A DNA stretch of 64,000 nt, from positions 62,088 through 126,087 of the forward strand of contig JBHLMP010000002.1 of assembly GCA_048938025.1 (NCBI GenBank), in the 5' to 3' direction. Each line of letters opens with the position of its first letter. Positions within the stretch are counted from its first letter, which is position 1. The DNA is from Promethearchaeota archaeon. Its GTDB lineage: Archaea > Asgardarchaeota > Lokiarchaeia > Sigyniarchaeales > SOKP01. The notes beneath the pieces are model-generated. The model was not told the DNA's origin, made no database searches, and was given only the letters and a program-made list of their open reading frames with translations. The position numbers were made by a program, and so were the translations under genes. Shown piece after piece: positions 1 to 64,000 of this stretch.

Positions 1-2
1 TG

Positions 3-797
3 ACAGATTTTGATGATAAATTGAAAGCGAATCCAGATACCATCCCAGCAGAGTTTTTATATAGTGTGATTATCTTTTCTGTTCTGCCTTTAATATTATT
101 TTACTTAACAACCTTTTTAATACAAATAGAGCCTCATTTTAAAATAAAATCAAAGATGATCCAAAATTTAAAAATTATTTTAAAGAATAGGAATTTCTTG
201 CTAGTTACAATTATGCAGGGTATATGTTCTGTCGCATTTATAATGATAGGTCAAACCATGTTATTATTTACTGAAAAAGTCTTAAAATTAAAGGATATGG
301 ATTATTATATAGTAGCAGGTTTAATGGTTATTGGTATTATTACAGCTATCTATCTCTGGAGAAAACTAATAGAGCATTTTGGTAAAAAAAAAACTCTCTT
401 ATACGTTTTTCTATCAGCAATTATTTTCCTTCCAACGACTTTAATAGGGGCGATTCCAATGGATTCTTATCTAATTTTTGGGATTATTTTTATTCTTGGA
501 ATAGCAGCATGTTTAGGAGGATGGTTTCTCTTTCCTAATATTATGTATGCTGACATTGCTGAAGATGATGAAAAAGAAACAGGAGAACTGAGAGCAGGGA
601 TATATATGGGATTTCCAAGTATAACTCTTAATATTTTTCAAGCAATTGGGTTACTTTTATTAGGCTTTATATTGGATTTGCCAAAAGGCTTAGGCTTTCT
701 GATCTGGGGGCCCATTTGCTCAATTATTCTAATTATAGCTTATCTCTATACTGAACGGTTTATAAAAATTGATTTTGATTGGGAAAAACATAAATAA
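3..797 (+). CDS. MFS transporter, GPH/MelB-like sugar symporter (5'-partial)
   Basis: Multiple TM segments and GPH-type motifs (GKKKTL loop, MYADIAEDDEKETGELRAGIYMG). The frame is open to the window edge. Confidence 0.8.
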   Translation, partial: TDFDDKLKANPDTIPAEFLYSVIIFSVLPLILFYLTTFLIQIEPHFKIKSKMIQNLKIILKNRNFLLVTIMQGICSVAFIMIGQTMLLFTEKVLKLKDMDYYIVAGLMVIGIITAIYLWRKLIEHFGKKKTLLYVFLSAIIFLPTTLIGAIPMDSYLIFGIIFILGIAACLGGWFLFPNIMYADIAEDDEKETGELRAGIYMGFPSITLNIFQAIGLLLLGFILDLPKGLGFLIWGPICSIILIIAYLYTERFIKIDFDWEKHK

Positions 798-854
798 AAA
801 TTTATGCAACCTTCCTTTTTTTTTATATAATTAATTTTCAAAGGTTGATATAAA

Positions 855-1709
855 TTGGAATGTGAACTTAAGCGAATTAAAATTTACTATGAAATATACG
901 GCGAAGGACATCCAATTCTTATGATTCATGGTTTTATGCCTGATCATCGGTTAATGAAAGGATGCATGGAACCCATTTTTAAAGATAGACCAAACTATAA
1001 ACGTATTTATTTTGATTTACCAGGAATGGGAAAAACTAAAAGTAAACAATGGATAAAAAATTCTGATCAAATATTCGAACTAGTCTTAGAATTTATAGAC
1101 AAGATAATTCCAAATCAATCGTTTATAATTGCTAGTGAATCATATGGATGTTATTTAGCACGTGGGCTTATCTACAAAAGAATGAAATTTATCGATGGAG
1201 TATTATTTTTATGTCCTCTTATAATACCTCAACCCTCAAAGCGTTCTCTACCAGAACCTATAACTCTGAAAGAAGATAGAAAACTTCTTTCAAAATTAAG
1301 TTCTCAAGACAGGGAAGAGTTTAAAGGTACGGCAGTAGTCCAAAATCAAAGAATTTGGGAAAGGTTTAAGGAGGAAGTTTTAAATGGTATTAGGATTGCA
1401 GATGATGAATTTTTAAACGAGATATTTGAAAAAGGTTATGCATTTTCTTTTGATGTTGATAAGTTAATTTTGAGATTCGATAAACCTACATTATTTCTAC
1501 TAGGAAGACAAGATATTAGTGTGGGTTATAGAGACGCATGGAACACCATTGAACAATACCCTCGAGCTACTTTTGCCATCTTAGATGAAGCAGGACATAT
1601 TCTTGAAATTGAAAAAGAAATACTATTTAATTATTTAGTTAATGAGTGGTTAGATCGGGTTGAATATTATATTTCTTCAGAAATACAACAAAATAAAGAT
1701 AGAAAATAA
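855..1709 (+). CDS. alpha/beta fold hydrolase
   Basis: HGF oxyanion motif, DLPGMGKT, nucleophile elbow SESYG, late catalytic His (AGH). TTG start with AGGTTGA Shine-Dalgarno. Confidence 0.85.
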   Translation: MECELKRIKIYYEIYGEGHPILMIHGFMPDHRLMKGCMEPIFKDRPNYKRIYFDLPGMGKTKSKQWIKNSDQIFELVLEFIDKIIPNQSFIIASESYGCYLARGLIYKRMKFIDGVLFLCPLIIPQPSKRSLPEPITLKEDRKLLSKLSSQDREEFKGTAVVQNQRIWERFKEEVLNGIRIADDEFLNEIFEKGYAFSFDVDKLILRFDKPTLFLLGRQDISVGYRDAWNTIEQYPRATFAILDEAGHILEIEKEILFNYLVNEWLDRVEYYISSEIQQNKDRK

Positions 1710-1743
1710 AAATAAGAATTTTGTTTTTGATCTTTTAATCAAA

Positions 1744-2577
1744 TTATTTCTTCTTTATAATGATGTAAATTAGACACACTATAGCTAGAGTAGTTGTCCC
1801 TATTAAGAAAGTAAAGCTGAAACCAGGAATAGCCGATTCTTTGGAGGGAAATTTATGCTCCGCTTCTGTTTCATAAATTACACTACTTTCATTATTCTGT
1901 AATTTATAACCAATAAATGCACCAGAGTCGCTATCAAATGTGTAATTTATAGTATAATTTGTTAAAAACCAAGTAGGATCAAGTGGAGGTATCGCGTTCT
2001 CAACGGTTAGAATGAACTCATTGATTGTATGACCTGAAGACCAATTTAATTCCGCTAAGTAACTATTCGCAGGTATTGGGAGGAAATAAAAATGCTCTAT
2101 AATAGAAACGCTACCACTCACCCAAAAATCAAGTATAGAAACATTTCTTCCATTGTTAGCTGAAAGTGCTTGAACATCGTGAGGATCATATAAGGTATAA
2201 TAAGAATCTGGAAATGGGGTTACTGATTCAAACCCTGTAGTTGTCCAAGGCCATTGTCTAGTATAAATCTGGAAAGCAGACATATAACCTAATCCATAAT
2301 CTATAGATACACTAGAAAGAAAATTTTCTATTTCCCATTTCATTTTCGCTCCAAGTTGATTCCAGCCTACACCAAATTGAGTATTTCCTTTTGTAACGTA
2401 GTCAGGACCTAAAACCTCTTCTAAACCTGTAGGATCAAAAGAGACAACCTCCCAAATTATCTCACTACCTTTCTTTACTCCAGCTTGATATGTTGGATAT
2501 TGAGCTCTTACACTCAAATTAAAAGCTACAATCGATAATAATACTAATCCTATAAGAAAATATTTTGATTTTTTCAT
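1744..2577 (-). CDS. Secreted/surface protein with Loki-CTERM-like C-terminal anchor
   Basis: N-terminal signal peptide (MKKSK plus hydrophobic stretch), several N-x-S/T sequons, C-terminal IPGF, TM helix and KKK. Confidence 0.75.
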   Translation of the reverse strand: MKKSKYFLIGLVLLSIVAFNLSVRAQYPTYQAGVKKGSEIIWEVVSFDPTGLEEVLGPDYVTKGNTQFGVGWNQLGAKMKWEIENFLSSVSIDYGLGYMSAFQIYTRQWPWTTTGFESVTPFPDSYYTLYDPHDVQALSANNGRNVSILDFWVSGSVSIIEHFYFLPIPANSYLAELNWSSGHTINEFILTVENAIPPLDPTWFLTNYTINYTFDSDSGAFIGYKLQNNESSVIYETEAEHKFPSKESAIPGFSFTFLIGTTTLAIVCLIYIIIKKK

Positions 2578-2695
2578 TTTTTTATATACTCCAATTAATC
2601 TCTTTTTTCATTTTTGGATTCGATTTATTAAATATATGTTAATTTTCTATATAAATATTTAATTTTTGGAAATTATTGGATGATGGTGAATTATT

Positions 2696-2767
2696 ATGGA
2701 ATTCAAGCTTGAAAAGATAAACTTCTACTATGAGATTTTTGGTAGAGTCGAGGAAGTTATTAAATAG
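2696..2767 (+). pseudogene. N-terminal remnant of an alpha/beta hydrolase paralog
   Basis: MEFKLEKINFYYEIFGRVEEVIK* aligns with MECELKRIKIYYEIYGEG of ORF 855. A GATGGTGA SD lies upstream. The fragment runs into the end of the epimerase gene. Confidence 0.6.
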
Positions 2768-3887
2768 TTATATGTTTTAGATCTTCAAGAAAATCTTCTT
2801 TAATATCAGCGCCATGACCGGGAAAATCTGGTATGATTATTTTTCCGTTATTCTTTACATCATATTCTATTCCGCCTACGATTGGGTCTTCCTTATGCAT
2901 GAGAGCTGCATCTAAATCTACAAATACAATGTTGGGACATGCAGATACTAAATGAGCTCCAGCAGTTAAACCGAGGCGAGATTCATTGAAACATCCAATC
3001 ATACATTTTATTCCACAACTTAGAGCTATAGCGTTTATCTTTAAAGCAGTAGATATTCCTCCAGATTTGCCTAATTTTATATTCAAATAATCACATGCAC
3101 CCATCGAAGCCAGTTTAAATGCGTCGTGATGATCGAATATGGATTCATCAGCACAAATTGGAGCTAAACCTGTTTTTCTTAATCGTTTCATATTTTCATA
3201 ATCCCAGAATGGCAAAGGTTGTTCTGCATATTCTAGATTATACGGTTCTATAGCTTTTAAAACCTGCACTGCTGTAGGATAATCCCATCCTTGGTTAGCA
3301 TCGGTTCGGATTGATATATCTTCGCTAATCTCTTTCCTAATTGTTTTAACAAGGTTAATATCCAAATCTTTATTCAAACCAACCTTCAATTTCAATGTAG
3401 AGAACCCCATATTAATTACCTCTTTAACCTTATCTATGGCTATTTCTAAATTTTCTTGGATTCCTATTGAGTAGTCAGTATTAATAATCCTTTTTTCACC
3501 ACCTAATACCCTATAAAGAGGTAATCCTGTAGCTTTGCCAATTATATCATAAAGAGCTAAATTAAAGGCTGATTTTATTTGGGTTTGTCTATTAATAGCT
3601 AGATCAATATCTCTCATCCGAGCTTCTATCGCTAACGGATCTTTGCCTTTAATAAATTTAGCGATATGAATACCTGCTTCATAAGCACTTGCTTGGGTAT
3701 CACCAGTTATTCGCGGAGAAGGACATGCCTCTCCGACTCCATAAATATCATTATCGGTATTAATTCGAACTAAGATGTTATCTGCTTCATAGACTGTACC
3801 TAATGAGATTTTAAATGGAAATTTTAATGGAATATTGAGTTTAAAGATTTCAATATCACTTATTTTGAGTAAATTATATGGATTCAT
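2760..3887 (-). CDS. Dipeptide epimerase (L-Ala-D/L-Glu epimerase), enolase superfamily MLE subgroup
   Basis: KLKVG, DANQGW, EQP, ADES, NIKLGK and DLD motifs. Confidence 0.85.
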   Translation of the reverse strand: MNPYNLLKISDIEIFKLNIPLKFPFKISLGTVYEADNILVRINTDNDIYGVGEACPSPRITGDTQASAYEAGIHIAKFIKGKDPLAIEARMRDIDLAINRQTQIKSAFNLALYDIIGKATGLPLYRVLGGEKRIINTDYSIGIQENLEIAIDKVKEVINMGFSTLKLKVGLNKDLDINLVKTIRKEISEDISIRTDANQGWDYPTAVQVLKAIEPYNLEYAEQPLPFWDYENMKRLRKTGLAPICADESIFDHHDAFKLASMGACDYLNIKLGKSGGISTALKINAIALSCGIKCMIGCFNESRLGLTAGAHLVSACPNIVFVDLDAALMHKEDPIVGGIEYDVKNNGKIIIPDFPGHGADIKEDFLEDLKHITI

Positions 3888-3982
3888 TTTTAATAATAAT
3901 TATATTAAAAATTTAATTTTTTTCTATCGAAATCAAAAATTAAAAAGGTTCTTAACTTAATATCATCTTAGTATCTTTTTAA

Positions 3983-5383
3983 ATGGTGAAATATGTGAGC
4001 GAAAATCAAATTGAATTATTTGAACTAGAAATAGCAGAATTAATGAGAGAATTTAAAATCCCCGGTCTTGCAATTGGAATTGTTAAAGATGGAAAACCTT
4101 TTTATGTTAAAGGGTTTGGAGCGAGAAATTTAGAAAAGAATCTTCCATTCACAGAGAACACATTATTTGGAATTGGGTCTATCTCAAAATCGTTTACAGC
4201 AATGGCAATAATGCAACTAATGGAGCAAGGGAAAATTAATCTACAAGATTCTTTAAATAAGTATTTAAATTTTAGACTAGGAGATCACGAAAATCCAATA
4301 AATTTATGTCATATGCTTTCTCATTCCTCAGGAATTCCTGAATTAGATGGAAATGTTACAGCAATAGCACGGCAACTGGGTTCAATTGATGCTATTATTC
4401 CTATAAGTAGCTGGGATGATTTTCTTCTTCACTTGAATGGAGCAACTAAAGAAATTTTTAATAAACCAGACAAAAATTTCTTCTATAATAATGATATGTT
4501 TACATGTGCGGGTTTAATAATTGAAAAACTAACAGATATGAAATTTAATGAATATATTAAAAATTTCATTCTAAAACCTCTTGAAATGAATAGATCTACC
4601 TATTTAAAAGCAGAGTTTGAGAAAGATAACGATATTTTAACTGGATATCTTCCTTCTGAAGAAAAAAAGCCTTTTAAAGCCAGTATGCATCCATTCGACA
4701 AGTTAATCTATGCTCCTGGAGGTTTATTGAGTTCGGTTAAAGAAATGCAAAATTATATTATTATGTTGATTAATGAAGGGAGGTTTAATGATTCGGAAAT
4801 TGTTCAAAAATCTTCAATAGAAGAAATGTGGAAACCTTATATAAAATCACCAATTGGCGCTGGAGATGCTTGGTATGGTTATGGTTGGATAATAGAAAAA
4901 GACTTTGTTGGACACCGATTAATATGTCATGGTGGAAATGTGGCAACTTCAACAGCTTTTTTGGCAATTATTCCAGATCAGAAGATGGGCGTTATTATAG
5001 GAGCGAATTGTGATGCATCGGTAGTTATTGGTGCGATTGCTCGTAAATATCTTGGAATTCTCCTTGATAAAAATATTGACGAAGCCGCTCCATTTTTCAA
5101 TGTTCATAAAAAATTAAAATCACTAACGGGGAAATATAAAACCTATAAAGAAATTCAAATAATAGAAGTATCTCTTAATAATGGTATGCTATTCTTGAAT
5201 CTTGAAGATCAAATTGAACCTAAGCCAATAAACTTGCCACTTGCTCTTGAAAATTTGGAGGAATTGAAATTTTTCGTTCCAGTCCTTTATCCAGACCAAG
5301 AAATAAAAGTACAATTTTTTGTCGATGAGCAAGCAAAAAAAGTGGATTTAATATTTGATCGGTATTATTTCCACAAAATCTAA
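3983..5383 (+). CDS. Serine hydrolase, beta-lactamase/Pab87 (D-stereospecific peptidase) family
   Basis: SxxK (GSISKSFT), YxN (FYNN), HGG, LSHSSG, plus a C-terminal extension like Pab87. Confidence 0.85.
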   Translation: MVKYVSENQIELFELEIAELMREFKIPGLAIGIVKDGKPFYVKGFGARNLEKNLPFTENTLFGIGSISKSFTAMAIMQLMEQGKINLQDSLNKYLNFRLGDHENPINLCHMLSHSSGIPELDGNVTAIARQLGSIDAIIPISSWDDFLLHLNGATKEIFNKPDKNFFYNNDMFTCAGLIIEKLTDMKFNEYIKNFILKPLEMNRSTYLKAEFEKDNDILTGYLPSEEKKPFKASMHPFDKLIYAPGGLLSSVKEMQNYIIMLINEGRFNDSEIVQKSSIEEMWKPYIKSPIGAGDAWYGYGWIIEKDFVGHRLICHGGNVATSTAFLAIIPDQKMGVIIGANCDASVVIGAIARKYLGILLDKNIDEAAPFFNVHKKLKSLTGKYKTYKEIQIIEVSLNNGMLFLNLEDQIEPKPINLPLALENLEELKFFVPVLYPDQEIKVQFFVDEQAKKVDLIFDRYYFHKI

Positions 5384-5395
5384 ATCTTATTTTAT

Positions 5396-6451
5396 TTATT
5401 CTATTTCCTTAGGTTCTTCTCTAGGTAATCTTTCATTAACGGGCAATATTGATTTAAATGCTTTATGAGGTTCTGTCTGATACCAATAAACAGTAGAGGA
5501 CCAATCATCTGAACGTTGATTTGCATGACCATGCTCTATTTTAACTTTGATATTTTTATGGAAATATATAGGATCTTCAATATGATATCTGTAATAGGAA
5601 ATTTTTCCACTCCAATTCTTCCCACCTGGTAAAGGAATCCCAAAATAAGGGGAACAATAATATTGGGTAGGACACCATGCGCCACAAAAATAGTCCTCTG
5701 TTCCAGTACCAAAAAGTACTATTTCACCATCATCAATTTCAATATAATCATCTCCCTCACCTGGCCAATTATGCTTTTCTGTTTCATATAAATTATGGAT
5801 ATCCAAGTGACATCCAACATAATGTCCCTGACCTTCTGCTTCTAATAATATAAAATCATTTTGATGAGTAGGATTTTTTTTAAAAAAAGTTTCCTTAAAT
5901 TTTTGAGTTTTATAATTTTTACCACTACATGGATTTTGACGATTCCAATAAACATGAAATTTTCCTAATGAAGAATCTAATTCATTATATTCCTCATAGT
6001 CAATATAGTAATAATTCACAAGTTTTTCATTTGTTTCATTTTCAACCTCAATTTTTGCATTTTTAGCGAAAGGCATTGGAAACCAACAATTAAAGCCTTT
6101 ACCCTCCTCAGGTCCCATAGAAAGTGGCAAACTCCAAAAGTTTACTGATTTAGCATGTCCTACTCCAAAAAAATCGCCAATGGGAGACTCTACGGAAGGA
6201 TATTCTTCATTATCCCACCACATCCGTATAATAACTTTCCTAAGATATAATGGATCCCTTGATGCTAAGGTCATCCAGATATGTTTTATAATTCCTGTTC
6301 CTCTAATATTACAAAGCACTTGTTTTTCCATTGGATTTATAGTAATAAAGTCCATATTTGCACCAGACTTATCATAACTAGAAATTCGCCTCCTTTTAAC
6401 ATCCTTTTTTATTTTTGCGAGATTATTTATAGAAGATATTCTAATTTCCAT
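5396..6451 (-). CDS. DUF2961 / GH172 glycoside hydrolase
   Basis: SSYD, P(I)GDFFG, FNCWFPMPF, EGDD, GTGTEDYF, YRYHIEDPIYF and EHGHAN motifs. Confidence 0.85.
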   Translation of the reverse strand: MEIRISSINNLAKIKKDVKRRRISSYDKSGANMDFITINPMEKQVLCNIRGTGIIKHIWMTLASRDPLYLRKVIIRMWWDNEEYPSVESPIGDFFGVGHAKSVNFWSLPLSMGPEEGKGFNCWFPMPFAKNAKIEVENETNEKLVNYYYIDYEEYNELDSSLGKFHVYWNRQNPCSGKNYKTQKFKETFFKKNPTHQNDFILLEAEGQGHYVGCHLDIHNLYETEKHNWPGEGDDYIEIDDGEIVLFGTGTEDYFCGAWCPTQYYCSPYFGIPLPGGKNWSGKISYYRYHIEDPIYFHKNIKVKIEHGHANQRSDDWSSTVYWYQTEPHKAFKSILPVNERLPREEPKEIE

Positions 6452-6537
6452 TTATCCCAACCTATTCTAATAATAATTAAATGGAAAAAGAAAAGAGTAT
6501 AAAAAAACTTATTTTTTTCTAATTAATAGATTTTAAC

Positions 6538-6954
6538 TTATTCTCCTTGAATTTGAACGAAAACTCGTCTATTCCGAGGTCCATCATATTCAGCAAACAT
6601 TATACCCTGCCAGGTCCCAAGCATTAATCTTTTCTTATGGATTAATAGTTCAATCGAATGCCCTGTAAGGGAACATTTAATGTGGGCATCAGAGTTTCCC
6701 TCTCTATGCTTAAAAGAGTAGCCTAATCCTCCACCATTCGGGATTAGTTTGCCTAAATAATTACTAATATCCTTTATTACCGAAGGATCTGCGTTTTCAT
6801 TAATAGTTATACCAGCAGTAGTATGAGGGACAAAAACTCTACAAACTCCTTCTTCAACATTTGAATCTCTAAAAATCTTACGGATCTCATTTGTAATATC
6901 TAAAAGAATTTCTCTTTCTGGGGTTTTTATTCTAAATTCCTCAAATAATATCAT
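6538..6954 (-). CDS. yjbQ: YjbQ/UPF0047 family protein
   Basis: PHTTAGITINEN, EGNSDAHIK, LGTWQGIMFAEYDGPR. Confidence 0.9.
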   Translation of the reverse strand: MILFEEFRIKTPEREILLDITNEIRKIFRDSNVEEGVCRVFVPHTTAGITINENADPSVIKDISNYLGKLIPNGGGLGYSFKHREGNSDAHIKCSLTGHSIELLIHKKRLMLGTWQGIMFAEYDGPRNRRVFVQIQGE

Positions 6955-7000
6955 TATATCACCAAGTTTTAATTAATCTATAAAAGTTTAAATTAATTTC

Positions 7001-7768
7001 CTAATCATTAAAAGAACCGTGTTTTCCTTTACCTCCTGTGAAAGCAATACTTCCTTTCAAATATTCACCACTCTCCAGAGTTTTTAATCCATATTCAAAT
7101 TCATTACCCATAGCATCTTCTATATTTAGATTAAATTGCTCATAAGTGGATAGTCGATCATTTCTCATGCAAGTTTTTGGAAAAGCAGCTATTTCTCTTG
7201 CTAACTTCTCTGCTTCTTGTCTTGATTGCCCTTCCTCAACAATCTTATTGGCGAGACCCCATGAATATGCTTCTTCGGCTGTTATTGGGCGTCCAGTAAG
7301 AATCATATCCATAGCTCGACTTAATCCTATGAGTCGAGGTAAGCGTACAGTTCCTCCATCAACTAACGGGACACCAAATCTACGATTAAACACACCAAAT
7401 ATAGTATTCTTCTCAACAACGCGTATATCACACCATAATGCAAGTTCAAGACCACCAGCAACAGCATATCCTGCTACAGCGGCAATTACAGGTTTAGATA
7501 ATCTCATCCTGGTAGGCCCCATAGGACCATCTCCTTCTTTCTCGATTAGATTTCCATAACCATCAACAATCGCTTTTAAATTAGCACCAGAACAAAAGGT
7601 TCCATTATCACCCCAAAGAATAGCTACTTCAGCTTTTTCATCCTTCTCAAATTCTCGAAATGCATCAGCGAGCGCTTTTGCTGTAGGACCATCTACTGCA
7701 TTTTTAACTTTAGGATTATTTATAATAACCGTATATATAGGATATTTCCTTTCAATCATAACTACCAT
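7001..7768 (-). CDS. Enoyl-CoA hydratase/isomerase (crotonase family)
   Basis: FCSGANL, KPVIAAVAGYAVAGGLELALWCD, RLPRLIG, LTGR. Confidence 0.9.
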   Translation of the reverse strand: MVVMIERKYPIYTVIINNPKVKNAVDGPTAKALADAFREFEKDEKAEVAILWGDNGTFCSGANLKAIVDGYGNLIEKEGDGPMGPTRMRLSKPVIAAVAGYAVAGGLELALWCDIRVVEKNTIFGVFNRRFGVPLVDGGTVRLPRLIGLSRAMDMILTGRPITAEEAYSWGLANKIVEEGQSRQEAEKLAREIAAFPKTCMRNDRLSTYEQFNLNIEDAMGNEFEYGLKTLESGEYLKGSIAFTGGKGKHGSFND

Positions 7769-8146
7769 GGAAAAAAATAAATTTTTAGAAATAAAAAATT
7801 TTTTTCTATTTTTAGATTATTCTTTAAAAGTTATGTTTATAGATTTATTAATTTAGATTACTTTTTTTATTGACTCAGATTAAATCAAATATTATCTCTA
7901 GTTTGATTTTGAGAGATTGCTACAAATTTAATTTAATCTGTTCAATAAATTTCTTTAAGCATTAAAGATCACTTCTAATAATTATACTTATTAATCAGCT
8001 TTAATAATTACAGACGAATCGGTTAAACTTATATATGATGCAGATTATTCAACTCAATATCGAATTAATTAATTATTTTATTGAAAAAATAGATAGTTAT
8101 TTTATTAAAAAATAAGAAAACTTTTAATAATTAAAGGTCGGAAAAA

Positions 8147-9172
8147 ATGGTTATAAAAACCAATATAACTGAAATGTTAGGCATTAAACATCCTATAATT
8201 GCAGCACCAATGGGACCCTTTTACACAACAAAACTAACAATAGCTGTTTCTGAGGCCGGTGGTTTAGGTGTTTTAAGCCATATAACATTAAGTGAAGGAG
8301 TTACGTTAAACCAAATAAAAGAAAGTATGAAAACAGTAGTTGACTATACTGATAAGCCTTTTGGACTGAATATTAGAACAGCAACACTACAACCTGATGC
8401 GATAAAATTATGTAGACAAATTCCAAGATTTATAATGAATAATCCTAAAATCAAGGATCAATGTAATTATTTAATTACTAGCGCAGGATCTCCAAAATTA
8501 TTATACAACAAGTATTTTCAGGCATTGAAAGAATGTTCAAATATTAAGCATTTTCATGTAATACCTTCCTTAATGCTAGCTAAAAAAGTAATAAAGTATG
8601 GAGTTGATGGAGTGGTCGCAACTGGACATGAAGGTGGTGGTCATCAATCATATGAAAATACAAGCACATTAATTCTATTACAACAAATTAGAAAAGAATT
8701 ACCAGAAGTTCCTGTGATTGCCTGTGGAGGGTATGCTACTGGAGAAGGATTAGCATCAGCTTTAGCGATGGGAGCTGGGGCTATTTCAATGGGAACAAGA
8801 TTTATTGCATCAAAGGAATGTGAATTCCATGAAAATTATAAAAGTAAGGTCAAAAGTTCAACTGTATCTGATATTAAATTAGTTACAGGGGTTTTTGGAC
8901 CTGCTCGAGTATTGAAGAATAGTTATACGGAAAACAGTACTACAGTTTCAAATAAAACAGAAAAAAGAGCTGAAGAAACATCAATCTCAGTTATAAGAGA
9001 GGATGTAATTAGATTAGAAAAAGCCTATAAGGGAAATGTCGATGACGGTATTGTTCTTTTAGGACAGAGTTGTGGGTTGGTAGATGATATTAATAGTGTC
9101 TCAGACATTATTAATTCAATTGTATATAATGCTGAGGAATGTTTAAAGAGTGCATACAACATGATAACATAA
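8147..9172 (+). CDS. Nitronate monooxygenase / FabK-like FMN oxidoreductase
   Basis: PII.APM, AVSEAGGLG, GHEGGGH, PVIACGG, MGTRF, GQSCGL. Confidence 0.85.
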   Translation: MVIKTNITEMLGIKHPIIAAPMGPFYTTKLTIAVSEAGGLGVLSHITLSEGVTLNQIKESMKTVVDYTDKPFGLNIRTATLQPDAIKLCRQIPRFIMNNPKIKDQCNYLITSAGSPKLLYNKYFQALKECSNIKHFHVIPSLMLAKKVIKYGVDGVVATGHEGGGHQSYENTSTLILLQQIRKELPEVPVIACGGYATGEGLASALAMGAGAISMGTRFIASKECEFHENYKSKVKSSTVSDIKLVTGVFGPARVLKNSYTENSTTVSNKTEKRAEETSISVIREDVIRLEKAYKGNVDDGIVLLGQSCGLVDDINSVSDIINSIVYNAEECLKSAYNMIT

Positions 9173-9206
9173 GTTTATAATTAAGAAAACCGAGGGATTT
9201 AAAAAA

Positions 9207-9422
9207 ATGTCTGATTCCGTGGTTATGTCAATCTTTCAAAAAACTAATATCGCAGAAATAAATAGCATGAGATTATTCGATTATGAAAATTCTCTATATA
9301 ATTATTTTAGTGACAATAATAGTTCAAACTTTTGTCAACGGTATTTTAAATGGTTTGAACATACTAAATTTGATAAAACCAATAATTCTTTCTTAAGTGA
9401 TTTTGAAAAAAATTTTATGTGA
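9207..9422 (+). CDS. Hypothetical small protein
   Basis: 71-codon ORF with ATG and an upstream GAGGGA. No recognisable motif. Confidence 0.35.
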   Translation: MSDSVVMSIFQKTNIAEINSMRLFDYENSLYNYFSDNNSSNFCQRYFKWFEHTKFDKTNNSFLSDFEKNFM

Positions 9423-9465
9423 AATTAGAATTAATTGAAGGAAAAAAAGTATTAATTAAAAAATT

Positions 9466-10554
9466 TTATTTTTGATTTTTCAAATACTCATTCATTTCCA
9501 CAAAACTACTCGTTCTTATTAATGCAGCTTTAAGAAATTGGAAACCAATATCATATGTCGATCCATCACCTCCGATATGAATAATCCAAGGAATTTCATG
9601 ATCATATAGCCCTTTAGCTTTCATAATCTTTTTCGCAGTGGAGATAGCTTCAGCGACAGTAGCACCAGATTCAAATAAGTGGTGTACCCAAGGAACATTC
9701 CATGAGGTCACGTTATCTTTTGAAGTTGAGACCTCTGAACAACTAGTGTTATTCACATAAATTATGTTAGTATTAGCAACCGCAGTCGCAGCTGTTGCCA
9801 TTTGATTTAATACCATTCCGGCACCACAACCAGGACATAAACCATGACCTGGTTGTAGATGAGTTTGAGGCTGTAATTTCTTCCGATTAATTCTATAAAC
9901 TTCAACAGGTTTCTCAGCACCGAAATTTTCTATTAATTTTTTCAGTTTATTATTTCTTTGTTCTGTTAGATAAATAATTTCATCAATCTCTTTTTCCATA
10001 AATTTAGGTTTAAATAGATGCCTAAATTTGCCCATCGATTTAAGATACTCTACAAATTTTTCTTTATCAATATCTAATCCGCGATAATAGGTAAAAACAG
10101 GGACGCCATCTTCTACTCTGACTGTATAAAGCGGCCAATATCCACAATCAGTTGCCAATTTTGAGATTTTGAGAGTATCAGCAGCACCATGTCTCCACCC
10201 TCTCATACAATCCGAATATGCTTGAATGAAAGCAGATCCATCCGATTTAAGAGCGTCTGCTACCTTTCCCATAAAATCATTAGGATATGCTGGATTTACA
10301 GTAGCTAAGAAGAGCTTTATTGTCCCATAGAAAGCAAATGGGGTAACTAAATCTTGCTTGACACCTATTTTACCTGGGATCTTTTCTCCCGCAGGACCAG
10401 TCGTAGTGGAAGCATAAGGTGGTGTAGCTCCACTTTCTTGAATTCCTGTATTCATAAAAGCTTCATTATCGTAGTTGAAAAATAGAACATTAGATTTTTC
10501 ATTTCGGACTAAAATATCCTCAAAATTAATTACATTCCTCTCTGGTTTTGACAT
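9466..10554 (-). CDS. porB: Pyruvate/2-ketoisovalerate:ferredoxin oxidoreductase beta subunit, circularly permuted
   Basis: All PorB motifs are present (YDNEAFMNTGIQ, GHGLCPGCG, TSC, GGDGSTYDIG), but the normally C-terminal half comes first. Confidence 0.9.
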   Translation of the reverse strand: MSKPERNVINFEDILVRNEKSNVLFFNYDNEAFMNTGIQESGATPPYASTTTGPAGEKIPGKIGVKQDLVTPFAFYGTIKLFLATVNPAYPNDFMGKVADALKSDGSAFIQAYSDCMRGWRHGAADTLKISKLATDCGYWPLYTVRVEDGVPVFTYYRGLDIDKEKFVEYLKSMGKFRHLFKPKFMEKEIDEIIYLTEQRNNKLKKLIENFGAEKPVEVYRINRKKLQPQTHLQPGHGLCPGCGAGMVLNQMATAATAVANTNIIYVNNTSCSEVSTSKDNVTSWNVPWVHHLFESGATVAEAISTAKKIMKAKGLYDHEIPWIIHIGGDGSTYDIGFQFLKAALIRTSSFVEMNEYLKNQK

Positions 10555-10558
10555 TTTA

Positions 10559-11785
10559 TTAATCCACCCCGTATATTTTTTCTTTAGTTTCTCTCACTCC
10601 TAGATAATGATATAGTTGTCCCTTCATGTCTGTAACAGCTTCCATTTTCTTTTTCGCTACATTAAACTCATCTCTCGTAACATCACGTCCACCTAAACCA
10701 ACTATAAAACTTCTAAATAAAGTGCCTAGTGGATATAACGCAGAGGCAACAGACATTGAAAATGGTGGTAGCATCCCATTTAACGAGTCGCTTTTTTCTA
10801 ATAGAATTAATTTTTCTATATTATGGTCTTCCACAATTTTTCGAAATTCTTCATATGGAAATGGTCGATATGCTCTTATTTTAATTAAACCGACATCCTT
10901 GTTTTTTGTCATCCAACTAATAATATTACCGCATACTGAGCCCATTGTACAAAAAGCAGTTTTTGAAGAGTTGTCTAAATTATAAGTTTCAATCAGATTA
11001 TAGGCTCTTCCCGTTTCGGCTTCGAACTTTTTGAAGACATCAACCATTTGACCTAAAACTGGTTGTTTTGCTTCTTCCAACTGTGCTCTTCCTTCCATAA
11101 AATAAGAAGGAGTAACAATACCACCCCATGTACCGGGTTTTGAAGGATCAATTGTATGTCTTGGCTTTTTAGGGGTCATTTTTTTGACTCTTTCATCTGG
11201 AATTAGTGTTAGTTTCTGTACTGAATGAGATATTATAAAGCCATCATGTACAAATATAGTTGGAAATAATGAGTCTTCTGAGATCATAACAGAAATGATT
11301 GCAGCATCATAGGTCTCTTGAACATTTTCAGATACAATTATATTCCAACCAAGTTCAGAATTCGTTTGAGTATATTCCCAAGAATTCCAAATAGATAAAT
11401 TCGGTGAATTAAAAGCCCGAGCAGAAATCATCATCGTTAAAGGCAATCTCCACCCTACAGCCATAGGAAGAGCTTCTGTCATCAATAAATAACCTTGACT
11501 TGCGGTAGCTGTAAAAGCTCTTGCTCCTGCTGCACAAGCAGCAGTTGAAAAACTTATTGCAGCTAATTCGGATTCTACATTTACAAATGCTGCTTTTAAT
11601 CTTCCGTTATGAACAACATCGGATAATCCTTCAACTGATTGGGTCTGAGGGGTGATAGGAAAGGCGCATATGACATCTGGATCAGTTTGAGTAACTCCCC
11701 CGGCAACTGCATAATTTCCAATCATAGTAGTTACTATAGGTTCCTTAATTTCCTTAAAAAATATCCTCATCGGTTCTATTGACAT
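10559..11785 (-). CDS. porA: Pyruvate/2-ketoisovalerate:ferredoxin oxidoreductase alpha subunit
   Basis: GNYAVA, FPITPQT, VESE, ARAFTATASQG, DGFIISH, GLGGRD. The ATG at 11785 has a GAGGTGA SD. Confidence 0.9.
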   Translation of the reverse strand: MSIEPMRIFFKEIKEPIVTTMIGNYAVAGGVTQTDPDVICAFPITPQTQSVEGLSDVVHNGRLKAAFVNVESELAAISFSTAACAAGARAFTATASQGYLLMTEALPMAVGWRLPLTMMISARAFNSPNLSIWNSWEYTQTNSELGWNIIVSENVQETYDAAIISVMISEDSLFPTIFVHDGFIISHSVQKLTLIPDERVKKMTPKKPRHTIDPSKPGTWGGIVTPSYFMEGRAQLEEAKQPVLGQMVDVFKKFEAETGRAYNLIETYNLDNSSKTAFCTMGSVCGNIISWMTKNKDVGLIKIRAYRPFPYEEFRKIVEDHNIEKLILLEKSDSLNGMLPPFSMSVASALYPLGTLFRSFIVGLGGRDVTRDEFNVAKKKMEAVTDMKGQLYHYLGVRETKEKIYGVD

Positions 11786-11799
11786 TTTTTTCACCTCAT

Positions 11800-12818
11800 C
11801 TATTCTGGAGCGGCACAAGCTGCTGGTCCTTGTTTTAATCGTTTGCTAATAGCTTCAACAGGACAGATTTCTAAACAATTTTGGCATGATTTACAATGCG
11901 ATTGATCAATACCTTTCATATGCCATAAACCATCCTCACCTTTTTCTCTAATAATAGCAAAATCAGGACAGATATACCAACATTGAGCACAATCAGTACA
12001 TTTTTCTTCATCCCAAATCATATCCCATTCACCCCATGAACCAGTATTTACTTGCTTGCTACCTATCTCTATAACATCTTCATCGCAATACCACACACCA
12101 GCTTTATCTACTTCCTTATACCCCGGTAATCCTGGAAAAACTTGTTGCCAAGAAACTTTTGTATCTTCAGCAAAATTAATTGTAGGAGCATTTGAAGTCT
12201 CATATATACAAGTTTCTTCATAAGCTTTTTTTATAGCTGCTACATTTTTACCAGCGATTTCACCTTTAAACCGACGCAGTATTGCATCAGCTAAAGCATC
12301 CATAGAGAAGATTGGAACCACATGAATAAGTGCTCCTAAAATTATTGTATTAGTTATATTTCTGCCAAGAATTTCCATTGCAATATTTAATGCATCAATC
12401 GTTGCGATATTTATATCTTTTCGACCAACAATATCTTGAATAGTCCTTTGATCCATGACAGTATTTACTATAAGCCATCCACCGGGAGCCAATCCTGCAG
12501 TAACATCTATTTCACCAAGAAGAGAGGGATCTAATACTGCGACTGCATGTGGAGCATAAACTTGCTCATTGCTTCTTACTAAATCATCATTTGCACTTAA
12601 ACGTACATAACTTTCAGTTGGAGATCCCATTCTTTCGGCTCCAAATAAGGGTTGACAAACACCATACCCGTAAAATGCTTCCACACACAGATTTGAGGCG
12701 GTCACTCCGCCTTGTCCTACGGGAGAGAGAGAAACTCTCAAATCTCTCCGCGGGCATGAAAGCGTAAATTTATAACATTCGATTTTAATATTTCTTTTAA
12801 TTGTTCTGGAGTTAACAT
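11800..12818 (-). CDS. porG: Fused POR gamma-delta subunit, interrupted by a 29-nt insertion (candidate intron); 329 aa if spliced
   Basis: Exon 1 (ATG 12818) reads MLTPEQLKEILKSNVINLRFHARG. Exon 2 reads GQGGVTASN...FGAERMG...NTIILGA, then NTGSW and two CxxCxxCxxxCP ferredoxin motifs (PorD). Confidence 0.85.
12717..12745 (-). other. 29-nt hairpin insertion, candidate BHB/BHL-type archaeal mRNA intron
   Basis: Breaks the frame with an in-frame TGA. Central helix GCGG/CCGU has 3-nt bulges AGA and AGG. Cutting after the second nt of each bulge gives CGC GGA GGA CAA (R-G-G-Q). Confidence 0.6.
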
Positions 12819-12964
12819 TTTTGGAAAATCTCTTTAAATTTATTAAAAAGTCAATTTCTATTAAATAAATCTTAGGATTGAATTTAAGTTTTTTATATTA
12901 ATTTTATAAAAAATTCAAGAGATACCCTAAAAAAATTAATACATAAATTTAAATAAAAAACCCA

Positions 12965-14143
12965 TTAAGAAAATTCATTATTTAACTTTTTAACGACTTC
13001 CACACATAGAAATAGAGTATTTTTCATACTTTCTTTAGAAACTATCCTCATATTATCTTTTTTAGTATGCACTAGTTTTAAACCAGGCTGAGAAGCTATC
13101 CAACATGCTTCAAAACCTTCTTGAACAACAGGCATATAATCAGACCAAGCACCAGTTGGTAAATATATATCCTTAGCTTTAATATTTAATTCCTTTGCGC
13201 TCTTAAGAAATAATTTATTTAATTTTTTTGAAGAGACTTTTCGTGGTATTCCAAATGAAGTTATTATTCTAATTAGGTCAGTACCTCCAATTAAATCAAA
13301 ATTAATAAAATATGTGGAATTTTTATCAAACTTATCCTTATGTTGTTGTAGAAAACTCTTAATTCCTCCTAGATTCAATTCCTCAGAACTAGTGCACAAA
13401 AAGATAAAATCTAAATTATTTACTAAATTATTCTTGAAATATCTGGCGAGTTCAATGACAACTCCGACTCCTGCTGCGTTATCATAAGCTCCAGGAGAAT
13501 CATTGCCAGTTTTATTAAAAGAATTAAGTATTCCTATAACTGAAACAGTAATACTAATACCTAACAAAACATGATTTAATATTGGTATTTGGTAAGGATT
13601 AAATATTTGAATTATACTTAAAATTAAATATAATAAGAGAATGATAATCGCTCCTAAAGCAGCAATAATTATAATAATAATCCTCATTGACGAGGAAAAT
13701 AATTGAGATTTCGAGTCCCAATGAGCTATGAAAACAACTGTGCCTTTAGAATCACTATTTTTTAAATTACCATAAATATTTTCAGTTTCATAATTTTTCT
13801 CTTCATTCTTCATAAGCTTTATTTCTGAAGTAGTTGCCATACCAAGAGCTCTAGATGCGACAAAAGCATTTATTATAATCAAAATTAAAGTAATCCACGG
13901 ATTTATATAAAAAGAGATGGCTAAAAGAACTAAAAAGAGTCCAATTGGCAAAAATAATAATCGGACTGCAATCCAATTATGAAAAGAAGTTTTAAATTTT
14001 TCACGATGAATTGTATCATACCCCGCTTTTCGAAACTCCTCTAAAACGACTTCAATTGCTTTTTTTTCTCCCTCTGAACCTATTAGACGAGGAAAAGCGA
14101 GACGTTCGGTTATTCGATATGCATTATCTCCATTAACAGCCAT
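12965..14143 (-). CDS. Membrane-embedded M28 family peptidase
   Basis: PRLIGSEGE, AHWDS, PGAYDNAAG, SEE, NFD, SDY, HTKKD motifs, with inserted TM helices. Confidence 0.85.
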   Translation of the reverse strand: MAVNGDNAYRITERLAFPRLIGSEGEKKAIEVVLEEFRKAGYDTIHREKFKTSFHNWIAVRLLFLPIGLFLVLLAISFYINPWITLILIIINAFVASRALGMATTSEIKLMKNEEKNYETENIYGNLKNSDSKGTVVFIAHWDSKSQLFSSSMRIIIIIIAALGAIIILLLYLILSIIQIFNPYQIPILNHVLLGISITVSVIGILNSFNKTGNDSPGAYDNAAGVGVVIELARYFKNNLVNNLDFIFLCTSSEELNLGGIKSFLQQHKDKFDKNSTYFINFDLIGGTDLIRIITSFGIPRKVSSKKLNKLFLKSAKELNIKAKDIYLPTGAWSDYMPVVQEGFEACWIASQPGLKLVHTKKDNMRIVSKESMKNTLFLCVEVVKKLNNEFS

Positions 14144-14312
14144 TTGATTTATCTTATTTTAAATATCTTCTTATATTATCTATATATTTATCTTTAAAAA
14201 CTATTCTATTTAATATATTTTCAATAAAATCAAGTTTATAGGACTTAGAATATTTTTCTTAATAATAATTAAGCAAGGCTCATAATGATATATACGTATC
14301 TCGTCTACTAAG

Positions 14313-15644
14313 ATGAATTTATCCAAAAAAAAATTACCTTCAAATCCCACTTCTCATAAGATTACGCCAGATTTCGTGCCTATGATTCGAATTGTTTTTT
14401 GGAATAGTATGGGCTTTTTCTTTTTTTCATTTCTGATTCCTTATGTAACAGCTCAACTCTTAGGAGCTTCAGGTACACAATTAGGTTTTATGTATGCTAG
14501 TCAAATCTTTGGTGCGTTAATTAGCGCACCAATAGTTGGATATTTAACTGATCGATTCTCTAAGAAGTTGCTGGTTCTAATTGGAAGTTTTGGTCGTGGA
14601 ACTTGTTATCTTTTAATGTATCTAGGAATCATTTTTTCCTCTTTAATAATATTTGCAATTGGTCTGTTTGTTCAAGGATTTTTCGTTGGATTCTTTTGGA
14701 CTCCTTTAGATGCATTAATATCCGAAAAATCCCATAAAACAACTCGATCGTATGCTTTTGGTAAACGAGGGGGAATGATGGGCTGGGGCAATTTTTTTGG
14801 GTCCATCCTTAGCTTTATAATCTTTGGCATTGCTAATTTTTTTGTACCAAATAATAGATTTTTGGTTTATAGCCCTTTAATCTTATTTACCATTTCTAAT
14901 GTATACGCAGGAATTATTTTTAATCGTCATGTAAATGAGGAACTTACATATGACCATTATATTACTAATATATATCCCCCTTCAGTAGAATTTTTTATAG
15001 AATCCCAAACTATTGATGTTTCTTCTTCTAACTCTCAAACACATAATAATCTAGCTTTTGGTTTTTTAGTAGGATTTATCTTTTTAACCGTTGCATTTAT
15101 GACTAGCAATATAAATCAGTCATTAGCTCCCCCCTTCTTTCAAGTGTATTTAATAGATGAGATTGGAGTAAATAATGCTACAATGGTTATGTTAATATAT
15201 TTCCCGAGTCAAATTATAGCTATGCTCCTAGCACCTAAATTAGGTAAGATTTCCGATAAGATAAATCCAATGTTAGGAATTGCTATTGCAAGTAGTTTTG
15301 GATCATTGGTTACTTGGTTGATTGTTAATACAACCTCAGGATGGGAATTTGGCGTTATTTTAACTTTTGATGCGACATTTGCTTGGGCAGGAATGTTAAT
15401 TTTACAAAATTTTGTTAGCCGTGTTTCAAAAAGTCACCGAGGTAAAATTTTTGGATTAACTCAGTGGATGAGTTTATTTGGAGCATTAATAGGCCCCATT
15501 TTAGGAGGATTAGTATGGGATCATATAGGTCCTAAAGCACCATTTATTATATCTATTTTCGTAGAATTATCAGTAATTCCTCTTTATTTTATAGCAATTA
15601 GGTTTTTAACTCCTCATATGGCTGAGAAAATAGAAGAAAATTGA
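14313..15644 (+). CDS. MFS transporter
   Basis: About 12 TM segments, motif A (GYLTDRFSKK, GKISDKI), GPILGG. Confidence 0.85.
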   Translation: MNLSKKKLPSNPTSHKITPDFVPMIRIVFWNSMGFFFFSFLIPYVTAQLLGASGTQLGFMYASQIFGALISAPIVGYLTDRFSKKLLVLIGSFGRGTCYLLMYLGIIFSSLIIFAIGLFVQGFFVGFFWTPLDALISEKSHKTTRSYAFGKRGGMMGWGNFFGSILSFIIFGIANFFVPNNRFLVYSPLILFTISNVYAGIIFNRHVNEELTYDHYITNIYPPSVEFFIESQTIDVSSSNSQTHNNLAFGFLVGFIFLTVAFMTSNINQSLAPPFFQVYLIDEIGVNNATMVMLIYFPSQIIAMLLAPKLGKISDKINPMLGIAIASSFGSLVTWLIVNTTSGWEFGVILTFDATFAWAGMLILQNFVSRVSKSHRGKIFGLTQWMSLFGALIGPILGGLVWDHIGPKAPFIISIFVELSVIPLYFIAIRFLTPHMAEKIEEN

Positions 15645-15664
15645 AAAAGAATTTAACAAATCTT

Positions 15665-16585
15665 TCATAAAAACTCCTTATACCATTCAATTGGAAGATT
15701 TTCCTTAGCAAGTTTTAAAAATTCTTCCATTTTTAAAATTCCTAAATCAGAAATAATCCCAGTTATGTATTTCGAAGGAGTTATATCAAAATAATAATTA
15801 TGGATTTTTAATAATTCTTTTTGACTTTCCTCAGAGTATAATTCGTTAGTCGGTTTCTCTTCAATAATAACTTCCTTACCATAATGATCTTTTAAATTAT
15901 ATTTAAAAAAATCCCCCACCGCATAAACATCAATATTTTTTTCATTAGCTAAGACTGCTAATGGAAATGTACCGATTTTATTTATTATTGAACCATCTTT
16001 TAAAATACTGTCAACACCAATCAATATTAGATCGATCTGATCAATAAATTTACCCATTGCTGCATCTATTATGAGATTCGTTTTAAAATACGATGATAGG
16101 GTTTCGGCAACCCGTATTCCTTCAAGGAGAGGCCTTGATTCTAAGATAAAAATCTCAAAATCATAATTTTTATTTTCTATTAATTGGTTAATAATAGTTG
16201 AACTATAGGATATTAACATGATTTTAGGAGAAGAAACTTTTATATTTCTTAAAAAGGTGCGGAAAGCTTTTGTAAGTGCTTTTTCTCTTTCTACTTTATC
16301 AACATAAAATTGATCTATTCTTTCTTCTAAAATTAATTTATTTACTTTTTCTAAATCATGAATCAAATATCCTATCATATTGATAAGTGGAGCCATACTT
16401 GGTCGTGAATCAATTATTTGCTTTATTAATTTAAATATTTCTTCTTTAATACTTTCATTTGGTTCTTCAACGGACTTTAACTGTATTTTTACTATTTCAA
16501 GAGCTTTATCAATTAATTCATTTGCTCCTGATATATTATCATTCCTTAAATCTTCCAACATTAGTTGAATATTAACATTATTCAA
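15665..16585 (-). CDS. eIF-2B alpha/beta/delta-like protein (aIF-2B / sugar-phosphate isomerase family)
   Basis: SGA, RPSMA, SYSST, ESRPLLEG, GVDS...INKIGT, FDITP. Confidence 0.85.
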   Translation of the reverse strand: MNNVNIQLMLEDLRNDNISGANELIDKALEIVKIQLKSVEEPNESIKEEIFKLIKQIIDSRPSMAPLINMIGYLIHDLEKVNKLILEERIDQFYVDKVEREKALTKAFRTFLRNIKVSSPKIMLISYSSTIINQLIENKNYDFEIFILESRPLLEGIRVAETLSSYFKTNLIIDAAMGKFIDQIDLILIGVDSILKDGSIINKIGTFPLAVLANEKNIDVYAVGDFFKYNLKDHYGKEVIIEEKPTNELYSEESQKELLKIHNYYFDITPSKYITGIISDLGILKMEEFLKLAKENLPIEWYKEFL

Positions 16586-16956
16586 CTTGGTAATTCCCCT
16601 ATTTCCGATTTTTTTATCATAAAATCAATTTTCATTAATAGTTTTTGCACAAATTTTTACACCCAATCAATAGAAATTTTTAAGAATTCTGCATATGACT
16701 TTTTATTCTTTCTTTTTCAGACATATATGATTGTCATCTGTATTATTAATTCATTTAATTACTTATTATAGAATTAATGATTTGATATTAATTAATAAGA
16801 GAAAATAAATTTGTTTTAGTATAATTCTTAAAAGAATATGTTATAACAACTCTTTCTAATAAATTTAATAGATTTACCTTAAAAAGTTGTTAATATAGAA
16901 TTAAAATAATAAAAAAAAAAATTTTAATTTTTAAGTCTTCTGAAATAACAGAATTA

Positions 16957-19185
16957 CTATCTGCAGTGGAACCAGGTATACTTGTTTATAGAGAAGCTGT
17001 AATCCGCAGGTCCATTTAGAGGAGTTATTATCGCAATCATATTTGAACCACCAAAAAGAAATGGGGACAACCAAGCAGTACCATCGTTATTCTCATCAAT
17101 TACCATATCATAGATAAAAGTGTAAATTGTTCTATAATATGCTCTTCTCCTATACCAATATCTCACATGATCTTCTCGAATTAAGGTTACCATGAAATCG
17201 TCGATTAAGGGAGGTATTGGGAAAAAGACTGCATCTGTTGTATCAGCATCTTCAACTAGAATATCACCAATATAAATATTATCAACCCAAAAACCTGGTC
17301 TTTCAGTTCCCCAATCTGTCATATATCGAAATCCGATCCATACCGTTTGACCCGCATAGGGTGTTAAATCAAAACTCATTGTCATCCAACCATCACTCAC
17401 ACCTGTTAAGCCAGGTAGATTATCAATTATGTCAGGATAGGCACTAGGATCATGGTCTAATGTTGTATACTCATTTGCTAATGATGTCCAAGTTGCACCT
17501 TGATCAGTTGATACTTGAACAAATCCATAATCCCAAAGCAATTCGATGTCATAGTATGTGTCAAATGTTAATGTTGAGGCTGCGCTTAAATCAACTTCTA
17601 TAAACATTTGCATATCTGCTTCAGGTCCAGCAGGAGTAGAATACCATTCTAAATCTCCATCATCATCCATATCTTCCTTTATCCAAGTTGGAAGTATTAT
17701 ACTATCATCTCCATTGAATTCGAATGTTGAGAAAAGAGAGTAAAACCCACAAAAACCACCTATATTATGACCAAATCTGATGTAATCTGAAGCGTATGAA
17801 CTAACATAGTATGTCTCATATAAAGGAAAGTCATCCCAACATACAGTATGACCAAATCCATAACCAGTTAAATCTTTAGGCCAGTGTGATCCGTCATAAT
17901 CAACATTATCTTCAAGATCATACACCCGAATAGGAATAAATATATCTTCATCCCCTAAATCAAAGGTGTCATAGTTATATTTTCCATTCCCAGGCCAGTC
18001 TGTATGGATTAAGTTTGCAATTCGCCAGTCATGAAATACTTCATCGAATGTTAAATCAAATCCAAAATAATTAAGAGCATTCTCAACTCCTGCAAATCCA
18101 GGCATCCCTACTTCCATATAATAGCTTAAGAAGTCAGGTCCACCAAAATGGTCACTGATATAGGCTGTCCACATGAATGCTTGACCATAATCGGCTAATA
18201 TGTTATTGTCGCCTTCTTGATCACCCCATTCTGTAAGGGAATTATCTGGGGTGGCTAGGAAATAGTTTATATCTCCTGTTGGCACTCCATAGCCACAGAG
18301 ATATTCTGCAAATGTAGAGAAACCTTCATTCATAATAAGTAGGTCTCCAGGGACGTAATCTGAATGAAGTAGGTGTTGATATTCATGAGCAATTGTGCCT
18401 TCATAAAGATGTGGACGATCAACAGGTGGATAGTCCATACCAAGCACTTCAGAATGCCATACATATCCTTCAGGTCCGATCCTTCTATACCATTGATGAC
18501 TATCAATAGATATGATATTTCTGTCTATATATCTCTCAATTGTAGAGGAAAAGAAACCAGCAATGTAGAATCGAAAACCTTCATAATAAGCAGCATCTCT
18601 AACGTTTGAAACTAAGATAATATTCTTTCCAGTTTCATCGTAGTAATATCCTGGTGGAACATAACCCAAAGCTTCTAATAATGAAGCACTTCCGTCATGA
18701 TAGTCTGGAGCTCCATAATAAAGTGTATCCTGTGGATAAATATTATCGTCAAATTCAGCTAACAAATATGCAATTTGAGCATCGGTTATTTCTGGATAAT
18801 AATAAAAACCATCCTCATCTTGGTAGGCTGGATTATTTCTTACATCATCTACAGGATAAGATCTATCGAGTTGTACCCAAATCTCTGTATTAGGACTTTC
18901 AGCTCTTAATTCAAAGTCAGTAAAGAAATAATAACCCATATAATCATCAAGGGATAAAAAGGTCTTAACATCACCTACAGCTGCTGCTTTTGTTAGTGAA
19001 CTTGTAGTTAATCCCTTGAAATTTATATCATAAGCAAATCTGTCAGGAGTATCGTCAATTATTAATGGTTCAGTATCCAAAATTTCTTCAGGAGTGCTTC
19101 CTGTGGTAGTTGAAATCAGTGATATACTCGCAATATTTATAAATAAGAAGACTACTAGTAATGCGGTTAGTTGATTTTTTTTCAT
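16957..19185 (-). CDS. Secreted zinc metalloprotease, immune inhibitor A (M6)-like
   Basis: Signal peptide, AHEYQHLLH followed by NEGFS, and a C-terminal beta-sandwich (YDIELLWDYGFVQVSTDQG.TW, FRYMTD). Confidence 0.75.
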   Translation of the reverse strand: MKKNQLTALLVVFLFINIASISLISTTTGSTPEEILDTEPLIIDDTPDRFAYDINFKGLTTSSLTKAAAVGDVKTFLSLDDYMGYYFFTDFELRAESPNTEIWVQLDRSYPVDDVRNNPAYQDEDGFYYYPEITDAQIAYLLAEFDDNIYPQDTLYYGAPDYHDGSASLLEALGYVPPGYYYDETGKNIILVSNVRDAAYYEGFRFYIAGFFSSTIERYIDRNIISIDSHQWYRRIGPEGYVWHSEVLGMDYPPVDRPHLYEGTIAHEYQHLLHSDYVPGDLLIMNEGFSTFAEYLCGYGVPTGDINYFLATPDNSLTEWGDQEGDNNILADYGQAFMWTAYISDHFGGPDFLSYYMEVGMPGFAGVENALNYFGFDLTFDEVFHDWRIANLIHTDWPGNGKYNYDTFDLGDEDIFIPIRVYDLEDNVDYDGSHWPKDLTGYGFGHTVCWDDFPLYETYYVSSYASDYIRFGHNIGGFCGFYSLFSTFEFNGDDSIILPTWIKEDMDDDGDLEWYSTPAGPEADMQMFIEVDLSAASTLTFDTYYDIELLWDYGFVQVSTDQGATWTSLANEYTTLDHDPSAYPDIIDNLPGLTGVSDGWMTMSFDLTPYAGQTVWIGFRYMTDWGTERPGFWVDNIYIGDILVEDADTTDAVFFPIPPLIDDFMVTLIREDHVRYWYRRRAYYRTIYTFIYDMVIDENNDGTAWLSPFLFGGSNMIAIITPLNGPADYSFSINKYTWFHCR

Positions 19186-19540
19186 TTTTTTATCAACTCA
19201 TTTTTTTTTTTTATAAATTTTTTTTTTTGGTTCAAAATATCTATTTACTTACACAAAAAGTTGAAATATTTTGAACACATTGAAAGAGTCATAACTTTTT
19301 TGAATGTACATTACAATCAACTAGAATTACGACATTTTCAATTGATTTTTATAATTGATACCTTCTTATTTAAAATTTTCTTTTTTGTCATGTAAGTAGT
19401 AGGAAAAAAGAGAAATGGGATAGAAATCCCATATCTGATTTTAAAAGAGAGAGAAGTAAGAAGAACTTATTAAAAAGAAGAGATTTAGGTGAGATCTATA
19501 AATCTTAAAAATTTAATTATTTGTATTATTTAAACACTTA

Positions 19541-20980
19541 ATGACTAAGCAAGATCAAACTACCTTAAATATTAAGGATATAACATTTATAAACAAAATT
19601 AAATCCATTGCTGTAATTGGTCCATCGAAAAAGAGAGACTACTTTTTTTTAAGAAACCATGCTGAAAATTTTAAGGGAAATATATATGCAGTACATCCTA
19701 CAATAAAACAAATTCCTGATTTTCCCCGTGAAAAGATATTTCCTTCATTAATGGCTATCCCTGATGAGATTGATTTTGCGTTTATAACTGTTCCTCCATC
19801 TCAAATTCTAAATGTTATGGATGATTGCGTTGAAAAAGGAGTAAAGTTAGTTACTGTGTTTACTTCTGAGTTTTCTGATGCTGGAACAGAAGAAGGTCTT
19901 AAATTAGAAAAGGAATTAATAAATAGAGCAAATAACAAACTAAGAATTTTAGGACCAAATGGAATGGGTTTATTTTATCCAAAAATAGGACTTGCTTGGC
20001 GCCCAAAATTTCCAAATATTGCCGGTAATATTGGATTTATCGCACAATCTGGTGGGATATGTAATATTGCGGTTTATTCTGCTTGGGAACTAGGTCTTCA
20101 TTTTTCAAAGGTATTTTCCTTTGGAAATGGTGCAGATTTGGATTTTGTAGATTTATTATATTTTCTGAGTAATGATCCTGAGACAGATATTATCTTATGC
20201 TATGTAGAAGGAATAAAAGAAGGAAGAAGTAATGATTTACAAAAAGTATTAGCACAAAACAAAAAGCCTATGGTAATTTTAAAGGGAGGTCAAACAAGAA
20301 CAGGTTCAATTGCAGCAAAGACACATACAGCTTCAATTTCAGGTGATAAACGTCTATGGGAAGCTCTTTTTAGGCAATACAATTTAATTGAGGTAGATAC
20401 TTTAGAGGAATTACTATTTGTAGCACAATTAATAGATTGTTATGGAATTTTTGAAATGACTAACGTAGCAGTATTTAGCATTAGTGGAGGATATGGAGTT
20501 ATTTTAGTTGATTTGATTGAAAAAGAGGGAATGAATGTCCCTCCTTTTAGCCCTGATATTCAATCACAATTAAAAGAAAAGTTCTTTTTGCCGGGGACTA
20601 GTTCTAATAATCCATTAGATATGGCAGCACAATTCTTCTTTAGTAAAACAGTGTATGAAATTATAGATCTTGCTTTATCTGATGAAAAGATAAATGGATT
20701 GATTATGGATTTACCAAGTTTCTATTTTTCTCGGCATTTTCGTGTAAAGACCGATCTTGCATTTGAAAATGAGATGATTGAAAGTTTGTGTTTAGGTCAT
20801 AAACATAAAAAGCCACTAATTCCGATTATTCAACATGTTAATTGCCCCGATGAGAGAGCAAGAGCTTTAAAGAAATTAATTGAAAGAAAAGTTCCAGTTT
20901 TTGCTAATCCTCTTGAAGTAATTCCGTTATTATCCAAAATTGCTAAATATAAAAGAAATTTGCAACTAAATCCTTTTTAA
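19541..20980 (+). CDS. acdA: ADP-forming acyl-CoA synthetase (acetate-CoA ligase) alpha subunit
   Basis: CoA-binding SIAVIG, RILGPNGMG, AQSGG, GNGADL, phospho-His KTHTASISG, SGGYG, NPLD. Confidence 0.85.
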   Translation: MTKQDQTTLNIKDITFINKIKSIAVIGPSKKRDYFFLRNHAENFKGNIYAVHPTIKQIPDFPREKIFPSLMAIPDEIDFAFITVPPSQILNVMDDCVEKGVKLVTVFTSEFSDAGTEEGLKLEKELINRANNKLRILGPNGMGLFYPKIGLAWRPKFPNIAGNIGFIAQSGGICNIAVYSAWELGLHFSKVFSFGNGADLDFVDLLYFLSNDPETDIILCYVEGIKEGRSNDLQKVLAQNKKPMVILKGGQTRTGSIAAKTHTASISGDKRLWEALFRQYNLIEVDTLEELLFVAQLIDCYGIFEMTNVAVFSISGGYGVILVDLIEKEGMNVPPFSPDIQSQLKEKFFLPGTSSNNPLDMAAQFFFSKTVYEIIDLALSDEKINGLIMDLPSFYFSRHFRVKTDLAFENEMIESLCLGHKHKKPLIPIIQHVNCPDERARALKKLIERKVPVFANPLEVIPLLSKIAKYKRNLQLNPF

Positions 20981-21018
20981 AAGATCCCCTTATTGAACTA
21001 AAAGCAAGAAATAAATAT

Positions 21019-23370
21019 CTACTTTAAAGCTATTTTACTTACTTGCGAGACTAACTCGGCAAATTTTTTTCCTTCTGCGGCAGAGATCCATGCAATGACA
21101 AATCTCTCATCAGAAATATTATTTTTCTTCATCCAGCTTCTAATTTTTTTTTCACGTTTTATGGCAAAATCATTTCCAGAAATATAATGACAATCTTGTG
21201 GATGACATCCTGTCAACATAACAGCTCCAGCTCCGCGTTTAAAACAATGTTTAATAAAAGAAATATCTACTCGTCCTGAACACATAGTTCTAACAATTCT
21301 CGTATTAGTTGGATATTGGATTCGACTTGTTCCAGCCAAATCAGCTCCAGCATAGGAACACCAATTACAAGCAAAAATCAATACTTTTTCCGAAGCATTT
21401 TCACGAAGAGCTATATCAATTTGTCTGAGGATCATTGCATCTGTAAAATTTGTCATGGTAATAGCATCTGTAGGGCAATCTGCTGCACATGTTCCACAAC
21501 CTTTACATAACACTGGAATAATTCGTGCAGGTGTTTTTTTTTCTCGATCAACACTAATAGCACCGTAAGGACAACGAGATACACAGGTTCCACAACTAGT
21601 GCACTTAAACGTATCCACAAATGCATATAAAGGCTCTACATGGAATTCTTCTTCTGAAAGTAAATTCCCACAGCGCCCTGCTGCAGCACTAGCTTGTGTA
21701 ACAGTTTCCCTAATATCCTTTGGTGATTCTGCTCCACCAGCAATGAAAATACCATCAGTTGGGGTATCTACTGGTCGAAGTTTAGGATGTGCTTCTATAT
21801 AAAATCCTTTTGAATCCTTAGCAATAGGAAAGGGAATAGATTCTGATGAACCTTCAACTCCTATAGAAAGGACTACTAAATCAAATTCTTCAGAGAGAAT
21901 TGTTCCAGTGCTTATATTTTCAACATTAACAATAAGATTCTTAGTGATGGGATTTTCTTTAATTTGACCAGGGCGCCCTCGTATAAAAAGAACACTTTCT
22001 TCTCTTGACCGTGAATAAAGTTCCTCAAATCCTTTACCAAAAGCCCTAATATCAATAAAGAATATTGTAACCTCAACATCAGGCCAGTGTTCTTTAATTA
22101 AAAGGCTATCCTTTATACTTTCCATACAACAGAAGTTAGAACAGTATGGATTAAATCGCTTATCACGCGATCCTACACAATTAATAAAAGCAACTTTTTT
22201 TGGCTGCTTAAGATCACTGGGACGTACAAGTTCTCCATTTGTTGGTCCTGCCGCATTAATTAACCTTTCAAATTCAAAGGTTGTTATAACGTTGGAATAA
22301 TGACCCCATCCATATTCTGGGAGTTTAGAGGCATCAAAAAGTTCAAAACCTACTGCGATGATAATGGCTCCAACTTTATAATTAAAAGTTTTTTCGGAAT
22401 CCTCATAATTTATGGCTTCTTTTTCACATTCAGGAACACATTTTCCACAGGCTAAAGGAGAGAGACCTAAACAGCTCTTTTCATCAATAATATAACAAGC
22501 TGGTACTGCTTGTGGATATGGGATATATATTGCTTTCCTCCAACCTAAGTTGCCAGAATATTCATCAACAACATTTTCAGGGCAGATTGAGACACAATCC
22601 CCGCATGCGGTACAGAGGTTTTCATCTACATAGCGAGGGTATTTTTTAATTGTGACCTCAAAATTACCAATGTATCCAGATATATTTATAACTTCAGCAC
22701 AGGAAATTAAATTAATATTTTCATGATTACCTACATCAGCCATTTTGGGACCTAAAATACAGATCGAACAATCCATTGTTGGAAATGTTTTATCGATGAG
22801 AGCCATCCTTCCTCCAATAGTAGGTGCTTTTTCAACAAGAATAACTTCAAATTCATCAGCTAAATCTAACGCAGCTTGAATTCCTGCTACTCCTCCTCCA
22901 ATGATTAAGACTCTTCGTGTAATGGGAACTATGATATCATCAATTGCTTCTAATAACTCAGCTTTTGCGATAGCCATTTCAAGAATTTCTTTAGCTTTTT
23001 TAGTCGCTTCTTCTTTCTCTGAAAGATGTACCCAGCTACATTGTTCTCGGATATTAGCTACTTCTACAAGCGAAGGATTTATTCCAACTCGGTTTAGAAG
23101 TTTTTTCCATGTTGGACCATGTAATCTCGGGGAACATGCTGCTACAACTATCTTCTCTATACCTTGCTCGTTAATTGCTGTTTCGATTTCTACTTGCCCA
23201 GGATCAGAACAAGTATATGTATTAACTTGAACAAGTTTGACTCTTGTATCTTCTTCAATTTCTTTAGCTAATTGATCAATATCAACAGTTCCACCAATAT
23301 TTTTACCGCATTTACATAGGAAAACCCCAATGTTTGGTTCACTTTCAGGTTTGTCATCACTTTCAGTCAT
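21019..23370 (-). CDS. hdrA: Heterodisulfide reductase subunit A fused to MvhD
   Basis: GVFLCKCG.NIGG, NIREQCSWVH, GGGVAG FAD motif, CVGSRD...YCS.FCC, ferredoxin domains, C-terminal MvhD (FACNWCSY, MCSGRV, GCH..DCHY). ATG at 23370; an alternative GTG lies at 23382. Confidence 0.93.
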   Translation of the reverse strand: MTESDDKPESEPNIGVFLCKCGKNIGGTVDIDQLAKEIEEDTRVKLVQVNTYTCSDPGQVEIETAINEQGIEKIVVAACSPRLHGPTWKKLLNRVGINPSLVEVANIREQCSWVHLSEKEEATKKAKEILEMAIAKAELLEAIDDIIVPITRRVLIIGGGVAGIQAALDLADEFEVILVEKAPTIGGRMALIDKTFPTMDCSICILGPKMADVGNHENINLISCAEVINISGYIGNFEVTIKKYPRYVDENLCTACGDCVSICPENVVDEYSGNLGWRKAIYIPYPQAVPACYIIDEKSCLGLSPLACGKCVPECEKEAINYEDSEKTFNYKVGAIIIAVGFELFDASKLPEYGWGHYSNVITTFEFERLINAAGPTNGELVRPSDLKQPKKVAFINCVGSRDKRFNPYCSNFCCMESIKDSLLIKEHWPDVEVTIFFIDIRAFGKGFEELYSRSREESVLFIRGRPGQIKENPITKNLIVNVENISTGTILSEEFDLVVLSIGVEGSSESIPFPIAKDSKGFYIEAHPKLRPVDTPTDGIFIAGGAESPKDIRETVTQASAAAGRCGNLLSEEEFHVEPLYAFVDTFKCTSCGTCVSRCPYGAISVDREKKTPARIIPVLCKGCGTCAADCPTDAITMTNFTDAMILRQIDIALRENASEKVLIFACNWCSYAGADLAGTSRIQYPTNTRIVRTMCSGRVDISFIKHCFKRGAGAVMLTGCHPQDCHYISGNDFAIKREKKIRSWMKKNNISDERFVIAWISAAEGKKFAELVSQVSKIALK

Positions 23371-23374
23371 ATAT

Positions 23375-24259
23375 TCAATCACTATCTTTAATTAATTTAC
23401 CAATTTTCTTATTTTGCGCTTTAATTCGAAGTTGCTCTATGTTTTTGCTAAATCCTTCTCGCTCCTCTTCAACAAATTCCCCACATATAATAATTCCTTT
23501 CTTGAAATCAAAAGTTGCTTGATGAGGGGGCCAATCAACTTTAATCCTAATTTGCTTTTTTAACCATTCTAGCATCTCTACAGCATCGCCTAATCTATTT
23601 TTTGACCCATATTGGACAAAACAAGGAGCTAGTACTTCTATAAAACTGAATCCTTGATTGTCTATGCATTTAAAAATACTTTTTTGTAATCTAAGGGTGT
23701 CGTATCCAGGCCATCTAGCGACATATGTAGCTCCTGCAGCTGCTGCTAGACTTACCAAATTGAAGGGAGGTTCCACATTCCCATATGGTGTTGTTGAAGT
23801 GATGTCGCCAATCTGACTTGTAGGGGCCACTTGTCCTCCAGTCATGCCATATATATTGTTATTTATACAGAGAACAGTTATCTCTACATTTCTTCTAGCA
23901 GCATGGATAAAATGATTCCCTCCTATTGCAAAGAGATCTCCATCTCCCGACAAAACAATAACCTTTAATTTAGGATTTGCTAATTTTATACCCGTCGCAA
24001 AGGGTATAGCTCTCCCATGTGTAGTATGGAAAGCAGGTGCTTTAAAACAGCCACTAGATCGACCTGTACATCCTATGCCGGATACAATAGCATAATCTTT
24101 AGATGTGAGGCCTCTTTCTTTTAGACAGCTTGTAATTGATGTAATTACTGTTCCAATTAAACAGCCAGGACAAAAAATGAAACGATGTAAATTTAACATA
24201 TCAATTAAGGGATGACCAAGTGCTTCAGTAGGGATTGATATTTGATCTGATGGACTCAT
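23375..24259 (-). CDS. korB: 2-oxoacid:ferredoxin oxidoreductase beta subunit
   Basis: CPGC, SGIGC, HGRA, GDGD, NNNIYGMTGGQ in canonical order. Confidence 0.92.
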   Translation of the reverse strand: MSPSDQISIPTEALGHPLIDMLNLHRFIFCPGCLIGTVITSITSCLKERGLTSKDYAIVSGIGCTGRSSGCFKAPAFHTTHGRAIPFATGIKLANPKLKVIVLSGDGDLFAIGGNHFIHAARRNVEITVLCINNNIYGMTGGQVAPTSQIGDITSTTPYGNVEPPFNLVSLAAAAGATYVARWPGYDTLRLQKSIFKCIDNQGFSFIEVLAPCFVQYGSKNRLGDAVEMLEWLKKQIRIKVDWPPHQATFDFKKGIIICGEFVEEEREGFSKNIEQLRIKAQNKKIGKLIKDSD

Positions 24260-24262
24260 ATT

Positions 24263-25408
24263 TTAAACCTCCTTCATCAATTTCTCATAAATAAATTTAG
24301 GACTAAAAGGTATGGTAGTAGGAATTGTAATACCAGAAACCGTAAACAAATGCCGAAATCTCTGGACTTCTCTAATTATCATCCCATTGTTCATTTCACA
24401 AACAATAACCTTTGAAGCCCCCATTTGCCCAATTCTTTCCATTAATTCATCAGGAAAGGGCCATAGACTTTTTAATCGTACTAGTCCTACCTTATATCCT
24501 TTTTGGCGTGCTTGCTCAACGACTTCTGGTACCCCTCTTGCATTAATTCCATAAGCTAAGATAACGATATTAGCATCATCTAAATGCTTTTCCTCCCAAT
24601 CATTAATTTGAGGTCTTGCTTTCCTAATTTTTTCACAAAGCCGCTTAATGAGAACTTCTGCCGCCTCCGGCGTCATTTCTGGATTACCCTCTATATCATG
24701 AGTTAAACCTGTGACATAAAAAGAATAGTTGGTTCCTGCAATTGCCATTCCAGGTACAAGATCATCATCAAAAGCTTCAAAAGGTTTATATTTCTCAGGT
24801 GGAACTTGGGGTTTCTTACGCTCTACCAATTCAATATTTGAATGTATATTAACAACTTCCATCATTTGTCCTAAAATTCCGTCTGAAGCGACAACTACCG
24901 GTATACGATATTTCTCAGATAAATTAAATGCACGTATGGTTAAATCGTACATTTCTTGAACTGTAGATGGAGCTAAAACAATTATTTCATAATCTCCATG
25001 AGAAGCATATCTCGTTTGATATATATCAGACTGAGATGCATTTGTAGGTTGTCCTGTACTAGGACCTCCTCTCATTATGGTGACGATAACTGCTGGTGCT
25101 TCTAACATCACGCCCAAACCTATACTTTCAGCCATAAGTGAAAAACCTGGTCCTGAAGTTGCTGTCATAGCTTTCATTCCAGCATAAGAAGCTCCAAAAC
25201 AGCTTGTGATTGAAGCCAACTCATCTTCCATTTGAACAAATGTTCCATTAACTTGAGGAAGACGTCTTGACATATAAGCAGCAATTTCTGAGGATGGTGT
25301 GATAGGATACCCCGCAAAATATAAACATCCTGCGGTAATCGCACCTTCTGCACATGCATAATTTCCAGTAGTTAATATTCTCTTTTCTTGGAAGCTTGTC
25401 TTACTCAT
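24263..25408 (-). CDS. korA: 2-oxoacid:ferredoxin oxidoreductase alpha subunit
   Basis: GN.A.AEGA, AGYPITPSSE, QMEDE, TATSGPG, RGGPSTG, EMN.G. Confidence 0.92.
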   Translation of the reverse strand: MSKTSFQEKRILTTGNYACAEGAITAGCLYFAGYPITPSSEIAAYMSRRLPQVNGTFVQMEDELASITSCFGASYAGMKAMTATSGPGFSLMAESIGLGVMLEAPAVIVTIMRGGPSTGQPTNASQSDIYQTRYASHGDYEIIVLAPSTVQEMYDLTIRAFNLSEKYRIPVVVASDGILGQMMEVVNIHSNIELVERKKPQVPPEKYKPFEAFDDDLVPGMAIAGTNYSFYVTGLTHDIEGNPEMTPEAAEVLIKRLCEKIRKARPQINDWEEKHLDDANIVILAYGINARGVPEVVEQARQKGYKVGLVRLKSLWPFPDELMERIGQMGASKVIVCEMNNGMIIREVQRFRHLFTVSGITIPTTIPFSPKFIYEKLMKEV

Positions 25409-25688
25409 TGTTTATAACCTCCTTAATTTCTGTTTCCAAAATATATAATGAAACTGTAGGACATAACCGTTCACATTGTCTACATCCTGCACACTCTTCA
25501 GATTTAACCACGATTGCATAGTGGAGCATGCGACTATTGAACTTATCTTCACTTATTTCGATTATATCTTTTGGACAAAATGTCAAACATAATTCGCAAC
25601 CATCGCATTGTTCAGAATCTATTAATATTTCATATTTTTTCTCAGGGGAAGGAGGTGGTAAAATGGGAGTTCGTTTAGACTTTAACAT
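25401..25688 (-). CDS. korD: 2x[4Fe-4S] ferredoxin, oxidoreductase delta subunit
   Basis: CDGCELCLTFCP and CAGCRQCERLCP. Overlaps the korA start. Confidence 0.88.
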   Translation of the reverse strand: MLKSKRTPILPPPSPEKKYEILIDSEQCDGCELCLTFCPKDIIEISEDKFNSRMLHYAIVVKSEECAGCRQCERLCPTVSLYILETEIKEVINNE

Positions 25689-25878
25689 TTTTTAATCCTC
25701 TAGTATACATACACTTCTGACTATATTTTTTTCTCTTATGCTTTAAAATAATAGTTACTCTTTTAAATTTGCTTTTTCATAGTATAAGTAATTCATTAAA
25801 TAGCGCTTTCTTTTATGAAATTACCTTGACGAGAAATAAAAAGTTAAATCTAATAAGGTTTTATTAAAGAAATACAAT

Positions 25879-26451
25879 TTATTGGGATTTATTTACATAT
25901 TCCTTATAGAGAGCTTGGCCAAGTTGATAACTTTGAATATTGATGGCTCTAAACCGTTCTGGCATACTATTTAAAACTTGGTCATAATACTTTTCTTTTA
26001 AATCAATTTTTCCATTCTCTTTAAGATATTGAGAGAGGAATCCTAAACAAAGAATATTCGCGCTCTTAGGCATTTTATTTTCATCAGCTCGTCTTGTAAT
26101 TGGAACACGGTGGATTTTACCTTTCTGGATGATTTCTTCGGCATTAGCAATTGTATGTTCATCGATAAAGGAGACTGTTTTTTCATATATACATTCAGAG
26201 GCGCGTTCGAATCCTTTTTGATCTATGGCAATAAATATGTCTGCATCTTTATCGCAGAATGGGTATGATATGGGAGCAGAGTCTAGAATAACATCACAAA
26301 AAATAGGACCACCTCTAACTGAAGGTGTATAGTCAACTGTGAGTGTCACATAATAATTAGCAGCCATTGCAACTCGAACTAATACACTTCCTAAAAATTT
26401 GATACCTTGGCCTCCTCTACCAGAAAATCTTATTTTTAATTTTTCATTCAT
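25879..26451 (-). CDS. korC: 2-oxoacid:ferredoxin oxidoreductase gamma subunit
   Basis: IRFSGRGGQG, Y.PSVRGG, ANILCLG. Confidence 0.88.
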   Translation of the reverse strand: MNEKLKIRFSGRGGQGIKFLGSVLVRVAMAANYYVTLTVDYTPSVRGGPIFCDVILDSAPISYPFCDKDADIFIAIDQKGFERASECIYEKTVSFIDEHTIANAEEIIQKGKIHRVPITRRADENKMPKSANILCLGFLSQYLKENGKIDLKEKYYDQVLNSMPERFRAINIQSYQLGQALYKEYVNKSQ

Positions 26452-26700
26452 AGAGAATATAAAAATATTTGCTACCTATTATTTTAATTTAGTTTATCAT
26501 ATTTTTAAAATATTATAATAAAGAGAAAATGAAATTCAATAATATTTAAAACAATTACTAATTTTCACCAACCTTAGGATGATTCTAATATCTTAAAAAT
26601 AATTTATTTATATGTATTTATCATTCACATATTAGATAAAGAATTGATTAAAATTTTAGTCTTTTAGAATTTATTTATAATCAAATAGGTAAATAACATA

Positions 26701-27894
26701 ATGAAATTTATTGTATTTTTTGAGTTTCAACTAGATAGGCTAGAAGAACTTCTTGAAATTTGGTCAAGAGAGAATCAAACTGAAAATAATTTAGAAATCC
26801 TCTATCCTTTTCAAATTTTAGCCGAAACTTATAAGGGAATCACTGGTTTTGTAATATTCAAGTCTGAGAACATATTTAGTCCCAAAATTAGAAAATATCT
26901 ATTAAAATACACTCATGAAGGTGTAACCATAAAACTTATCCCTATCTGGGAAAACACCAAAATCAAAAAAGAACTTAAGATCTTTAGGGAAGCGAAACAA
27001 AAAGCAGAACAGCAATGGGATAGATCTAAATACCAAAAGATTAAGAATCTTGGATCTACAAAAACTGTTGAAATTCTTCCACTTATAGATTGGCATTCAA
27101 ATCGAGAGGATTTGAAGGTTGAACTTGGAGTTTCTTATCTAATTAAAACTGATGAAGATTCAATTCTGTTTGATGTTGGATTAAATTCAGTTCAAAGAGA
27201 TCCATCACCATTACTAATTAATATGAACCAATTGGGAATCTCGATAGAGGATTTTAATATCATTGTTATTTCTCATAACCATAGAGATCATGTTGGTGGA
27301 GGTAAATGGGTTAAAAATAAGACGTTTTCACTCACTGCTAATCAAATAGATCTTAGTGATAAGAAGGTGTATACTCCAATTCCAATGACGTATCCTGGAT
27401 TGAACCCTGTTTGCTCAGATGAACCAATGATCCTTGCCAAAGGAGTTGCAACTATAGGAACAATATCCAATTCCTTGTTTTTATTTGGTCTAGAAAAAGA
27501 ACAAGCATTAGCTATAAATGTTGAAGGAAAGGGGATAGTAATAGTAGTAGGATGTGGTCATCAAACACTACCCAAAATAATTGAACGAACTGAAGCGTTA
27601 TTTGATGAACCTATTTATGGTCTTATAGGTGGACTTCATTATCCAGTCAACGGTGGACCTATCGGGATAATGGGATGGTTTCCTCACAAGATGTTAGGAA
27701 CTGGGAAACTCCCATGGAACCCAATCACAAAAGAAGAATTACAAGAAAATATTGAATTTTTAAAGAAGAGAAATCCTAAGATAGTTGCCCTTTCTGCTCA
27801 TGATAGCAGTGAAGTAAGTTTAAAAGCATTCCATAATGCATTTCCAAACGCTATTAGAGATATCAATGTAGGAGAGAGAATAATCATTAAGTAG
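26701..27894 (+). CDS. MBL-fold metallohydrolase with an N-terminal small alpha/beta (DUF3303-like) domain
   Basis: LFDVG, SHNHRDHVGG, GCGH, GGLH, plus an N-terminal extra domain of about 100 aa. Confidence 0.75.
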   Translation: MKFIVFFEFQLDRLEELLEIWSRENQTENNLEILYPFQILAETYKGITGFVIFKSENIFSPKIRKYLLKYTHEGVTIKLIPIWENTKIKKELKIFREAKQKAEQQWDRSKYQKIKNLGSTKTVEILPLIDWHSNREDLKVELGVSYLIKTDEDSILFDVGLNSVQRDPSPLLINMNQLGISIEDFNIIVISHNHRDHVGGGKWVKNKTFSLTANQIDLSDKKVYTPIPMTYPGLNPVCSDEPMILAKGVATIGTISNSLFLFGLEKEQALAINVEGKGIVIVVGCGHQTLPKIIERTEALFDEPIYGLIGGLHYPVNGGPIGIMGWFPHKMLGTGKLPWNPITKEELQENIEFLKKRNPKIVALSAHDSSEVSLKAFHNAFPNAIRDINVGERIIIK

Positions 27895-28240
27895 GTTCAA
27901 ATACATAAGCATTTACTTCCTTTCCATCTAAATTTTCACAAATTTTTCTATATACAGGCTTTAATTTCATACCAACTTCTAAATTATCCTGAGTGGTAAT
28001 TTGGCCCATTGCTTTTATTCCATTTTCAAATTCTACAACTCCAATTGCATAAGATGGTTTATCTCGAAATTCTATTGGAGGTGCAGTTAAAATAGTAAAT
28101 GTAATTAATGTGCATTCTCCTGAAGCTTCTATTAATGTAAATTTATCATTCTTACATTTTAAACATCTCAAATGAGCCTTATGCTGTAAAAATCCACAAT
28201 TATTACACTTTTTCCATCTAATTTTAATTTCACCAGTCAT
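27887..28240 (-). CDS. DUF35 Zn-ribbon/OB-fold protein
   Basis: CNNCG...CLKC zinc ribbon followed by an OB-fold (YAIGVVEFENG...VGMKLKPV). Confidence 0.88.
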   Translation of the reverse strand: MTGEIKIRWKKCNNCGFLQHKAHLRCLKCKNDKFTLIEASGECTLITFTILTAPPIEFRDKPSYAIGVVEFENGIKAMGQITTQDNLEVGMKLKPVYRKICENLDGKEVNAYVFEPT

Positions 28241-28280
28241 AAATCTCTTATTGGTTCAAACTTAATCCTTAAAATAAGTT

Positions 28281-30122
28281 TTATTCTTTCAATAACCATT
28301 GATCTGTGGTAAGAAAGCTCTCCATAATTAGATCTTTGAGATCAGGATTTTCTTTCAGTTGAACAGTATGAAAATTTTGTAAAAACTTATTAAAAATTTG
28401 CCATATAGAAGAATCACGTTCAATGTGGTCTGTAAAATACCCCAGCTTCTGTTTTGCGAAATATGATTGTCCTTTAAATAGATAACAAACTAGGAAATTC
28501 TCTACAGGGTTTATGAGAATCGTATGGTGACCAAATTTAGCACGATCAAGCCCTTCTGAGAAAACTTCTTTACTAATTGAATCGAATGAAGTTAAAAAAC
28601 CACTAAGGAGATCATCTGAAAAGTCCCAATCTTTAGAAAAAGTGTGAGAAAATGCCGGTACTCCTCCTTCGGACATGACTAAAAGTAATAAAGGGTCCTC
28701 TTCAGATAATTTGGGGATTTCTACTGTACGTTTTTGTATCATTCTTTTCATTTCAGCTTCGATTTTGGTTAAATTCAATCGTTCGCCTATAGGGGAATCT
28801 GATTTTTTTAATTTTTCCCATAAATCCATTTGTTTTAATAGTTCGTCATGTTCATTTGAAATTTTCATAGATAATCGGTTAAGTCCGTATTTTTCGGCTA
28901 TATGTTGAGCTTCAGATAATAATTGTCTAGCATTTTTAATATTAAAAGTAAGTAATGCAAGTCTGGCTTGTAAGAGTTTCGTTTCAGCAATTAAGGGATA
29001 TGAGTTGTTTTTTTCAGCAATATCCAATAGTCGAGAAAAATAGGGTTGCATCTCTTTTAATATCTCAAGATCATTAGTATTACGGAGATCCATTAAGAGT
29101 AAATCACAAAGATTGAGCAAAGCATCAATATGAGCTTCGTATAAAACAACATCCTCCTCTACTGCTTTTCTCAATATCTTTTCAGCCTCGGAAAGATTAC
29201 TAGCACGAGGATTTGCCTTCAATAATAAAGCTTTATTTATTAAATAGTCTAATTTGATAATTTCATACTCTTCTTGGTCTTTAAGCTCCTTCATTTGACT
29301 TAAATAATTTTGTGCTAACTTAAGATCACCTTTATCAAGGGCTACATGAAAAAGTGAATCGAGGATTATATGAATTTTAGGACTATTTATCTCCTTACAA
29401 AGAGCATAACTCTGATTTATACTTTTAAAAGCATCATCTAATTTACCTTGCATTCTATATACCCACCCTAAATTATTGAGAGCTATAATCGTATTCTGTT
29501 TATCATTAATCTCCTTAGCGACGGCTAATGCCTGGCTATGATATTTGATTGCAAGGTCTATATTACCTTTTATTCCATAGTAGGTACCAGTATTAAGTGT
29601 AAATTGCATTATTAATTTTTTATCATTTATTAGTTTAACAAGTTCTAGACCTTCTTCCAAACATTTTTTAATAAGCTCTAAATTTCCCCTCGCAAAAAAT
29701 ATACCTCCTTTTATTAAAAACAAAGAGGCATGTTTTTTCTGAATTTCTGCAATAGGTTTTGGAAATTGGGCACTGATTATTTCTTCAGCTTTACTAATCT
29801 CGTCAAGAGCGTCTTCTAATTTGCCAAGTCGCCAATAAACCCAAGCGATGAGATTTAAAGCATCAATTGATTTATCATAAAATTGTAATTTTTCACTCTG
29901 CTCTAACACTCTTTCTGCAAGGTTTTGTGCGTCTTTTAATTGTCCAAGAGCTAATAACAAAGAACTTTTTAGAATGTGTAAAGAGAGTAAATCTTCTTCA
30001 GTAAAACTTTCTTCTTTTTCTAAATTAGTTACAATTTGAAGAGCTTCTTCAAACTTACCAGCATTTTTAAGTTCTTCTGCTTGCTTTAATTCTTTTGATT
30101 TTAACTTAAACATAAAATTCAA
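28281..30122 (-). CDS. TPR-repeat protein with C-terminal longin-like domain
   Basis: TPR repeats (ALNLIAWVYWRLG, ALNNLGWVYRMQG). The C-terminus (LLLVMSEGGVPAFSHTF...LLSGFLTSF...FLVCYLF) resembles a longin fold. Confidence 0.75.
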   Translation of the reverse strand: MNFMFKLKSKELKQAEELKNAGKFEEALQIVTNLEKEESFTEEDLLSLHILKSSLLLALGQLKDAQNLAERVLEQSEKLQFYDKSIDALNLIAWVYWRLGKLEDALDEISKAEEIISAQFPKPIAEIQKKHASLFLIKGGIFFARGNLELIKKCLEEGLELVKLINDKKLIMQFTLNTGTYYGIKGNIDLAIKYHSQALAVAKEINDKQNTIIALNNLGWVYRMQGKLDDAFKSINQSYALCKEINSPKIHIILDSLFHVALDKGDLKLAQNYLSQMKELKDQEEYEIIKLDYLINKALLLKANPRASNLSEAEKILRKAVEEDVVLYEAHIDALLNLCDLLLMDLRNTNDLEILKEMQPYFSRLLDIAEKNNSYPLIAETKLLQARLALLTFNIKNARQLLSEAQHIAEKYGLNRLSMKISNEHDELLKQMDLWEKLKKSDSPIGERLNLTKIEAEMKRMIQKRTVEIPKLSEEDPLLLLVMSEGGVPAFSHTFSKDWDFSDDLLSGFLTSFDSISKEVFSEGLDRAKFGHHTILINPVENFLVCYLFKGQSYFAKQKLGYFTDHIERDSSIWQIFNKFLQNFHTVQLKENPDLKDLIMESFLTTDQWLLKE

Positions 30123-30187
30123 TTAAAAAAAGAAGTTACATTTACTTAAAAGCCTTTTTAATCTGATCCTTTTTGAGTTGAAGATAA

Positions 30188-30742
30188 TTACTTATATTTA
30201 TTATATAATAAATCTATGATTGCGTTAAATGCGTTTATGACTCCTTGTCCAGTTTTTGCAGAGGTTATATAATATCCAATAAAATTTTGCTTATCCACAA
30301 TTTCTTGGATTTCAGAATGATCTATACTATTCTCATCTATTAAATCAACTTTGTTAGCAAACATAACTACTGGAATATTTCCGCAAAATTGATTAATATC
30401 TGAATACCAATCAGGAATATGAGCAAAACTATCTTTACCAAGGTCATTTTCTTCTAAACTATACACAATTATGGCTGCTACACTATTTTTAAAAAAAGAA
30501 GGGCGTAAAAAATTGAAACTATCCTGACCAGCTATATCCCAGAATAATAACCTAATTTTATCTTCCTTTATGACCTTATCATATACAGAGAATTGGGCTC
30601 CTATAGTCTTGATATAATCCTCCTGAAAAGAACCTTTTGTAAACTTTTGTATTAAGGATGTTTTCCCTACTTGGCCATCTCCTATGACTGTAATCTTAAA
30701 TCGAAACTTTTCTACTATTTCATTCATTTTTGATATATGCAC
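30188..30742 (-). CDS. Rab-like small GTPase (Ras superfamily)
   Basis: G1 GDGQVGKTS, G2 YIKTIG, G3 WDIAGQ, G4 NKVD, G5 TSAK. No C-terminal Cys prenylation site. Confidence 0.93.
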   Translation of the reverse strand: MHISKMNEIVEKFRFKITVIGDGQVGKTSLIQKFTKGSFQEDYIKTIGAQFSVYDKVIKEDKIRLLFWDIAGQDSFNFLRPSFFKNSVAAIIVYSLEENDLGKDSFAHIPDWYSDINQFCGNIPVVMFANKVDLIDENSIDHSEIQEIVDKQNFIGYYITSAKTGQGVINAFNAIIDLLYNKYK

Positions 30743-30862
30743 TATTAACCAAAACTTGATTAATGTAAGATTGAATTTTTCCTTATATAAAATTTTAGTT
30801 TATTGTATTAGAAATCAATAAATTAAAAATTAAAAAATGAAAAAAATAAAAAAAAAAATTAA

Positions 30863-31060
30863 TTATTCCTTTTTAGCAAACTTAGACAAATAATGCCAAA
30901 TCTTGCCATTGGTTCCATAAGAATATGTTGATACTTTAATAATAGCTTTCTTTGAATTTTCTTTTGTACTATTATTAAATCTGAAATCAGATAAATTGTC
31001 TAAAATTACTTCCTTATTTTGCTTTAAATCGGGGATTACCATCCTCTTACTCTCTGTCAG
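30863..31060 (-). CDS. Small hypothetical protein (not in ORF track)
   Basis: ATG at 31042 gives 59 aa (MVIPDLKQNKEV...KFAKKE). An in-frame CTG at 31060 sits 6 nt after a strong GGAGGTGG SD. Confidence 0.6.
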   Translation of the reverse strand: MTESKRMVIPDLKQNKEVILDNLSDFRFNNSTKENSKKAIIKVSTYSYGTNGKIWHYLSKFAKKE

Positions 31061-31084
31061 ATTTAACCACCTCCTTTAATATTA

Positions 31085-31501
31085 TTAAATAATTGTTTTT
31101 AATCCTTGAAAGAATTTTTCAGGAGAAATTCCATACAATAACGCTTTATGAAGTAACTCTAGCTTTATTTCAGCAGCACTAAAAGAATTTTCTCTATACT
31201 TTGATTTTTCTTTTAATTCCTTTAGAATTATATATAGTATATATTCAGGTTTCTTATATTTACCAAAATATCCACCAAAAGCAGTGAAAAGATTTACCAT
31301 TAACTCAATATCATTTGTAGAAAATTTTTTCAAACATGATTCGCAGATAACTCTTGTATAAACTCCTGAATGGTAGATTGAAGCCCTATTTTTAATTTCG
31401 GTACTACAAATACCACAATTCATCGAGCTATTAATTATATTAGGTTTTTTTCCAATAATTTGTGCCATTTTATGTATCCACCACCTTTTAAATTTACTCA
31501 T
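31085..31501 (-). CDS. Hypothetical protein with CxxC...CxxC zinc-binding motif
   Basis: CGIC...CESC. Its start overlaps the stop of the upstream ORF by 4 nt. Confidence 0.65.
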   Translation of the reverse strand: MSKFKRWWIHKMAQIIGKKPNIINSSMNCGICSTEIKNRASIYHSGVYTRVICESCLKKFSTNDIELMVNLFTAFGGYFGKYKKPEYILYIILKELKEKSKYRENSFSAAEIKLELLHKALLYGISPEKFFQGLKTII

Positions 31502-31725
31502 AGGTCTTTAAATCCAAATTTAAATTTCTCAGGATGTAAATAATAATAATCAAGAGACTTTTCCCATCTTTTTAGTGCTCTCCTCTTATCTATTATATCT
31601 AAATCATCTGGGATTGTATAGATTTGACTAAGCTGATTTATCAAATCTCTCTTAATCTCATCGTTCTTAGTTTCAGATAAGATTTCTTCAAATTCATATG
31701 ATATTTGTTTTTTAACTTCTGTCAA
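31498..31725 (-). CDS. Small hypothetical protein
   Basis: TTG start with GAGGT SD, coupled to the next ORF. Confidence 0.6.
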   Translation of the reverse strand: MTEVKKQISYEFEEILSETKNDEIKRDLINQLSQIYTIPDDLDIIDKRRALKRWEKSLDYYYLHPEKFKFGFKDL

Positions 31726-31802
31726 ATTTAATTACCTCTTTTTTATTTCAATTTTTTGATATATTTATAACTATAAATTTTTCTATTTCGTAATTTTAAT
31801 GT

Positions 31803-31847
31803 GGAGAGCTCAAATTGTTATTCAGAATATGAACAATTGAGCTCTCC
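31803..31847. promoter_or_regulatory. Stem-loop upstream of the small-ORF operon
   Basis: GGAGAGCTC-A-AATTGTT...AACAATT-GAGCTCTCC, a 16-bp stem with one bulge in very AT-rich DNA. Confidence 0.55.
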
Positions 31848-32006
31848 TTTAACCACGCCCTCTATTCTCTCTCTGAATTACCTTTCTATATAGTTGACAA
31901 ATAAATTTTACAAGTTCAGTATGATTTGTATCAGTGTTTTTTTATTTTTCCGTTTATTTATTAATATTTATTAGATCAGAGTTCAATATATAGTTTTACT
32001 CCAGAA

Positions 32007-32020
32007 ACTCCAATTGGAGT
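32007..32020. promoter_or_regulatory. Perfect 14-bp palindrome, candidate operator
   Basis: ACTCCAATTGGAGT between divergent genes, with another ACTCCA half-site at 31998-32003. Confidence 0.45.
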
Positions 32021-32121
32021 CTCGGAAAAGTTTCCAGACAGAAACATTTTTATAGATTTTTATACTATTTCTAATTGAGAACCTGTAATTATTATGAAAA
32101 ATGTAATACTGGAAGATTACC

Positions 32122-34077
32122 TTGGAAAATACAATCAATTATCCCCCGAATGAACTTTTGGAACCTCTTTCCAAGTTGAGTAAGCCTAATTTTGAATTAG
32201 TAATTCTTTGGATGTTAAATAACAATGAGTCATGTACAAGTTCAGATTTTCTCACAATTGAAAATTCTGAATCTGATACAATATTTTCAAAATCAACATT
32301 ATATAATTATTTTAAAACTCTTATTGAAGAAGCTTATGTTAATAAAAGTGCTTATAATAAATACGAGATCACTCCTAAAGGCAAAGATAGATTTTATGAA
32401 TTATCTCAAACGAAGTTTGCAAGAAGAAAATTAAGTTATCCTCCTAAAGCAATCACAAATAAGAGGAACTATGACCATTGGATTCTCTGGATGGTATATA
32501 ATAATAATTTTTGCAAATGGGCTGATTTCCTTGCTGAACCTCTCTCTATTAACCAATCTTCATTATCAAAAAATATGAATTCATTAATGGATGATGGATT
32601 TTTAGAAAAGGAAAACAAGAAATATAGGATTACACAATTAGGTAAATCAGCATATTCTGATATGTTAAGAGAGTATGATTTAGATAGACAGTCAATTTTA
32701 GAGGCAGAAAGTAAACGGATTAGGGAGATAACTAAAAAGACCAAAAATTTCTTCGAGAAATTCAAAATTAAGGATAATAATATTAAGTTCCGATATCTCA
32801 ATAATATTTTAAAATTACCTTATGAAAATGAAAAGATTAAATCTACTTTAGATGTGGAAGAAGATTTTAACAAAGTTTTACTCTTTCTCTCATTAAACCA
32901 TCCGAATGAGTTTCCTCATTATATTTCTCCTCAGGATTTTTCTAAGAAATATGATATTAGTCTTATCAAACTTAATTTCACCATACTACGAATTGTTGAA
33001 GAAGATATTTATCCTGTAAAGTTTTTTAAATTGGAGGTAGAGGATGATAAAAATTATTATTTTCAAGTAAATGAGAAATTAGAAAGAATGCTTAATGCTA
33101 TTGTTGAGGAACATATTGCTAAGCTCACATATTTATATAATTTATATGAAGAGTATCCAGATGAAACTCCTCCATTAACATTGGAATTTACAGTTGAGGC
33201 CATTTTAGATGAGATCTGTGATAATTTATTTTCCAATGGTTTAAGAAATGCTCTTAGGAAGTTTTTACCGGATTATATCCATTACTTAGCATATAAAATT
33301 GAGAAAGAGAAAAAATTAATAGATAGCTATGATAAATTAGAAGGATTAATTTGGCAAGAGATCCAAGCATACAATTTTAATAATCAACAAGTAAACTTTA
33401 ATGAGCAAAATGCAACCAATTTTAACGAGGCTCTTAAAGAGATTGATAAAGTTATTAACTTAAATCCCCATAACATTGATCTATATTATTCGAAGAGCAA
33501 AATCCTAATTAATATGAATCGATACAGAGAAGTATTAGCCTTATTAGATAAAATGCTTATAGATTTTCCTCAAGAAGAAAAGAATATCCAAATCAAAAGG
33601 GCCTATATTCTTAAAGAAATGAGAAATGCTGAAGCAGGTTTGGAAATTATTGATAATATGATTAAAAAATATCCAGAAGATAATGATCTTCTTAATTATA
33701 AAGCTTGCTGGTTACAATATCTAAATAAAAAAGAAGAATCTTTAGAGGTTATTAAAAATCTCATAAAGCGTGTGCCTGATAATGCTACTTATCATGATAC
33801 TTATGGCGAAATTCTAATGTTCTTTAATGAACATGAGCATGCGATAGAAGAATTCCTGAAAACCATAGAGATAGGAGATAAAAATTGGTATGTTTATCAA
33901 ACTTACATTAAATTAGGGATTTGTTATAAAGAATTAGGGAATTATGAATTAGCGATTGATTATCTTAAAAAAGGAAAAGAAATAACAAATAAATCTTTAA
34001 GTGAACTTGATACAAAACGAAAATGGGTTGTAATCGCGGACCTTTTTCTTGCAGAGATTGAGCAATTAAATTCTTAG
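32122..34077 (+). CDS. Tandem winged-helix plus C-terminal TPR protein (putative regulator)
   Basis: Two repeats ILWM.NNN.C...DFL...S(T/S)L...L...Y.IT..GK, followed by TPRs (YHDTYGEIL, TYIKLGICYKELGNYELA). Confidence 0.75.
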   Translation: MENTINYPPNELLEPLSKLSKPNFELVILWMLNNNESCTSSDFLTIENSESDTIFSKSTLYNYFKTLIEEAYVNKSAYNKYEITPKGKDRFYELSQTKFARRKLSYPPKAITNKRNYDHWILWMVYNNNFCKWADFLAEPLSINQSSLSKNMNSLMDDGFLEKENKKYRITQLGKSAYSDMLREYDLDRQSILEAESKRIREITKKTKNFFEKFKIKDNNIKFRYLNNILKLPYENEKIKSTLDVEEDFNKVLLFLSLNHPNEFPHYISPQDFSKKYDISLIKLNFTILRIVEEDIYPVKFFKLEVEDDKNYYFQVNEKLERMLNAIVEEHIAKLTYLYNLYEEYPDETPPLTLEFTVEAILDEICDNLFSNGLRNALRKFLPDYIHYLAYKIEKEKKLIDSYDKLEGLIWQEIQAYNFNNQQVNFNEQNATNFNEALKEIDKVINLNPHNIDLYYSKSKILINMNRYREVLALLDKMLIDFPQEEKNIQIKRAYILKEMRNAEAGLEIIDNMIKKYPEDNDLLNYKACWLQYLNKKEESLEVIKNLIKRVPDNATYHDTYGEILMFFNEHEHAIEEFLKTIEIGDKNWYVYQTYIKLGICYKELGNYELAIDYLKKGKEITNKSLSELDTKRKWVVIADLFLAEIEQLNS

Positions 34078-34150
34078 TGAATTTTGCTATATTTTTCAAA
34101 TTTTAATTAAAAAAGAAATTATTTATAATAAAAAATCTAAATATTTACTA

Positions 34151-35311
34151 ATGAACTCAAGGGAAAGAGTAAATACAACCTTAAATCATAAAGAACCAGA
34201 TAAGGTACCTATTGATTTAGGTGGACATCAATCTGGAATTCATATAAAAGCATATAAAAGGTTGTTAGATTTTCTGGATATTAATGATAATAATATTCAG
34301 TATTGTGATTTTGTACAGCAAATTGCATTACCATGTAAAGAACTATTAGAAAGGTTTAATATTGATATTAGATATATTCGTCCCTTAGGCGGGATGATAA
34401 ATGTAAATGATTACCAACCACAATATGAAGGAAAGTATGTTGGAGTATATGATCAATTTGGTTGCTTTTGGGGAAATGACGCAAAGAAAGATTTAGATGA
34501 AATTTTATATTATGATCCGGTCATACATCCATTAGCAGATTTTAAAACTATTCATAAAATCAAAAATTATGATTGGCCAAATGGAAAAGATAAAAGTCCA
34601 TTTGAAGGATTAAGGGGTTATGCGAAAAAATTAAGCCAAACAACTGATTTTGCTTTATCTACTCCACCTATAGGATGTATTTACGAATATACAACTTTTC
34701 TTTTTGGTTTTACAAGAGCATTAAGATATTTGCAGACAAAACCAGAATTGATTATCGCTACAATGGAATGTCTTTTAAAGTACTGGACAGATTATAATAT
34801 AACTTTTTTAAATGAAGTTGGTGAATATTTAGAAGTTGTGTGTATTAATGGAGATTTGGGTGAACAAGCAGGTCCGATTATGAATTTAAAAATATATGAG
34901 GAAGTTATAAAACCAATTGAAAAAAAGCTTTCTGAAAAAATACATCAACTAGCAGATGTTAAGATTAATTACCATTGCTGCGGATCTACTCCATTATTTA
35001 TTCCTCACTGGGCAGAAATTGGATATGATATTTATAATCCTGTCCAAATCTCTGCTTATGATATGGAACCTTGTAGTTTGAAAAAGAGGTTTGGTAAAAT
35101 AATTACATTTTGGGGAGGTTTGTGCAATACGCAACAAACACTTCCATTTGGTACTCCCAAGCAAATTCGAGAAGAAGTTAAGAAAAATATTGAATGTTTT
35201 AAACCTGGAGGAGGCTATATTGCAGCAAATATACATAATATAACAGCAGAGGTTCCCCCACAAAATATTGTTGCTATGTTTGATGCTGCAAATGAATTTC
35301 GTGATTATTGA
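34151..35311 (+). CDS. UroD/MtaA-CmuA family protein (putative corrinoid methyltransferase)
   Basis: MNSRERV...H.EPDKVPIDLG, YHCCG, NPVQ, FWGG, PGGGY, HNI. Confidence 0.85.
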   Translation: MNSRERVNTTLNHKEPDKVPIDLGGHQSGIHIKAYKRLLDFLDINDNNIQYCDFVQQIALPCKELLERFNIDIRYIRPLGGMINVNDYQPQYEGKYVGVYDQFGCFWGNDAKKDLDEILYYDPVIHPLADFKTIHKIKNYDWPNGKDKSPFEGLRGYAKKLSQTTDFALSTPPIGCIYEYTTFLFGFTRALRYLQTKPELIIATMECLLKYWTDYNITFLNEVGEYLEVVCINGDLGEQAGPIMNLKIYEEVIKPIEKKLSEKIHQLADVKINYHCCGSTPLFIPHWAEIGYDIYNPVQISAYDMEPCSLKKRFGKIITFWGGLCNTQQTLPFGTPKQIREEVKKNIECFKPGGGYIAANIHNITAEVPPQNIVAMFDAANEFRDY

Positions 35312-35341
35312 GTTGAATTAAAATTAAAAATTGATATTAGA

Positions 35342-36385
35342 ATGAACTCATTAGAATTAACTTTATCAGCAATAAGGGGAATACCAGAAAAGATCCCTTT
35401 TAATCCTTTTATCATGCATCTTGCTGCTTCCTTATCAAATGTAGATTATAATCACGAATATTGTCAAAAACCAGAGGTATTAGCAAATTCAATGATAAAA
35501 TGTTCTGAATTCTTTGGAATAGATCACGTTAATGTCTCTACAGATGCTTATCGTGAAGCAAATGCATGGGGTGTTGAGATTGACTGGGAAAGCCACACAC
35601 CAGTTGCCAAAACTCATTTAAAAATTGAAGAATTTGACTCTATTAAAACACCAGAACTATTAAAAAATAGAAGAATTCAAAATAGAGTTAAGGCTGTAGA
35701 ATTTCTCTCGTCGAAAGTAGGAGGTAAACAATGCATTGTCGGTTGGATTGAAGCTCCATTTGCAGAAATATGTTGCCTATTTGGATTAGTAGAAGTCCTT
35801 AAATTATGTAAGCATACTAATTGGGATAAAAGAATAAAAGCACTTATCGAAAGAATTCTTCCTATCCAAAAAGAATTTGCTAGATTGCAGATTGAAGCGG
35901 GGGCAAATATAATTGGAGCAGGAGACTCTGCAATCTCTCAAATAGGTCCTTTGAGATATGAAAAGAGTTGTTTAGAAGCAACAAAAGATTTGTTTAATTA
36001 TATTCAGAAAAATGTGCCTGTTTTATATCATATCTGTGGAGATAACTCAGTAGTCGACAAAGAAGGGAGAGACATGCTAAAACTAGTTTCATCGACAAAT
36101 GCTGCAATTTTAGATCTGGATTATCAAGTCGATTTGAAACTAGCTAAAGAAAAAATAAGAAAAAATAACTGTATTAGAGGAAATACGAATACTCAAATCT
36201 TAGGCAGTGAAACATATTCAGTTTCAGGTGTTTATAATGAAATAAAGAATACTATTGAAGCAGGAAAGCCAGGTGGATTATATATGTACGCAGCAGGGTG
36301 TGAGTGGCCCTGGGAACCAATAACAATGGCAAGTCGAAATTTAGGCATTGCTAAAGCATTAATTGAAAAAATGGGAAGATATTAA
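35342..36385 (+). CDS. UroD/MtaA-CmuA family methyltransferase
   Basis: EANAWG, APF, GAGDS, Zn motif HICGD, RGN, terminal AGCE. Confidence 0.85.
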   Translation: MNSLELTLSAIRGIPEKIPFNPFIMHLAASLSNVDYNHEYCQKPEVLANSMIKCSEFFGIDHVNVSTDAYREANAWGVEIDWESHTPVAKTHLKIEEFDSIKTPELLKNRRIQNRVKAVEFLSSKVGGKQCIVGWIEAPFAEICCLFGLVEVLKLCKHTNWDKRIKALIERILPIQKEFARLQIEAGANIIGAGDSAISQIGPLRYEKSCLEATKDLFNYIQKNVPVLYHICGDNSVVDKEGRDMLKLVSSTNAAILDLDYQVDLKLAKEKIRKNNCIRGNTNTQILGSETYSVSGVYNEIKNTIEAGKPGGLYMYAAGCEWPWEPITMASRNLGIAKALIEKMGRY

Positions 36386-36414
36386 TTGCATTTTTTTAAA
36401 AGGAGACAAAATTT

Positions 36415-37494
36415 TTAATCAGGAAGATTTATAGGATAATTGCCAAATTTTCTCCTTATATTTTGCATTGCTTCAAATCTATCTACTGTTACGGCTGGAT
36501 GGATACTGTGTCCAGATCCAAAAAAATATCCTCCTCCCGGTGCTAATTCTCGAATTAATCCCTTTGCGTATTCCTCAATTTCAGAAATCGTCCCTAATGC
36601 TAACATCACAGGGTTTAAATTACCAGAAAAAGCTATCTTATCTCCATATTTATTATTCAATTTGAATATATCATATTCTGGATTCGCAGTTGTAGGTTCA
36701 AGAGGATTAATAATATTTATACCACAGTTAATTATATCTTCAAAAATTTCAGATAAATCTCCATCAGAATGTAATAATATTTTACAATCATGTTTATGAG
36801 CAGCATTACATATTCTTTTTAACCATGGGAATATATAAATCTTATAATTTCTCGGAGGCATGAAGAGTCCCTTTTTAAAACCATAATCATCCCATAATAA
36901 TATTATTTGAGCATCATTTTCAGCAAGAATTTTTACAAGTTCAAGAGTAAAGTTCCCATGATCATCAAAAACTTTCTTAGCGTGTTTTGGTTTAGCTAAA
37001 ATTCTGGAAAAGGTTTCTAATCCAAAACCCTCCATTGCAACTTCGAATATGCTTCCTGTTGCTGGAATAGAAAATACTTCATCATTGAGTTTTTTTTGTT
37101 CTTTTCTTCCTAATAAAAATTGATTCAATCTTACTTCTGAATATGGATTTGGTTTTTCCCAACTTTCATAATCATCAAATGACTTAAAAGATCCACCATG
37201 ATAGGCTAATATCATTGTTCCATCTTTAGAATATTCAGTTTTCATGATTCGACCATATTCATCGATGTATCCACCTTTCATAGACTTTTTAGGAAAAACA
37301 CTTACATAGCTTAGAACCAGATCTATTTGAGCTCTGCGGCAGAAATCATAAGTTATATAATAACCACGACCTTTAGTAGGATCAACACCATAATGTCTCA
37401 TAATTGTATAATTCGTGAAAGCACTTTCAAAAGCCGGAACTCTATCTGGTTCCTCATGATTAATGGCTTTCAATACTCTTTCTGGTGCCTTTAT
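36415..37494 (-). CDS. UroD/MtaA-CmuA family protein
   Basis: ERVLKAINHEEPDRVP, DDYG, LHSDG, NPLEP, PGGGY, HSI. Homology extends upstream of the TTG at 37473 to an ATA at 37494. Confidence 0.85.
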   Translation of the reverse strand: MKAPERVLKAINHEEPDRVPAFESAFTNYTIMRHYGVDPTKGRGYYITYDFCRRAQIDLVLSYVSVFPKKSMKGGYIDEYGRIMKTEYSKDGTMILAYHGGSFKSFDDYESWEKPNPYSEVRLNQFLLGRKEQKKLNDEVFSIPATGSIFEVAMEGFGLETFSRILAKPKHAKKVFDDHGNFTLELVKILAENDAQIILLWDDYGFKKGLFMPPRNYKIYIFPWLKRICNAAHKHDCKILLHSDGDLSEIFEDIINCGINIINPLEPTTANPEYDIFKLNNKYGDKIAFSGNLNPVMLALGTISEIEEYAKGLIRELAPGGGYFFGSGHSIHPAVTVDRFEAMQNIRRKFGNYPINLPD

Positions 37495-37593
37495 ATATAT
37501 CCCCTAAATTTTAAGAATTATGTAAATTAATAATTAAAATAATTATTCTTTTTAGATTAATTAAGGAATTTTCAATAAAAAAGATATAAGAAT

Positions 37594-38193
37594 TTGAGAG
37601 TTAATAAACGATTAACTAGGGAATTTTTCAATAGAGATACTAAACTTGTAGCAAAAGAATTACTGGGGAAAAATTTAGTAAGGCAATCAAATAAAGGCAC
37701 TATGGTTGGAAATGTATTCGAAGTTGAGGCTTATCTTGGGCCTAATGATAAGGCATGTCATTCTTATAATTCCAAAATGACAGAAAGGACAAAAGTGATG
37801 TATGAGGAACCTGGAACTTTATATATTTATTTTGTCTATGGAATGTACTATTGTTTAAACGTTATTACAGAACCTAAGGGTGTTCCGTGTGCAATACTCA
37901 TACGGCAATTATATCCAATAGAAGGTATTGAATTGATGAAAAAGAATAGAAAAGTAAAGATTGGGAAAAATTTTAAGAATTTATGTGATGGACCAGGGAA
38001 ACTTTGTATGGCTATGAATATTACTAAAAAAATTTTTAATGGAACTGATTCATGTGCTACAGATTCAAGACTATATTTTACTGAAGGAGAGCAAGTTAAA
38101 GATAAGAAGATTATTTTAAACAAGCGAATAGGAATTGATTATGCTGAAGAGGATAAAGATAAATTACTTCGATTTACTTTAAATATTAAATGA
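37594..38193 (+). CDS. mpg: 3-methyladenine DNA glycosylase (AAG/MPG family)
   Basis: EVEAYLG..DKACHS, YIYFVYGMYYCLNV, GPGKLC, RIGI. Confidence 0.93.
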   Translation: MRVNKRLTREFFNRDTKLVAKELLGKNLVRQSNKGTMVGNVFEVEAYLGPNDKACHSYNSKMTERTKVMYEEPGTLYIYFVYGMYYCLNVITEPKGVPCAILIRQLYPIEGIELMKKNRKVKIGKNFKNLCDGPGKLCMAMNITKKIFNGTDSCATDSRLYFTEGEQVKDKKIILNKRIGIDYAEEDKDKLLRFTLNIK

Positions 38194-38342
38194 GAATCCT
38201 GTTTTTTTATAAAGTTTTTACAGTTTTACCAACATAAAAATTTTAAAAGTAAAATTGACATAAAAAGATAAGTATATAAATAACTTTTTTGTTGTATATC
38301 TTAGGGTTGTAGGTGCTCAGTTTTTTTAGTTATTTTTAGTAG

Positions 38343-38804
38343 GTGATTTTTAATTTGAAGGATGCATTAAAGTTTTTTCAGGCGTATATAAAGGAAATGA
38401 TTGATGTAGGAGGCCCTAATTTACCAAAAGCTATATCTTCAAAATCAGGTGCAAAATTAGGCAAATTGTATAAAGAGAGAGGATGGACTACCAATATAGA
38501 AAGTGCTTTAAAACAAGCGTATATTGCACTAGAAGCAAAACCAAAAATAACAAAGATTAATGATAATTCATACGAGATAATCATTAAACACTCAAAAAAG
38601 TTTTGTCCTATAGGAGGTTCTTATAATCCTTCGAATGTTTCCCTATTTCAAAATAACATTTGTATACCTTTTACGAAAGGATTCTTAAATGAAATGTTTC
38701 CAAAAATGAATTTTGACTCAGAAATTAAAACTTGTATTCTTTCCTCTAACCATAGAATATGTCATTATATTTTACATGTAGAAGAAAAACATAACATCAA
38801 TTAA
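38343..38804 (+). CDS. V4R / Bet3-like fold protein
   Basis: G..LG helix, FCPIG, IC..FTKGFL, TCI......CHYIL Cys pattern. Confidence 0.7.
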   Translation: MIFNLKDALKFFQAYIKEMIDVGGPNLPKAISSKSGAKLGKLYKERGWTTNIESALKQAYIALEAKPKITKINDNSYEIIIKHSKKFCPIGGSYNPSNVSLFQNNICIPFTKGFLNEMFPKMNFDSEIKTCILSSNHRICHYILHVEEKHNIN

Positions 38805-38935
38805 TCTATTTTTCTGTTTTCAATATCAGAGAATTGAAAAATCCTTATATTCTATACACTTTTCAGTTAATTAATTTAATAAGCTTAAAACAAAAACAAT
38901 TAAATAGTCATAAGTAAAGATTAAATCATTAAAGT

Positions 38936-39085
38936 TTGTGTAAACTCTATACATCCGGTTTTTTAAATGAAATTGATCCAAGTTTTAAATATACTGGTAA
39001 AATTTTAGAATACAATCTTAAATCCAATAATGGAGCTTGTTCATACTTATTAACTTTAGAAGAAAAAGAAGATTATAGGGTTTAA
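38936..39085 (+). pseudogene. C-terminal remnant of a V4R paralog
   Basis: LCKLYTSGFLNEIDPSFKYTGKILEYNLKSNNGACSYLLTLEEK aligns colinearly with ICIPFTKGFLNEMFPKMNFDSEIKTCILSSNHRICHYILHVEEK of the upstream gene. Confidence 0.7.
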
Positions 39086-39107
39086 AATTCATAGATTGTA
39101 AATTTTA

Positions 39108-39413
39108 ATAACCCGAATCTTGATCTCAATCCCATTGTTATGACCAGGTGTTATGCCTCTCCACACCTGCACCATAAAGCGTGAACACCTCGCCTTACGA
39201 CTGCTCCCTCCCGGGCCTGATCGGGTTCGACATTACGGACGTATATCTTTTCTACAAAAGATACTGCCCAAGCACCCACCTATATGGCCGATGCTTCGAC
39301 GAGAACATAACGATGGATAATAATGATTATGAAACCTTAAATCGGGCAATTTCCGCTAGAGACCATTTTACGGTTCATCCAGTATAGGATTACAGAACTG
39401 GCCTAAGGTTCCA
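39108..39413 (-). ncRNA. ffs: Archaeal SRP (7S) RNA
   Basis: GC-rich island. Helix 8 CAGG-CCC-GGGA-GGG-AGCAG (loop 39209-39212), helix 6 UAUCUUUU-GUAG-AAAAGAUA with GNAR loop (39252-39255), Alu UGUAA motif, helix 5 pairings CCCGA/UCGGG and CCAUCGUUAUG/CAUAACAAUGG, TATA-like TTTATAT about 25 nt upstream. Ends are approximate. Confidence 0.93.
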
Positions 39414-39472
39414 TATTTCTTAGTTATTTATCAGATATAAATCTTTTTCTTGAATATTACATCTTCCTTGTT

Positions 39473-39661
39473 TTAAGTTTCTTGGCTTGATCTCAATTCT
39501 TCCTTGACTATTTTTCTTTTAATGATTGATATAAATTCTTTTGTATCAGGAAATACATATATTATTTGATCTCCGTCATCCTCTATTGTTACTTCCTTAA
39601 AAAATCTACCCTCAACTTTAGCGTTTAAATCATTTAATATCATATTCTTAGAATATGACAA
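39473..39661 (-). CDS. Small hypothetical protein
   Basis: 62-codon ORF with protein-like composition between a hypothetical gene and the SRP RNA. Confidence 0.5.
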   Translation of the reverse strand: MSYSKNMILNDLNAKVEGRFFKEVTIEDDGDQIIYVFPDTKEFISIIKRKIVKEELRSSQET

Positions 39662-39749
39662 ATAGATTCAAAAAAACAAATAATATGGTGATGTCACTAA
39701 AGAATAGTTAGTTTGAGTAAAAAAAGATTAAAATAGATTTAATCAAATA

Positions 39750-40616
39750 TTATTTCTTTCCATTTCCTAAAAGTGTATCTAAAAATACCTGTATCTGAGT
39801 ATTAATTGACTTATCATTATGGAAAATTTCATTCAGATAACCGGTTAGAAAATGTTTAATTTCTGAATTAAAATCTCTTAAATCAACATAGTAGTATTTA
39901 CTTTTTAATTTTTTACCATCTAATAGGGATTCAATTTGCTCTTTAATTAAAAATAAAATAAAATTGACGATAGCCGCATTGATATTTTTCTCATCCTCTA
40001 ATGATAATTCATAATCTCCTCTAACGGTTTCATTTCTAATTTTATTTAAATCTAATAAATTTTCTTCTACATCAATAGAAAATTTCATTTCTTTAATTTT
40101 CGCTGGCATATCTTTATTATTACTTGTATTTAGCCTTGTATCACAGAAATTTTCTAAATTCGCTATAAATCGGACTAATAGTTTAAAAGTATCTTCTATT
40201 TCGTACATATTTTCCCAAACAGATATGTCTAAACCATTTAGTGAAGACTCAATTTTATTTGATATTTCTGATGTTATTTTTTTGAGATATTGAGAATAAT
40301 CTTCAAATGGAAATCCGAAATAATAACTATTATATTTTTCTTTAAAATCTTTACTAGCTATATTTGAAATTTGAATTTTTTCTTTTTTTACAAGTTCTTT
40401 AGCAAACTTTAATATGTAATTACAGTGAGGACAATAGGTAACCCAAGAACCAAGGACTACCTCAGGAGGTTTAACACCACTAGAACTTATATAACCATCA
40501 AAACCGGATAATTTCTTGCCATCTGGAGCCGAAAAAATTGCCTCTTCAGGATAGAACGTCCTAGGTATAAATTTAAGATTACAGACGGGGCATTTCAGCT
40601 TTTCTTTACTCTTCAT
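39750..40616 (-). CDS. Hypothetical protein with N-terminal zinc ribbon and helical C-terminal domain
   Basis: CPVC...CPHC. A C-terminal IRNETV motif resembles a degenerate HEPN RxxxxH. Confidence 0.65.
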   Translation of the reverse strand: MKSKEKLKCPVCNLKFIPRTFYPEEAIFSAPDGKKLSGFDGYISSSGVKPPEVVLGSWVTYCPHCNYILKFAKELVKKEKIQISNIASKDFKEKYNSYYFGFPFEDYSQYLKKITSEISNKIESSLNGLDISVWENMYEIEDTFKLLVRFIANLENFCDTRLNTSNNKDMPAKIKEMKFSIDVEENLLDLNKIRNETVRGDYELSLEDEKNINAAIVNFILFLIKEQIESLLDGKKLKSKYYYVDLRDFNSEIKHFLTGYLNEIFHNDKSINTQIQVFLDTLLGNGKK

Positions 40617-40855
40617 TCCTCGTTCAAAACGGATCTTAATTAATTAAGAATTATCAAATTTTATACTAAATAAGATCAAAATTAATCGATTTATTAAGGA
40701 TATAAATATAGAGATATCACATGTGAAATTTTAAGTGGCTCTCAAATATATTGATATGATTTAAATGCGATTAATCAATAAAGATAATTTAATATTGAGT
40801 ATAATTTCTTAAATTTATAAACAATTTATTAAGTGTAAAAGAGGAAATTTTTAAG

Positions 40856-41959
40856 ATGTCAAATGAGATTGTGTATATTGATGCTAAAACTCTAGAAAAT
40901 TTCATGAGAGATGTTTTTATTGGCCTTGGAGTGCCAGAAGAAGATGCTAATATTATTGCAGATGTTTTAATAACTTCAGATTTAAGAGGGATAGATTCTC
41001 ATGGTATTCAAAGATGTAAAATGTATTATGATAGAATTAGAGAAGGAATTTATGAGGTAAAAACAAAAATAGACATTATAAAAGACGGCCCTACAACCGC
41101 GCTTTGGGATGGAAATTGCGGAATGGGGCATGTTATTGCATATAAGGCAATGAATACTGCAATTGACAAAGCCAAAAAATATGGTCTTGGAGCTGTAGCT
41201 GTAAGGAATTCCACGCATTTTGGTATTGCTGGCTATTATTCGCTTATGGCTATCAGGGAAGGGATGATAGGATTAGCTGTTACCAATGCAAGGCCATCTA
41301 TCCCACCAACATTTGGTGTAGAACCAATGTTAGGAACTAATCCACTAACTATTGGAGCTCCAACTGATGAAGAATTTCCATTTCTTTTGGATTGTGCAAC
41401 CTCCATTATTCAAAGAGGCAAAGTAGAGCTTTACAATCGAATTAATAAACCACTCCCAGAAAATACTGTTATCAACGATAAGGGTGAAGTTATGATTGAT
41501 GCTGGAAAAATATTAGAAGAGATGCTTGAAAGAAAAGCAGCATTATTACCACTAGGTGGTAAAGGGGAAGAAACTGCTGGTTATAAAGGATATGGGTATG
41601 CTACTGTTGTAGAACTTTTATCTGCTGCCTTGCAAGAAGGAATCTATTTAAGAGATACTTTAGGGATTGTTGAAAGTGGTCAAAAACGATTAAAAGTAGG
41701 ACATTTCTTCTTAGCAATAGATATTGAAAGTTTCATAGGAATCAACTCCTTCAAAAAAACCGCTGGGAATATCATGAGAGACCTTAGGAATTCAAAGAAG
41801 GATCCAAGAGCAGAAAGAATCTATACAGCAGGAGAAAAAGAATATCTTGCTGATAATAAAAGAAGAAAGGGTGGAATTCCATTAAATAATAGCCTACAAA
41901 ATGATATTAAAATAATGCAAAAAGAACTTGAACTAAATAAATATAACTTTCCCTTCTAA
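40856..41959 (+). CDS. Ldh_2 family (malate/L-lactate/L-sulfolactate) dehydrogenase
   Basis: DLRGIDSHG, RNSTHFG, GTNPL, LLPLGG, YKGYG, GHFFLAI. Confidence 0.9.
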   Translation: MSNEIVYIDAKTLENFMRDVFIGLGVPEEDANIIADVLITSDLRGIDSHGIQRCKMYYDRIREGIYEVKTKIDIIKDGPTTALWDGNCGMGHVIAYKAMNTAIDKAKKYGLGAVAVRNSTHFGIAGYYSLMAIREGMIGLAVTNARPSIPPTFGVEPMLGTNPLTIGAPTDEEFPFLLDCATSIIQRGKVELYNRINKPLPENTVINDKGEVMIDAGKILEEMLERKAALLPLGGKGEETAGYKGYGYATVVELLSAALQEGIYLRDTLGIVESGQKRLKVGHFFLAIDIESFIGINSFKKTAGNIMRDLRNSKKDPRAERIYTAGEKEYLADNKRRKGGIPLNNSLQNDIKIMQKELELNKYNFPF

Positions 41960-42241
41960 TTATTTACTTATTATTCTAATTCTTTCTAATGTTTCTTTTT
42001 CATCACTAGATTAGATATAGATCGCTTCTAAATTTATTAAAATTCTAAATCTGGAGCTTATTAAAATTTTTGGTAAATTTATTATCACTGATAATTGAGA
42101 AAACTATTAAAAAAATACGAAAAAATTATTAAAATCCTTAAAAAATCACGAACTTTCAACTTATCTTAAATAGGATTTTATATAAATAGCTAGTTAAATA
42201 AATAAATCCTATCACAAAATTACTTAAAGAATGCGATAATT

Positions 42242-43405
42242 ATGGAAGAAACAAAAGAACAAGCTCCAATAGAAGCTTCATTAGATGACACAATTCAAAC
42301 TTCATTGGATGACACAATTTATGTGGATGCTAACTTTTTAAAGAGTTTCATAAGAGAAGTTTTCAATAAACTCGAAGTACCAGAAGAGGATGCAGAAATT
42401 ATTGCTGATATCATTATTACTGCTGATTTAAGGGGGGTAAATTCCCATGGAGTTCAGAGGCTTAAAATGTATTGTGATAGAATTAAGGACGGGATTTATA
42501 ATCCTAAGACTGAAATAAAGATTATTAACGATAATGCTGCTACTGCTGTAATTGATGGGGGATGTGGTATGGGACACGTTATAGGTTATAAAGCAATGAA
42601 GTTAGCTATAGAAAAAGCTAAGAAATATGGATTAGGAGCTGTAGCAGTAAGAAATTCTACTCATTTCGGTATCGCAGGATATTATTCTATGATGGCTATA
42701 AAAGAAGGCATGATTGGTTTTACTACTACTAATACTAGACCTTCCGTACCTCCAACATTTGGAGTCGAGCCAATGTTAGGAACAAACCCATTAACTTATG
42801 GAGCTCCAACAGATGAAAGTTTTCCATTTTTAATCGATTGTGCTACATCCATTATCCAGAGAGGGAAAGTCGAAGTTTACAATAGAATGCATAGATCCCT
42901 TCCGAATGGTGTTATTATTACAAAAAATGGTAACTCGGAGATTAATCCTAGTGATGTATTGCATGATCTTGCTGATCGCTCAGCAGCGTTACTACCTCTT
43001 GGTGGAAAAGGAGAAGATACATCCGGGTATAAAGGATATGGATATGCAACATTCGCTGAAATTTTATCATCAGCATTACAAGATGGAATTTATCTTAAAG
43101 ATACTGCTGGAGTTAATGAAAATGGTCAAAAAAGGTTAAAAGTGGGTCACTTCTTTTTGGCGATTAATATTAATAATTTTATACCATTGGATAAATTCAG
43201 AGAAATAACAGGAAATATTATGCGAGAACTTAGAAATTCAAAAAAAGCTCCTGGAGCAAAACGCATTTATACAGCAGGAGAGAAAGAATATTATACCAAG
43301 AAAGAAATAAAGAAAGCTGGAATTCCAGTAAATAAAAGCGTTCAAGAGGATATTAAAACCATTCAAAAAGAACTTGGACTAGAGAAATATAAATTTTCCT
43401 TTTAA
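42242..43405 (+). CDS. Ldh_2 family dehydrogenase (tandem paralog)
   Basis: Same motifs as 40856..41959, with long identical stretches. Confidence 0.9.
   Translation: MEETKEQAPIEASLDDTIQTSLDDTIYVDANFLKSFIREVFNKLEVPEEDAEIIADIIITADLRGVNSHGVQRLKMYCDRIKDGIYNPKTEIKIINDNAATAVIDGGCGMGHVIGYKAMKLAIEKAKKYGLGAVAVRNSTHFGIAGYYSMMAIKEGMIGFTTTNTRPSVPPTFGVEPMLGTNPLTYGAPTDESFPFLIDCATSIIQRGKVEVYNRMHRSLPNGVIITKNGNSEINPSDVLHDLADRSAALLPLGGKGEDTSGYKGYGYATFAEILSSALQDGIYLKDTAGVNENGQKRLKVGHFFLAININNFIPLDKFREITGNIMRELRNSKKAPGAKRIYTAGEKEYYTKKEIKKAGIPVNKSVQEDIKTIQKELGLEKYKFSF
42276..42319 (+). repeat. 24-nt-period tandem duplication in the N-terminal coding sequence
   Basis: CTTCATTAGATGACACAATT / CTTCATTGGATGACACAATT, encoding SLDDTI twice. 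Confidence 0.8.
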
Positions 43406-43457
43406 GTTTTGATTTAAATATTCATTTTTTTAAGAATTTTCAACAAGAATTACTTTT

Positions 43458-44900
43458 TTAGAAAATAATACCATCTGTTCTTCCTTTTATCGGTTCTGAA
43501 TGAAAAATAATTTCATATAAGTTTTCAATTTTAAGTTTTTCCCTTACTTTTTGTTCTAATTTTGTTATTAGATCATGAACAACTGATATATTCAAAGATC
43601 CATCAAAAAAAATATGAAGTTCTAACACACATAAATCCATTGCTGTCCAACATTCTAATCCATGATAACCTTTAGCTTGAGCTTCTTCTCGGAGTACTTC
43701 TTCAATTAACTTCTGAATTACTTGCATTCTTTGAGGGTCTATCCTTTCACATACTATTTGATCTGGTGATAATAATTTAATAGTTGGACCTGATTCTATA
43801 TGAGTAATGATCCTTGAAATTAATGGAGATTGCATCTTCAAATCTCTTTCAAAATTATTACATATTTGATGAGCTTCTTCTAAAGATAAGCTTTCATCGA
43901 GAACAACTGATAATGATAAAAAATTTTTATCTTCAACTCTAAAAACATTTACGTCCCTAAAGTTAAGAATTTTAGGGAATTCACTTTTCATTGAATGAAT
44001 TATATTAATAATTTTTTCCCCTATGGACTTTTCTCCGCTAAGTGGATTCATTTCAACTAAAGTTTCTACATTATAAAATGGAATATACTTTTTGGTCATA
44101 GTACGAATTGCTTTAGTAATTTCATTAGCATGGATTATTGAAATATGATCCTCTACAGATAAGTGAACTTCTAAAAATAATGTGTTCCCGGTCGCTCTCA
44201 CTTTTAGTTCTTCAACTCCATTTACATGATCTAAGTTGAAAATATTTTGTTTCATTTCTTCTAAAATGAAAGCACTTATAGGATTTACATCAATTAAATT
44301 TCCAATCCCTTCAATTAATAACTTAACTGCTCCATAAATTATAAAAATTGATATAGCAACACTAAAATAAGGATCTAAGTATTCAATTTCAAAAAAAAGA
44401 GCAAAAATGAAATCAATTAATACTAGTATAGCTCTTAGTGAATCTTGGAATAAATTTAGACCTTGAATTTTGAGTGATAAACTATTTCTTTTTTTCCCCT
44501 GCCAAATTAAAAATCGTGAGAAAAAGAGATTGATGGTAAAAGAGATTATTAACAATTGGAACCCAATACCAGGATTGAAGATTTTAGAAGATTTTTCTAA
44601 AATCACTTGAAATGCCCTAATTATAAGGTAAATATAAATATTAATCAGAAGAAGTCCTTGGATCATAGCACCAATCGAATCAATTTTAGAGTGTCCATAC
44701 ATATGTTCGTAATCTGGGGGCTTCAAACTCAAATATATTGAATAGATTGTAAGAAGTACAAAGATGATATCAGTTAGAGTATCAATGGATTCAGATAAGA
44801 AGGTTAAACTCCCAGTTACTATAACACCTATTAATTTTATTATCGATTGGATAATAATGACAAAAAAAGCGGCTAATCCGAATTTTATTTTGTAATCCAT
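43458..44900 (-). CDS. Cation diffusion facilitator with three C-terminal ZT-dimer domains
   Basis: GSL...SES, KPPDYEHMYGH.KID, LDP, followed by three repeats ending V.MNP / ITHIES / IFHSEP. ATG at 44900. Confidence 0.88.
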   Translation of the reverse strand: MDYKIKFGLAAFFVIIIQSIIKLIGVIVTGSLTFLSESIDTLTDIIFVLLTIYSIYLSLKPPDYEHMYGHSKIDSIGAMIQGLLLINIYIYLIIRAFQVILEKSSKIFNPGIGFQLLIISFTINLFFSRFLIWQGKKRNSLSLKIQGLNLFQDSLRAILVLIDFIFALFFEIEYLDPYFSVAISIFIIYGAVKLLIEGIGNLIDVNPISAFILEEMKQNIFNLDHVNGVEELKVRATGNTLFLEVHLSVEDHISIIHANEITKAIRTMTKKYIPFYNVETLVEMNPLSGEKSIGEKIINIIHSMKSEFPKILNFRDVNVFRVEDKNFLSLSVVLDESLSLEEAHQICNNFERDLKMQSPLISRIITHIESGPTIKLLSPDQIVCERIDPQRMQVIQKLIEEVLREEAQAKGYHGLECWTAMDLCVLELHIFFDGSLNISVVHDLITKLEQKVREKLKIENLYEIIFHSEPIKGRTDGIIF

Positions 44901-44988
44901 ATTTTTTATAGAAAAATAAATAAAAATCAATTAAGAGATTTTAAGAAAAGTTAAAAATTAAATATTTTGAAAAAAGATTTAGAAATTT

Positions 44989-46527
44989 CTATTTCTTACA
45001 ATTCAATACACACGTGTGATCATAATGATTATAGGTTCCTGTTTTAAGGAATACTTTTGCTCTGCAACCACCACATACTGTTTTATATACACACTTTCCA
45101 CAATACCCCTTAAAATTAAGACCACGATATTCATTCAGAATAGGTGATTGCTGCCATATTTTTTGAATATGGTGCTTCTTAATATTTCCAAGGTACGCAG
45201 CATTTAAAGGACATGGAGTTACATCACCATTAGGTTTAATATGAATAACGTAAATTCCTGATTCACAACCTGTAATAAATGGAGAGAAGGGTGTTTGTTC
45301 ACCAAAAACACCTTTTACTAATCGTTCAGAGAAGTTAAAGAATTTTATAGCATCTTTAGGGAATGTACCTTTAAAAAATGGCATAAAACCAATATTAGGA
45401 TATCTTTGAGCTAGAATTCTATTAAATATTGGATTTTTATATGAAAGAGTCATTGGGTAATTTTCATTCATTAATTGCTTCCAAATATCGCAAACAATAG
45501 CTCCAAACTGTTCCATTTCAAGGGGTGTAAGGGCTATTTCCTCTACACAAGCGGCTTTCTCTGAAGGAACAAAATCAAGGATTTCAAACTTTGAAACTCC
45601 TAATTTTTTTGCCAAATTTATTAGATCGTAAATTTGCTTAACATTGAATTTTGTAATTACAACATCCATACTTACGTAAAGACCAGCATTTATAGAATTT
45701 TTTATTCCTTGAATTGCTTTTTTAAAAACACCCGATCCCCTAATTTTGTCATGGATATCTTCTAAACCATCAATACTAACTTGTACATAACCTAATCCTG
45801 CATCTTTTAACTTTTCTGCAACTTCAAGTGTTATTAGAGTTCCATTGGTAGCAAGAGCAAGATGCATCTTCTTTTTATAAGCATATTTAATAATATCAAA
45901 AATATCATTACGTAGCAGAGCTTCACCACCAGTAAATCCTAACACATAATTCTTAGCTTCATATAGTTGATCTATTACATCACAAACTTCATTAAATGAT
46001 AACTCTTTCATTCCACCGTTTTGATGGATAAAACAATGAGTACAGTTTAAATTACACCGATGTGTAATAGACCAGAGAGTAATAATCGGACCCGCTGGAA
46101 CTTGAGGAACTCGTAATCCATAAATACCAACTCCCTCTATATATGTCAGAACAAGTCTTTTTAAAGAAGGGCTACTCATTAAAATTTTCCTAAATGCATT
46201 TTTTGGCATTTTTAGAGTTCTAGCTACAATATTTAATGCTAGCGATATAATGGATGAATTCAGAATTGCACTAAATTTGCATCTCTTACAAAAAATCTTC
46301 TTGTCTATATAATAATCGATGAAAATATCAGAATATTTACGTCCACATGAAGGACAAACTTTTAAAAATTGACGAAAAATTTTTCTCAAGGGGAGCTTAT
46401 TAATTAAATTCCAATATAATAATTCAGATCTTACAAATCTTGCTTTTTCATATATGCTTTTGATATATAATTCTTCTTTTGTTTCAATAGTTTGAATAAT
46501 TTGTTGCTCTATGCAATATTGTTTCAT
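44989..46527 (-). CDS. Radical SAM protein with SPASM domain
   Basis: CNLNCTHC, FTGGE, TNGT, QVSIDG, and a SPASM domain GC.SG...G.VTPC...CGKCVYKTVCGGCRA. Confidence 0.9.
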   Translation of the reverse strand: MKQYCIEQQIIQTIETKEELYIKSIYEKARFVRSELLYWNLINKLPLRKIFRQFLKVCPSCGRKYSDIFIDYYIDKKIFCKRCKFSAILNSSIISLALNIVARTLKMPKNAFRKILMSSPSLKRLVLTYIEGVGIYGLRVPQVPAGPIITLWSITHRCNLNCTHCFIHQNGGMKELSFNEVCDVIDQLYEAKNYVLGFTGGEALLRNDIFDIIKYAYKKKMHLALATNGTLITLEVAEKLKDAGLGYVQVSIDGLEDIHDKIRGSGVFKKAIQGIKNSINAGLYVSMDVVITKFNVKQIYDLINLAKKLGVSKFEILDFVPSEKAACVEEIALTPLEMEQFGAIVCDIWKQLMNENYPMTLSYKNPIFNRILAQRYPNIGFMPFFKGTFPKDAIKFFNFSERLVKGVFGEQTPFSPFITGCESGIYVIHIKPNGDVTPCPLNAAYLGNIKKHHIQKIWQQSPILNEYRGLNFKGYCGKCVYKTVCGGCRAKVFLKTGTYNHYDHTCVLNCKK

Positions 46528-46594
46528 TTAATAACACCTAATAATTTCTAATTATCCTCTTTTTAACTTAATATTTCAGTAGTCCAATTTTTAG

Positions 46595-46619
46595 TGAATC
46601 TAGTTTAAAACAAGATTCA
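46595..46619. promoter_or_regulatory. 25-bp near-perfect inverted repeat, candidate operator
   Basis: TGAATCTAGTTT-A-AAACAAGATTCA (11 of 12 positions symmetric), about 70 bp upstream of the radical SAM start. Confidence 0.45.
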
Positions 46620-46823
46620 TAAGAAATTATCTATAATTTAATTATTAAAATTCTTCATACGATAAAATCTTTAATATTAGTCTTTATTTTGGAGTTCTTC
46701 CAATAATGTCAAGTTGTTTAAAGAGTATTTTAATAAATCAAATACTAAAGAGGGCTTAAGAAAAAAGATATATTATATATTAATTAGAAATTAAGAATCA
46801 AATTAAAAAATAAACACTTCTAT

Positions 46824-47699
46824 TTAAACCAATTCTCCTTTTGCAACGATTATAGCCTTACCTCCAACCGAAACATAATATTTTCCTTCTTTTTCCTCTG
46901 CCCTCAGAAGCAACAGGCTCGGTCTTCCAATCTCATATCCTTGTTCAACACGTATATCTATGGCTCTCCTATTAAAATAGTCCTGCTTAACCAAATATGC
47001 TGCTAGGCATCCATTTCCAGAACCAGTAGCAGGATCTTCGGGTACACCATAAAAATCTGCAAAAAATCTAACATTTAAGTCATTCTTCTTATCATACGTT
47101 TCTGGACAAAAAATCAGAATTGATTTAGCGTTAGTATTCTCGATTAAATCATAATATTTATCTGAGTTAATTTTAGCTCTTTTTAATGCATTCAAGGACT
47201 TTAGAGGAGTAATAATAGTAGGAACGCCTGTAGAGACTTCTTGAATCCTAAATCTTTTATCAATATCGTCTTCTTTTAGACTTAATACTTCCGCAATTAG
47301 ATCTGGAGCAAAAAATCCATGAAATGTCGGTTCTTTTTGTTCCATCCGCATTTCTGTGACATAATCTCCTTTATATTTAAACAATACTGGAATTTGACCA
47401 ATTTTGAGAGTTAGGGGGATGGTTCTTACTTTACCCTCAATAAATTCTTGTTGAATAACAAAAGCAGTTCCTAATGTTGGATGTCCTGCAAACGGTAATT
47501 CTGTTTCTGGAGTAAAAATTCTAACTGAATAATTCTCAAAAGAAGTGATGAAGGTTGTTTCTGAGAAGTGCATTTCTTTCGCAATCCGCTGCATTTCAGA
47601 ATCAGTTAATGATTCTTGGCATATAAAAACAGCAAGTTGATTTCCTTCAAACTTTCCTTCAGCAAATACGTCTACTATATAAAATTTACATTTTGGCAT
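46824..47699 (-). CDS. PhzF family isomerase
   Basis: VDVF...GN.LAV, SETTF, RIFTP..ELPFAGHPTLG, EDPATGS, EQG..IGRPS. Confidence 0.92.
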   Translation of the reverse strand: MPKCKFYIVDVFAEGKFEGNQLAVFICQESLTDSEMQRIAKEMHFSETTFITSFENYSVRIFTPETELPFAGHPTLGTAFVIQQEFIEGKVRTIPLTLKIGQIPVLFKYKGDYVTEMRMEQKEPTFHGFFAPDLIAEVLSLKEDDIDKRFRIQEVSTGVPTIITPLKSLNALKRAKINSDKYYDLIENTNAKSILIFCPETYDKKNDLNVRFFADFYGVPEDPATGSGNGCLAAYLVKQDYFNRRAIDIRVEQGYEIGRPSLLLLRAEEKEGKYYVSVGGKAIIVAKGELV

Positions 47700-47890
47700 G
47701 AAAATACCTCTATATTGGTTAAAACCTCAACATTAATTTATATGTAATATAAAAATTAAATCCTTTTTAATATGTAATTATTTTGGTTTTTCTTTAATAT
47801 TCAATATATTAGATTCTATTAAAATTTATAATTATATTTTTTATTTAAAAGATTAAATTAAACAGATTATAATATGAAAGTTGTCTTGTA

Positions 47891-48781
47891 TTATCTTTTA
47901 GCTGGAGATGCATAACAATAAGCACAGTTATGCTTACACCGAAAAATACCTGTATATCCACCAATATCTTTTGATTTAAAACATCCACAGTCTTTTCTTT
48001 GTCCTGAATCTTTTATCTTTGGAATTAATTCACCTAATAATTGTTCAATTTTATATGCATCAATACAATGTGCTTGTTCTATACCTTTAATATTCAGTAA
48101 ATCTGGTTGACAACATGCTTTCATTTTTAAATTATGATTGTCACAAATTTCGATTAGTTTTATTAAAATCTCTCTTTTTTTCTCAATAGAAGGATCGATA
48201 GGGATATATCCTCTCATCTTCATTCGATTATTAACTTTTGTATATATTGTCGCAAAAGAGAAAATGATTTCTTTCAATCCAAAAGAAGAGACTTTCTCTA
48301 TTATATAGCTGAATTTATTTAAATTATTCTTGATTTTGTTTGATCTTTTTAATTTATAAAAGATTATAGGATCATATCTATAATTGACTGCCATTTTCCC
48401 AAATTCATTAATAAGCCATTCTAATTGATTTAACCTTTCTTCTAAACCAACACCTAAATCACCTTCCAATTCAGAAGGAGAGTTTATCGTAAATTGAAAA
48501 GAATGTGCCTTATATGATTTAAAAAGATCTTGATGACTTTGATAATAAGTTATCCAATTTTTAAAATTTTTTGACCACCAAACCCAGCATTTCACATCTT
48601 CAGGTTTCAGAGAAACTCTTGCAACCTGGGAAGGATAAAACGGATTAGATACATCCACATATCCAATCTGAATCCTATTAATAACCCAATCCATCAAGAA
48701 TGCTGGTATATCAGTTCTACGGGAACAAGAGATTATGGGTGATTTAATTATTCGTTTAGTACTGAATGAATTGGGAATCAT
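47891..48781 (-). CDS. DUF1848 family protein
   Basis: IIS.SRRTDIPAF, WSKN, RYDPI, QRKDCGC..SKDIG, C.HNCAYCYA. Confidence 0.88.
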   Translation of the reverse strand: MIPNSFSTKRIIKSPIISCSRRTDIPAFLMDWVINRIQIGYVDVSNPFYPSQVARVSLKPEDVKCWVWWSKNFKNWITYYQSHQDLFKSYKAHSFQFTINSPSELEGDLGVGLEERLNQLEWLINEFGKMAVNYRYDPIIFYKLKRSNKIKNNLNKFSYIIEKVSSFGLKEIIFSFATIYTKVNNRMKMRGYIPIDPSIEKKREILIKLIEICDNHNLKMKACCQPDLLNIKGIEQAHCIDAYKIEQLLGELIPKIKDSGQRKDCGCFKSKDIGGYTGIFRCKHNCAYCYASPAKR

Positions 48782-48913
48782 ATTTTATTATGACTTTTAA
48801 AATTTAATTAAATTTTCTAGGATTTTTTGATTGAAATTAACCACCAAAAACCTAATTAGTTTGATAGACTATAAAAGGAAAAATAAAAGATAAAATAAAT
48901 ATTTTAAATATTT

Positions 48914-49936
48914 ATGATTCCTTCGATTGAGTGGGTTAGTAACAAGGTTAAAATGATTGATCAAACTCAGCTACCCCATGAACTTAAATTCCTTGAGTTT
49001 GATAATTATAGAGATGTTGCAACTGCTATTAAAATTATGAAAATAAGAGGAGCACCAGCTATAGGTGTCGCTGCAGCTATGGGATTAGCCCTTGCGACTA
49101 TTGAATATAAATTGTTGCCAAAAGAAAAGTTTATTGAAAAAATGGGGGATGCTGCGGATATTATAAGAAATACTAGGCCAACAGCTTCAAATTTATTTTG
49201 GGCAATAGATAGAATTTGGAAAATAATAAGCGAATATCCAGACAATCCATCAAATTTATCTGAACTTGTAATAGAGGAAGCTCAACTTATGGCACAAGAA
49301 GATATTAATGTTAATAAAGCAATTGGAAAAAATGGAGCTACTTTATTAAAAAATGGAGATACTGTATTAACTCATTGTAATGCTGGCTCTCTAGCAACTG
49401 TTCAATATGGTACTGCTTTAGCACCTGTTAGAGCTGCAATAGAGGAGGGAAAAAGAATTAGCGTGATCGCTGATGAAACAAGACCTCGATTACAAGGAGC
49501 AAGATTAACTGCTTACGAACTTCAATACGATAAGATACCCGTTAAGGTTATTTCAGATACCTCTTCAGGATTATTAATGCGATTAGGAAAAATTAATAAA
49601 GTTATAGTAGGAACGGATAGAGTGACTTCTGACGCAATTTTTAATAAAATTGGAACGTATTTAGTTGCATTAGCAGCTAATGATAATGATATACCCTTTT
49701 ATGTAGCAGCTCCTACTTCCACTCTTTCACTTCAAGAAATTACTGATGATGTAACAATTGAGCAACGAGATAGCAGTGAGGTAAGTAAAGTTTTAGGAAA
49801 GGTTCAAATTGTACCTGACGGAGTTGAATGTCTAAATTATGCATTTGATATTACTCCTTTTAGATTGGTTACAGGAATAATTACTGAAGATGGTGTATTT
49901 ACACCTGATGAACTCTTAAATAAATATAAAAACTGA
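48914..49936 (+). CDS. mtnA: S-methyl-5-thioribose-1-phosphate isomerase
   Basis: DQ..LP, RGAPAIG, TRPTA.NL, LTHCNAG.LAT, ETRP.LQGARLT, NKIGTY. Confidence 0.92.
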   Translation: MIPSIEWVSNKVKMIDQTQLPHELKFLEFDNYRDVATAIKIMKIRGAPAIGVAAAMGLALATIEYKLLPKEKFIEKMGDAADIIRNTRPTASNLFWAIDRIWKIISEYPDNPSNLSELVIEEAQLMAQEDINVNKAIGKNGATLLKNGDTVLTHCNAGSLATVQYGTALAPVRAAIEEGKRISVIADETRPRLQGARLTAYELQYDKIPVKVISDTSSGLLMRLGKINKVIVGTDRVTSDAIFNKIGTYLVALAANDNDIPFYVAAPTSTLSLQEITDDVTIEQRDSSEVSKVLGKVQIVPDGVECLNYAFDITPFRLVTGIITEDGVFTPDELLNKYKN

Positions 49937-49953
49937 TTTAATTCTTAAATTAT

Positions 49954-50934
49954 TTACATATTATTTAATACCAGTTCAAGTTGCTCTAGATTCTTAGTAT
50001 TGCTTATCTGCCTTCTTATAATTGCAGAATTTTTAATATTTCTTGCTAGCCATATAGAGTTCCTTTTAAGTTCCGTAAATTTATATTCATTAATATCGCA
50101 AGGCAGTGTAATTCCATTTAGAAATTCATCTAAGCATTTTTTATAAATCTCGATATTCTTTTTCATTATTTTTTCATCATTTATAAAGAGAACTTCTTTC
50201 CCTGTGGTAAAGTACTCATGGATTTGATTAAATATTTGTGGATTTCCCATAGATTCTCTACCAATCATTAATGCATCAACATTAGTGTAATTAATAAAGC
50301 ATTTAGCCGCATTAGGACTAGCAATATCCCCATTCCCTACTAAAGGAATTATTAAATTTTCTTTTAATTTTTTTACGATGTCTAAATTTAAGGAAGTGTT
50401 TTCAAAAAAACTCTTAACCGTTCTAGCATGGATTGTTAAAAAAGCGATCCCAGAATTGTTTGCTATTTTAGCAAATTCTTTGATATTATTCGAATTCTCG
50501 AAACCCGTTCTAATCTTGAGAGAGACAGGTTTAGAAGAGTTATTTACTGCAATTTTTACCAAATTCTCAAGTTTTTCTAAGTCTTTTAATAAATATCCCC
50601 CTTCTTTAGCTTTAATTGCTCTTTTAGAGGGACAACCAGCGTTTATGTCTAACACGTCAAATTTATAGCTTTCAAGATAGTCTATAGTTCTTTTAAGAGA
50701 TATAGGATCAGAACTAATTAGTTGAACACTAATTGGTCTTTCTTCTTCAATCTTACATAAATCATGAGAAATATCTTCCGGATTCTTTTCAATTCGCTTT
50801 GTATATAACATTGGGACACAAACTAATCCAATTTTATGAAACTTTCGGCAAAATCTTCTATAAGGACCAGTAGTTACGTTTTGCATAGGCGCTAAAATAT
50901 ACCTATTTTCTAAATAAAGTGATCCTAGTTTCAT
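49954..50934 (-). CDS. dus: tRNA-dihydrouridine synthase (Dus family)
   Basis: LAPM, VQL, DINAGCP, SLKIRTG, IHART, GNGDI, MIGR...GNP. Confidence 0.9.
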   Translation of the reverse strand: MKLGSLYLENRYILAPMQNVTTGPYRRFCRKFHKIGLVCVPMLYTKRIEKNPEDISHDLCKIEEERPISVQLISSDPISLKRTIDYLESYKFDVLDINAGCPSKRAIKAKEGGYLLKDLEKLENLVKIAVNNSSKPVSLKIRTGFENSNNIKEFAKIANNSGIAFLTIHARTVKSFFENTSLNLDIVKKLKENLIIPLVGNGDIASPNAAKCFINYTNVDALMIGRESMGNPQIFNQIHEYFTTGKEVLFINDEKIMKKNIEIYKKCLDEFLNGITLPCDINEYKFTELKRNSIWLARNIKNSAIIRRQISNTKNLEQLELVLNNM

Positions 50935-51044
50935 GATTTCCTAGAAATTATTCTCAAGAATTATTTATAATCTATTAAAATGAAATTTTTTTATAAAATC
51001 AAATTTACTATTATTAAACAAACCTATAATATTTAAATTGTAAA

Positions 51045-51554
51045 ATGTCTGATTTTCTTAGAGAATTTGAATTTAAAAAACCACCAAAAGAAATCGCATA
51101 TTTTGAAAAGGAACCTTTAAAATTAAATAAAGATTTTGTTTTTTTTCATAATAAAAGCAAATTCAGAAAGGAATTGACTAGACTTCAGTATCTATTTAGA
51201 TCTTACACAAAAATTGCACTTAATGCTTTTGGAATAAGAGATAGCTATATAAATAAAGAATATTCTGATAAATACTTAGTTTTATTATTTACTACAAATG
51301 AAATCATTAAAGATGCTAATCAAATTATCAAAATCCATTCAGAAATAGAAATAAAAAATGGATGTTTTTATCTTGTTTCAAATTCAAAATATATGTTACT
51401 CTTGGCAAAAGATATGGGAGGTTTAGTTTTCGGAATAGATACAATTGAAGATCTCTTTAAGCAAGTAATGGAGGATTATTTAAACAAGAAAAATTTTGAT
51501 GATTATATAAAAATCCGTTCCTTTAAATTATTAGACTGTATCAAATCTTCTTAA
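51045..51554 (+). CDS. Stand-alone GH20 N-terminal (beta-hexosaminidase domain 2)-like protein
   Basis: PPKEI...L start and F.L......LLAKD.GGL.FG.DT.E.L...I....LD end. No catalytic barrel follows. Confidence 0.6.
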   Translation: MSDFLREFEFKKPPKEIAYFEKEPLKLNKDFVFFHNKSKFRKELTRLQYLFRSYTKIALNAFGIRDSYINKEYSDKYLVLLFTTNEIIKDANQIIKIHSEIEIKNGCFYLVSNSKYMLLLAKDMGGLVFGIDTIEDLFKQVMEDYLNKKNFDDYIKIRSFKLLDCIKSS

Positions 51555-51614
51555 TCAATAATAAAAAAAAAGGATAATAAGTATTAAGTTATTTCTTCCC
51601 TTACCGAATTTTTT

Positions 51615-51767
51615 TTATAAAATATATGGAGTAAAACTAGTTAGAAGTAGAATTAGAAAAATATTATAACTCGGTATATCTTTTTTACCATCTCCGTTAG
51701 TAGTAACTCCATTTAGATTATTGATCAAAATGTAACCATTAAATATAAATCTATTAGGGCATGATTT
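51615..51767 (-). pseudogene. Remnant of the 3' end of a surface-protein gene with a Loki-CTERM-like tail
   Basis: ATG-less frame ...NGVTTNGDGKKDIPSYNIFLILLLTSFTPYIL*KK matches linker, IP(G/S)Y, TM helix and basic tail. Confidence 0.45.
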
Positions 51768-51816
51768 CTACTAAATTTGACTAATTAGTGTAAATAAAGG
51801 AATTAGAAAAAGAAAA

Positions 51817-53532
51817 TTAGCTAACAAATTTCCAGGGTTTTTGTCTTTTTAACTTATATGCTTTTTCAGCGTATTCTTCAACCATCCGATGAGTATTGAA
51901 ATAAGCTGCTAAAGAGATTGCATTTTTTTGCCTAAATATCCATTCATCATGATTCATATATGTTGGAATAATCTCATTTTCAAGAGTTTTATATATATAA
52001 TTAGCGTCGACGTCCCAATTATTTTCCATAGCTTTAGGATCAGAATCATCTGGTCCAATTGCCCATCCTGCTAAAGGATTCATTTTATAACCTTCAAGCC
52101 ACCAACCATCTTGGACTGATAGATTTAATCCTCCATTTAAAGCTGCCTTCATTCCACTAGTCCCACTAGCCTCACGATATCTATCTGGAGTATTAAGCCA
52201 AATATCACAACCACTAACTAACATATGTGCAAGGTCCATATTATAATTCTCCATCATTACAACTTTTACTCCATAATTATCATATAAATATTCACCTGTT
52301 TTATGGATCTCTTTTATATAATCTTTTCCCTTTTGATCTTTGGGGTGGGCTTTCCCTGCAAAAATAAATTGGACATTATTTTTACATATTTTACCTAATC
52401 TATCAACATCATGAAAGATTATAACTGCTCTTTTATATGTAGCAAAACGTTTAGCAAAACCTATTGTTATTAATTCTTCATCAAGCAAATTCCAACTATG
52501 TCCCTTTTGATAACTAATTAGATTAAATTTGTTCTTAATATGAGCATCAAAAATGTCTAAATCATCTAGTTCGATTGCATTTTCAAGAACATGAGGATTA
52601 GCCCTCCAATTTGGCCATTTTATGCTAAATATTTTTCTAAAAGGCTTAGAAACCCAAAAAGGCAAATGAATCCCATTCGTAATATAGTCAACCTCATATT
52701 GTGGGAACATTTTACTTGAGATCTCACCATGTTTTTTAGCAACCCCATTTCTATATCGAGATAAAGCCATACCCAAAAAAGTCATGTTAAACTGACCATT
52801 ATCTTCCGCATATTTTCGAATTTCTGCAGGCATTCTACTTCCGAATACCTTATCAACTAGACTTTGATCAAATCTGTCATGCCCTGCAGGAACAGGTGTA
52901 TGTGTTGTAAAAACCACTTTATTCTTTACTTTTTCAATATCACCATTTAACATATTGAACAATTCAACTATAGCAAAAGAGCCATGACCTTCATTAAGAT
53001 GGTATGTTTGAATATTGTTATACCCCAAAGATTTTAAAAGTTTAACCCCCCCAATACCTAATATCATTTCTTGTACAATTCTATTCCATCTTGAAGTAGA
53101 ATCGTATAAAGAACCTGTCATTTTTTTCATCCATTCTTCATTTCCCTCAACATCAGTTGTTAATAAATAAATAGGTAATACATGACCAGATTGACCTATA
53201 ACATTATATTTCCATGCTGAAACCATTACATCTTTATTTTCTATTTTTATAGTAATTGGCTCTGGTACCCTCTCGAACTCATAAAAGAAATTCCATTCAA
53301 TTTCTCTTTCTTTTTGTTCTCCATATTCATTAAAAAATTGATAAAAATAACCTGAACTGTAACATAAACATATTCCAACCATGGGAAGTTCTAAATCCGC
53401 TGCTGATCGTACTGTATCTCCAGATAAAACCCCTAAACCTCCACTATACGTTGGAATATTCGAATCTACAGCTATCTCCATTGAAATATAACCTAATAAC
53501 GTATTCTCTTTAAGAGATTCGGTAATTTCCAT
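51817..53532 (-). CDS. glgP: Alpha-glucan phosphorylase
   Basis: YSGGLGVL.GD, HLNEGH, FTTHTPV.AGHD, ITNG.H, RFATYKR, EASGTSGMK PLP motif. Confidence 0.95.
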   Translation of the reverse strand: MEITESLKENTLLGYISMEIAVDSNIPTYSGGLGVLSGDTVRSAADLELPMVGICLCYSSGYFYQFFNEYGEQKEREIEWNFFYEFERVPEPITIKIENKDVMVSAWKYNVIGQSGHVLPIYLLTTDVEGNEEWMKKMTGSLYDSTSRWNRIVQEMILGIGGVKLLKSLGYNNIQTYHLNEGHGSFAIVELFNMLNGDIEKVKNKVVFTTHTPVPAGHDRFDQSLVDKVFGSRMPAEIRKYAEDNGQFNMTFLGMALSRYRNGVAKKHGEISSKMFPQYEVDYITNGIHLPFWVSKPFRKIFSIKWPNWRANPHVLENAIELDDLDIFDAHIKNKFNLISYQKGHSWNLLDEELITIGFAKRFATYKRAVIIFHDVDRLGKICKNNVQFIFAGKAHPKDQKGKDYIKEIHKTGEYLYDNYGVKVVMMENYNMDLAHMLVSGCDIWLNTPDRYREASGTSGMKAALNGGLNLSVQDGWWLEGYKMNPLAGWAIGPDDSDPKAMENNWDVDANYIYKTLENEIIPTYMNHDEWIFRQKNAISLAAYFNTHRMVEEYAEKAYKLKRQKPWKFVS

Positions 53533-53691
53533 TATTCTCCCAAATTTTCTTTAATTTTAATTTGAAAAATTGTATTTATTTTAGTGATATATATTATTCT
53601 TAAAATTCTTATTTTAAATTCTTATGTTTAAAGGAAGATTATAAAATCAAATAACTCTAAAAAACATTAATTTTTAGTAATAAATACCACA

Positions 53692-54441
53692 ATGCTGATA
53701 AAAGGAATTTTTTTTGATCTTTACGGAACACTGTTAACTAGTAAAAACAGTAAAAAAGCATGGAAAAATTGGTTTTTGACATTTTATAAATGTTTAAAAA
53801 ATTATGGATTAGATTCATCTAAAAAAATTTTTGCGAGATTGTGTAATAACTTCTTTACAAAACCAGAACCTTCTATATTGCATAAAAATTTAACTGTTTA
53901 TGAAAATCGTATTAAAAACTTTTCCGATACTTTAGGTTTAAAACTTAAAGAATCAGAGATAAAAGAAACTGCTCATGCTTGTGTTGATGCTTGGCATAAG
54001 TATGTAAGAATTGATTTAGATGCAATTCCTTTATTGAATGAACTTAAAAAATCTAAAAAAGTAGCCTTAATTACTAATTTTGACCATCCCCCTTATATTT
54101 ATTCGATTTTAAATAAATACAATTTTATTAAGTATTTCGATGAGATCACTATTTCAGGAGAAGTAGGATTTAAAAAACCAGATCCATCCATCTTTTTTAT
54201 TACCCTAAAAAGAATGAATTTAGAATCTCAAGATGTTATTTATGTTGGAGATAGTAAGGAAGATATTATTGGTGCAACTAACGCGGAAATTAAACCGATT
54301 TTAATTCAACGTAAAAAAATGATTAGAGATGATTATGGCACAAAAAACGTTTTTAAATTTATGAACATCGAAGATTTAAAACAACTTAATTATACAAAGA
54401 TTTCAAATTTGAAGGAAATATTAGATTTAGTTAAGAACTAA
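53692..54441 (+). CDS. HAD-superfamily hydrolase
   Basis: FDLYGTL, ITN, KKPDP.IF, YVGDS..DI.GA. Confidence 0.9.
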   Translation: MLIKGIFFDLYGTLLTSKNSKKAWKNWFLTFYKCLKNYGLDSSKKIFARLCNNFFTKPEPSILHKNLTVYENRIKNFSDTLGLKLKESEIKETAHACVDAWHKYVRIDLDAIPLLNELKKSKKVALITNFDHPPYIYSILNKYNFIKYFDEITISGEVGFKKPDPSIFFITLKRMNLESQDVIYVGDSKEDIIGATNAEIKPILIQRKKMIRDDYGTKNVFKFMNIEDLKQLNYTKISNLKEILDLVKN

Positions 54442-54492
54442 AAAACCACTAATAAAAGTTATAAGAAAATATTAAAAAAGTTAATTAAATCT

Positions 54493-55155
54493 TTATAGTT
54501 TTAATGGTTTATTTTTTAAAAGCTCTACTTTGATTTGAGAATCCTTCCTTGCTAAAATATTTTTATATTCCTGCATCTTTTTATCCCAATTATGCATTGG
54601 GATTACAATTTTAGCCTTAATATCTACTGCAACATCTGTGGATTCTTCAAAATCCATCGTGTACATTCCTCCACAAGGTAACATGGCTACATCAATATTT
54701 CTTGACGCTAACTCTTTCATTTCTGGAATTCTTTCAGTATCTCCTGCATGATAAATCTTCTTTCCTTCAATCTCCAATATTGTACCTGCCCAATTCCTTT
54801 CTTTTGGATGAAATGGTTCTCCGGACTCTCTTTTTCTTTTTATATTATATGCAGGAATAAACTCAATTTTAATATCATCGACTTTGAAAGGTTCATATAA
54901 TTTCAATCCCTTTCCCTTGTATTTATCTAATACTTTTGAAATACTTATTGGACCTAAAACTAATGTTGAATCTTTTAAAATATGATTTATTGATTCCTCA
55001 TCAAAATGATCTCCGTGATCATGACTACTGATAATAATATCTGCTTTTTCTTCACCCTTGGGAACTTTAAAAGGATCTAAATAAACTATTATACCACTTT
55101 CTGTTTTAATTTTAAAAGCAGCATGTTTTAACCAAAATATTTCCAAATAGCACAC
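54493..55155 (-). CDS. MBL-fold metallohydrolase
   Basis: HAAF, LDP, SHDHGDH, YHAGDT, IPMH. Confidence 0.88.
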   Translation of the reverse strand: MCYLEIFWLKHAAFKIKTESGIIVYLDPFKVPKGEEKADIIISSHDHGDHFDEESINHILKDSTLVLGPISISKVLDKYKGKGLKLYEPFKVDDIKIEFIPAYNIKRKRESGEPFHPKERNWAGTILEIEGKKIYHAGDTERIPEMKELASRNIDVAMLPCGGMYTMDFEESTDVAVDIKAKIVIPMHNWDKKMQEYKNILARKDSQIKVELLKNKPLKL

Positions 55156-55157
55156 CT

Positions 55158-55814
55158 TTAAATTTTCAATGTTCTATTTTCTAATATTTCTACCTTAATA
55201 GTGGGATCTTTCTTTTCGAGAAGTTCCTTAAACTCATTTAAATCTTTTCCCCAATGATGCATAGGAACAACAATTTCTGGTTTTATATCTAACGCTGCTT
55301 CAATAGCTTCTTCAAAATCCATAGTGTAAATTCCCCCACAAGGTAATAAAGCGACTGTTATGTTCCTTTTTGCTAAATCTTTCATTTCAGGTATTCTTCC
55401 CGTATCTCCAGCATGATAAACACTTTTACCACCTGATTCAATTATTGTACCCGCCCATTCATTGCTTTTAGGATGTGTATTCTTTTTTATTGTATAAGCT
55501 GGAAATAATTCGATAGATAAATCTTTATAGTCAAAAGAATCCCCAATTCTTAATGGTTGACCATTGAATTGTTTCAAACTACTAGCAATACTCGCAGGAC
55601 CTAATAAAACAGTGTCCTCTCTCATTAACTTTTTAATGCTACTTGAATCAAAATGATCTCCGTGAGTATGTGATGTTACGATTATATCTGCTTTTTCAGC
55701 TCCTTTAGGAATATCATACGGATCTAGATAAATAATTCTTCCACTAAAGAGTTTAATCTTAAACGCTGCTTGTCCAAACCATTCTATTTCCATTTGTGTT
55801 TCCAATTGTTCCAC
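55158..55814 (-). CDS. MBL-fold metallohydrolase (tandem paralog)
   Basis: SHTHGDH, YHAGDT, VPMH. Highly similar to 54493..55155. Confidence 0.88.
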   Translation of the reverse strand: MEQLETQMEIEWFGQAAFKIKLFSGRIIYLDPYDIPKGAEKADIIVTSHTHGDHFDSSSIKKLMREDTVLLGPASIASSLKQFNGQPLRIGDSFDYKDLSIELFPAYTIKKNTHPKSNEWAGTIIESGGKSVYHAGDTGRIPEMKDLAKRNITVALLPCGGIYTMDFEEAIEAALDIKPEIVVPMHHWGKDLNEFKELLEKKDPTIKVEILENRTLKI

Positions 55815-55929
55815 CTCTTTAAATTTTATTTAGTAAATAAGCTATAAATTATATTTATGATTTAAAGATTTATAACTATAATTTGATATATAATTATTTA
55901 AAATTAATAAATGAAGGATAAGAAAATAA

Positions 55930-56304
55930 TTAATCTTTTTCAAATTTCCACTCTGGGCTTTCGAGTGATGCCTTTTTACTAATCCCAAACTTATCAAATT
56001 TGGTTAAATCTAATTCATTTAGACGCTCTGAAAACATTTTATTTTTAAAGTTAGGGATTTCATTAAACAAATTTGGTCTTGAAATTAAATTAATCAGATT
56101 TGAATTACTATTAACTTTTTTAGGAAGTAATTCTTTTAAAATTTCCTGATCATCACGATAATTTTTTTTAAATAAGGGATTTTCAATTTTTAAAAAAGCA
56201 TTATCCTTTGTATCAAGAAAATTTATTGGTAATGTAGATCTAATTATTCGACAAGTAGGACAGTTTGTCTCATCTAAACCGTGAATACAAATCAATTCAT
56301 TCAT
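55930..56304 (-). CDS. Hypothetical protein with N-terminal CxH...CPxC motif
   Basis: CIHGLDETNCPTC, a putative metal site. Confidence 0.6.
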   Translation of the reverse strand: MNELICIHGLDETNCPTCRIIRSTLPINFLDTKDNAFLKIENPLFKKNYRDDQEILKELLPKKVNSNSNLINLISRPNLFNEIPNFKNKMFSERLNELDLTKFDKFGISKKASLESPEWKFEKD

Positions 56305-56597
56305 TCTCTGTGATTTAATTTAATTCTGAATAATTCGAATTAATTTTATCTTATATTTTTTGTTATTATAAAAATGAATAGTATTTTCGTATTAAAATTT
56401 CTATCAATTTTAAAGTTAATATCATTCTTTTATCATTAATAATATTTTTTTTGTATTTACTTTCTTAGAAGATGAGATATAATTGATTTTTTGAAAAATT
56501 TTTAAATTTAAAGCAATTACTTTTTATATCCAAAATTACTAATTAAAATTCGCAAGCTAAGTAAAAATTCTTAATAAAAAAAGACGAGTGTTTAAAA

Positions 56598-58367
56598 ATG
56601 GCAGAATGGCAAGTAAATGAAGATAAAGCTTGGTTTAAGAAGTGGTGGCCAAAAGATACTCCAAAGAATTACAATTTTGAAAAAATATCATTAGGAGATT
56701 TTTTTGAAAAGCAACGAAAGAAGTATGCTAATGAACCCATGATGTGGTTTTTAGAATCATGGATGACATATGAAGAGGCTGGTAAGGCAATAGATTCCTT
56801 AGGAACTGCTCTTCATAATTTAGGAATAAAGAAAGGAGAAGTAATAGCACTCTTATTACCAAATAGTTTTCAATATGTAATTAGTTTTTATGCAACCGTA
56901 AAAATTGGTGCTATTGTTACTGGAATAAATACAACCTATAAACCATTAGAGATCTTACACCATCTTAAACTGACTAATGCTAAAGTTTTAATTGTATTAG
57001 ATGCATTGTATGGTGAATTAGCCCGTCCAATAATTAATAAAACAAATGTTGAAAAGGTTATATATACTAATGTAGCTGATCTAGCATCTGGTATAGCAGG
57101 TTGGAAAAAAGGGCTAGGAAAAATGATTGGAAAGATACCTAAGGGAAAAGTTGATTTTCCTGGAGCAATTCAGTTTTTAGATTTGCTTAAAACTGAAGCT
57201 GGCCTACCAAAAGTGGATTTTGATCCAACTGAACATACAGCAACATATATAATGACCGGTGGAACAACTGGAATTCCTAAAGCTACTGTTTTAACACATT
57301 TTAACTTGGTCTCAAATGCAACGCAAGCTGTTTTATGGGTAGGGGGCGAAGACCCGGGCGTTGGAGATATTGGGGCATTACCATTATTCCATTCTTTTGC
57401 TATGACAGCTGTTATGAATGTTGCTATTGGTTTAGGAGGATGGATGATGTTATTCCCGAGACCTCCTCCAACTAATGTATTTCTAAAAGAAATTACTCAT
57501 ATTTCTGCTCCTAAGGGATTGTTTTATGCTGGAGCAGAAATTTTATTTAAAAGAATTGCTGATTTCCCCGAATTAAATCGTTTTCCAGGTTTAATGGGAA
57601 GATTAAGACTATGTATTTCAGGTGCTGGACCTTTGCATGCTCCTGTACAACAGTCATTTCAAGCTAATACGCGTGGAAGAATTGTTGAAGGATATGGTCT
57701 CTCAGAAGCATCTCCCGTAGTTAGTGCTGGGAATTTATTTGGTGAAAGTCCTGTTGGTGTAATTGGTATGCCAATGACTGGTACTGATTGGGGAATTTTT
57801 GATGTAGATGATTTTGGGAAAAAACCAATAGCAGATGGCTCATCAAAATCAAAATATGGAGAAGAAAATACAGGTGAACTATGCGTCTGTGGACCGCAAG
57901 TTATGAAAGGTTATCTAGATCAACCTGAAGAAACAAACGATACTTTAAAAACATGGGATGGTAGAACATGGCTTCTTACTGGTGATATCGGTTTTATGAA
58001 TGAAGATGGAACAGTAGCTCTTAGGGACAGGAAAAAGCAATTAATTAAAGTAGCGGGTCACTCAGTTTTTCCAGCTGAAGTTGAAACGATGTTAATGAGT
58101 AATGAAGCAGTATCAGAAGCTGCTGTAGCTGGCCTACCTGACCCCGCAGGAAAAGTTGGTGAAATAACAAAAGCATGGGTTACGTTAAAACCAGGATATA
58201 AGGGTAAAATCACTGAAGAACAATTAATAGCTTGGACTGAAAAGAATATGACCAAGTGGAAATGTCCTGCTATTATAGAATTCATTGATGAAGTTCCGAA
58301 AGATATGATAGGAAAAGTTCAAAGACGTATATTACAAGAAGCAGATCCATTATTTAAAAAAAAGTAA
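56598..58367 (+). CDS. fadD: Long-chain fatty acid--CoA ligase (AMP-binding)
   Basis: TGGTTGIPK, EGYGLSEASP, GELCVCGPQVMKGY, TGD, DRKK, GKV.RR. Confidence 0.9.
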   Translation: MAEWQVNEDKAWFKKWWPKDTPKNYNFEKISLGDFFEKQRKKYANEPMMWFLESWMTYEEAGKAIDSLGTALHNLGIKKGEVIALLLPNSFQYVISFYATVKIGAIVTGINTTYKPLEILHHLKLTNAKVLIVLDALYGELARPIINKTNVEKVIYTNVADLASGIAGWKKGLGKMIGKIPKGKVDFPGAIQFLDLLKTEAGLPKVDFDPTEHTATYIMTGGTTGIPKATVLTHFNLVSNATQAVLWVGGEDPGVGDIGALPLFHSFAMTAVMNVAIGLGGWMMLFPRPPPTNVFLKEITHISAPKGLFYAGAEILFKRIADFPELNRFPGLMGRLRLCISGAGPLHAPVQQSFQANTRGRIVEGYGLSEASPVVSAGNLFGESPVGVIGMPMTGTDWGIFDVDDFGKKPIADGSSKSKYGEENTGELCVCGPQVMKGYLDQPEETNDTLKTWDGRTWLLTGDIGFMNEDGTVALRDRKKQLIKVAGHSVFPAEVETMLMSNEAVSEAAVAGLPDPAGKVGEITKAWVTLKPGYKGKITEEQLIAWTEKNMTKWKCPAIIEFIDEVPKDMIGKVQRRILQEADPLFKKK

Positions 58368-58616
58368 CCTAAATTGTTATAAAAATTTTCTTTTTTTCTT
58401 TTTATTAATCAAAGATTCATAAACATGGTTTTTTACAAATATAAGATAAGTAGTAAAAGAAAAATCTTACGTAATGAAGATTATATAGAAGTTCGAATAT
58501 TCAAGTTTGAATATTATTAGAAAAGATGAAAAAAGAGATAATAGGTTAAATTTTAATTTTAATTTTAATTCTTTTATAAAATAGTTAAGTTCATTACGTT
58601 ACAACAAGTCTTAAAA

Positions 58617-59753
58617 ATGACAAAAGCAGTTATTATATCAGGTGGATGGGGAACACGATTAAGGCCTTTAACTTGTACTATTCCTAAATCTCTGATTCCA
58701 GTTGTCAATAAACCGGTGATAGAACGTCAAATACTTTTATTAAAAACTGCTGGTGTCAGAGAAGTTGTTTTAGCAGTAAGCGTAATGGCTGATGCCCTAA
58801 GAAGTTATTTTCATGACGGGATGAAATGGAATATAAAAATTCACTATACAGATGAAAGGCATCCAATGGGAACAGCAGGAGCAATAAAACTGGCTGAGGA
58901 TTTCCTTAAAGATGATAATTTTTTTATGTTAAATGGTGATGTCATATTAAATTATGATTTTAGCGAAATGCTAAAGTCACATGAAAAATATAATGGAATA
59001 GGAACAATTGCGAGTAAGATTGTCGAAGATCCGTCAAGATATGGTGTTTTGATTATTGATAAGGATTCTAATAAAATAATTAAATTCCTTGAAAAGGATG
59101 AGTACACTCCTTCTGATGGTAAATACGTTCCTATGCCTATTAATGCAGGGGTATATATTTTAGAACCTGAAATCTTTACTTATATTGAACCTAATAAAAA
59201 GGTTTCAATTGAAAGAGAGGTATTTCCTGTAGTTGTAGACAAAGAAAAGCTCTATCATTATCCTATTAGTGGAATTTGGAAAGATATTGGTAACCCTTCT
59301 GAATTATTAGAAGGAAATCTTCTTTTAATGAATGATCTTCTAAAAAATTTAAAAGAGAAAAGAAAGAATTTAATTGATGAGTCCATTAAAGTTGAAGGAA
59401 AAGTAGAAATAATTCCTCCATGTACTATAGGAGAAAATGTTGTATTTAGAAATAATTGTAAAATTGGTCCCAATGTAATAATAGGAGATAATGTGTATAT
59501 TGATGATAACTCGGAAATCGAAGAAGCTTTAATTTACAATGAAACATATATCTCAAAGAATGTGAAAATTGTAAGATCTATTATTTCAGATAATTGTAAT
59601 ATAGAAGAAAATGTGGAAATTAAAGGAGATGAAAATAATTTAGTAATACTTGCTTCTTTTGTGGAAGTCTTAAAAAATATTAAGTTAATTTCTCAAAAAG
59701 ATTATCCCATTACTGTATGTCATCATGAAATAGTGAAAGAGAGTATTATCTAA
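58617..59753 (+). CDS. Sugar-phosphate nucleotidyltransferase (mannose-1-P guanylyltransferase-like) with left-handed beta-helix
   Basis: GGWGTRLRPLT..PK, GTAGA, NGD, EK, INAGVY, WKDIG, hexapeptide repeats. Confidence 0.9.
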   Translation: MTKAVIISGGWGTRLRPLTCTIPKSLIPVVNKPVIERQILLLKTAGVREVVLAVSVMADALRSYFHDGMKWNIKIHYTDERHPMGTAGAIKLAEDFLKDDNFFMLNGDVILNYDFSEMLKSHEKYNGIGTIASKIVEDPSRYGVLIIDKDSNKIIKFLEKDEYTPSDGKYVPMPINAGVYILEPEIFTYIEPNKKVSIEREVFPVVVDKEKLYHYPISGIWKDIGNPSELLEGNLLLMNDLLKNLKEKRKNLIDESIKVEGKVEIIPPCTIGENVVFRNNCKIGPNVIIGDNVYIDDNSEIEEALIYNETYISKNVKIVRSIISDNCNIEENVEIKGDENNLVILASFVEVLKNIKLISQKDYPITVCHHEIVKESII

Positions 59754-59860
59754 TTAAAGTTTTAAGTTTATCTTAATTAAAACTAAATTTATAAATTTAA
59801 AAGAATTAAGTGCTAATGTCATTTATTAATTTTTAAAAAAATTCTATAAATGGAGTTAAG

Positions 59861-61342
59861 TTGCCAGATTTTCGAATAAATGATGATTGGATATTAAATC
59901 GAATCTCCTCTCAAAGTAATAGTTTTAGTCAATGGTTTAGTAACCTAATGAAAGGGGTAGAAAAATCCTTAGAAAATGTTCCTCCAGAATATCTAGGAGA
60001 AGGTAAAAAAGAAGAAATCTTTGAATCACTAAAAGAAGCAGATAAGGAATTAACTGCAGCGCAAGAAGAATTAGCAAAATTAGGATTTTTAGGAAAAAAG
60101 CTTTCAAATTTTACTATGAAAATGATTAGTGGGGCACAAAAACCAATTGAAAAACAAATTAAAAAATCTATTAAAGGTAATGAGGGCTTAGATTTTGGTT
60201 TTGACTTAGACTTTTTAACTGGTAAGAGAAAAGATCTATCATCCGCACTTTACGACGTATCTAAAGAACGAGGTATTGAAATTGAAGGTCTTTTATATCT
60301 CATACGTGCCTTACCAGATCTTGAGGCCTTTCTTTACAGTACAAGCGTAAAAAAATACTATCGAGATCATACAGAGCATGCTCTTCGTGTAGCAGTATTA
60401 GGTGATTTTCTTTTAGAACAAGATTTTGGACAAGGCTCACTAGAAGGATTAATTTCTGAATTAATTGAACTTGACAAGAAACTATTTAAAGATAAATTTT
60501 GGTGGGTTGTTGGACTACTTCATGATATTGGGTATCCATTGGGAAGAATGACCACCGCAGTTAATTATTCTCTTGTAAATCAGTTATTAAAATGCTATCC
60601 AACTTTAGATTTAGAATTTATTCCTTTTGAAATTAATTTGGCTTGGAAGGGACACCAAGAAGAATATTTAAATATAATTGAAGAAGGACTCTCAAAAGAA
60701 GCACGTGCTTTAATAAGAAAAGGAGCAGGATATTATCATAAAGAAATAGCTACTCAAGATTTACAAACTTTCTTAAAACAACCACGTGGACATCCTGAAT
60801 TTGAATTTAAAAGCTCTATAGAATTAGATCATGGGGTTATTTCTGCACTTTCCCTCCTAAAAGGACTTGGAACTCCCGATGAAATTAAATCTAATGATGA
60901 ATATGATGGCTATGTCAAAGCCTCGAGAGCAGTAGCATTACATAATTTTAAAACTACATTAAAAGATTATGTTTTTGATAAACAACCTTTAGCATTTTTT
61001 TTAATGTTAATTGATGATTTACAGGAATGGGGAAGACCTATTCCTATTCAGGTAAAAGATACATATTTTACTACAGAATTGAAAAAAGTAACTTTATTAG
61101 ATGAACTTTTATTCAATTTAGATGAAGTTTCATGGATGATGCAGTTTAAAAATCAAGAAGCCAAAAACTTGATGGATTTTAATTTCAAGTTATTTTCAAA
61201 TGAGAAGAAAAAAACATTTGGTAGGTTGAACTGTGGAGAGTATTTTCCAAAAACAACTATTAACCTTCAGGATATCAAAATTTCTGGGGCAAAAGATAAA
61301 AAGAAAGAAGATATTATTGCACAAGATATTATCATTATCTGA
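59861..61342 (+). CDS. HD-domain metal-dependent phosphohydrolase
   Basis: YRDHTEHALRV, LLHDIGYP, DHGVISA, ALHN, DDLQEWGR. Confidence 0.8.
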   Translation: MPDFRINDDWILNRISSQSNSFSQWFSNLMKGVEKSLENVPPEYLGEGKKEEIFESLKEADKELTAAQEELAKLGFLGKKLSNFTMKMISGAQKPIEKQIKKSIKGNEGLDFGFDLDFLTGKRKDLSSALYDVSKERGIEIEGLLYLIRALPDLEAFLYSTSVKKYYRDHTEHALRVAVLGDFLLEQDFGQGSLEGLISELIELDKKLFKDKFWWVVGLLHDIGYPLGRMTTAVNYSLVNQLLKCYPTLDLEFIPFEINLAWKGHQEEYLNIIEEGLSKEARALIRKGAGYYHKEIATQDLQTFLKQPRGHPEFEFKSSIELDHGVISALSLLKGLGTPDEIKSNDEYDGYVKASRAVALHNFKTTLKDYVFDKQPLAFFLMLIDDLQEWGRPIPIQVKDTYFTTELKKVTLLDELLFNLDEVSWMMQFKNQEAKNLMDFNFKLFSNEKKKTFGRLNCGEYFPKTTINLQDIKISGAKDKKKEDIIAQDIIII

Positions 61343-61356
61343 TTTGGTTTTTTGTT

Positions 61357-61635
61357 ATGGAATATTTAAAAGAAAATGGTCTAAAAATTTATAATGCGAT
61401 TTTTGAAGGAAAAAAGGATGTAGAGATAGATGATGTTGAATACCCTATCAAAAAATTTTCAAGTGGGATTAAATATGTAGATTTATTTGGATATCGATTT
61501 ATTGAGCAGAACCGCCAAAAAAAATCTGAATGGGGTAAGAAAGCTCGAGAAGGGCATAAGATTATGTGGATTATTAAAGGACGCAGATATGCGGCAAGAA
61601 TAATGGACGGAGAATACATAGATTTAAAAAAATAA
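61357..61635 (+). CDS. Hypothetical protein
   Basis: 92-aa ORF starting 14 nt after the HD gene on the same strand. Confidence 0.65.
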   Translation: MEYLKENGLKIYNAIFEGKKDVEIDDVEYPIKKFSSGIKYVDLFGYRFIEQNRQKKSEWGKKAREGHKIMWIIKGRRYAARIMDGEYIDLKK

Positions 61636-61778
61636 CTCGATTTCAAACTAGTCTTTTTAGCTTTTATTCTTAAAAGTTTTTATCTACAAAAATTGGGCTC
61701 CATTTTATTTTTATTTTCATATTTTCATTTACTAATTAGTGATAAATAGAATGGAATTAAAACTATAAGTGAGATGCC

Positions 61779-61967
61779 ATGGAAGCTAAAGTGAAAATAG
61801 ATACAACTTATTATGAATTCTTAAATTTTATTCAAGAGGTATCTAAAAATTCCACTTCTATTCAAAGAAGTCTAATAAAAAGAATATATGAAAATTATGA
61901 TATTCATAAAGTAAAGAATGATTTAGATAGGAAAATAGCTAAAATTGACAGATTACTAATAAAATGA
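61779..61967 (+). CDS. Small hypothetical protein
   Basis: 62-aa helical-looking ORF with ATG and an upstream GTGAGA. Confidence 0.5.
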   Translation: MEAKVKIDTTYYEFLNFIQEVSKNSTSIQRSLIKRIYENYDIHKVKNDLDRKIAKIDRLLIK

Positions 61968-62038
61968 GGTCTTATTTCAAGTTTATAAATTTTCCATTTC
62001 CTGATTGAGTATATTATTTTTAATATACTCAATTAATC

Positions 62039-62641
62039 TTATACCTTCCCTTTAAACTTATCAGCAATCAGTTCTAGATATGATTTCCTTATAGATTCTT
62101 CTTTTTTAATTCCAAACAAACTTAAGAAATCAAAAAGAACTTCGCGGTAAATATCTAAATTTTCTATTGAATCAGAAATAATTTCAACTTCTATAAAGTG
62201 CTGTTTTAAAATAGGTAAGTAATCAACTAAAGCCTTAATATTATAATTCTTGAATTTAAAATCATATGATTCTCTTTCTTTTTTTACAGTAAAGATCTCT
62301 TGAAATCCCAATGCATTCAATAAATCTTTCGTTTTATCAAGATCTTCAATTTTTATTTCTATTTCTTCGCGAGATTTTGTAGTAGTATCAACTTTTTTCC
62401 CTTTATAAGTAAAGAAATATGCTATATTTTCAACAATTTCCTTATTAACTTTATTGAATTCAATAGATTTCCTTAGTCTTAATGCTTCATCAGTTTTTTT
62501 GAAGTCTCTTAACCCTCTTGGCAAATTAAAGTAAGTATCCTCATGAAGTAATGATATTTTATAGACTCCATTGTTTTCTTCGAATTGCTTTCTTATCAGA
62601 TTAGGATCTGAGATCTTAACTTTAATTTCTACTTCGAGCAT
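62039..62641 (-). CDS. cyaB: CYTH domain protein (class IV adenylate cyclase-like)
   Basis: EVEIK, D.YF, EALRLR, TYKG.K, REE.E, K.RE, F.EVE, SYLEL. ATG at 62641. Confidence 0.9.
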   Translation of the reverse strand: MLEVEIKVKISDPNLIRKQFEENNGVYKISLLHEDTYFNLPRGLRDFKKTDEALRLRKSIEFNKVNKEIVENIAYFFTYKGKKVDTTTKSREEIEIKIEDLDKTKDLLNALGFQEIFTVKKERESYDFKFKNYNIKALVDYLPILKQHFIEVEIISDSIENLDIYREVLFDFLSLFGIKKEESIRKSYLELIADKFKGKV

Positions 62642-62727
62642 CGAATAGGCTCTTTTATTTATTAATAACAAATATAATTAATTATTTTATATTAAGTATT
62701 AATAGTTGTTGATTGAGTTGATAACGT

Positions 62728-63693
62728 ATTAATCCTGAACAAGACCAAGTTTTAAATCTGGCTAAAGAATATGGTTATTTACCATATATGTTAGAAAGAT
62801 ATATTGATTTTCTTGGATTGGATGATACACTAAAACTTTTAGAAGCAAATGAAAAGTCTTTAACTCCTTCTATTAGAGTTAATACCTTAAAAATACAACC
62901 CGAAGTGTTAAGAAATAGATTAGAAAATAAGGGATTTGAACTTCAAAATATTGAATGGATTTCTTATGGATTCAAAGTATTGAAAGAAACACATAATTTA
63001 GGCTCTCTCCATGAATATCTGCAAGGTTATTTCTATATACAAAATGTTGCTTCCATGCTTCCTGCCTTCATTCTTGATCCTAAACCTGATGAAACTATAA
63101 TAGATATGTGTGCTGCTCCAGGAGGAAAGGCAACTCATATGGCTCAAATAATGAATAATAGAGGAAGTTTGGTTTTAATTGAGAGAAATAGTAAAAGAAT
63201 TCCTGCCCTAGAGATTAATTTGCGAAGAATGGGAATTCTAAATTCAATAGTATTAAATCTTGATGCAATAAAACTTGATAAGCTGAACATTAACGCTGAT
63301 AAAATTTTATTAGATGCACCATGTACTGGAGAAGGTTTAATTAGACAAGATAAAAGTAGAAAAAAAAGTAAAACTATAAAGGATATTGAGAAATTAGCAA
63401 TTATTCAAAAAAGATTGTTAAAATCAGGTTTGAAAGTATTGAAATCTGGAGGAACTTTATTATATAGTACTTGTTCGATTGCCCCAGAGGAGAATGAATA
63501 TGTTATAAATGATGTGCTACAAGATAGTACAGAATATGATCTAATAAAATTTAAGACACAATTTGGTATTGATGGATTTACTCAAGTGCTTGGTAAAATT
63601 TTGAGAAAGGATTTAAAATTTTCTCAAAGAATCTATCCACACATACATGATACTATTGGTTTTTTTATGTGTTTAATTAAAAAAGTCGCTTAA
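62728..63693 (+). CDS. RsmB/NOP2 family RNA m5C methyltransferase
   Basis: IRVNTLK, DMCAAPGGK, LLDAPCTG, YSTCS..PEENE, GFF. The frame extends upstream of ATG 62788 (LAKEYGYLPYM) to an ATT at 62728. Confidence 0.92.
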   Translation: MNPEQDQVLNLAKEYGYLPYMLERYIDFLGLDDTLKLLEANEKSLTPSIRVNTLKIQPEVLRNRLENKGFELQNIEWISYGFKVLKETHNLGSLHEYLQGYFYIQNVASMLPAFILDPKPDETIIDMCAAPGGKATHMAQIMNNRGSLVLIERNSKRIPALEINLRRMGILNSIVLNLDAIKLDKLNINADKILLDAPCTGEGLIRQDKSRKKSKTIKDIEKLAIIQKRLLKSGLKVLKSGGTLLYSTCSIAPEENEYVINDVLQDSTEYDLIKFKTQFGIDGFTQVLGKILRKDLKFSQRIYPHIHDTIGFFMCLIKKVA

Positions 63694-63926
63694 AATAATG
63701 ATTTTAATCTTTAACCTAAATTTTGCTCAAATTAATATCTTTTTTTCTTCTGTAAAAAATTGGTCTTTATGATTTTATATAGGAGCGCCAATAGTTTTTA
63801 TAATGATATCCATAATATCGAACTTTTCTAAGTGATTAGTTTTTGAGAGCAATTCTTTTATACAAAAAAGTCTTAATTATTATTTCTATTAAATACTTGA
63901 CAATATATAATCTTTAGGCGAGATTT

Positions 63927-63990
63927 AACAACAATAACAACCCAAAAAAAAAAAAAAAAAAACAACAACAAAAAAAAAAAATAATAATTT
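63927..63990. repeat. Low-complexity poly-A/(AAC)n tract
   Basis: Long A runs interspersed with AAC units near the window end. Possibly a sequencing or assembly artefact. Confidence 0.6.
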
Positions 63991-64000
63991 AATATATTTT

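Follow-up and report, generated by a model that had tools for sequence, protein, structure and literature searches.

An open reading frame on the reverse strand of the window (the whole 64,000-nt stretch of lokiarchaeial DNA analysed here) encodes a 362-residue permuted β subunit of a 2-oxoacid:ferredoxin oxidoreductase (OFOR). Sequence comparison shows that the protein is a circularly permuted PorB-type subunit that has its break within the GDG-x-N ThDP motif, retains its Fe-S ligands and is probably functional. The parts of the gene and its operon partners are given in Table 1; the coordinates of each part were checked by translating it again.

When the protein was compared with the PDB chains using phmmer, residues 23-193 matched residues 119-282 of the M. 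acetivorans PFOR β chain 9bt4_C (93.3 bits), and residues 226-347 matched residues 3-115 of the same chain (68.5 bits). The oxalate oxidoreductase β chain 5c4i_C was likewise matched in swapped order, residues 22-187 of the query falling on 130-290 and residues 225-347 on 9-127. The E-values of the two stretches (1e-18 to 1e-25), together with recurrence of the pattern in 120 of the 120 homologues listed, exclude chance as its explanation. The NCBIfam PorB model NF008819 also matched in two stretches, with a score of 205.3 bits versus a cut-off of 405 and thus below the equivalog threshold, and Pfam TPP_enzyme_C covered only residues 18-111 (profile positions 70-150) in a marginal pass (23.5 versus 21.9). 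An HMM that we built from 51 canonical β subunits (the canonical HMM) placed its positions 124-305 on residues 20-209 and its positions 6-128 on residues 226-352, and split all 21 permuted proteins tested in the identical manner. PDB chains, NCBIfam PorB and canonical HMM are therefore all swapped relative to this chain, which is not colinear with its family although both PorB-homologous segments lie within one uninterrupted reading frame. Within the ThDP motif, the break separates the GDG helix from the DNE..N strand. These searches bear out an initial annotation of this DNA, which had described PorB halves in reversed order, a break inside the TPP motif (GDG at residues 329-331, NYDNEAFMNTGIQ at 27-39) and a continuous linker, which corresponds to residues 210-225. 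The same annotation had called the KorB of the window canonical, and the KorB-like frame at 23378-24262 (reverse strand) indeed has CPGC at 30, GDGD at 105 and NNNIYGMTGGQ at 133, in the canonical order.

Table 1 Parts of the permuted β gene and of its operon partners (positions in the window; residues are those of the β subunit)
Feature	Position	Strand	Remarks
Permuted β reading frame, 362 residues plus stop (9466-9468)	9466..10554	-	ATG 4 nt past the α stop codon
N-terminal extension, residues 1-22, MSKPERNVINFEDILVRNEKSN	10489..10554	-	No significant canonical PorB match; dN/dS 0.07
Formerly C-terminal PorB half, residues 23-209	9928..10488	-	Canonical HMM 124-305; contains the canonical C-terminal helix
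N-side of the ThDP/Mg motif, residues 27-39, NYDNEAFMNTGIQ	10438..10476	-	Ten residues invariant (46/46)
C116, fourth cysteine of the proximal [4Fe-4S] site (canonical 'apCptgw')	10207..10209	-	Invariant
Linker from old C-terminus to old N-terminus, residues 210-225, NFGAEKPVEVYRINRK	9880..9927	-	dN/dS 0.07
Formerly N-terminal PorB half, residues 226-347	9514..9879	-	Canonical HMM 6-123
CPGC (C240, C243), two cluster ligands	9826..9837	-	Invariant
C272, third cluster ligand (canonical 'natgClev')	9739..9741	-	Invariant
GDG, residues 329-331, first half of the ThDP/Mg motif	9562..9570	-	Invariant; 32 residues from the C-terminus
C-terminal tail, residues 348-362, TSSFVEMNEYLKNQK	9469..9513	-	dN/dS 0.015 (24 usable pairs)
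α subunit (POR_N + PFOR_II)	10559..11818	-	Likely start ATG 11785 (M12), giving 408 residues
Fused γδ subunit (POR domain + 2x[4Fe-4S] ferredoxin)	11800..12818	-	Mechanical reading frame starts at TTG 12741
29-nt insertion in γδ	12718..12746	-	Flanked by GGA codons on both sides, within the RGGQG motif

The β cysteines align with the canonical HMM columns 'aCaGCg' (C240 and C243), 'tgClev' (C272) and 'apCptgw' (C116), and from known structures we take all four to be ligands of the cluster. In an alignment of 46 family members that reach down to 54% identity, C116, C240, C243, C272 and G329-D330-G331 were invariant, as were N27, Y28, D29, N30, E31, A32, N35, T36, G37 and Q39; the Fe-S cysteines are thus kept, as had been claimed. 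The β-α-β geometry of the motif presumably places the break in the loop that connects helix and strand (canonical 'RGHD'), at a distance from the cofactor.

The AF2 model of the monomer (pLDDT 79.7, pTM 0.85) was poorly defined at residues 32-71 (pLDDT <50), the ThDP-side loop. In the models the N-terminal extension forms a short strand (residues 6-10) and a helix (11-15), the linker forms a strand (212-221) and the C-terminal tail prolongs the post-GDG helix, its residues 351, 355 and 357-358 contacting α. Residues 19-209 of the model aligned with 6cio_F 984-1170 (VIA Z 10.5, rmsd 3.4, 159 aligned) and residues 227-357 with 8ys5_C 2-264 (VIA Z 4.6, rmsd 2.3, 113 aligned). Foldseek and VIA-align, both sequential aligners, gave half-domain matches only (Foldseek TM 0.37-0.45). 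The α/β complex, modelled from alignments made for the analysis, had a median ipSAE of 0.81 over three runs versus 0.00 for the best control; the ipSAE mark used is one that 58 of 80 solved complexes and 2 of 110 mismatched pairs attain. The runs agreed in at least 95% of contacts with a partner pLDDT of at least 85, and α residues 64-90, which include the invariant E71-S72-E73, are predicted to touch β residues 278-322 and 339-358. Complex modelling of the kind the initial annotation had proposed thus supports the α/β part of the predicted assembly, although this pass may in part reflect memory of solved complexes, because similar ones (PFOR and OOR) are available.

The permuted β gene belongs to an operon whose γδ-α-β order was kept in five of seven distant members (52-61% identity) and on a 2.8-kb contig of genome G075 (L024). 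Twelve same-genus loci, which are partial, had α-β and the 3' end of γδ in the same order. The best family matches of the operon proteins are PorA, PorB and PorC; α scores best on PorA_Arch (308 versus a cut-off of 550) and γδ matches the oxalate oxidoreductase δ model NF045790 (OxalOxreddelta) over 36-299. The conserved N-terminus of γδ, MLTPEQLKEILKSNVINLRFHARG, is encoded at 12747-12818 (reverse strand) and is separated from the reading frame by the 29-nt insertion, a hairpin-forming element that causes a frameshift and contains an in-frame TGA. This insertion is what had been noted as an intron candidate in the same operon and is real as an observation; none of the 15 inspected relatives with a permuted operon has it at this position. 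Because γδ is interrupted in this way, the complex may not be made in the window's genome unless the insertion is removed or translation restarts.

Intron-like insertions of 29-31 nt are found in the permuted operon family. The β genes of four Lokiarchaeial genomes carry one of 30-31 nt at NTG|IQ that shows compensatory hairpin changes. Stops are present in the β genes of a few relatives (G163, G273, G274 and G123, plus a frame break in G159), and those of G163, G273 and G274 together with the G159 frame break all lie within this one shared insertion. Translational bypass, as known from T4 gene 60, accounts less well for these insertions: the β insertion has no matching landing codon and, although γδ has a GGA...GGA pair, hopping between the two would leave the conserved RGGQG one Gly short. 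Splicing appears to fit the sequences of these mini-insertions better than does bypass. No Rfam family reached its gathering score anywhere in the window.

The 120 homologues listed (55-88% identity, about 360 residues) come from NCBI, JGI, ENA and Logan assemblies. The survey of Asgard genomes that the initial annotation had suggested found the same permutation as a full-length β subunit (E ≤ 1e-100) in 128 of 160 other genomes of the class, made up of 106/134 same-family genomes, 17/19 from the rest of the order and 5/7 from the rest of the class. Among 239 genomes from other classes a single one has it, on a contig of 2.8 kb that is probably mis-binned. Both the permuted β and its α are missing from two same-genus genomes that are 99% complete (G179 and G200); the operon is dispensable. 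The genome of the window has two canonical β paralogues, on contigs C67 and C7. The tree was made by a 'quick' method with midpoint rooting from the first 40 of 60 canonical representatives (270-345 residues; fused, intein-bearing and shorter matches were left out). In it the 21 permuted sequences formed a single clade (SH-aLRT 100) with a stem of 1.32 substitutions per site. Under this midpoint root L030 and P0125 together formed the weakly supported sister (SH-aLRT 80) of the permuted clade. Among 12 same-genus genes (66 pairs) dN/dS was about 0.035, a ratio that is approximate because dS, at about 1.1, is near saturation. Every segment is constrained, including the N-terminal extension, the linker and the tail (Table 1).

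Canonical porB pieces joined in the wrong order during assembly or binning could in principle give such a gene. The assembly that contains the window is of the metagenome type (88 contigs, 5% contamination), and the Logan contigs from four runs that cover the gene are composed of short unitigs, none of which spans the whole 2.3 kb (positions ~9405-9480, for example, are without cover). However, contigs of two studies cross the linker codons (X2 record 12 with 0 differences, X5 record 28 with 23 differences), and the misassembly at the linker that the initial annotation had raised as a concern is not seen. The junction of the α stop and the β start is bridged with 0 differences by X4 record 21, and is bridged also by X1, which may itself be the source sample. 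Two deviating joints, each a single low-depth contig, skip 256 nt at 10155-10412 (side 27) and 155 nt at 10593-10749; both are away from the linker and the break, and such joints at 90% likeness often come from other organisms. The same order is shared by all 120 homologues listed, from many assemblers and sources, and by the 128 class genomes, which include the single-contig genomes G135, G143, G189 and G279. Moreover, the β ATG lies 4 nt past the α stop codon, and a porB remnant is found on neither side. An artefact is already refuted in practice, and we assign it virtually no probability. Scarcely more credible is a non-functional rearranged paralogue in decay, tolerated thanks to the canonical por/vor operons of the same genome. 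The two canonical β paralogues, the loss of the operon from some complete relatives, the interrupted γδ of the window's genome and the in-frame stops of some relatives would all be consistent with decay. In contrast, the low dN/dS with constraint on every segment, the invariance of catalytic and ligand residues down to 54% identity, the conserved three-gene operon and the location of the G163, G273, G274 and G159 lesions in one shared insertion rather than scattered along the gene argue for a gene under selection.

In a third reading the subunit still pairs with α but has acquired a substrate or chemistry unlike that of PFOR/VOR, or an altered handling of the cofactor, and the long stem would mark adaptation to the new role. 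The stem length, the scores below the NCBIfam equivalog cut-offs (PorA_Arch 308 versus 550, PorB 205 versus 405), the resemblance of the γδ fusion to the oxalate oxidoreductase δ subunit and the new, constrained terminal extensions with a tail modelled as touching α all point that way. Such a change of role is nevertheless unlikely, as every residue that ordinary OFOR β subunits use for ThDP, Mg and the cluster is invariant, the top family matches are still PorA, PorB and PorC and the neighbourhood offers no pointer to another pathway. This alternative overlaps with the best explanation, which presupposes no particular substrate. We consider it very likely that the product of the gene is a genuine β subunit of a PFOR/VOR-type 2-oxoacid:ferredoxin oxidoreductase, circularly permuted and functional. 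That the enzyme is functional, as the initial annotation had supposed, is supported by the invariant residues, the low dN/dS and the conserved operon. Such a subunit would provide the 'PP' domain, which binds the ThDP diphosphate, and with it the proximal [4Fe-4S] cluster. A GDG-helix at the C-terminus (residues 323-354) and a strand with the NTG.Q loop at the N-terminus (23-39) would together rebuild the ThDP/Mg site, and both halves would supply the four cluster cysteines. The subunit would pair with the α subunit encoded 4 nt upstream, and electrons would exit via the fused γδ to ferredoxin. We infer ThDP binding, catalysis and this geometry of the rebuilt motif.

Both halves have their best match in PorB of the four-subunit archaeal PFOR (9bt4_C, 162.6 bits). 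As in 9bt4_C, the permuted β has the same ThDP motif residues and the same four cluster cysteines and, like PorB, it is encoded beside α, with which a modelled interface is supported. In contrast to 9bt4_C (296 residues), it has 362 residues, with the chain swapped at canonical position ~115/119 and with a 16-residue linker, a 22-residue N-terminal extension and a 15-residue C-terminal tail added. The second-best match of β (150.6 bits) is the oxalate oxidoreductase (OOR) of Moorella thermoacetica (5c4i/5exd/5exe). The permuted operon resembles this three-subunit enzyme in having three genes, one of which encodes domains III and V as a single fused subunit. However, the OOR β is colinear and the scores obtained lie far under the OOR equivalog cut-offs (181 versus 590 and 79.5 versus 230). 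The closest canonical relatives found in the phylum are the γ, δ, α, β operons of other Asgard classes (L025-L032), which have the same gene order as the permuted operon and are 40-45% identical in the β halves and 31-37% in α. Their β subunits have the N-half before the C-half, unlike the permuted β, and in L025, L027, L031 and L032 the γ and δ matches lie in different frames and thus in separate genes, whereas γδ of the permuted operon is one reading frame.

To our knowledge, the GDG-x-N ThDP motif has been treated as a single contiguous β-α-β unit ever since its definition. The permuted β provides a natural, conserved family that would assemble this unit from two chain termini, and offers both a natural experiment on folding of a cofactor site and a template from which ThDP enzymes with split or permuted chains could be engineered. 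In the literature searched (mostly at the level of titles and abstracts, without subscription journals or supplements) no permuted OFOR β subunit was described. Circular permutation is found within the ThDP superfamily, since in a bioRxiv preprint (10.1101/2021.03.21.436335) the decarboxylase group is given as a circular permutation of the dehydrogenase/transketolase group. That case (PP-PYR-x versus PYR-x-PP) reorders whole domains and leaves GDG-x(~30)-N contiguous, whereas the permuted β is cut inside the PP domain and the motif. Overall, the analysis confirms a real, class-wide and functional-looking new topology of a known enzyme.

With 128 of 160 genomes inside and 1 doubtful of 239 outside, the permuted β is a clean synapomorphy-like character of one Asgard class. 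It is also readily overlooked: because curated models miss it and all 26 NCBI-named copies among the 120 homologues listed are annotated as 'hypothetical protein', the OFOR seems to be β-less in automatic reconstructions of Lokiarchaeia. The 2-oxoacid and ferredoxin metabolism of Lokiarchaeia is central to syntrophy models of eukaryogenesis.

The permutation probably has a single origin, at or close to the base of the class that the sources call Lokiarchaeia/Promethearchaeia, with the permuted operon taking the place of the canonical γ, δ, α, β operon of other Asgard classes. The canonical chain would have been opened in the loop between the post-GDG helix and the strand leading to DNE..N, and its old C- and N-termini joined through about 16 residues. 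The suggestion in the initial annotation that the similar ends ILVRNEKSN and ALIRTSS are relics of a duplication found no support. In ungapped profile-profile comparisons, which have little power on such short segments, residues 1-22 versus 318-350 gave p=0.35 and residues 348-362 versus 18-45 gave p=0.68, and unrelated control segments scored equal or better. The stretches of the canonical HMM that the two halves match have 0-7 positions in common (an overlap in 15 of 21 proteins, none in 6), which is within the ordinary edge extension of local alignments. A search for longer homologues, aimed at tandem β-β and fused α-β forms, yielded no β-β fusion, which is weak evidence with two matches only; these were rejected as fused intermediates, P0126 being an intein-bearing canonical PorB and P0271 a fused PFOR.

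As a long shot, elements that are spliced out or splice themselves may use the ThDP-motif stretch of porB as a landing site, and one of them may have left the permutation as a by-product. A LAGLIDADG intein interrupts the canonical PorB of Altiarchaeales-named proteins at FTYV|CYDNE, about five residues after the canonical 'RGHD', and the permutation break, the intein site and the NTG|IQ insertion all fall within ~18 residues. An element would have split the ancestral gene into two expressed halves that were later re-fused in swapped order. Such a route would be fission-fusion rather than duplication-deletion and would account for the missing duplication relics.

Among 150 representatives, 23 'C-half only' and two 'N-half only' proteins were considered as split genes and rejected, as they look like truncated gene calls that start in mid-motif or without Met, or have frameshifted tail ends. 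The extra N-half copy of L035 is a gene cut by a contig end, and L036 and L037 are fragmented contigs of a single bin. Degenerate N-half fragments lie 1-2.5 kb downstream in L034 (76% identity, 104 residues), L007 (43 residues) and L033 (70 residues, with stops). Genome G258 (L033) also has a 715-residue open frame that runs from α (to residue 330) into β (from residue 20), which could be a deletion-fusion or a chimera.

The 362-residue protein encoded at 9466-10554 (-) aligns with canonical PorB-type beta subunits of 2-oxoacid:ferredoxin oxidoreductases (OFORs) as two stretches in swapped order. In a search of all PDB chains, residues 226-347 matched residues 3-115 of the Methanosarcina acetivorans PFOR beta subunit (9bt4_C, 296 aa; 68.5 bits) and residues 23-193 matched its residues 119-282 (93.3 bits), and the oxalate oxidoreductase (OOR) beta chain 5c4i_C gave the same swapped pattern. 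The NCBIfam PorB model likewise matched in two stretches (205 bits versus a cut-off of 405), and Pfam TPP_enzyme_C matched only through the second half of its profile, at residues 18-111. An HMM that we trained on 51 canonical beta subunits, of which 11 came from Asgard genomes and 40 were library representatives, placed its positions 124-305 on residues 20-209 and its positions 6-128 on residues 226-352, and it split all 21 permuted proteins tested in the same way. The initial annotation had described a circularly permuted PorB with the in-window KorB as a colinear reference, and it was right on every particular that could be checked. This includes the KorB-like frame at 23378-24262 (-), in which CPGC, GDGD and NN..GMTGGQ occur in the usual order. 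The permutation is real and the interpretation given to it is right, except for the supposed relics of its origin.

That annotation also placed the break inside the ThDP motif, as is seen in the sequence: the cut falls at canonical HMM positions ~124-128 ('ghdil'), the loop joining the post-GDG helix to the strand leading into DNE..N. The ThDP motif is classically a beta-turn-alpha-beta unit in which the helix-strand loop lies at the end far from the diphosphate. By sequence, therefore, the break is within the motif, yet it is at a point where chain ends should be tolerated. In five distant permuted proteins from order-level relatives (P0094, P0097, P0102, P0105 and P0107) the tail ends in a conserved Y-C-x-D-x-Y-C-E containing two cysteines; this ending is missing in the family of the window protein, where the tail is MNEYLKNQK.

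Features of the permuted beta subunit, its operon and related loci (residue numbers refer to the permuted beta; L, fetched locus; G, Asgard genome)
Feature	Position	Strand	Remarks
gammadelta gene	11800-12818	-	
alpha gene	10559-11818	-	probable start 11785
N-terminal extension	residues 1-22		no detectable homology
Old C-half (former C-terminal half)	residues 23-209		opens with strand VLFFNY and motif NYDNEAFMNTGIQ; contains C116; closes with the canonical C-terminal helix
Linker	residues 210-225		NFGAEKPVEVYRINRK
Old N-half (former N-terminal half)	residues 226-347		CPGC (C240, C243), C272, GGDGSTYDIGFQFLKAALIR
C-terminal tail	residues 348-362		
Degenerate old N-half copy	L034:3089-3400 (G178)		76% identity over 104 aa
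Degenerate old N-half copy	L007:3605-3712 (G183)		51% identity over 43 aa
Degenerate old N-half copy	L033:3752-3961 (G258)		43% identity over 70 aa, with stops
Permuted porB insertion	L038:3335-3400 (G163)		
Permuted porB insertion	L040 (G274)		
Permuted porB insertion	L037:6263-6328 (G273)		
Permuted porB insertion	L041:1452-1518 (G159)		

The mechanism of the permuted protein would be that of an ordinary OFOR beta subunit, whereas its topology breaks the colinearity assumed by all of the family models. As it is non-colinear and scores below the curated PorB cut-off, we class it as a topologically new variant of the PorB/VorB kind rather than as a plain member. According to 10.1101/2021.03.21.436335, circular permutation of whole domains is known in the ThDP superfamily; in such cases the motif remains contiguous. 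Our full-text searches of the literature outside subscription journals and supplements returned no paper describing either a break inside the PP domain or an OFOR subunit with permuted order. As far as searched, the topology is new; in its biology the protein matches a known enzyme. The finding is of moderate to high interest to enzymologists and for Asgard genome annotation.

The permuted beta is neither an artefact nor a pseudogene. A word-index protein search returned 240 proteins at E<=1e-5, and the permuted order was found by BLAST of the two halves in 120/120 of the best 120 (about 360 aa, 55-88% identity; from NCBI, JGI, ENA and Logan assemblies). Among these 120, all 26 NCBI-named copies are called 'hypothetical protein' and 15 JGI-named copies 'pyruvate/2-oxoacid:ferredoxin oxidoreductase beta subunit'. 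Logan contigs bridged the linker codons both in a further sample from the same study (X2 record 12, 0 differences) and in a different study (X5 record 28, 23 differences), and a third study bridged the junction of the alpha stop and beta start (X4 record 21, 0 differences); contigs of X1, a possible source sample, were excluded from this count. Of two low-depth single-contig joints, one skips 256 nt (10155-10412) and the other 155 nt (10593-10749), and both lie away from the linker and from the break. The gene is under purifying selection: 12 same-genus genes (66 pairs) gave a mean dN of 0.039, a mean dS of 1.11 and a ratio of 0.035, values that are rough because dS is near saturation, although their direction is not in doubt. 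By region, dN/dS was 0.025 for the old C-half, 0.034 for the old N-half, 0.015 for the tail (24 pairs) and 0.07 for both the N-terminal extension (59 usable pairs) and the linker (50 pairs). The Fe-S cysteines, reported as retained, are indeed all four invariant in an alignment of 46 sequences reaching down to 54% identity, together with GDG and N27, Y28, D29, N30, E31, A32, N35, T36, G37 and Q39.

When 399 other genomes of the phylum were screened, a full-length match (E<=1e-100) was found in 128 of the 160 from the class (Lokiarchaeia): 106/134 in the same family, 17/19 in the rest of the order and 5/7 in the rest of the class. Outside the class only one genome of 239 (G075) gave such a match, on a 2,801-bp contig and at 89% identity to the genus of the window. 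The bin shows 8% contamination, and we take this copy to be mis-binned. Some absences inside the class are real at the operon level, two genomes that are each 99% complete (G179 and G200) having no alpha above 37% identity, and at least one other (G207) is due to a contig break, with a 90%-identical alpha at contig bases 25-1248.

On the minus strand the gammadelta, alpha and beta genes are consecutive, either overlapping or 4 nt apart, and their order recurs at five distant loci (L017, L018, L021, L022 and L023; beta identity 52-61%); at the threshold used, L019 gave alpha-beta only and L020 beta only. The nearest canonical relatives within the phylum (L025-L032) have the order gamma, delta, alpha, beta (N-half then C-half), their beta halves being 40-45% and their alphas 31-37% identical. 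At the four loci compared (L025, L027, L031 and L032) the gamma and delta matches lie in different reading frames, and from these coordinates we read them as separate genes. Two features thus set the Lokiarchaeial operon apart from the canonical one: a gamma-delta fusion, like that in the oxalate oxidoreductase delta subunit, and the permuted beta. Downstream of the operon lie ORFs at 6538-6954 (-), 7001-7768 (-) and 8147-9172 (+), which from their translations we take to be UPF0047/YjbQ-like, enoyl-CoA hydratase-like and nitronate-monooxygenase-like, respectively.

The simplest reading is a single origin, at the base of the class or close to it. A tree of 72 proteins (permuted ones re-ordered for alignment, 40 of 60 eligible canonical representatives, quick method, midpoint root) united the 21 permuted rows in a single clade (SH-aLRT 100) whose stem measures 1.32 substitutions per column. 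L030, a locus of another Asgard class, and the library protein P0125 together formed its weakly supported sister (SH-aLRT 80), and the two canonical beta paralogues of the window genome (contigs C67 and C7) fell in a different clade. Among the best 150 hits from an end-to-end read of a 50%-identity library, 123 had the canonical order, 25 had one half only and 2 were permuted (P0121, 53% identical and Helarchaeota-named, and a fragment), so the family is one narrow cluster, while an independent permutation may still lie among the 1,196 weaker hits. As to the route, the similar termini proposed as duplication relics score no higher than expected by chance (p=0.35 and 0.68), and controls did equally well or better; the HMM footprints of the two halves overlap by 0-7 positions; and the search for longer forms found no tandem or fused intermediate, which is weak evidence. 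On judgement only, duplication and truncation, any relics having been lost along the long stem, has about an even chance, fission and fusion is a less probable course, and other routes share what little remains.

Three relatives carry, besides the intact permuted gene, a degenerate and partial copy of its 3' part at a distance of 1-2.5 kb downstream. In G258 (contig C34; L033:1133-3196) a 715-aa open frame joins alpha (query residues 7-330) to the permuted beta (residue 20 onwards), either a fusing deletion or an assembly chimera.

An AlphaFold2 model from the 46-sequence alignment (pLDDT 79.7, pTM 0.85) was well defined save for residues 32-71, the loop after the NTG.Q motif, whose counterpart in solved enzymes lies against the cofactor and partner. 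The top Foldseek matches were 9bt4_C and OOR beta chains at TM scores of just 0.37-0.45, as expected of a sequential aligner given a permutant. VIA-align placed model residues 19-209 on M. thermoacetica PFOR 984-1170 (Z 10.5, rmsd 3.4, 159 residues) and 227-357 on H. pylori OorB (Z 4.6, rmsd 2.3, 113 residues). With self-made alignments of alpha (408 aa, 18 rows) and the permuted beta (46 rows), the modelled complex gave a median ipSAE of 0.81 over three runs, and the best of three controls gave 0.00; among solved complexes 58 of 80 pass the benchmark mark, among mismatched pairs 2 of 110. Contact agreement between the runs was at least 95% and partner pLDDT at least 85. As PFOR and OOR alpha/beta complexes are already solved, this score may partly be recall of the family interface. 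The modelled interface joins alpha 64-90, with the invariant E71-S72-E73, to beta 262-322 and 339-358, so that on the beta side it involves the old N-half, the helix after GDG and the newly formed tail. The strong constraint on the tail would fit a role in alpha contact.

Enzyme function in the window's genome depends also on the fate of a 29-nt insertion in gammadelta (12718-12746 (-)), probably the 'intron candidate' of the initial annotation. It separates two GGA codons within the conserved RFHxRGGQG, where it causes a frameshift and introduces an in-frame TGA. The mechanical ORF begins anew at a TTG within the insertion, and the upstream sequence (12747-12818) codes for the 24 conserved N-terminal residues. 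The site is uninterrupted in 15/15 permuted-operon relatives and in three canonical Asgard operons inspected. In its predicted fold the junctions lie on opposite strands 4 bp apart (GCGG/CCGU), beside a GAGAG/CUCUC hairpin (z = -2.1). A second insertion, of 30 nt (31 nt in G159), interrupts permuted porB in four genomes of three genera at one identical site, between the NTG(37) and I/V38-Q39 codons; the window's own gene is without it. It brings an in-frame TGA (in G159 a frameshift instead) and carries a hairpin of 7-9 bp that shows compensatory changes from one genome to another. The minimum-energy folds of both insertions (z-scores -2.1, -2.8, -0.4 and -2.1) have junctions on opposite strands with a 3-4-bp helix between them, flanked by an exon-exon helix and an inner hairpin, a predicted geometry that resembles a relaxed bulge-helix-bulge splice motif, and the porB insertion is a candidate protein-coding mini-intron of that geometry. 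Three canonical PorB proteins (P0126, P0133 and P0159; 852-859 aa) and the fragment P0218 contain a ~530-aa LAGLIDADG intein in the ThDP-motif strand (FTYV|CYDNE), ~5 residues away from the position of the break in the permuted protein; in the P0126 cluster, two members bear the name Candidatus Altiarchaeales.

What the first reader, a model, noticed from the sequence alone, without database searches (positions are those of the whole stretch)
12705..12818. Candidate bulge-helix-bulge intron in a protein-coding gene (POR gamma-delta) of an Asgard-like archaeon
Seen: ATG 12818 opens MLTPEQLKEILKSNVINLRFHARG, then GAG ATT TGA stops it. The rest of the subunit (GQGGVTASN...) lies in another frame exactly 29 nt later. 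Removing those 29 nt gives LRFHARGGQG, matching the in-window paralog KorC (IRFSGRGGQG). The insert is a self-complementary hairpin (GAGAG-UUU-CUCUC). GCGG (12751-12748) pairs with CCGU (12722-12719), and each strand is followed by 3 nt (AGA, AGG). Established: archaeal tRNA-splicing endonuclease cuts BHB motifs after the second nt of each bulge, and BHB introns in mRNA are known mainly from crenarchaeal cbf5. Applying that rule excises exactly 12745-12717 and restores the frame. The exon-side helix is imperfect, so the motif is a relaxed BHL/HBh type. Inference: a core energy-metabolism gene may depend on EndA/RtcB splicing, perhaps as post-transcriptional control. Alternatives are GGA-to-GGA ribosomal bypassing (would lose one Gly), an inactivating hairpin insertion with an AG duplication, or an assembly artefact.
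Basis: partly seen in the sequence, partly recalled or inferred. Interest (0 to 1): 0.92.

Follow-up and report, generated by a model that had tools for sequence, protein, structure and literature searches.

The report
Likely tRNA-type intron in POR gene
A 29-base hairpin that breaks a pyruvate-oxidising enzyme gene of a Lokiarchaeia-type archaeon has the shape that the tRNA-splicing enzyme cuts, and six more such inserts in the same genome, two of them shared with relatives, suggest that this relative of eukaryotes splices some of its messenger RNAs.

Summary
On the minus strand, ATG 12818 opens 24 codons of PorG, a 29-nt insert (12745-12717) brings a TGA, and GQGGVTASN... continues in another frame. 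Removing the insert restores RGGQGG.

None of about 180 orthologous loci carries the insert, and it has no second copy anywhere searched. Taken alone it could be a fresh lesion.

A structure-blind comparison with a relative's genome found six more 25-32-nt inserts inside conserved genes of the same genome:
- aIF2-gamma P-loop
- JAB/MPN protein
- a 4Fe-4S protein
- thioredoxin
- CoA-transferase
- acetyl-CoA synthetase

Four of these six, and the POR insert, show a full 4-bp central helix, two 3-nt bulges and an outer helix in a register that restores the protein. Chance gives about 2% each.

The JAB insert sits at one site in 12 of 54 genomes of the genus. Its lengths are 29-32 nt, the central helix pairs in all 12, and compensatory exon/intron changes keep it paired. 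The aIF2-gamma insert sits at one site in 6 genomes.

The genome encodes two EndA paralogs and RtcB. I read the POR insert as a young bulge-helix-bulge pre-mRNA intron (confidence about 0.8). No RNA evidence was obtainable. I found no report of such introns in Asgard protein genes.

The parts
12746..12818 (-). Exon 1 of porGD: ATG 12818, 24 codons plus the first two bases (GG... AG end) of the junction region; last exon base 12746 under the BHB rule
   Evidence: matches N-termini of all orthologs
12717..12745 (-). 29-nt insert = proposed BHB (HBh') intron; carries TGA 12740-12738 in the exon-1 frame and shifts the frame
   Evidence: absent from 29/29 and 151/151 orthologous loci; no other copy in the genome or as a 25-mer in two collections
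11800..12716 (-). Exon 2 of porGD: GQGGVTASN... POR gamma domain (PF01558) plus two 4Fe-4S delta-type motifs, stop at 11800
12748..12751 (-). 5' strand (exon 1, GCGG) of the central 4-bp helix H
   Evidence: pairs 4/4 with 12722-12719
12719..12722 (-). 3' strand (intron, CCGU) of the central helix H
12745..12747 (-). 5' bulge AGA; predicted cut between 12746 and 12745
   Evidence: rule as in the Asgard tRNA-intron preprint (passages)
12716..12718 (-). 3' bulge AGG; predicted cut between 12717 and 12716
12723..12744 (-). Intron-internal helix h' (G12744-C12723, A12743-U12724) and hairpin GAGAG 12739-12735 / CUCUC in the CU run 12731-12723
10559..11818 (-). porA (alpha subunit; PF01855, PF17147), intact, downstream in the operon
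9466..10554 (-). porB-like beta subunit, intact but circularly permuted relative to solved PorB; last gene of the operon

Best explanation
The 29 nt at 12745-12717 are a bulge-helix-bulge (HBh'-class) intron in the pre-mRNA of the porGD-porA-porB operon.

**Proposed mechanism (inferred).**
- Exon-1 bases GCGG pair with CCGU at the 3' end of the insert.
- This leaves two 3-nt bulges, AGA and AGG.
- The two-subunit splicing endonuclease EndA cuts after the second base of each bulge.
- RtcB joins the exons, restoring ...HARGGQGG..., and probably circularises the 29-mer.

**Wider picture.** The insert is a young member of a set of at least seven such mini-introns in protein genes of this genome. 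It is absent from relatives that are 92% identical in DNA. Older members of the set are shared across the genus.

**What is shown.** The geometry, its enrichment over chance, conservation and covariation in sister inserts, and the presence of the enzymes.

**What is inferred.** That cutting and ligation happen in vivo, and that they happen on this particular insert.
For: 1. **Geometry.** The central helix is 4/4, with 3-nt bulges and a 2-bp h'. It sits in the one register of three that the BHB rule needs. Chance is 2.3%.

2. **Blind genome-wide test.** I ran tblastn with 4864 stop-to-stop ORFs from 2.8 of the 3.34 Mb of relative G006 against the whole genome (3318 had hits). Split-hit, terminal-rescue and gap-with-stop scans were applied. 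They recovered the POR insert as a control and found 6 more inserts of 25-32 nt in conserved motifs:
   - JAB/MPN, HSHPGFK|VMM
   - 4Fe-4S protein, CA|EGAL
   - aIF2-gamma, GHVDHG|KTTL
   - thioredoxin, PLGE|RFG
   - CoA-transferase, LDCSQ|FIS
   - acetyl-CoA synthetase, DTYWQ|TETGG

   Of these six, 4 are canonical BHB in a protein-restoring register. One has a 3/4 helix with both outer helices. One is relaxed only. P(at least 4 of 6 at 2.3%) = 4e-6.

3. **JAB insert across the genus.** It is present at one site in 12 of 54 genomes, and 39 genomes are uninterrupted there. Lengths are 29, 30, 31 and 32 nt. H is 4/4 in 12 of 12. Excision gives HPGFKVMM in 11 and HPDFKVMM in 1. In 10 distinct rows helix H is 100% paired, and 2 of its 4 pairs change on both sides (G-C to A-U, C-G to U-A). 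Over the whole structure 85.5% of cells pair, against 18-55% when the partners are slid.

4. **aIF2-gamma insert.** It sits at the same site in 6 of the 52 genomes that have the gene. There are two sequence families, of 29 and 30 nt. In the 30-nt family the base before the predicted 3' cut is A, A, C or U. Only the BHB cut restores the P-loop lysine codon AAG in all four.

5. **A further case.** An independent 31-nt HBh' insert lies in the porB-like gene of another MAG, L062.

6. **Enzymes.** Two EndA paralogs and RtcB are present. Passages of PMC5829648 assign Asgard archaea the broad-specificity (alpha-beta)2 type with the L1 loop.

7. **No sign of decay.** porA and porB are intact. Codon changes private to this genome in porGD are 7 synonymous to 3 non-synonymous.

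8. **DNA support.** A 447-nt contig of an independent run (X5) lies without gaps on 12704-13150 and bridges the exon-1/insert junction.
Against:
- **Singleton.** The POR insert is in 0 of 29 and 0 of 151 orthologous loci, including relatives 92% identical in DNA. It has no covariation support of its own.
- **Weak motif.** There is no exon-exon helix h, h' is only 2 bp, and H contains a G-U pair.
- **Competing fold.** An extended hairpin is 9.6 kcal/mol more stable than the BHB conformer in isolation.
- **Dispensable enzyme.** 7 of 24 same-genus genomes show no full ortholog (best E about 1e-12 to 1e-16, or a fragment). Other 2-oxoacid oxidoreductases are present. A disabling insertion would therefore be tolerated.
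- **Low power of the substitution count.** It rests on only 10 codons.
- **Limits of the run contig.** The X5 contig has only 13 letters beyond the far side of the insert and 24 mismatches whose positions I could not see.
Confidence: 0.8

Rival explanations
1. A recent disabling insertion. A 29-nt quasi-palindrome landed in a dispensable POR gene. The gene is now a pseudogene, or is expressed only as a truncated protein from TTG 12741 (MRVSLSPVGQGG...). Its BHB-like shape is coincidence.
For: - The insert is unique to this genome and has no other copy.
- The POR ortholog is missing or fragmentary in 7 of 24 same-genus genomes.
- GGAG lies 4 nt upstream of TTG 12741.
- Ordinary lesions do occur in this gene set: a deletion-frameshift in porA of L165 and of L166, and 1-nt frameshifts in G000 at C6 and C16.
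- The MFE fold is not the BHB form.
Against: - The chance of canonical geometry is about 2%.
- The same genome holds six more inserts of the same size class, and five of them have BHB-type geometry.
- One of those lies in the P-loop of single-copy aIF2-gamma (one search shows 1 match in G000), where a lesion should be lethal.
- The rest of the operon is intact.
- Private codon changes are 7 synonymous to 3 non-synonymous.
- A restart at TTG would drop strand beta-1 and one Gly of the invariant RGGQGG.
Confidence: 0.13
2. Translational bypassing. The ribosome takes off at GGA (12749-12747) and lands on GGA (12717-12715), skipping 29 nt. This would resemble phage T4 gene 60 or the mitochondrial 'byp' elements (both recalled, not looked up).
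For: Matching GGA codons flank the gap, a stop lies two codons after take-off, and a hairpin lies in the gap.
Against: - The product would be HARGQGG, lacking one Gly of a motif that is invariant in about 180 orthologs.
- The sister inserts have no matching take-off and landing codons. In aIF2-gamma the junction lies inside the Lys codon (GGA A|AG).
- Covariation links exon 1 to the 3' end of the insert, as in BHB, not in a take-off stem-loop.
Confidence: 0.03
3. Assembly or sequencing artefact. The 29 nt are not in the organism's DNA.
For: - The genome is a scaffolded MAG with 100-N gaps flanked by duplicated 77-nt overlaps.
- Depth at the site in the best-holding run was near zero after the tool's filters.
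Against: - An artefact would not reproduce BHB geometry seven times on seven contigs.
- It would not recur at the same codon in MAGs of other species and studies.
- A contig of another run covers the insert and its exon-1 junction without gaps.
- No 29-nt skip was listed in any of the 4 runs.
Confidence: 0.03

Closest known systems
Crenarchaeal cbf5 pre-mRNA intron (Watanabe et al. 2002, cited in reference lists only; Yokobori et al. 2009, PMC2738675, passages read)
   Same: - It is a short BHB or relaxed-BHB intron (16-44 bp) inside a protein-coding gene.
- It often shifts the frame and sits at a catalytic or conserved motif.
- The host has a two-subunit EndA of broad specificity.
- It is mis-annotated as a frameshift or split gene.
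   Different: - The host genes differ. Here they are POR gamma-delta, aIF2-gamma, JAB/MPN, Fe-S, thioredoxin, CoA-transferase and ACS. cbf5 itself is uninterrupted in this genome.
- The lineage differs: Asgard, not Thermoproteota.
- There are at least seven per genome instead of one.
- There is evidence for a very recent gain.
- cbf5 splicing was shown by experiment; this is not.
Non-canonical tRNA introns of Asgard archaea (preprint 10.64898/2026.10.13.758758, passages read)
   Same: - The motif classes are the same (hBHBh', hBH, HBh').
- The enzymes are the same.
- The preprint reports repeated independent gains in the same archaeal group.
- About half of gains sit at canonical boundaries, against 4-8% by chance, comparable to my 4 of 6 against 2.3%.
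- ARAGORN finds 18 of 32 tRNA genes of this genome with introns.
   Different: - The substrate here is an mRNA, so the exon half of the motif is coding sequence under protein constraint.
- Splicing has to compete with coupled translation.
- In the main text the preprint does not use the word mRNA (0 occurrences). 'Protein-coding' appears once, for neighbouring genes.
Unconventional HAC1/XBP1 mRNA splicing in eukaryotes (recalled, not looked up)
   Same: - A small frameshifting intron is removed from an mRNA without the spliceosome.
- The exons are joined by the tRNA ligase (RtcB in animals).
- The outcome decides which protein is made.
   Different: - The cuts are made by Ire1 at paired stem-loops, not by the tRNA endonuclease at a BHB.
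- That system is a regulated stress response. Nothing here shows regulation.
Programmed translational bypassing (T4 gene 60; mitochondrial byps) (recalled)
   Same: A 27-55-nt structured insert lies in a coding sequence and does not appear in the protein.
   Different: That mechanism needs matching take-off and landing codons and acts at the ribosome. The sister inserts here lack such codons, and they covary as a BHB.

Membership tests
Archaeal BHB intron (EndA-cut, RtcB-joined) | [quoted passage not shown] | tested here: met
   H is GCGG:CCGU (4/4), the bulges are AGA and AGG, h' is 2 bp and h is 0 bp, giving the HBh' class. The null rate is 2.3%. Caveat: the MFE fold is a different hairpin, 9.6 kcal/mol lower.
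Archaeal BHB intron (EndA-cut, RtcB-joined) | Cutting after the second base of each bulge yields a functional mature RNA | tested here: met
   Excision of 12745-12717 gives a 990-nt ORF with HARGGQGG and a single terminal stop. Its N-terminus is identical in pattern to all orthologs.
Archaeal BHB intron (EndA-cut, RtcB-joined) | Host encodes a splicing endonuclease able to cut relaxed motifs, and an RtcB ligase | tested here: met
   There are two PF01974 matches above cut-off, with open frames of 208 and 201 aa, and one RtcB. I did not examine the L1 specificity loop. The type assignment rests on passages of PMC5829648.
Archaeal BHB intron (EndA-cut, RtcB-joined) | Helices maintained by compensatory change in orthologous introns | tested here: not met
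   No ortholog carries an insert at the POR site: 0 of 29 and 0 of 151 loci. The feature is met for the sister JAB intron (H 100% paired, 2 of 4 pairs changed on both sides). It is partly met for aIF2-gamma.
Archaeal BHB intron (EndA-cut, RtcB-joined) | Spliced RNA and excised (circular) intron observed | not testable with these tools
   Reads were laid on 4 DNA runs. RNA runs held 4-8% of the sampled words.
cbf5-intron lineage of Thermoproteota | Intron located in cbf5 at the catalytic-residue codon | tested here: not met
   cbf5 of this genome shows two TruB_N stretches in one 337-aa open frame with no stops. The present insert is in porGD.
Programmed translational bypass element | Identical take-off and landing codons, and a product that lacks only the gap | tested here: inconclusive
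   A GGA/GGA pair exists, but the product would lose an invariant Gly. The sister inserts lack matched codons.
Pseudogene | Relaxed selection and further lesions | tested here: not met
   This is the only lesion in the operon. Private codon changes are 7 synonymous to 3 non-synonymous, against 20:3 and 55:12 in two relatives. Power is low.

The most novel reading that the evidence does not exclude
This Promethearchaeota genus carries a turning-over population of 25-32-nt BHB mini-introns in protein-coding genes. There are at least seven in this genome, including one in the P-loop codon of essential aIF2-gamma. Some are old and shared across species and kept by exon/intron co-variation. Others, such as the POR one, were gained after relatives diverged by 8% in DNA. 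If so, close relatives of eukaryotes routinely depend on enzymatic pre-mRNA splicing by the tRNA-splicing machinery. Intron gain into coding sequence could then be observed in progress in a prokaryote.
Probability: 0.75. Interest if true: 0.92.

Novelty: new variant of a known kind. Interest (0 to 1): 0.88.

Why it matters
- **Scope.** Enzymatic (EndA/RtcB) splicing of archaeal mRNA has been confirmed only for cbf5 of Thermoproteota, according to PMC2738675 (passages). Several unrelated genes interrupted in one Asgard genome, with conserved and newly gained members, would turn a curiosity into a system.
- **Eukaryote origins.** It bears on how an archaeal host could tolerate interrupted protein genes before the spliceosome. 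It gives a directly testable case of intron gain.
- **Annotation.** Gene callers split or truncate these genes. Here porGD is called from TTG 12741. aIF2-gamma, ACS and the JAB protein would be called as fragments or pseudogenes. Metabolic reconstructions and completeness estimates of Asgard MAGs are affected.
- **Translation coupling.** A ribosome on the unspliced POR message stops after 26 codons, so splicing must outrun or be coordinated with translation.

Eight full-text searches found no report of BHB introns in Asgard protein-coding genes. Subscription journals and supplementary files were not searchable.

Tried and rejected
- **Mobile repeat.** The insert has no second copy in the genome by blastn-short (best other match 14 nt). 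A 25-mer from it has 0 exact hits in metagenome contigs and 0 in genome contigs. None of the 7 inserts has another copy in the genome.
- **Template-switch origin.** By eye, the 3' end of the insert is not the reverse complement of the pre-insertion flank. I dropped this idea.
- **Reads.**
  - No 29-nt skip was listed in runs X1, X3, X4 or X5.
  - Depth in the bin 12666-12806 was 1.15, 3.13, 0 and 11.7 respectively, so cover was thin. The absence of a skip is no evidence.
  - X3 and X5 contigs end at 12706 and 12702, unexplained.
- **Split rows (26 in all).** Most were not inserts. They were:
  - genes fused in G006 but separate here (C87; C15 hdrA/mvhD-like)
  - antisense or intergenic ORFs (C71, C67, C70, C55, C8)
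  - repeats (C72, C71)
  - large in-frame additions (C36, C51, C48:61701-61963)
  - 1-nt frameshifts (C6, C16, C1, C5)
- **Rescue scan.** There were 415 alignments. I inspected about 19 of the rows with an offset of at least 4. Three 'extra 177' cases are scaffold gaps. C56, C75, C33 and C7 look non-coding. I did not inspect the rest, which were low-complexity or multiples of 3.
- **Gap scan.** There were 78 gap rows, 3 of them with a stop. Only C51 is inside a gene. In-frame inserts without a stop were not evaluated.
- **Inserts in G006.** Using G000 ORFs as queries on the first 1.2 Mb of G006, the 10 split rows were all intergenic or antisense.
- **The search of earlier findings.** It was closed.
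Full report
**The observation.**
- On the minus strand, ATG 12818 opens MLTPEQLKEILKSNVINLRFHARG. The frame then reads E, I and TGA.
- GQGGVTASNL... continues in another frame from 12717 to the stop at 11800.
- That part carries the POR gamma domain PF01558 and two 4Fe-4S motifs.
- Intact porA (11818-10559) and a porB-like gene (10554-9466) follow.
- Removing 29 nt restores RGGQGG. An AG repeat makes three registers equivalent.
- The window lies in a 3.52-Mb, 88-contig MAG, 96.7% complete. Titles of related records call it Promethearchaeota.

**Is the insert shared?** No.
- All 29 orthologous loci from 40 relatives read ...R(F/I)H(A/G)RGGQG without interruption.
- Searches gave 158 further loci from genome and metagenome collections. 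Seven lack the N-terminus. 151 of the remaining 151 are uninterrupted. The two sets overlap in part.
- The nearest loci (L038, L117) are 92.4% identical in DNA.
- The insert has no second copy in the genome. A 25-mer from it has no exact hit in two collections.
- Taken alone, the insert could therefore be a fresh lesion in a gene that 7 of 24 congeners seem to lack.

**Geometry.**
- In that register h' is 2 bp and there is no h. This is class HBh'.
- The preprint on Asgard tRNA introns counts HBh' among the canonical classes (passages).
- Canonical geometry arises at these chance rates:
  - 2.3% of random 29-nt segments of this genome, with three registers allowed
  - 0.8% of shuffles of the insert
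  - 1.8% of positions when the insert is moved along the gene
- The isolated RNA prefers an extended hairpin at -24.5 kcal/mol (z = -2.0). The BHB-constrained fold is -14.9 kcal/mol.

**A second case appeared by accident.**
- I ran tblastn with intact PorGD, PorA and PorB against all loci held. It gave five split rows.
- Two are the window itself. Two are deletion-frameshifts in porA (L165, L166).
- One is a 31-nt hairpin insert in the porB-like gene of another MAG, L062.
- In the register that restores NTGIQESG, that insert has H CUGG:CUAG (4/4) and bulges AAA and AAU.

**A blind genome-wide test.**
- I fetched 2.8 of the 3.34 Mb of the single-contig relative G006 in pieces.
- I searched its 4864 stop-to-stop ORFs of 70 aa or more against the whole genome. 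3318 had hits.
- Three scans that ignore RNA structure were applied: adjacent split hits, local rescue of unaligned termini, and alignment gaps containing a stop.
- They recovered the POR insert as a control and found six more inserts, on six other contigs.

| Contig and strand | Length | Gene | Site |
|---|---|---|---|
| C9 (-) | 31 nt | JAB/MPN protein | HSHPGFK\|VMM |
| C4 (+) | 29 nt | 4Fe-4S protein | CA\|EGAL |
| C39 (+) | 29 nt | aIF2-gamma | GHVDHG\|KTTL |
| C48 (-) | 25 nt | thioredoxin | PLGE\|RFG |
| C40 (+) | 32 nt | family-III CoA-transferase | LDCSQ\|FIS |
| C51 (-) | 30 nt, in frame, with TAA | acetyl-CoA synthetase | DTYWQ\|TETGG |

**Geometry of the six.**
- Four are canonical in a register that restores the protein:
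  - GGCU:AGCU with h' 6
  - GUGC:GCAU with h 5, which gives the Glu found in G006 rather than Lys
  - AUGG:CCAU with h' 2
  - GGCG:CGCU with h' 4
- The ACS insert has H 3/4 with h 2 and h' 4. The CoA-transferase insert is relaxed only.
- P(at least 4 of 6 at 2.3%) is 4e-6. At 4% it is 4e-5.
- The bulges are mostly AA|N or AG|N.
- The other split rows were ordinary: fused or separate genes, antisense ORFs, a Sec codon, scaffold gaps and 1-nt frameshifts.

**Conservation of the JAB insert.**
- Across 54 genomes of the genus, the table shows 9 split orthologs and 3 with +21 to +30 nt and stops.
- 39 genomes are uninterrupted at the site, and 3 are unresolved or lack the ortholog.
- Small fetches show one and the same site in all 12.
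- Insert lengths are 29, 30, 31 and 32 nt. H is 4/4 in 12 of 12.
- An outer helix of at least 3 bp is present in each.
- The spliced product is HPGFKVMM in 11 and HPDFKVMM in 1.
- Where the exon Gly codon is GGT, the intron has AACU instead of AGCU (G014, G004).
- Where the exon reads GAC, the intron has AGUU (G001).
- On the alignment of 10 distinct rows:
  - H is 100% paired, and 2 of its 4 pairs change on both sides.
  - The whole structure pairs in 85.5% of cells, against 18-55% in slid controls.
  - 6 pairs show double changes, against 0-1 in slid controls.

**Conservation of the aIF2-gamma insert.**
- 52 of 54 genomes have the gene. Six show an interruption in the table.
- The five I could fetch, plus this genome, carry it at the same codon.
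- There is a 29-nt family (G000, G043) and a 30-nt in-frame family (G001, G003, G054, G062).
- In the 30-nt family the base before the predicted 3' cut is A, A, C or U.
- Read through, that would give Lys, Lys, Gln or stop at the P-loop lysine. The BHB cut gives AAG in all four.
- Variable lengths, in-frame stops and a junction inside a codon exclude read-through, frameshifting and codon-matched hopping as a common mechanism.

**Enzymes and context.**
- The genome has two EndA paralogs and RtcB.
- Passages of PMC5829648 assign Asgard archaea the (alpha-beta)2 type with the broad-specificity L1 loop.
- ARAGORN finds 32 tRNA genes, 18 with introns.
- cbf5, the classical host of an archaeal mRNA intron, is uninterrupted here.

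**The POR insert itself.**
- In its favour: canonical geometry, membership in a size and shape class that is real in this genome, an otherwise intact operon, and 7 synonymous to 3 non-synonymous private codon changes.
- Against it: it is a singleton, its motif is the weakest of the canonical ones, a competing hairpin is more stable, and the enzyme is dispensable in the genus.
- DNA support is limited. A gapless 447-nt contig of run X5 lies over 12704-13150, and no 29-nt skip was listed in four runs.
- No RNA evidence was available.

**Verdict.**
I put the probability that this insert is spliced in vivo at about 0.8.
- I put the probability that the class is a set of spliced BHB introns somewhat higher.
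- The kind is known from crenarchaeal cbf5: introns of 16-44 bp, with no other mRNA case confirmed according to passages of PMC2738675.
- What is new is the lineage, the host genes, the number per genome and the evidence for recent gain.
- Eight literature searches found no report of this. Supplementary files and subscription journals could not be searched.

Noticed in passing
window 9466-10554 (-): The porB-like beta subunit is circularly permuted. Residues 226-347 match residues 3-115 of solved PorB (9bt4_C), which include the Cys motif and GDG. Residues 23-193 match residues 119-282 (NYDNEAYMNTG onwards). The arrangement is conserved in four relatives, including one from another family.
   Followed up: partly
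G000 contigs outside the window: C9:20655-20685(-), C4:12494-12522(+), C39:14890-14918(+), C48:85756-85780(-), C40:6939-6970(+), C51:54249-54278(-): Six further 25-32-nt inserts with stops or frameshifts inside conserved genes: JAB/MPN, 4Fe-4S, aIF2-gamma, thioredoxin, CoA-transferase and acetyl-CoA synthetase. Five have BHB-type geometry.
   Followed up: yes
L062:~3775-3805 (JAGXOA010000132.1): A 31-nt HBh' insert lies in the porB-like gene of another Promethearchaeota MAG, between NYDNEAFMNTG and IQESG.
   Followed up: partly
L336-L340 and L341-L351: The same-site inserts in aIF2-gamma (6 genomes) and the JAB gene (12 genomes) have a patchy distribution. G043 has the aIF2-gamma insert but not the JAB one, and G016 the reverse. 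This suggests gains and losses.
   Followed up: partly
G000 C68:33844-33863 versus the insert in C4: The 3' 20 nt of the Fe-S gene insert are 19/20 complementary to the rtcB coding strand at the codons of VMIHTGS (blastn-short E = 0.011 for one of seven queries). This may be chance.
   Followed up: partly
G000 C15:~31700 (-): An mvhD-like gene reads AFLCLK-TGA-GYGGADMAG where G006 has AFLCNWCSYIGADLAG, a candidate selenocysteine codon. The hdrA-like and mvhD-like parts are fused in G006 and separate here.
   Followed up: no
G000 C49, C67, C48 (reverse-strand indices about 17913, 72733, 26244): Scaffold gaps of 100 N are flanked by a duplicated 77-nt overlap inside genes. In comparisons these mimic 177-nt insertions.
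   Followed up: yes
G000 C6:~23235 and C16:~8415: Single-base frameshifts relative to G006 orthologs. They may be sequencing errors, pseudogenes or programmed shifts.
   Followed up: no
L079, L134, L136, L137, L143, L144, L187: In these porGD orthologs the conserved N-terminus (ILTEEE... or ILAEKQ...) is preceded by a stop, and there is no ATG, GTG or TTG. The first codon is ATT, a possible non-canonical start.
   Followed up: no
G000 whole genome: ARAGORN finds only 32 tRNA genes, 18 of them with introns, many at non-canonical positions. Further tRNA genes are probably hidden by multiple introns.
   Followed up: no
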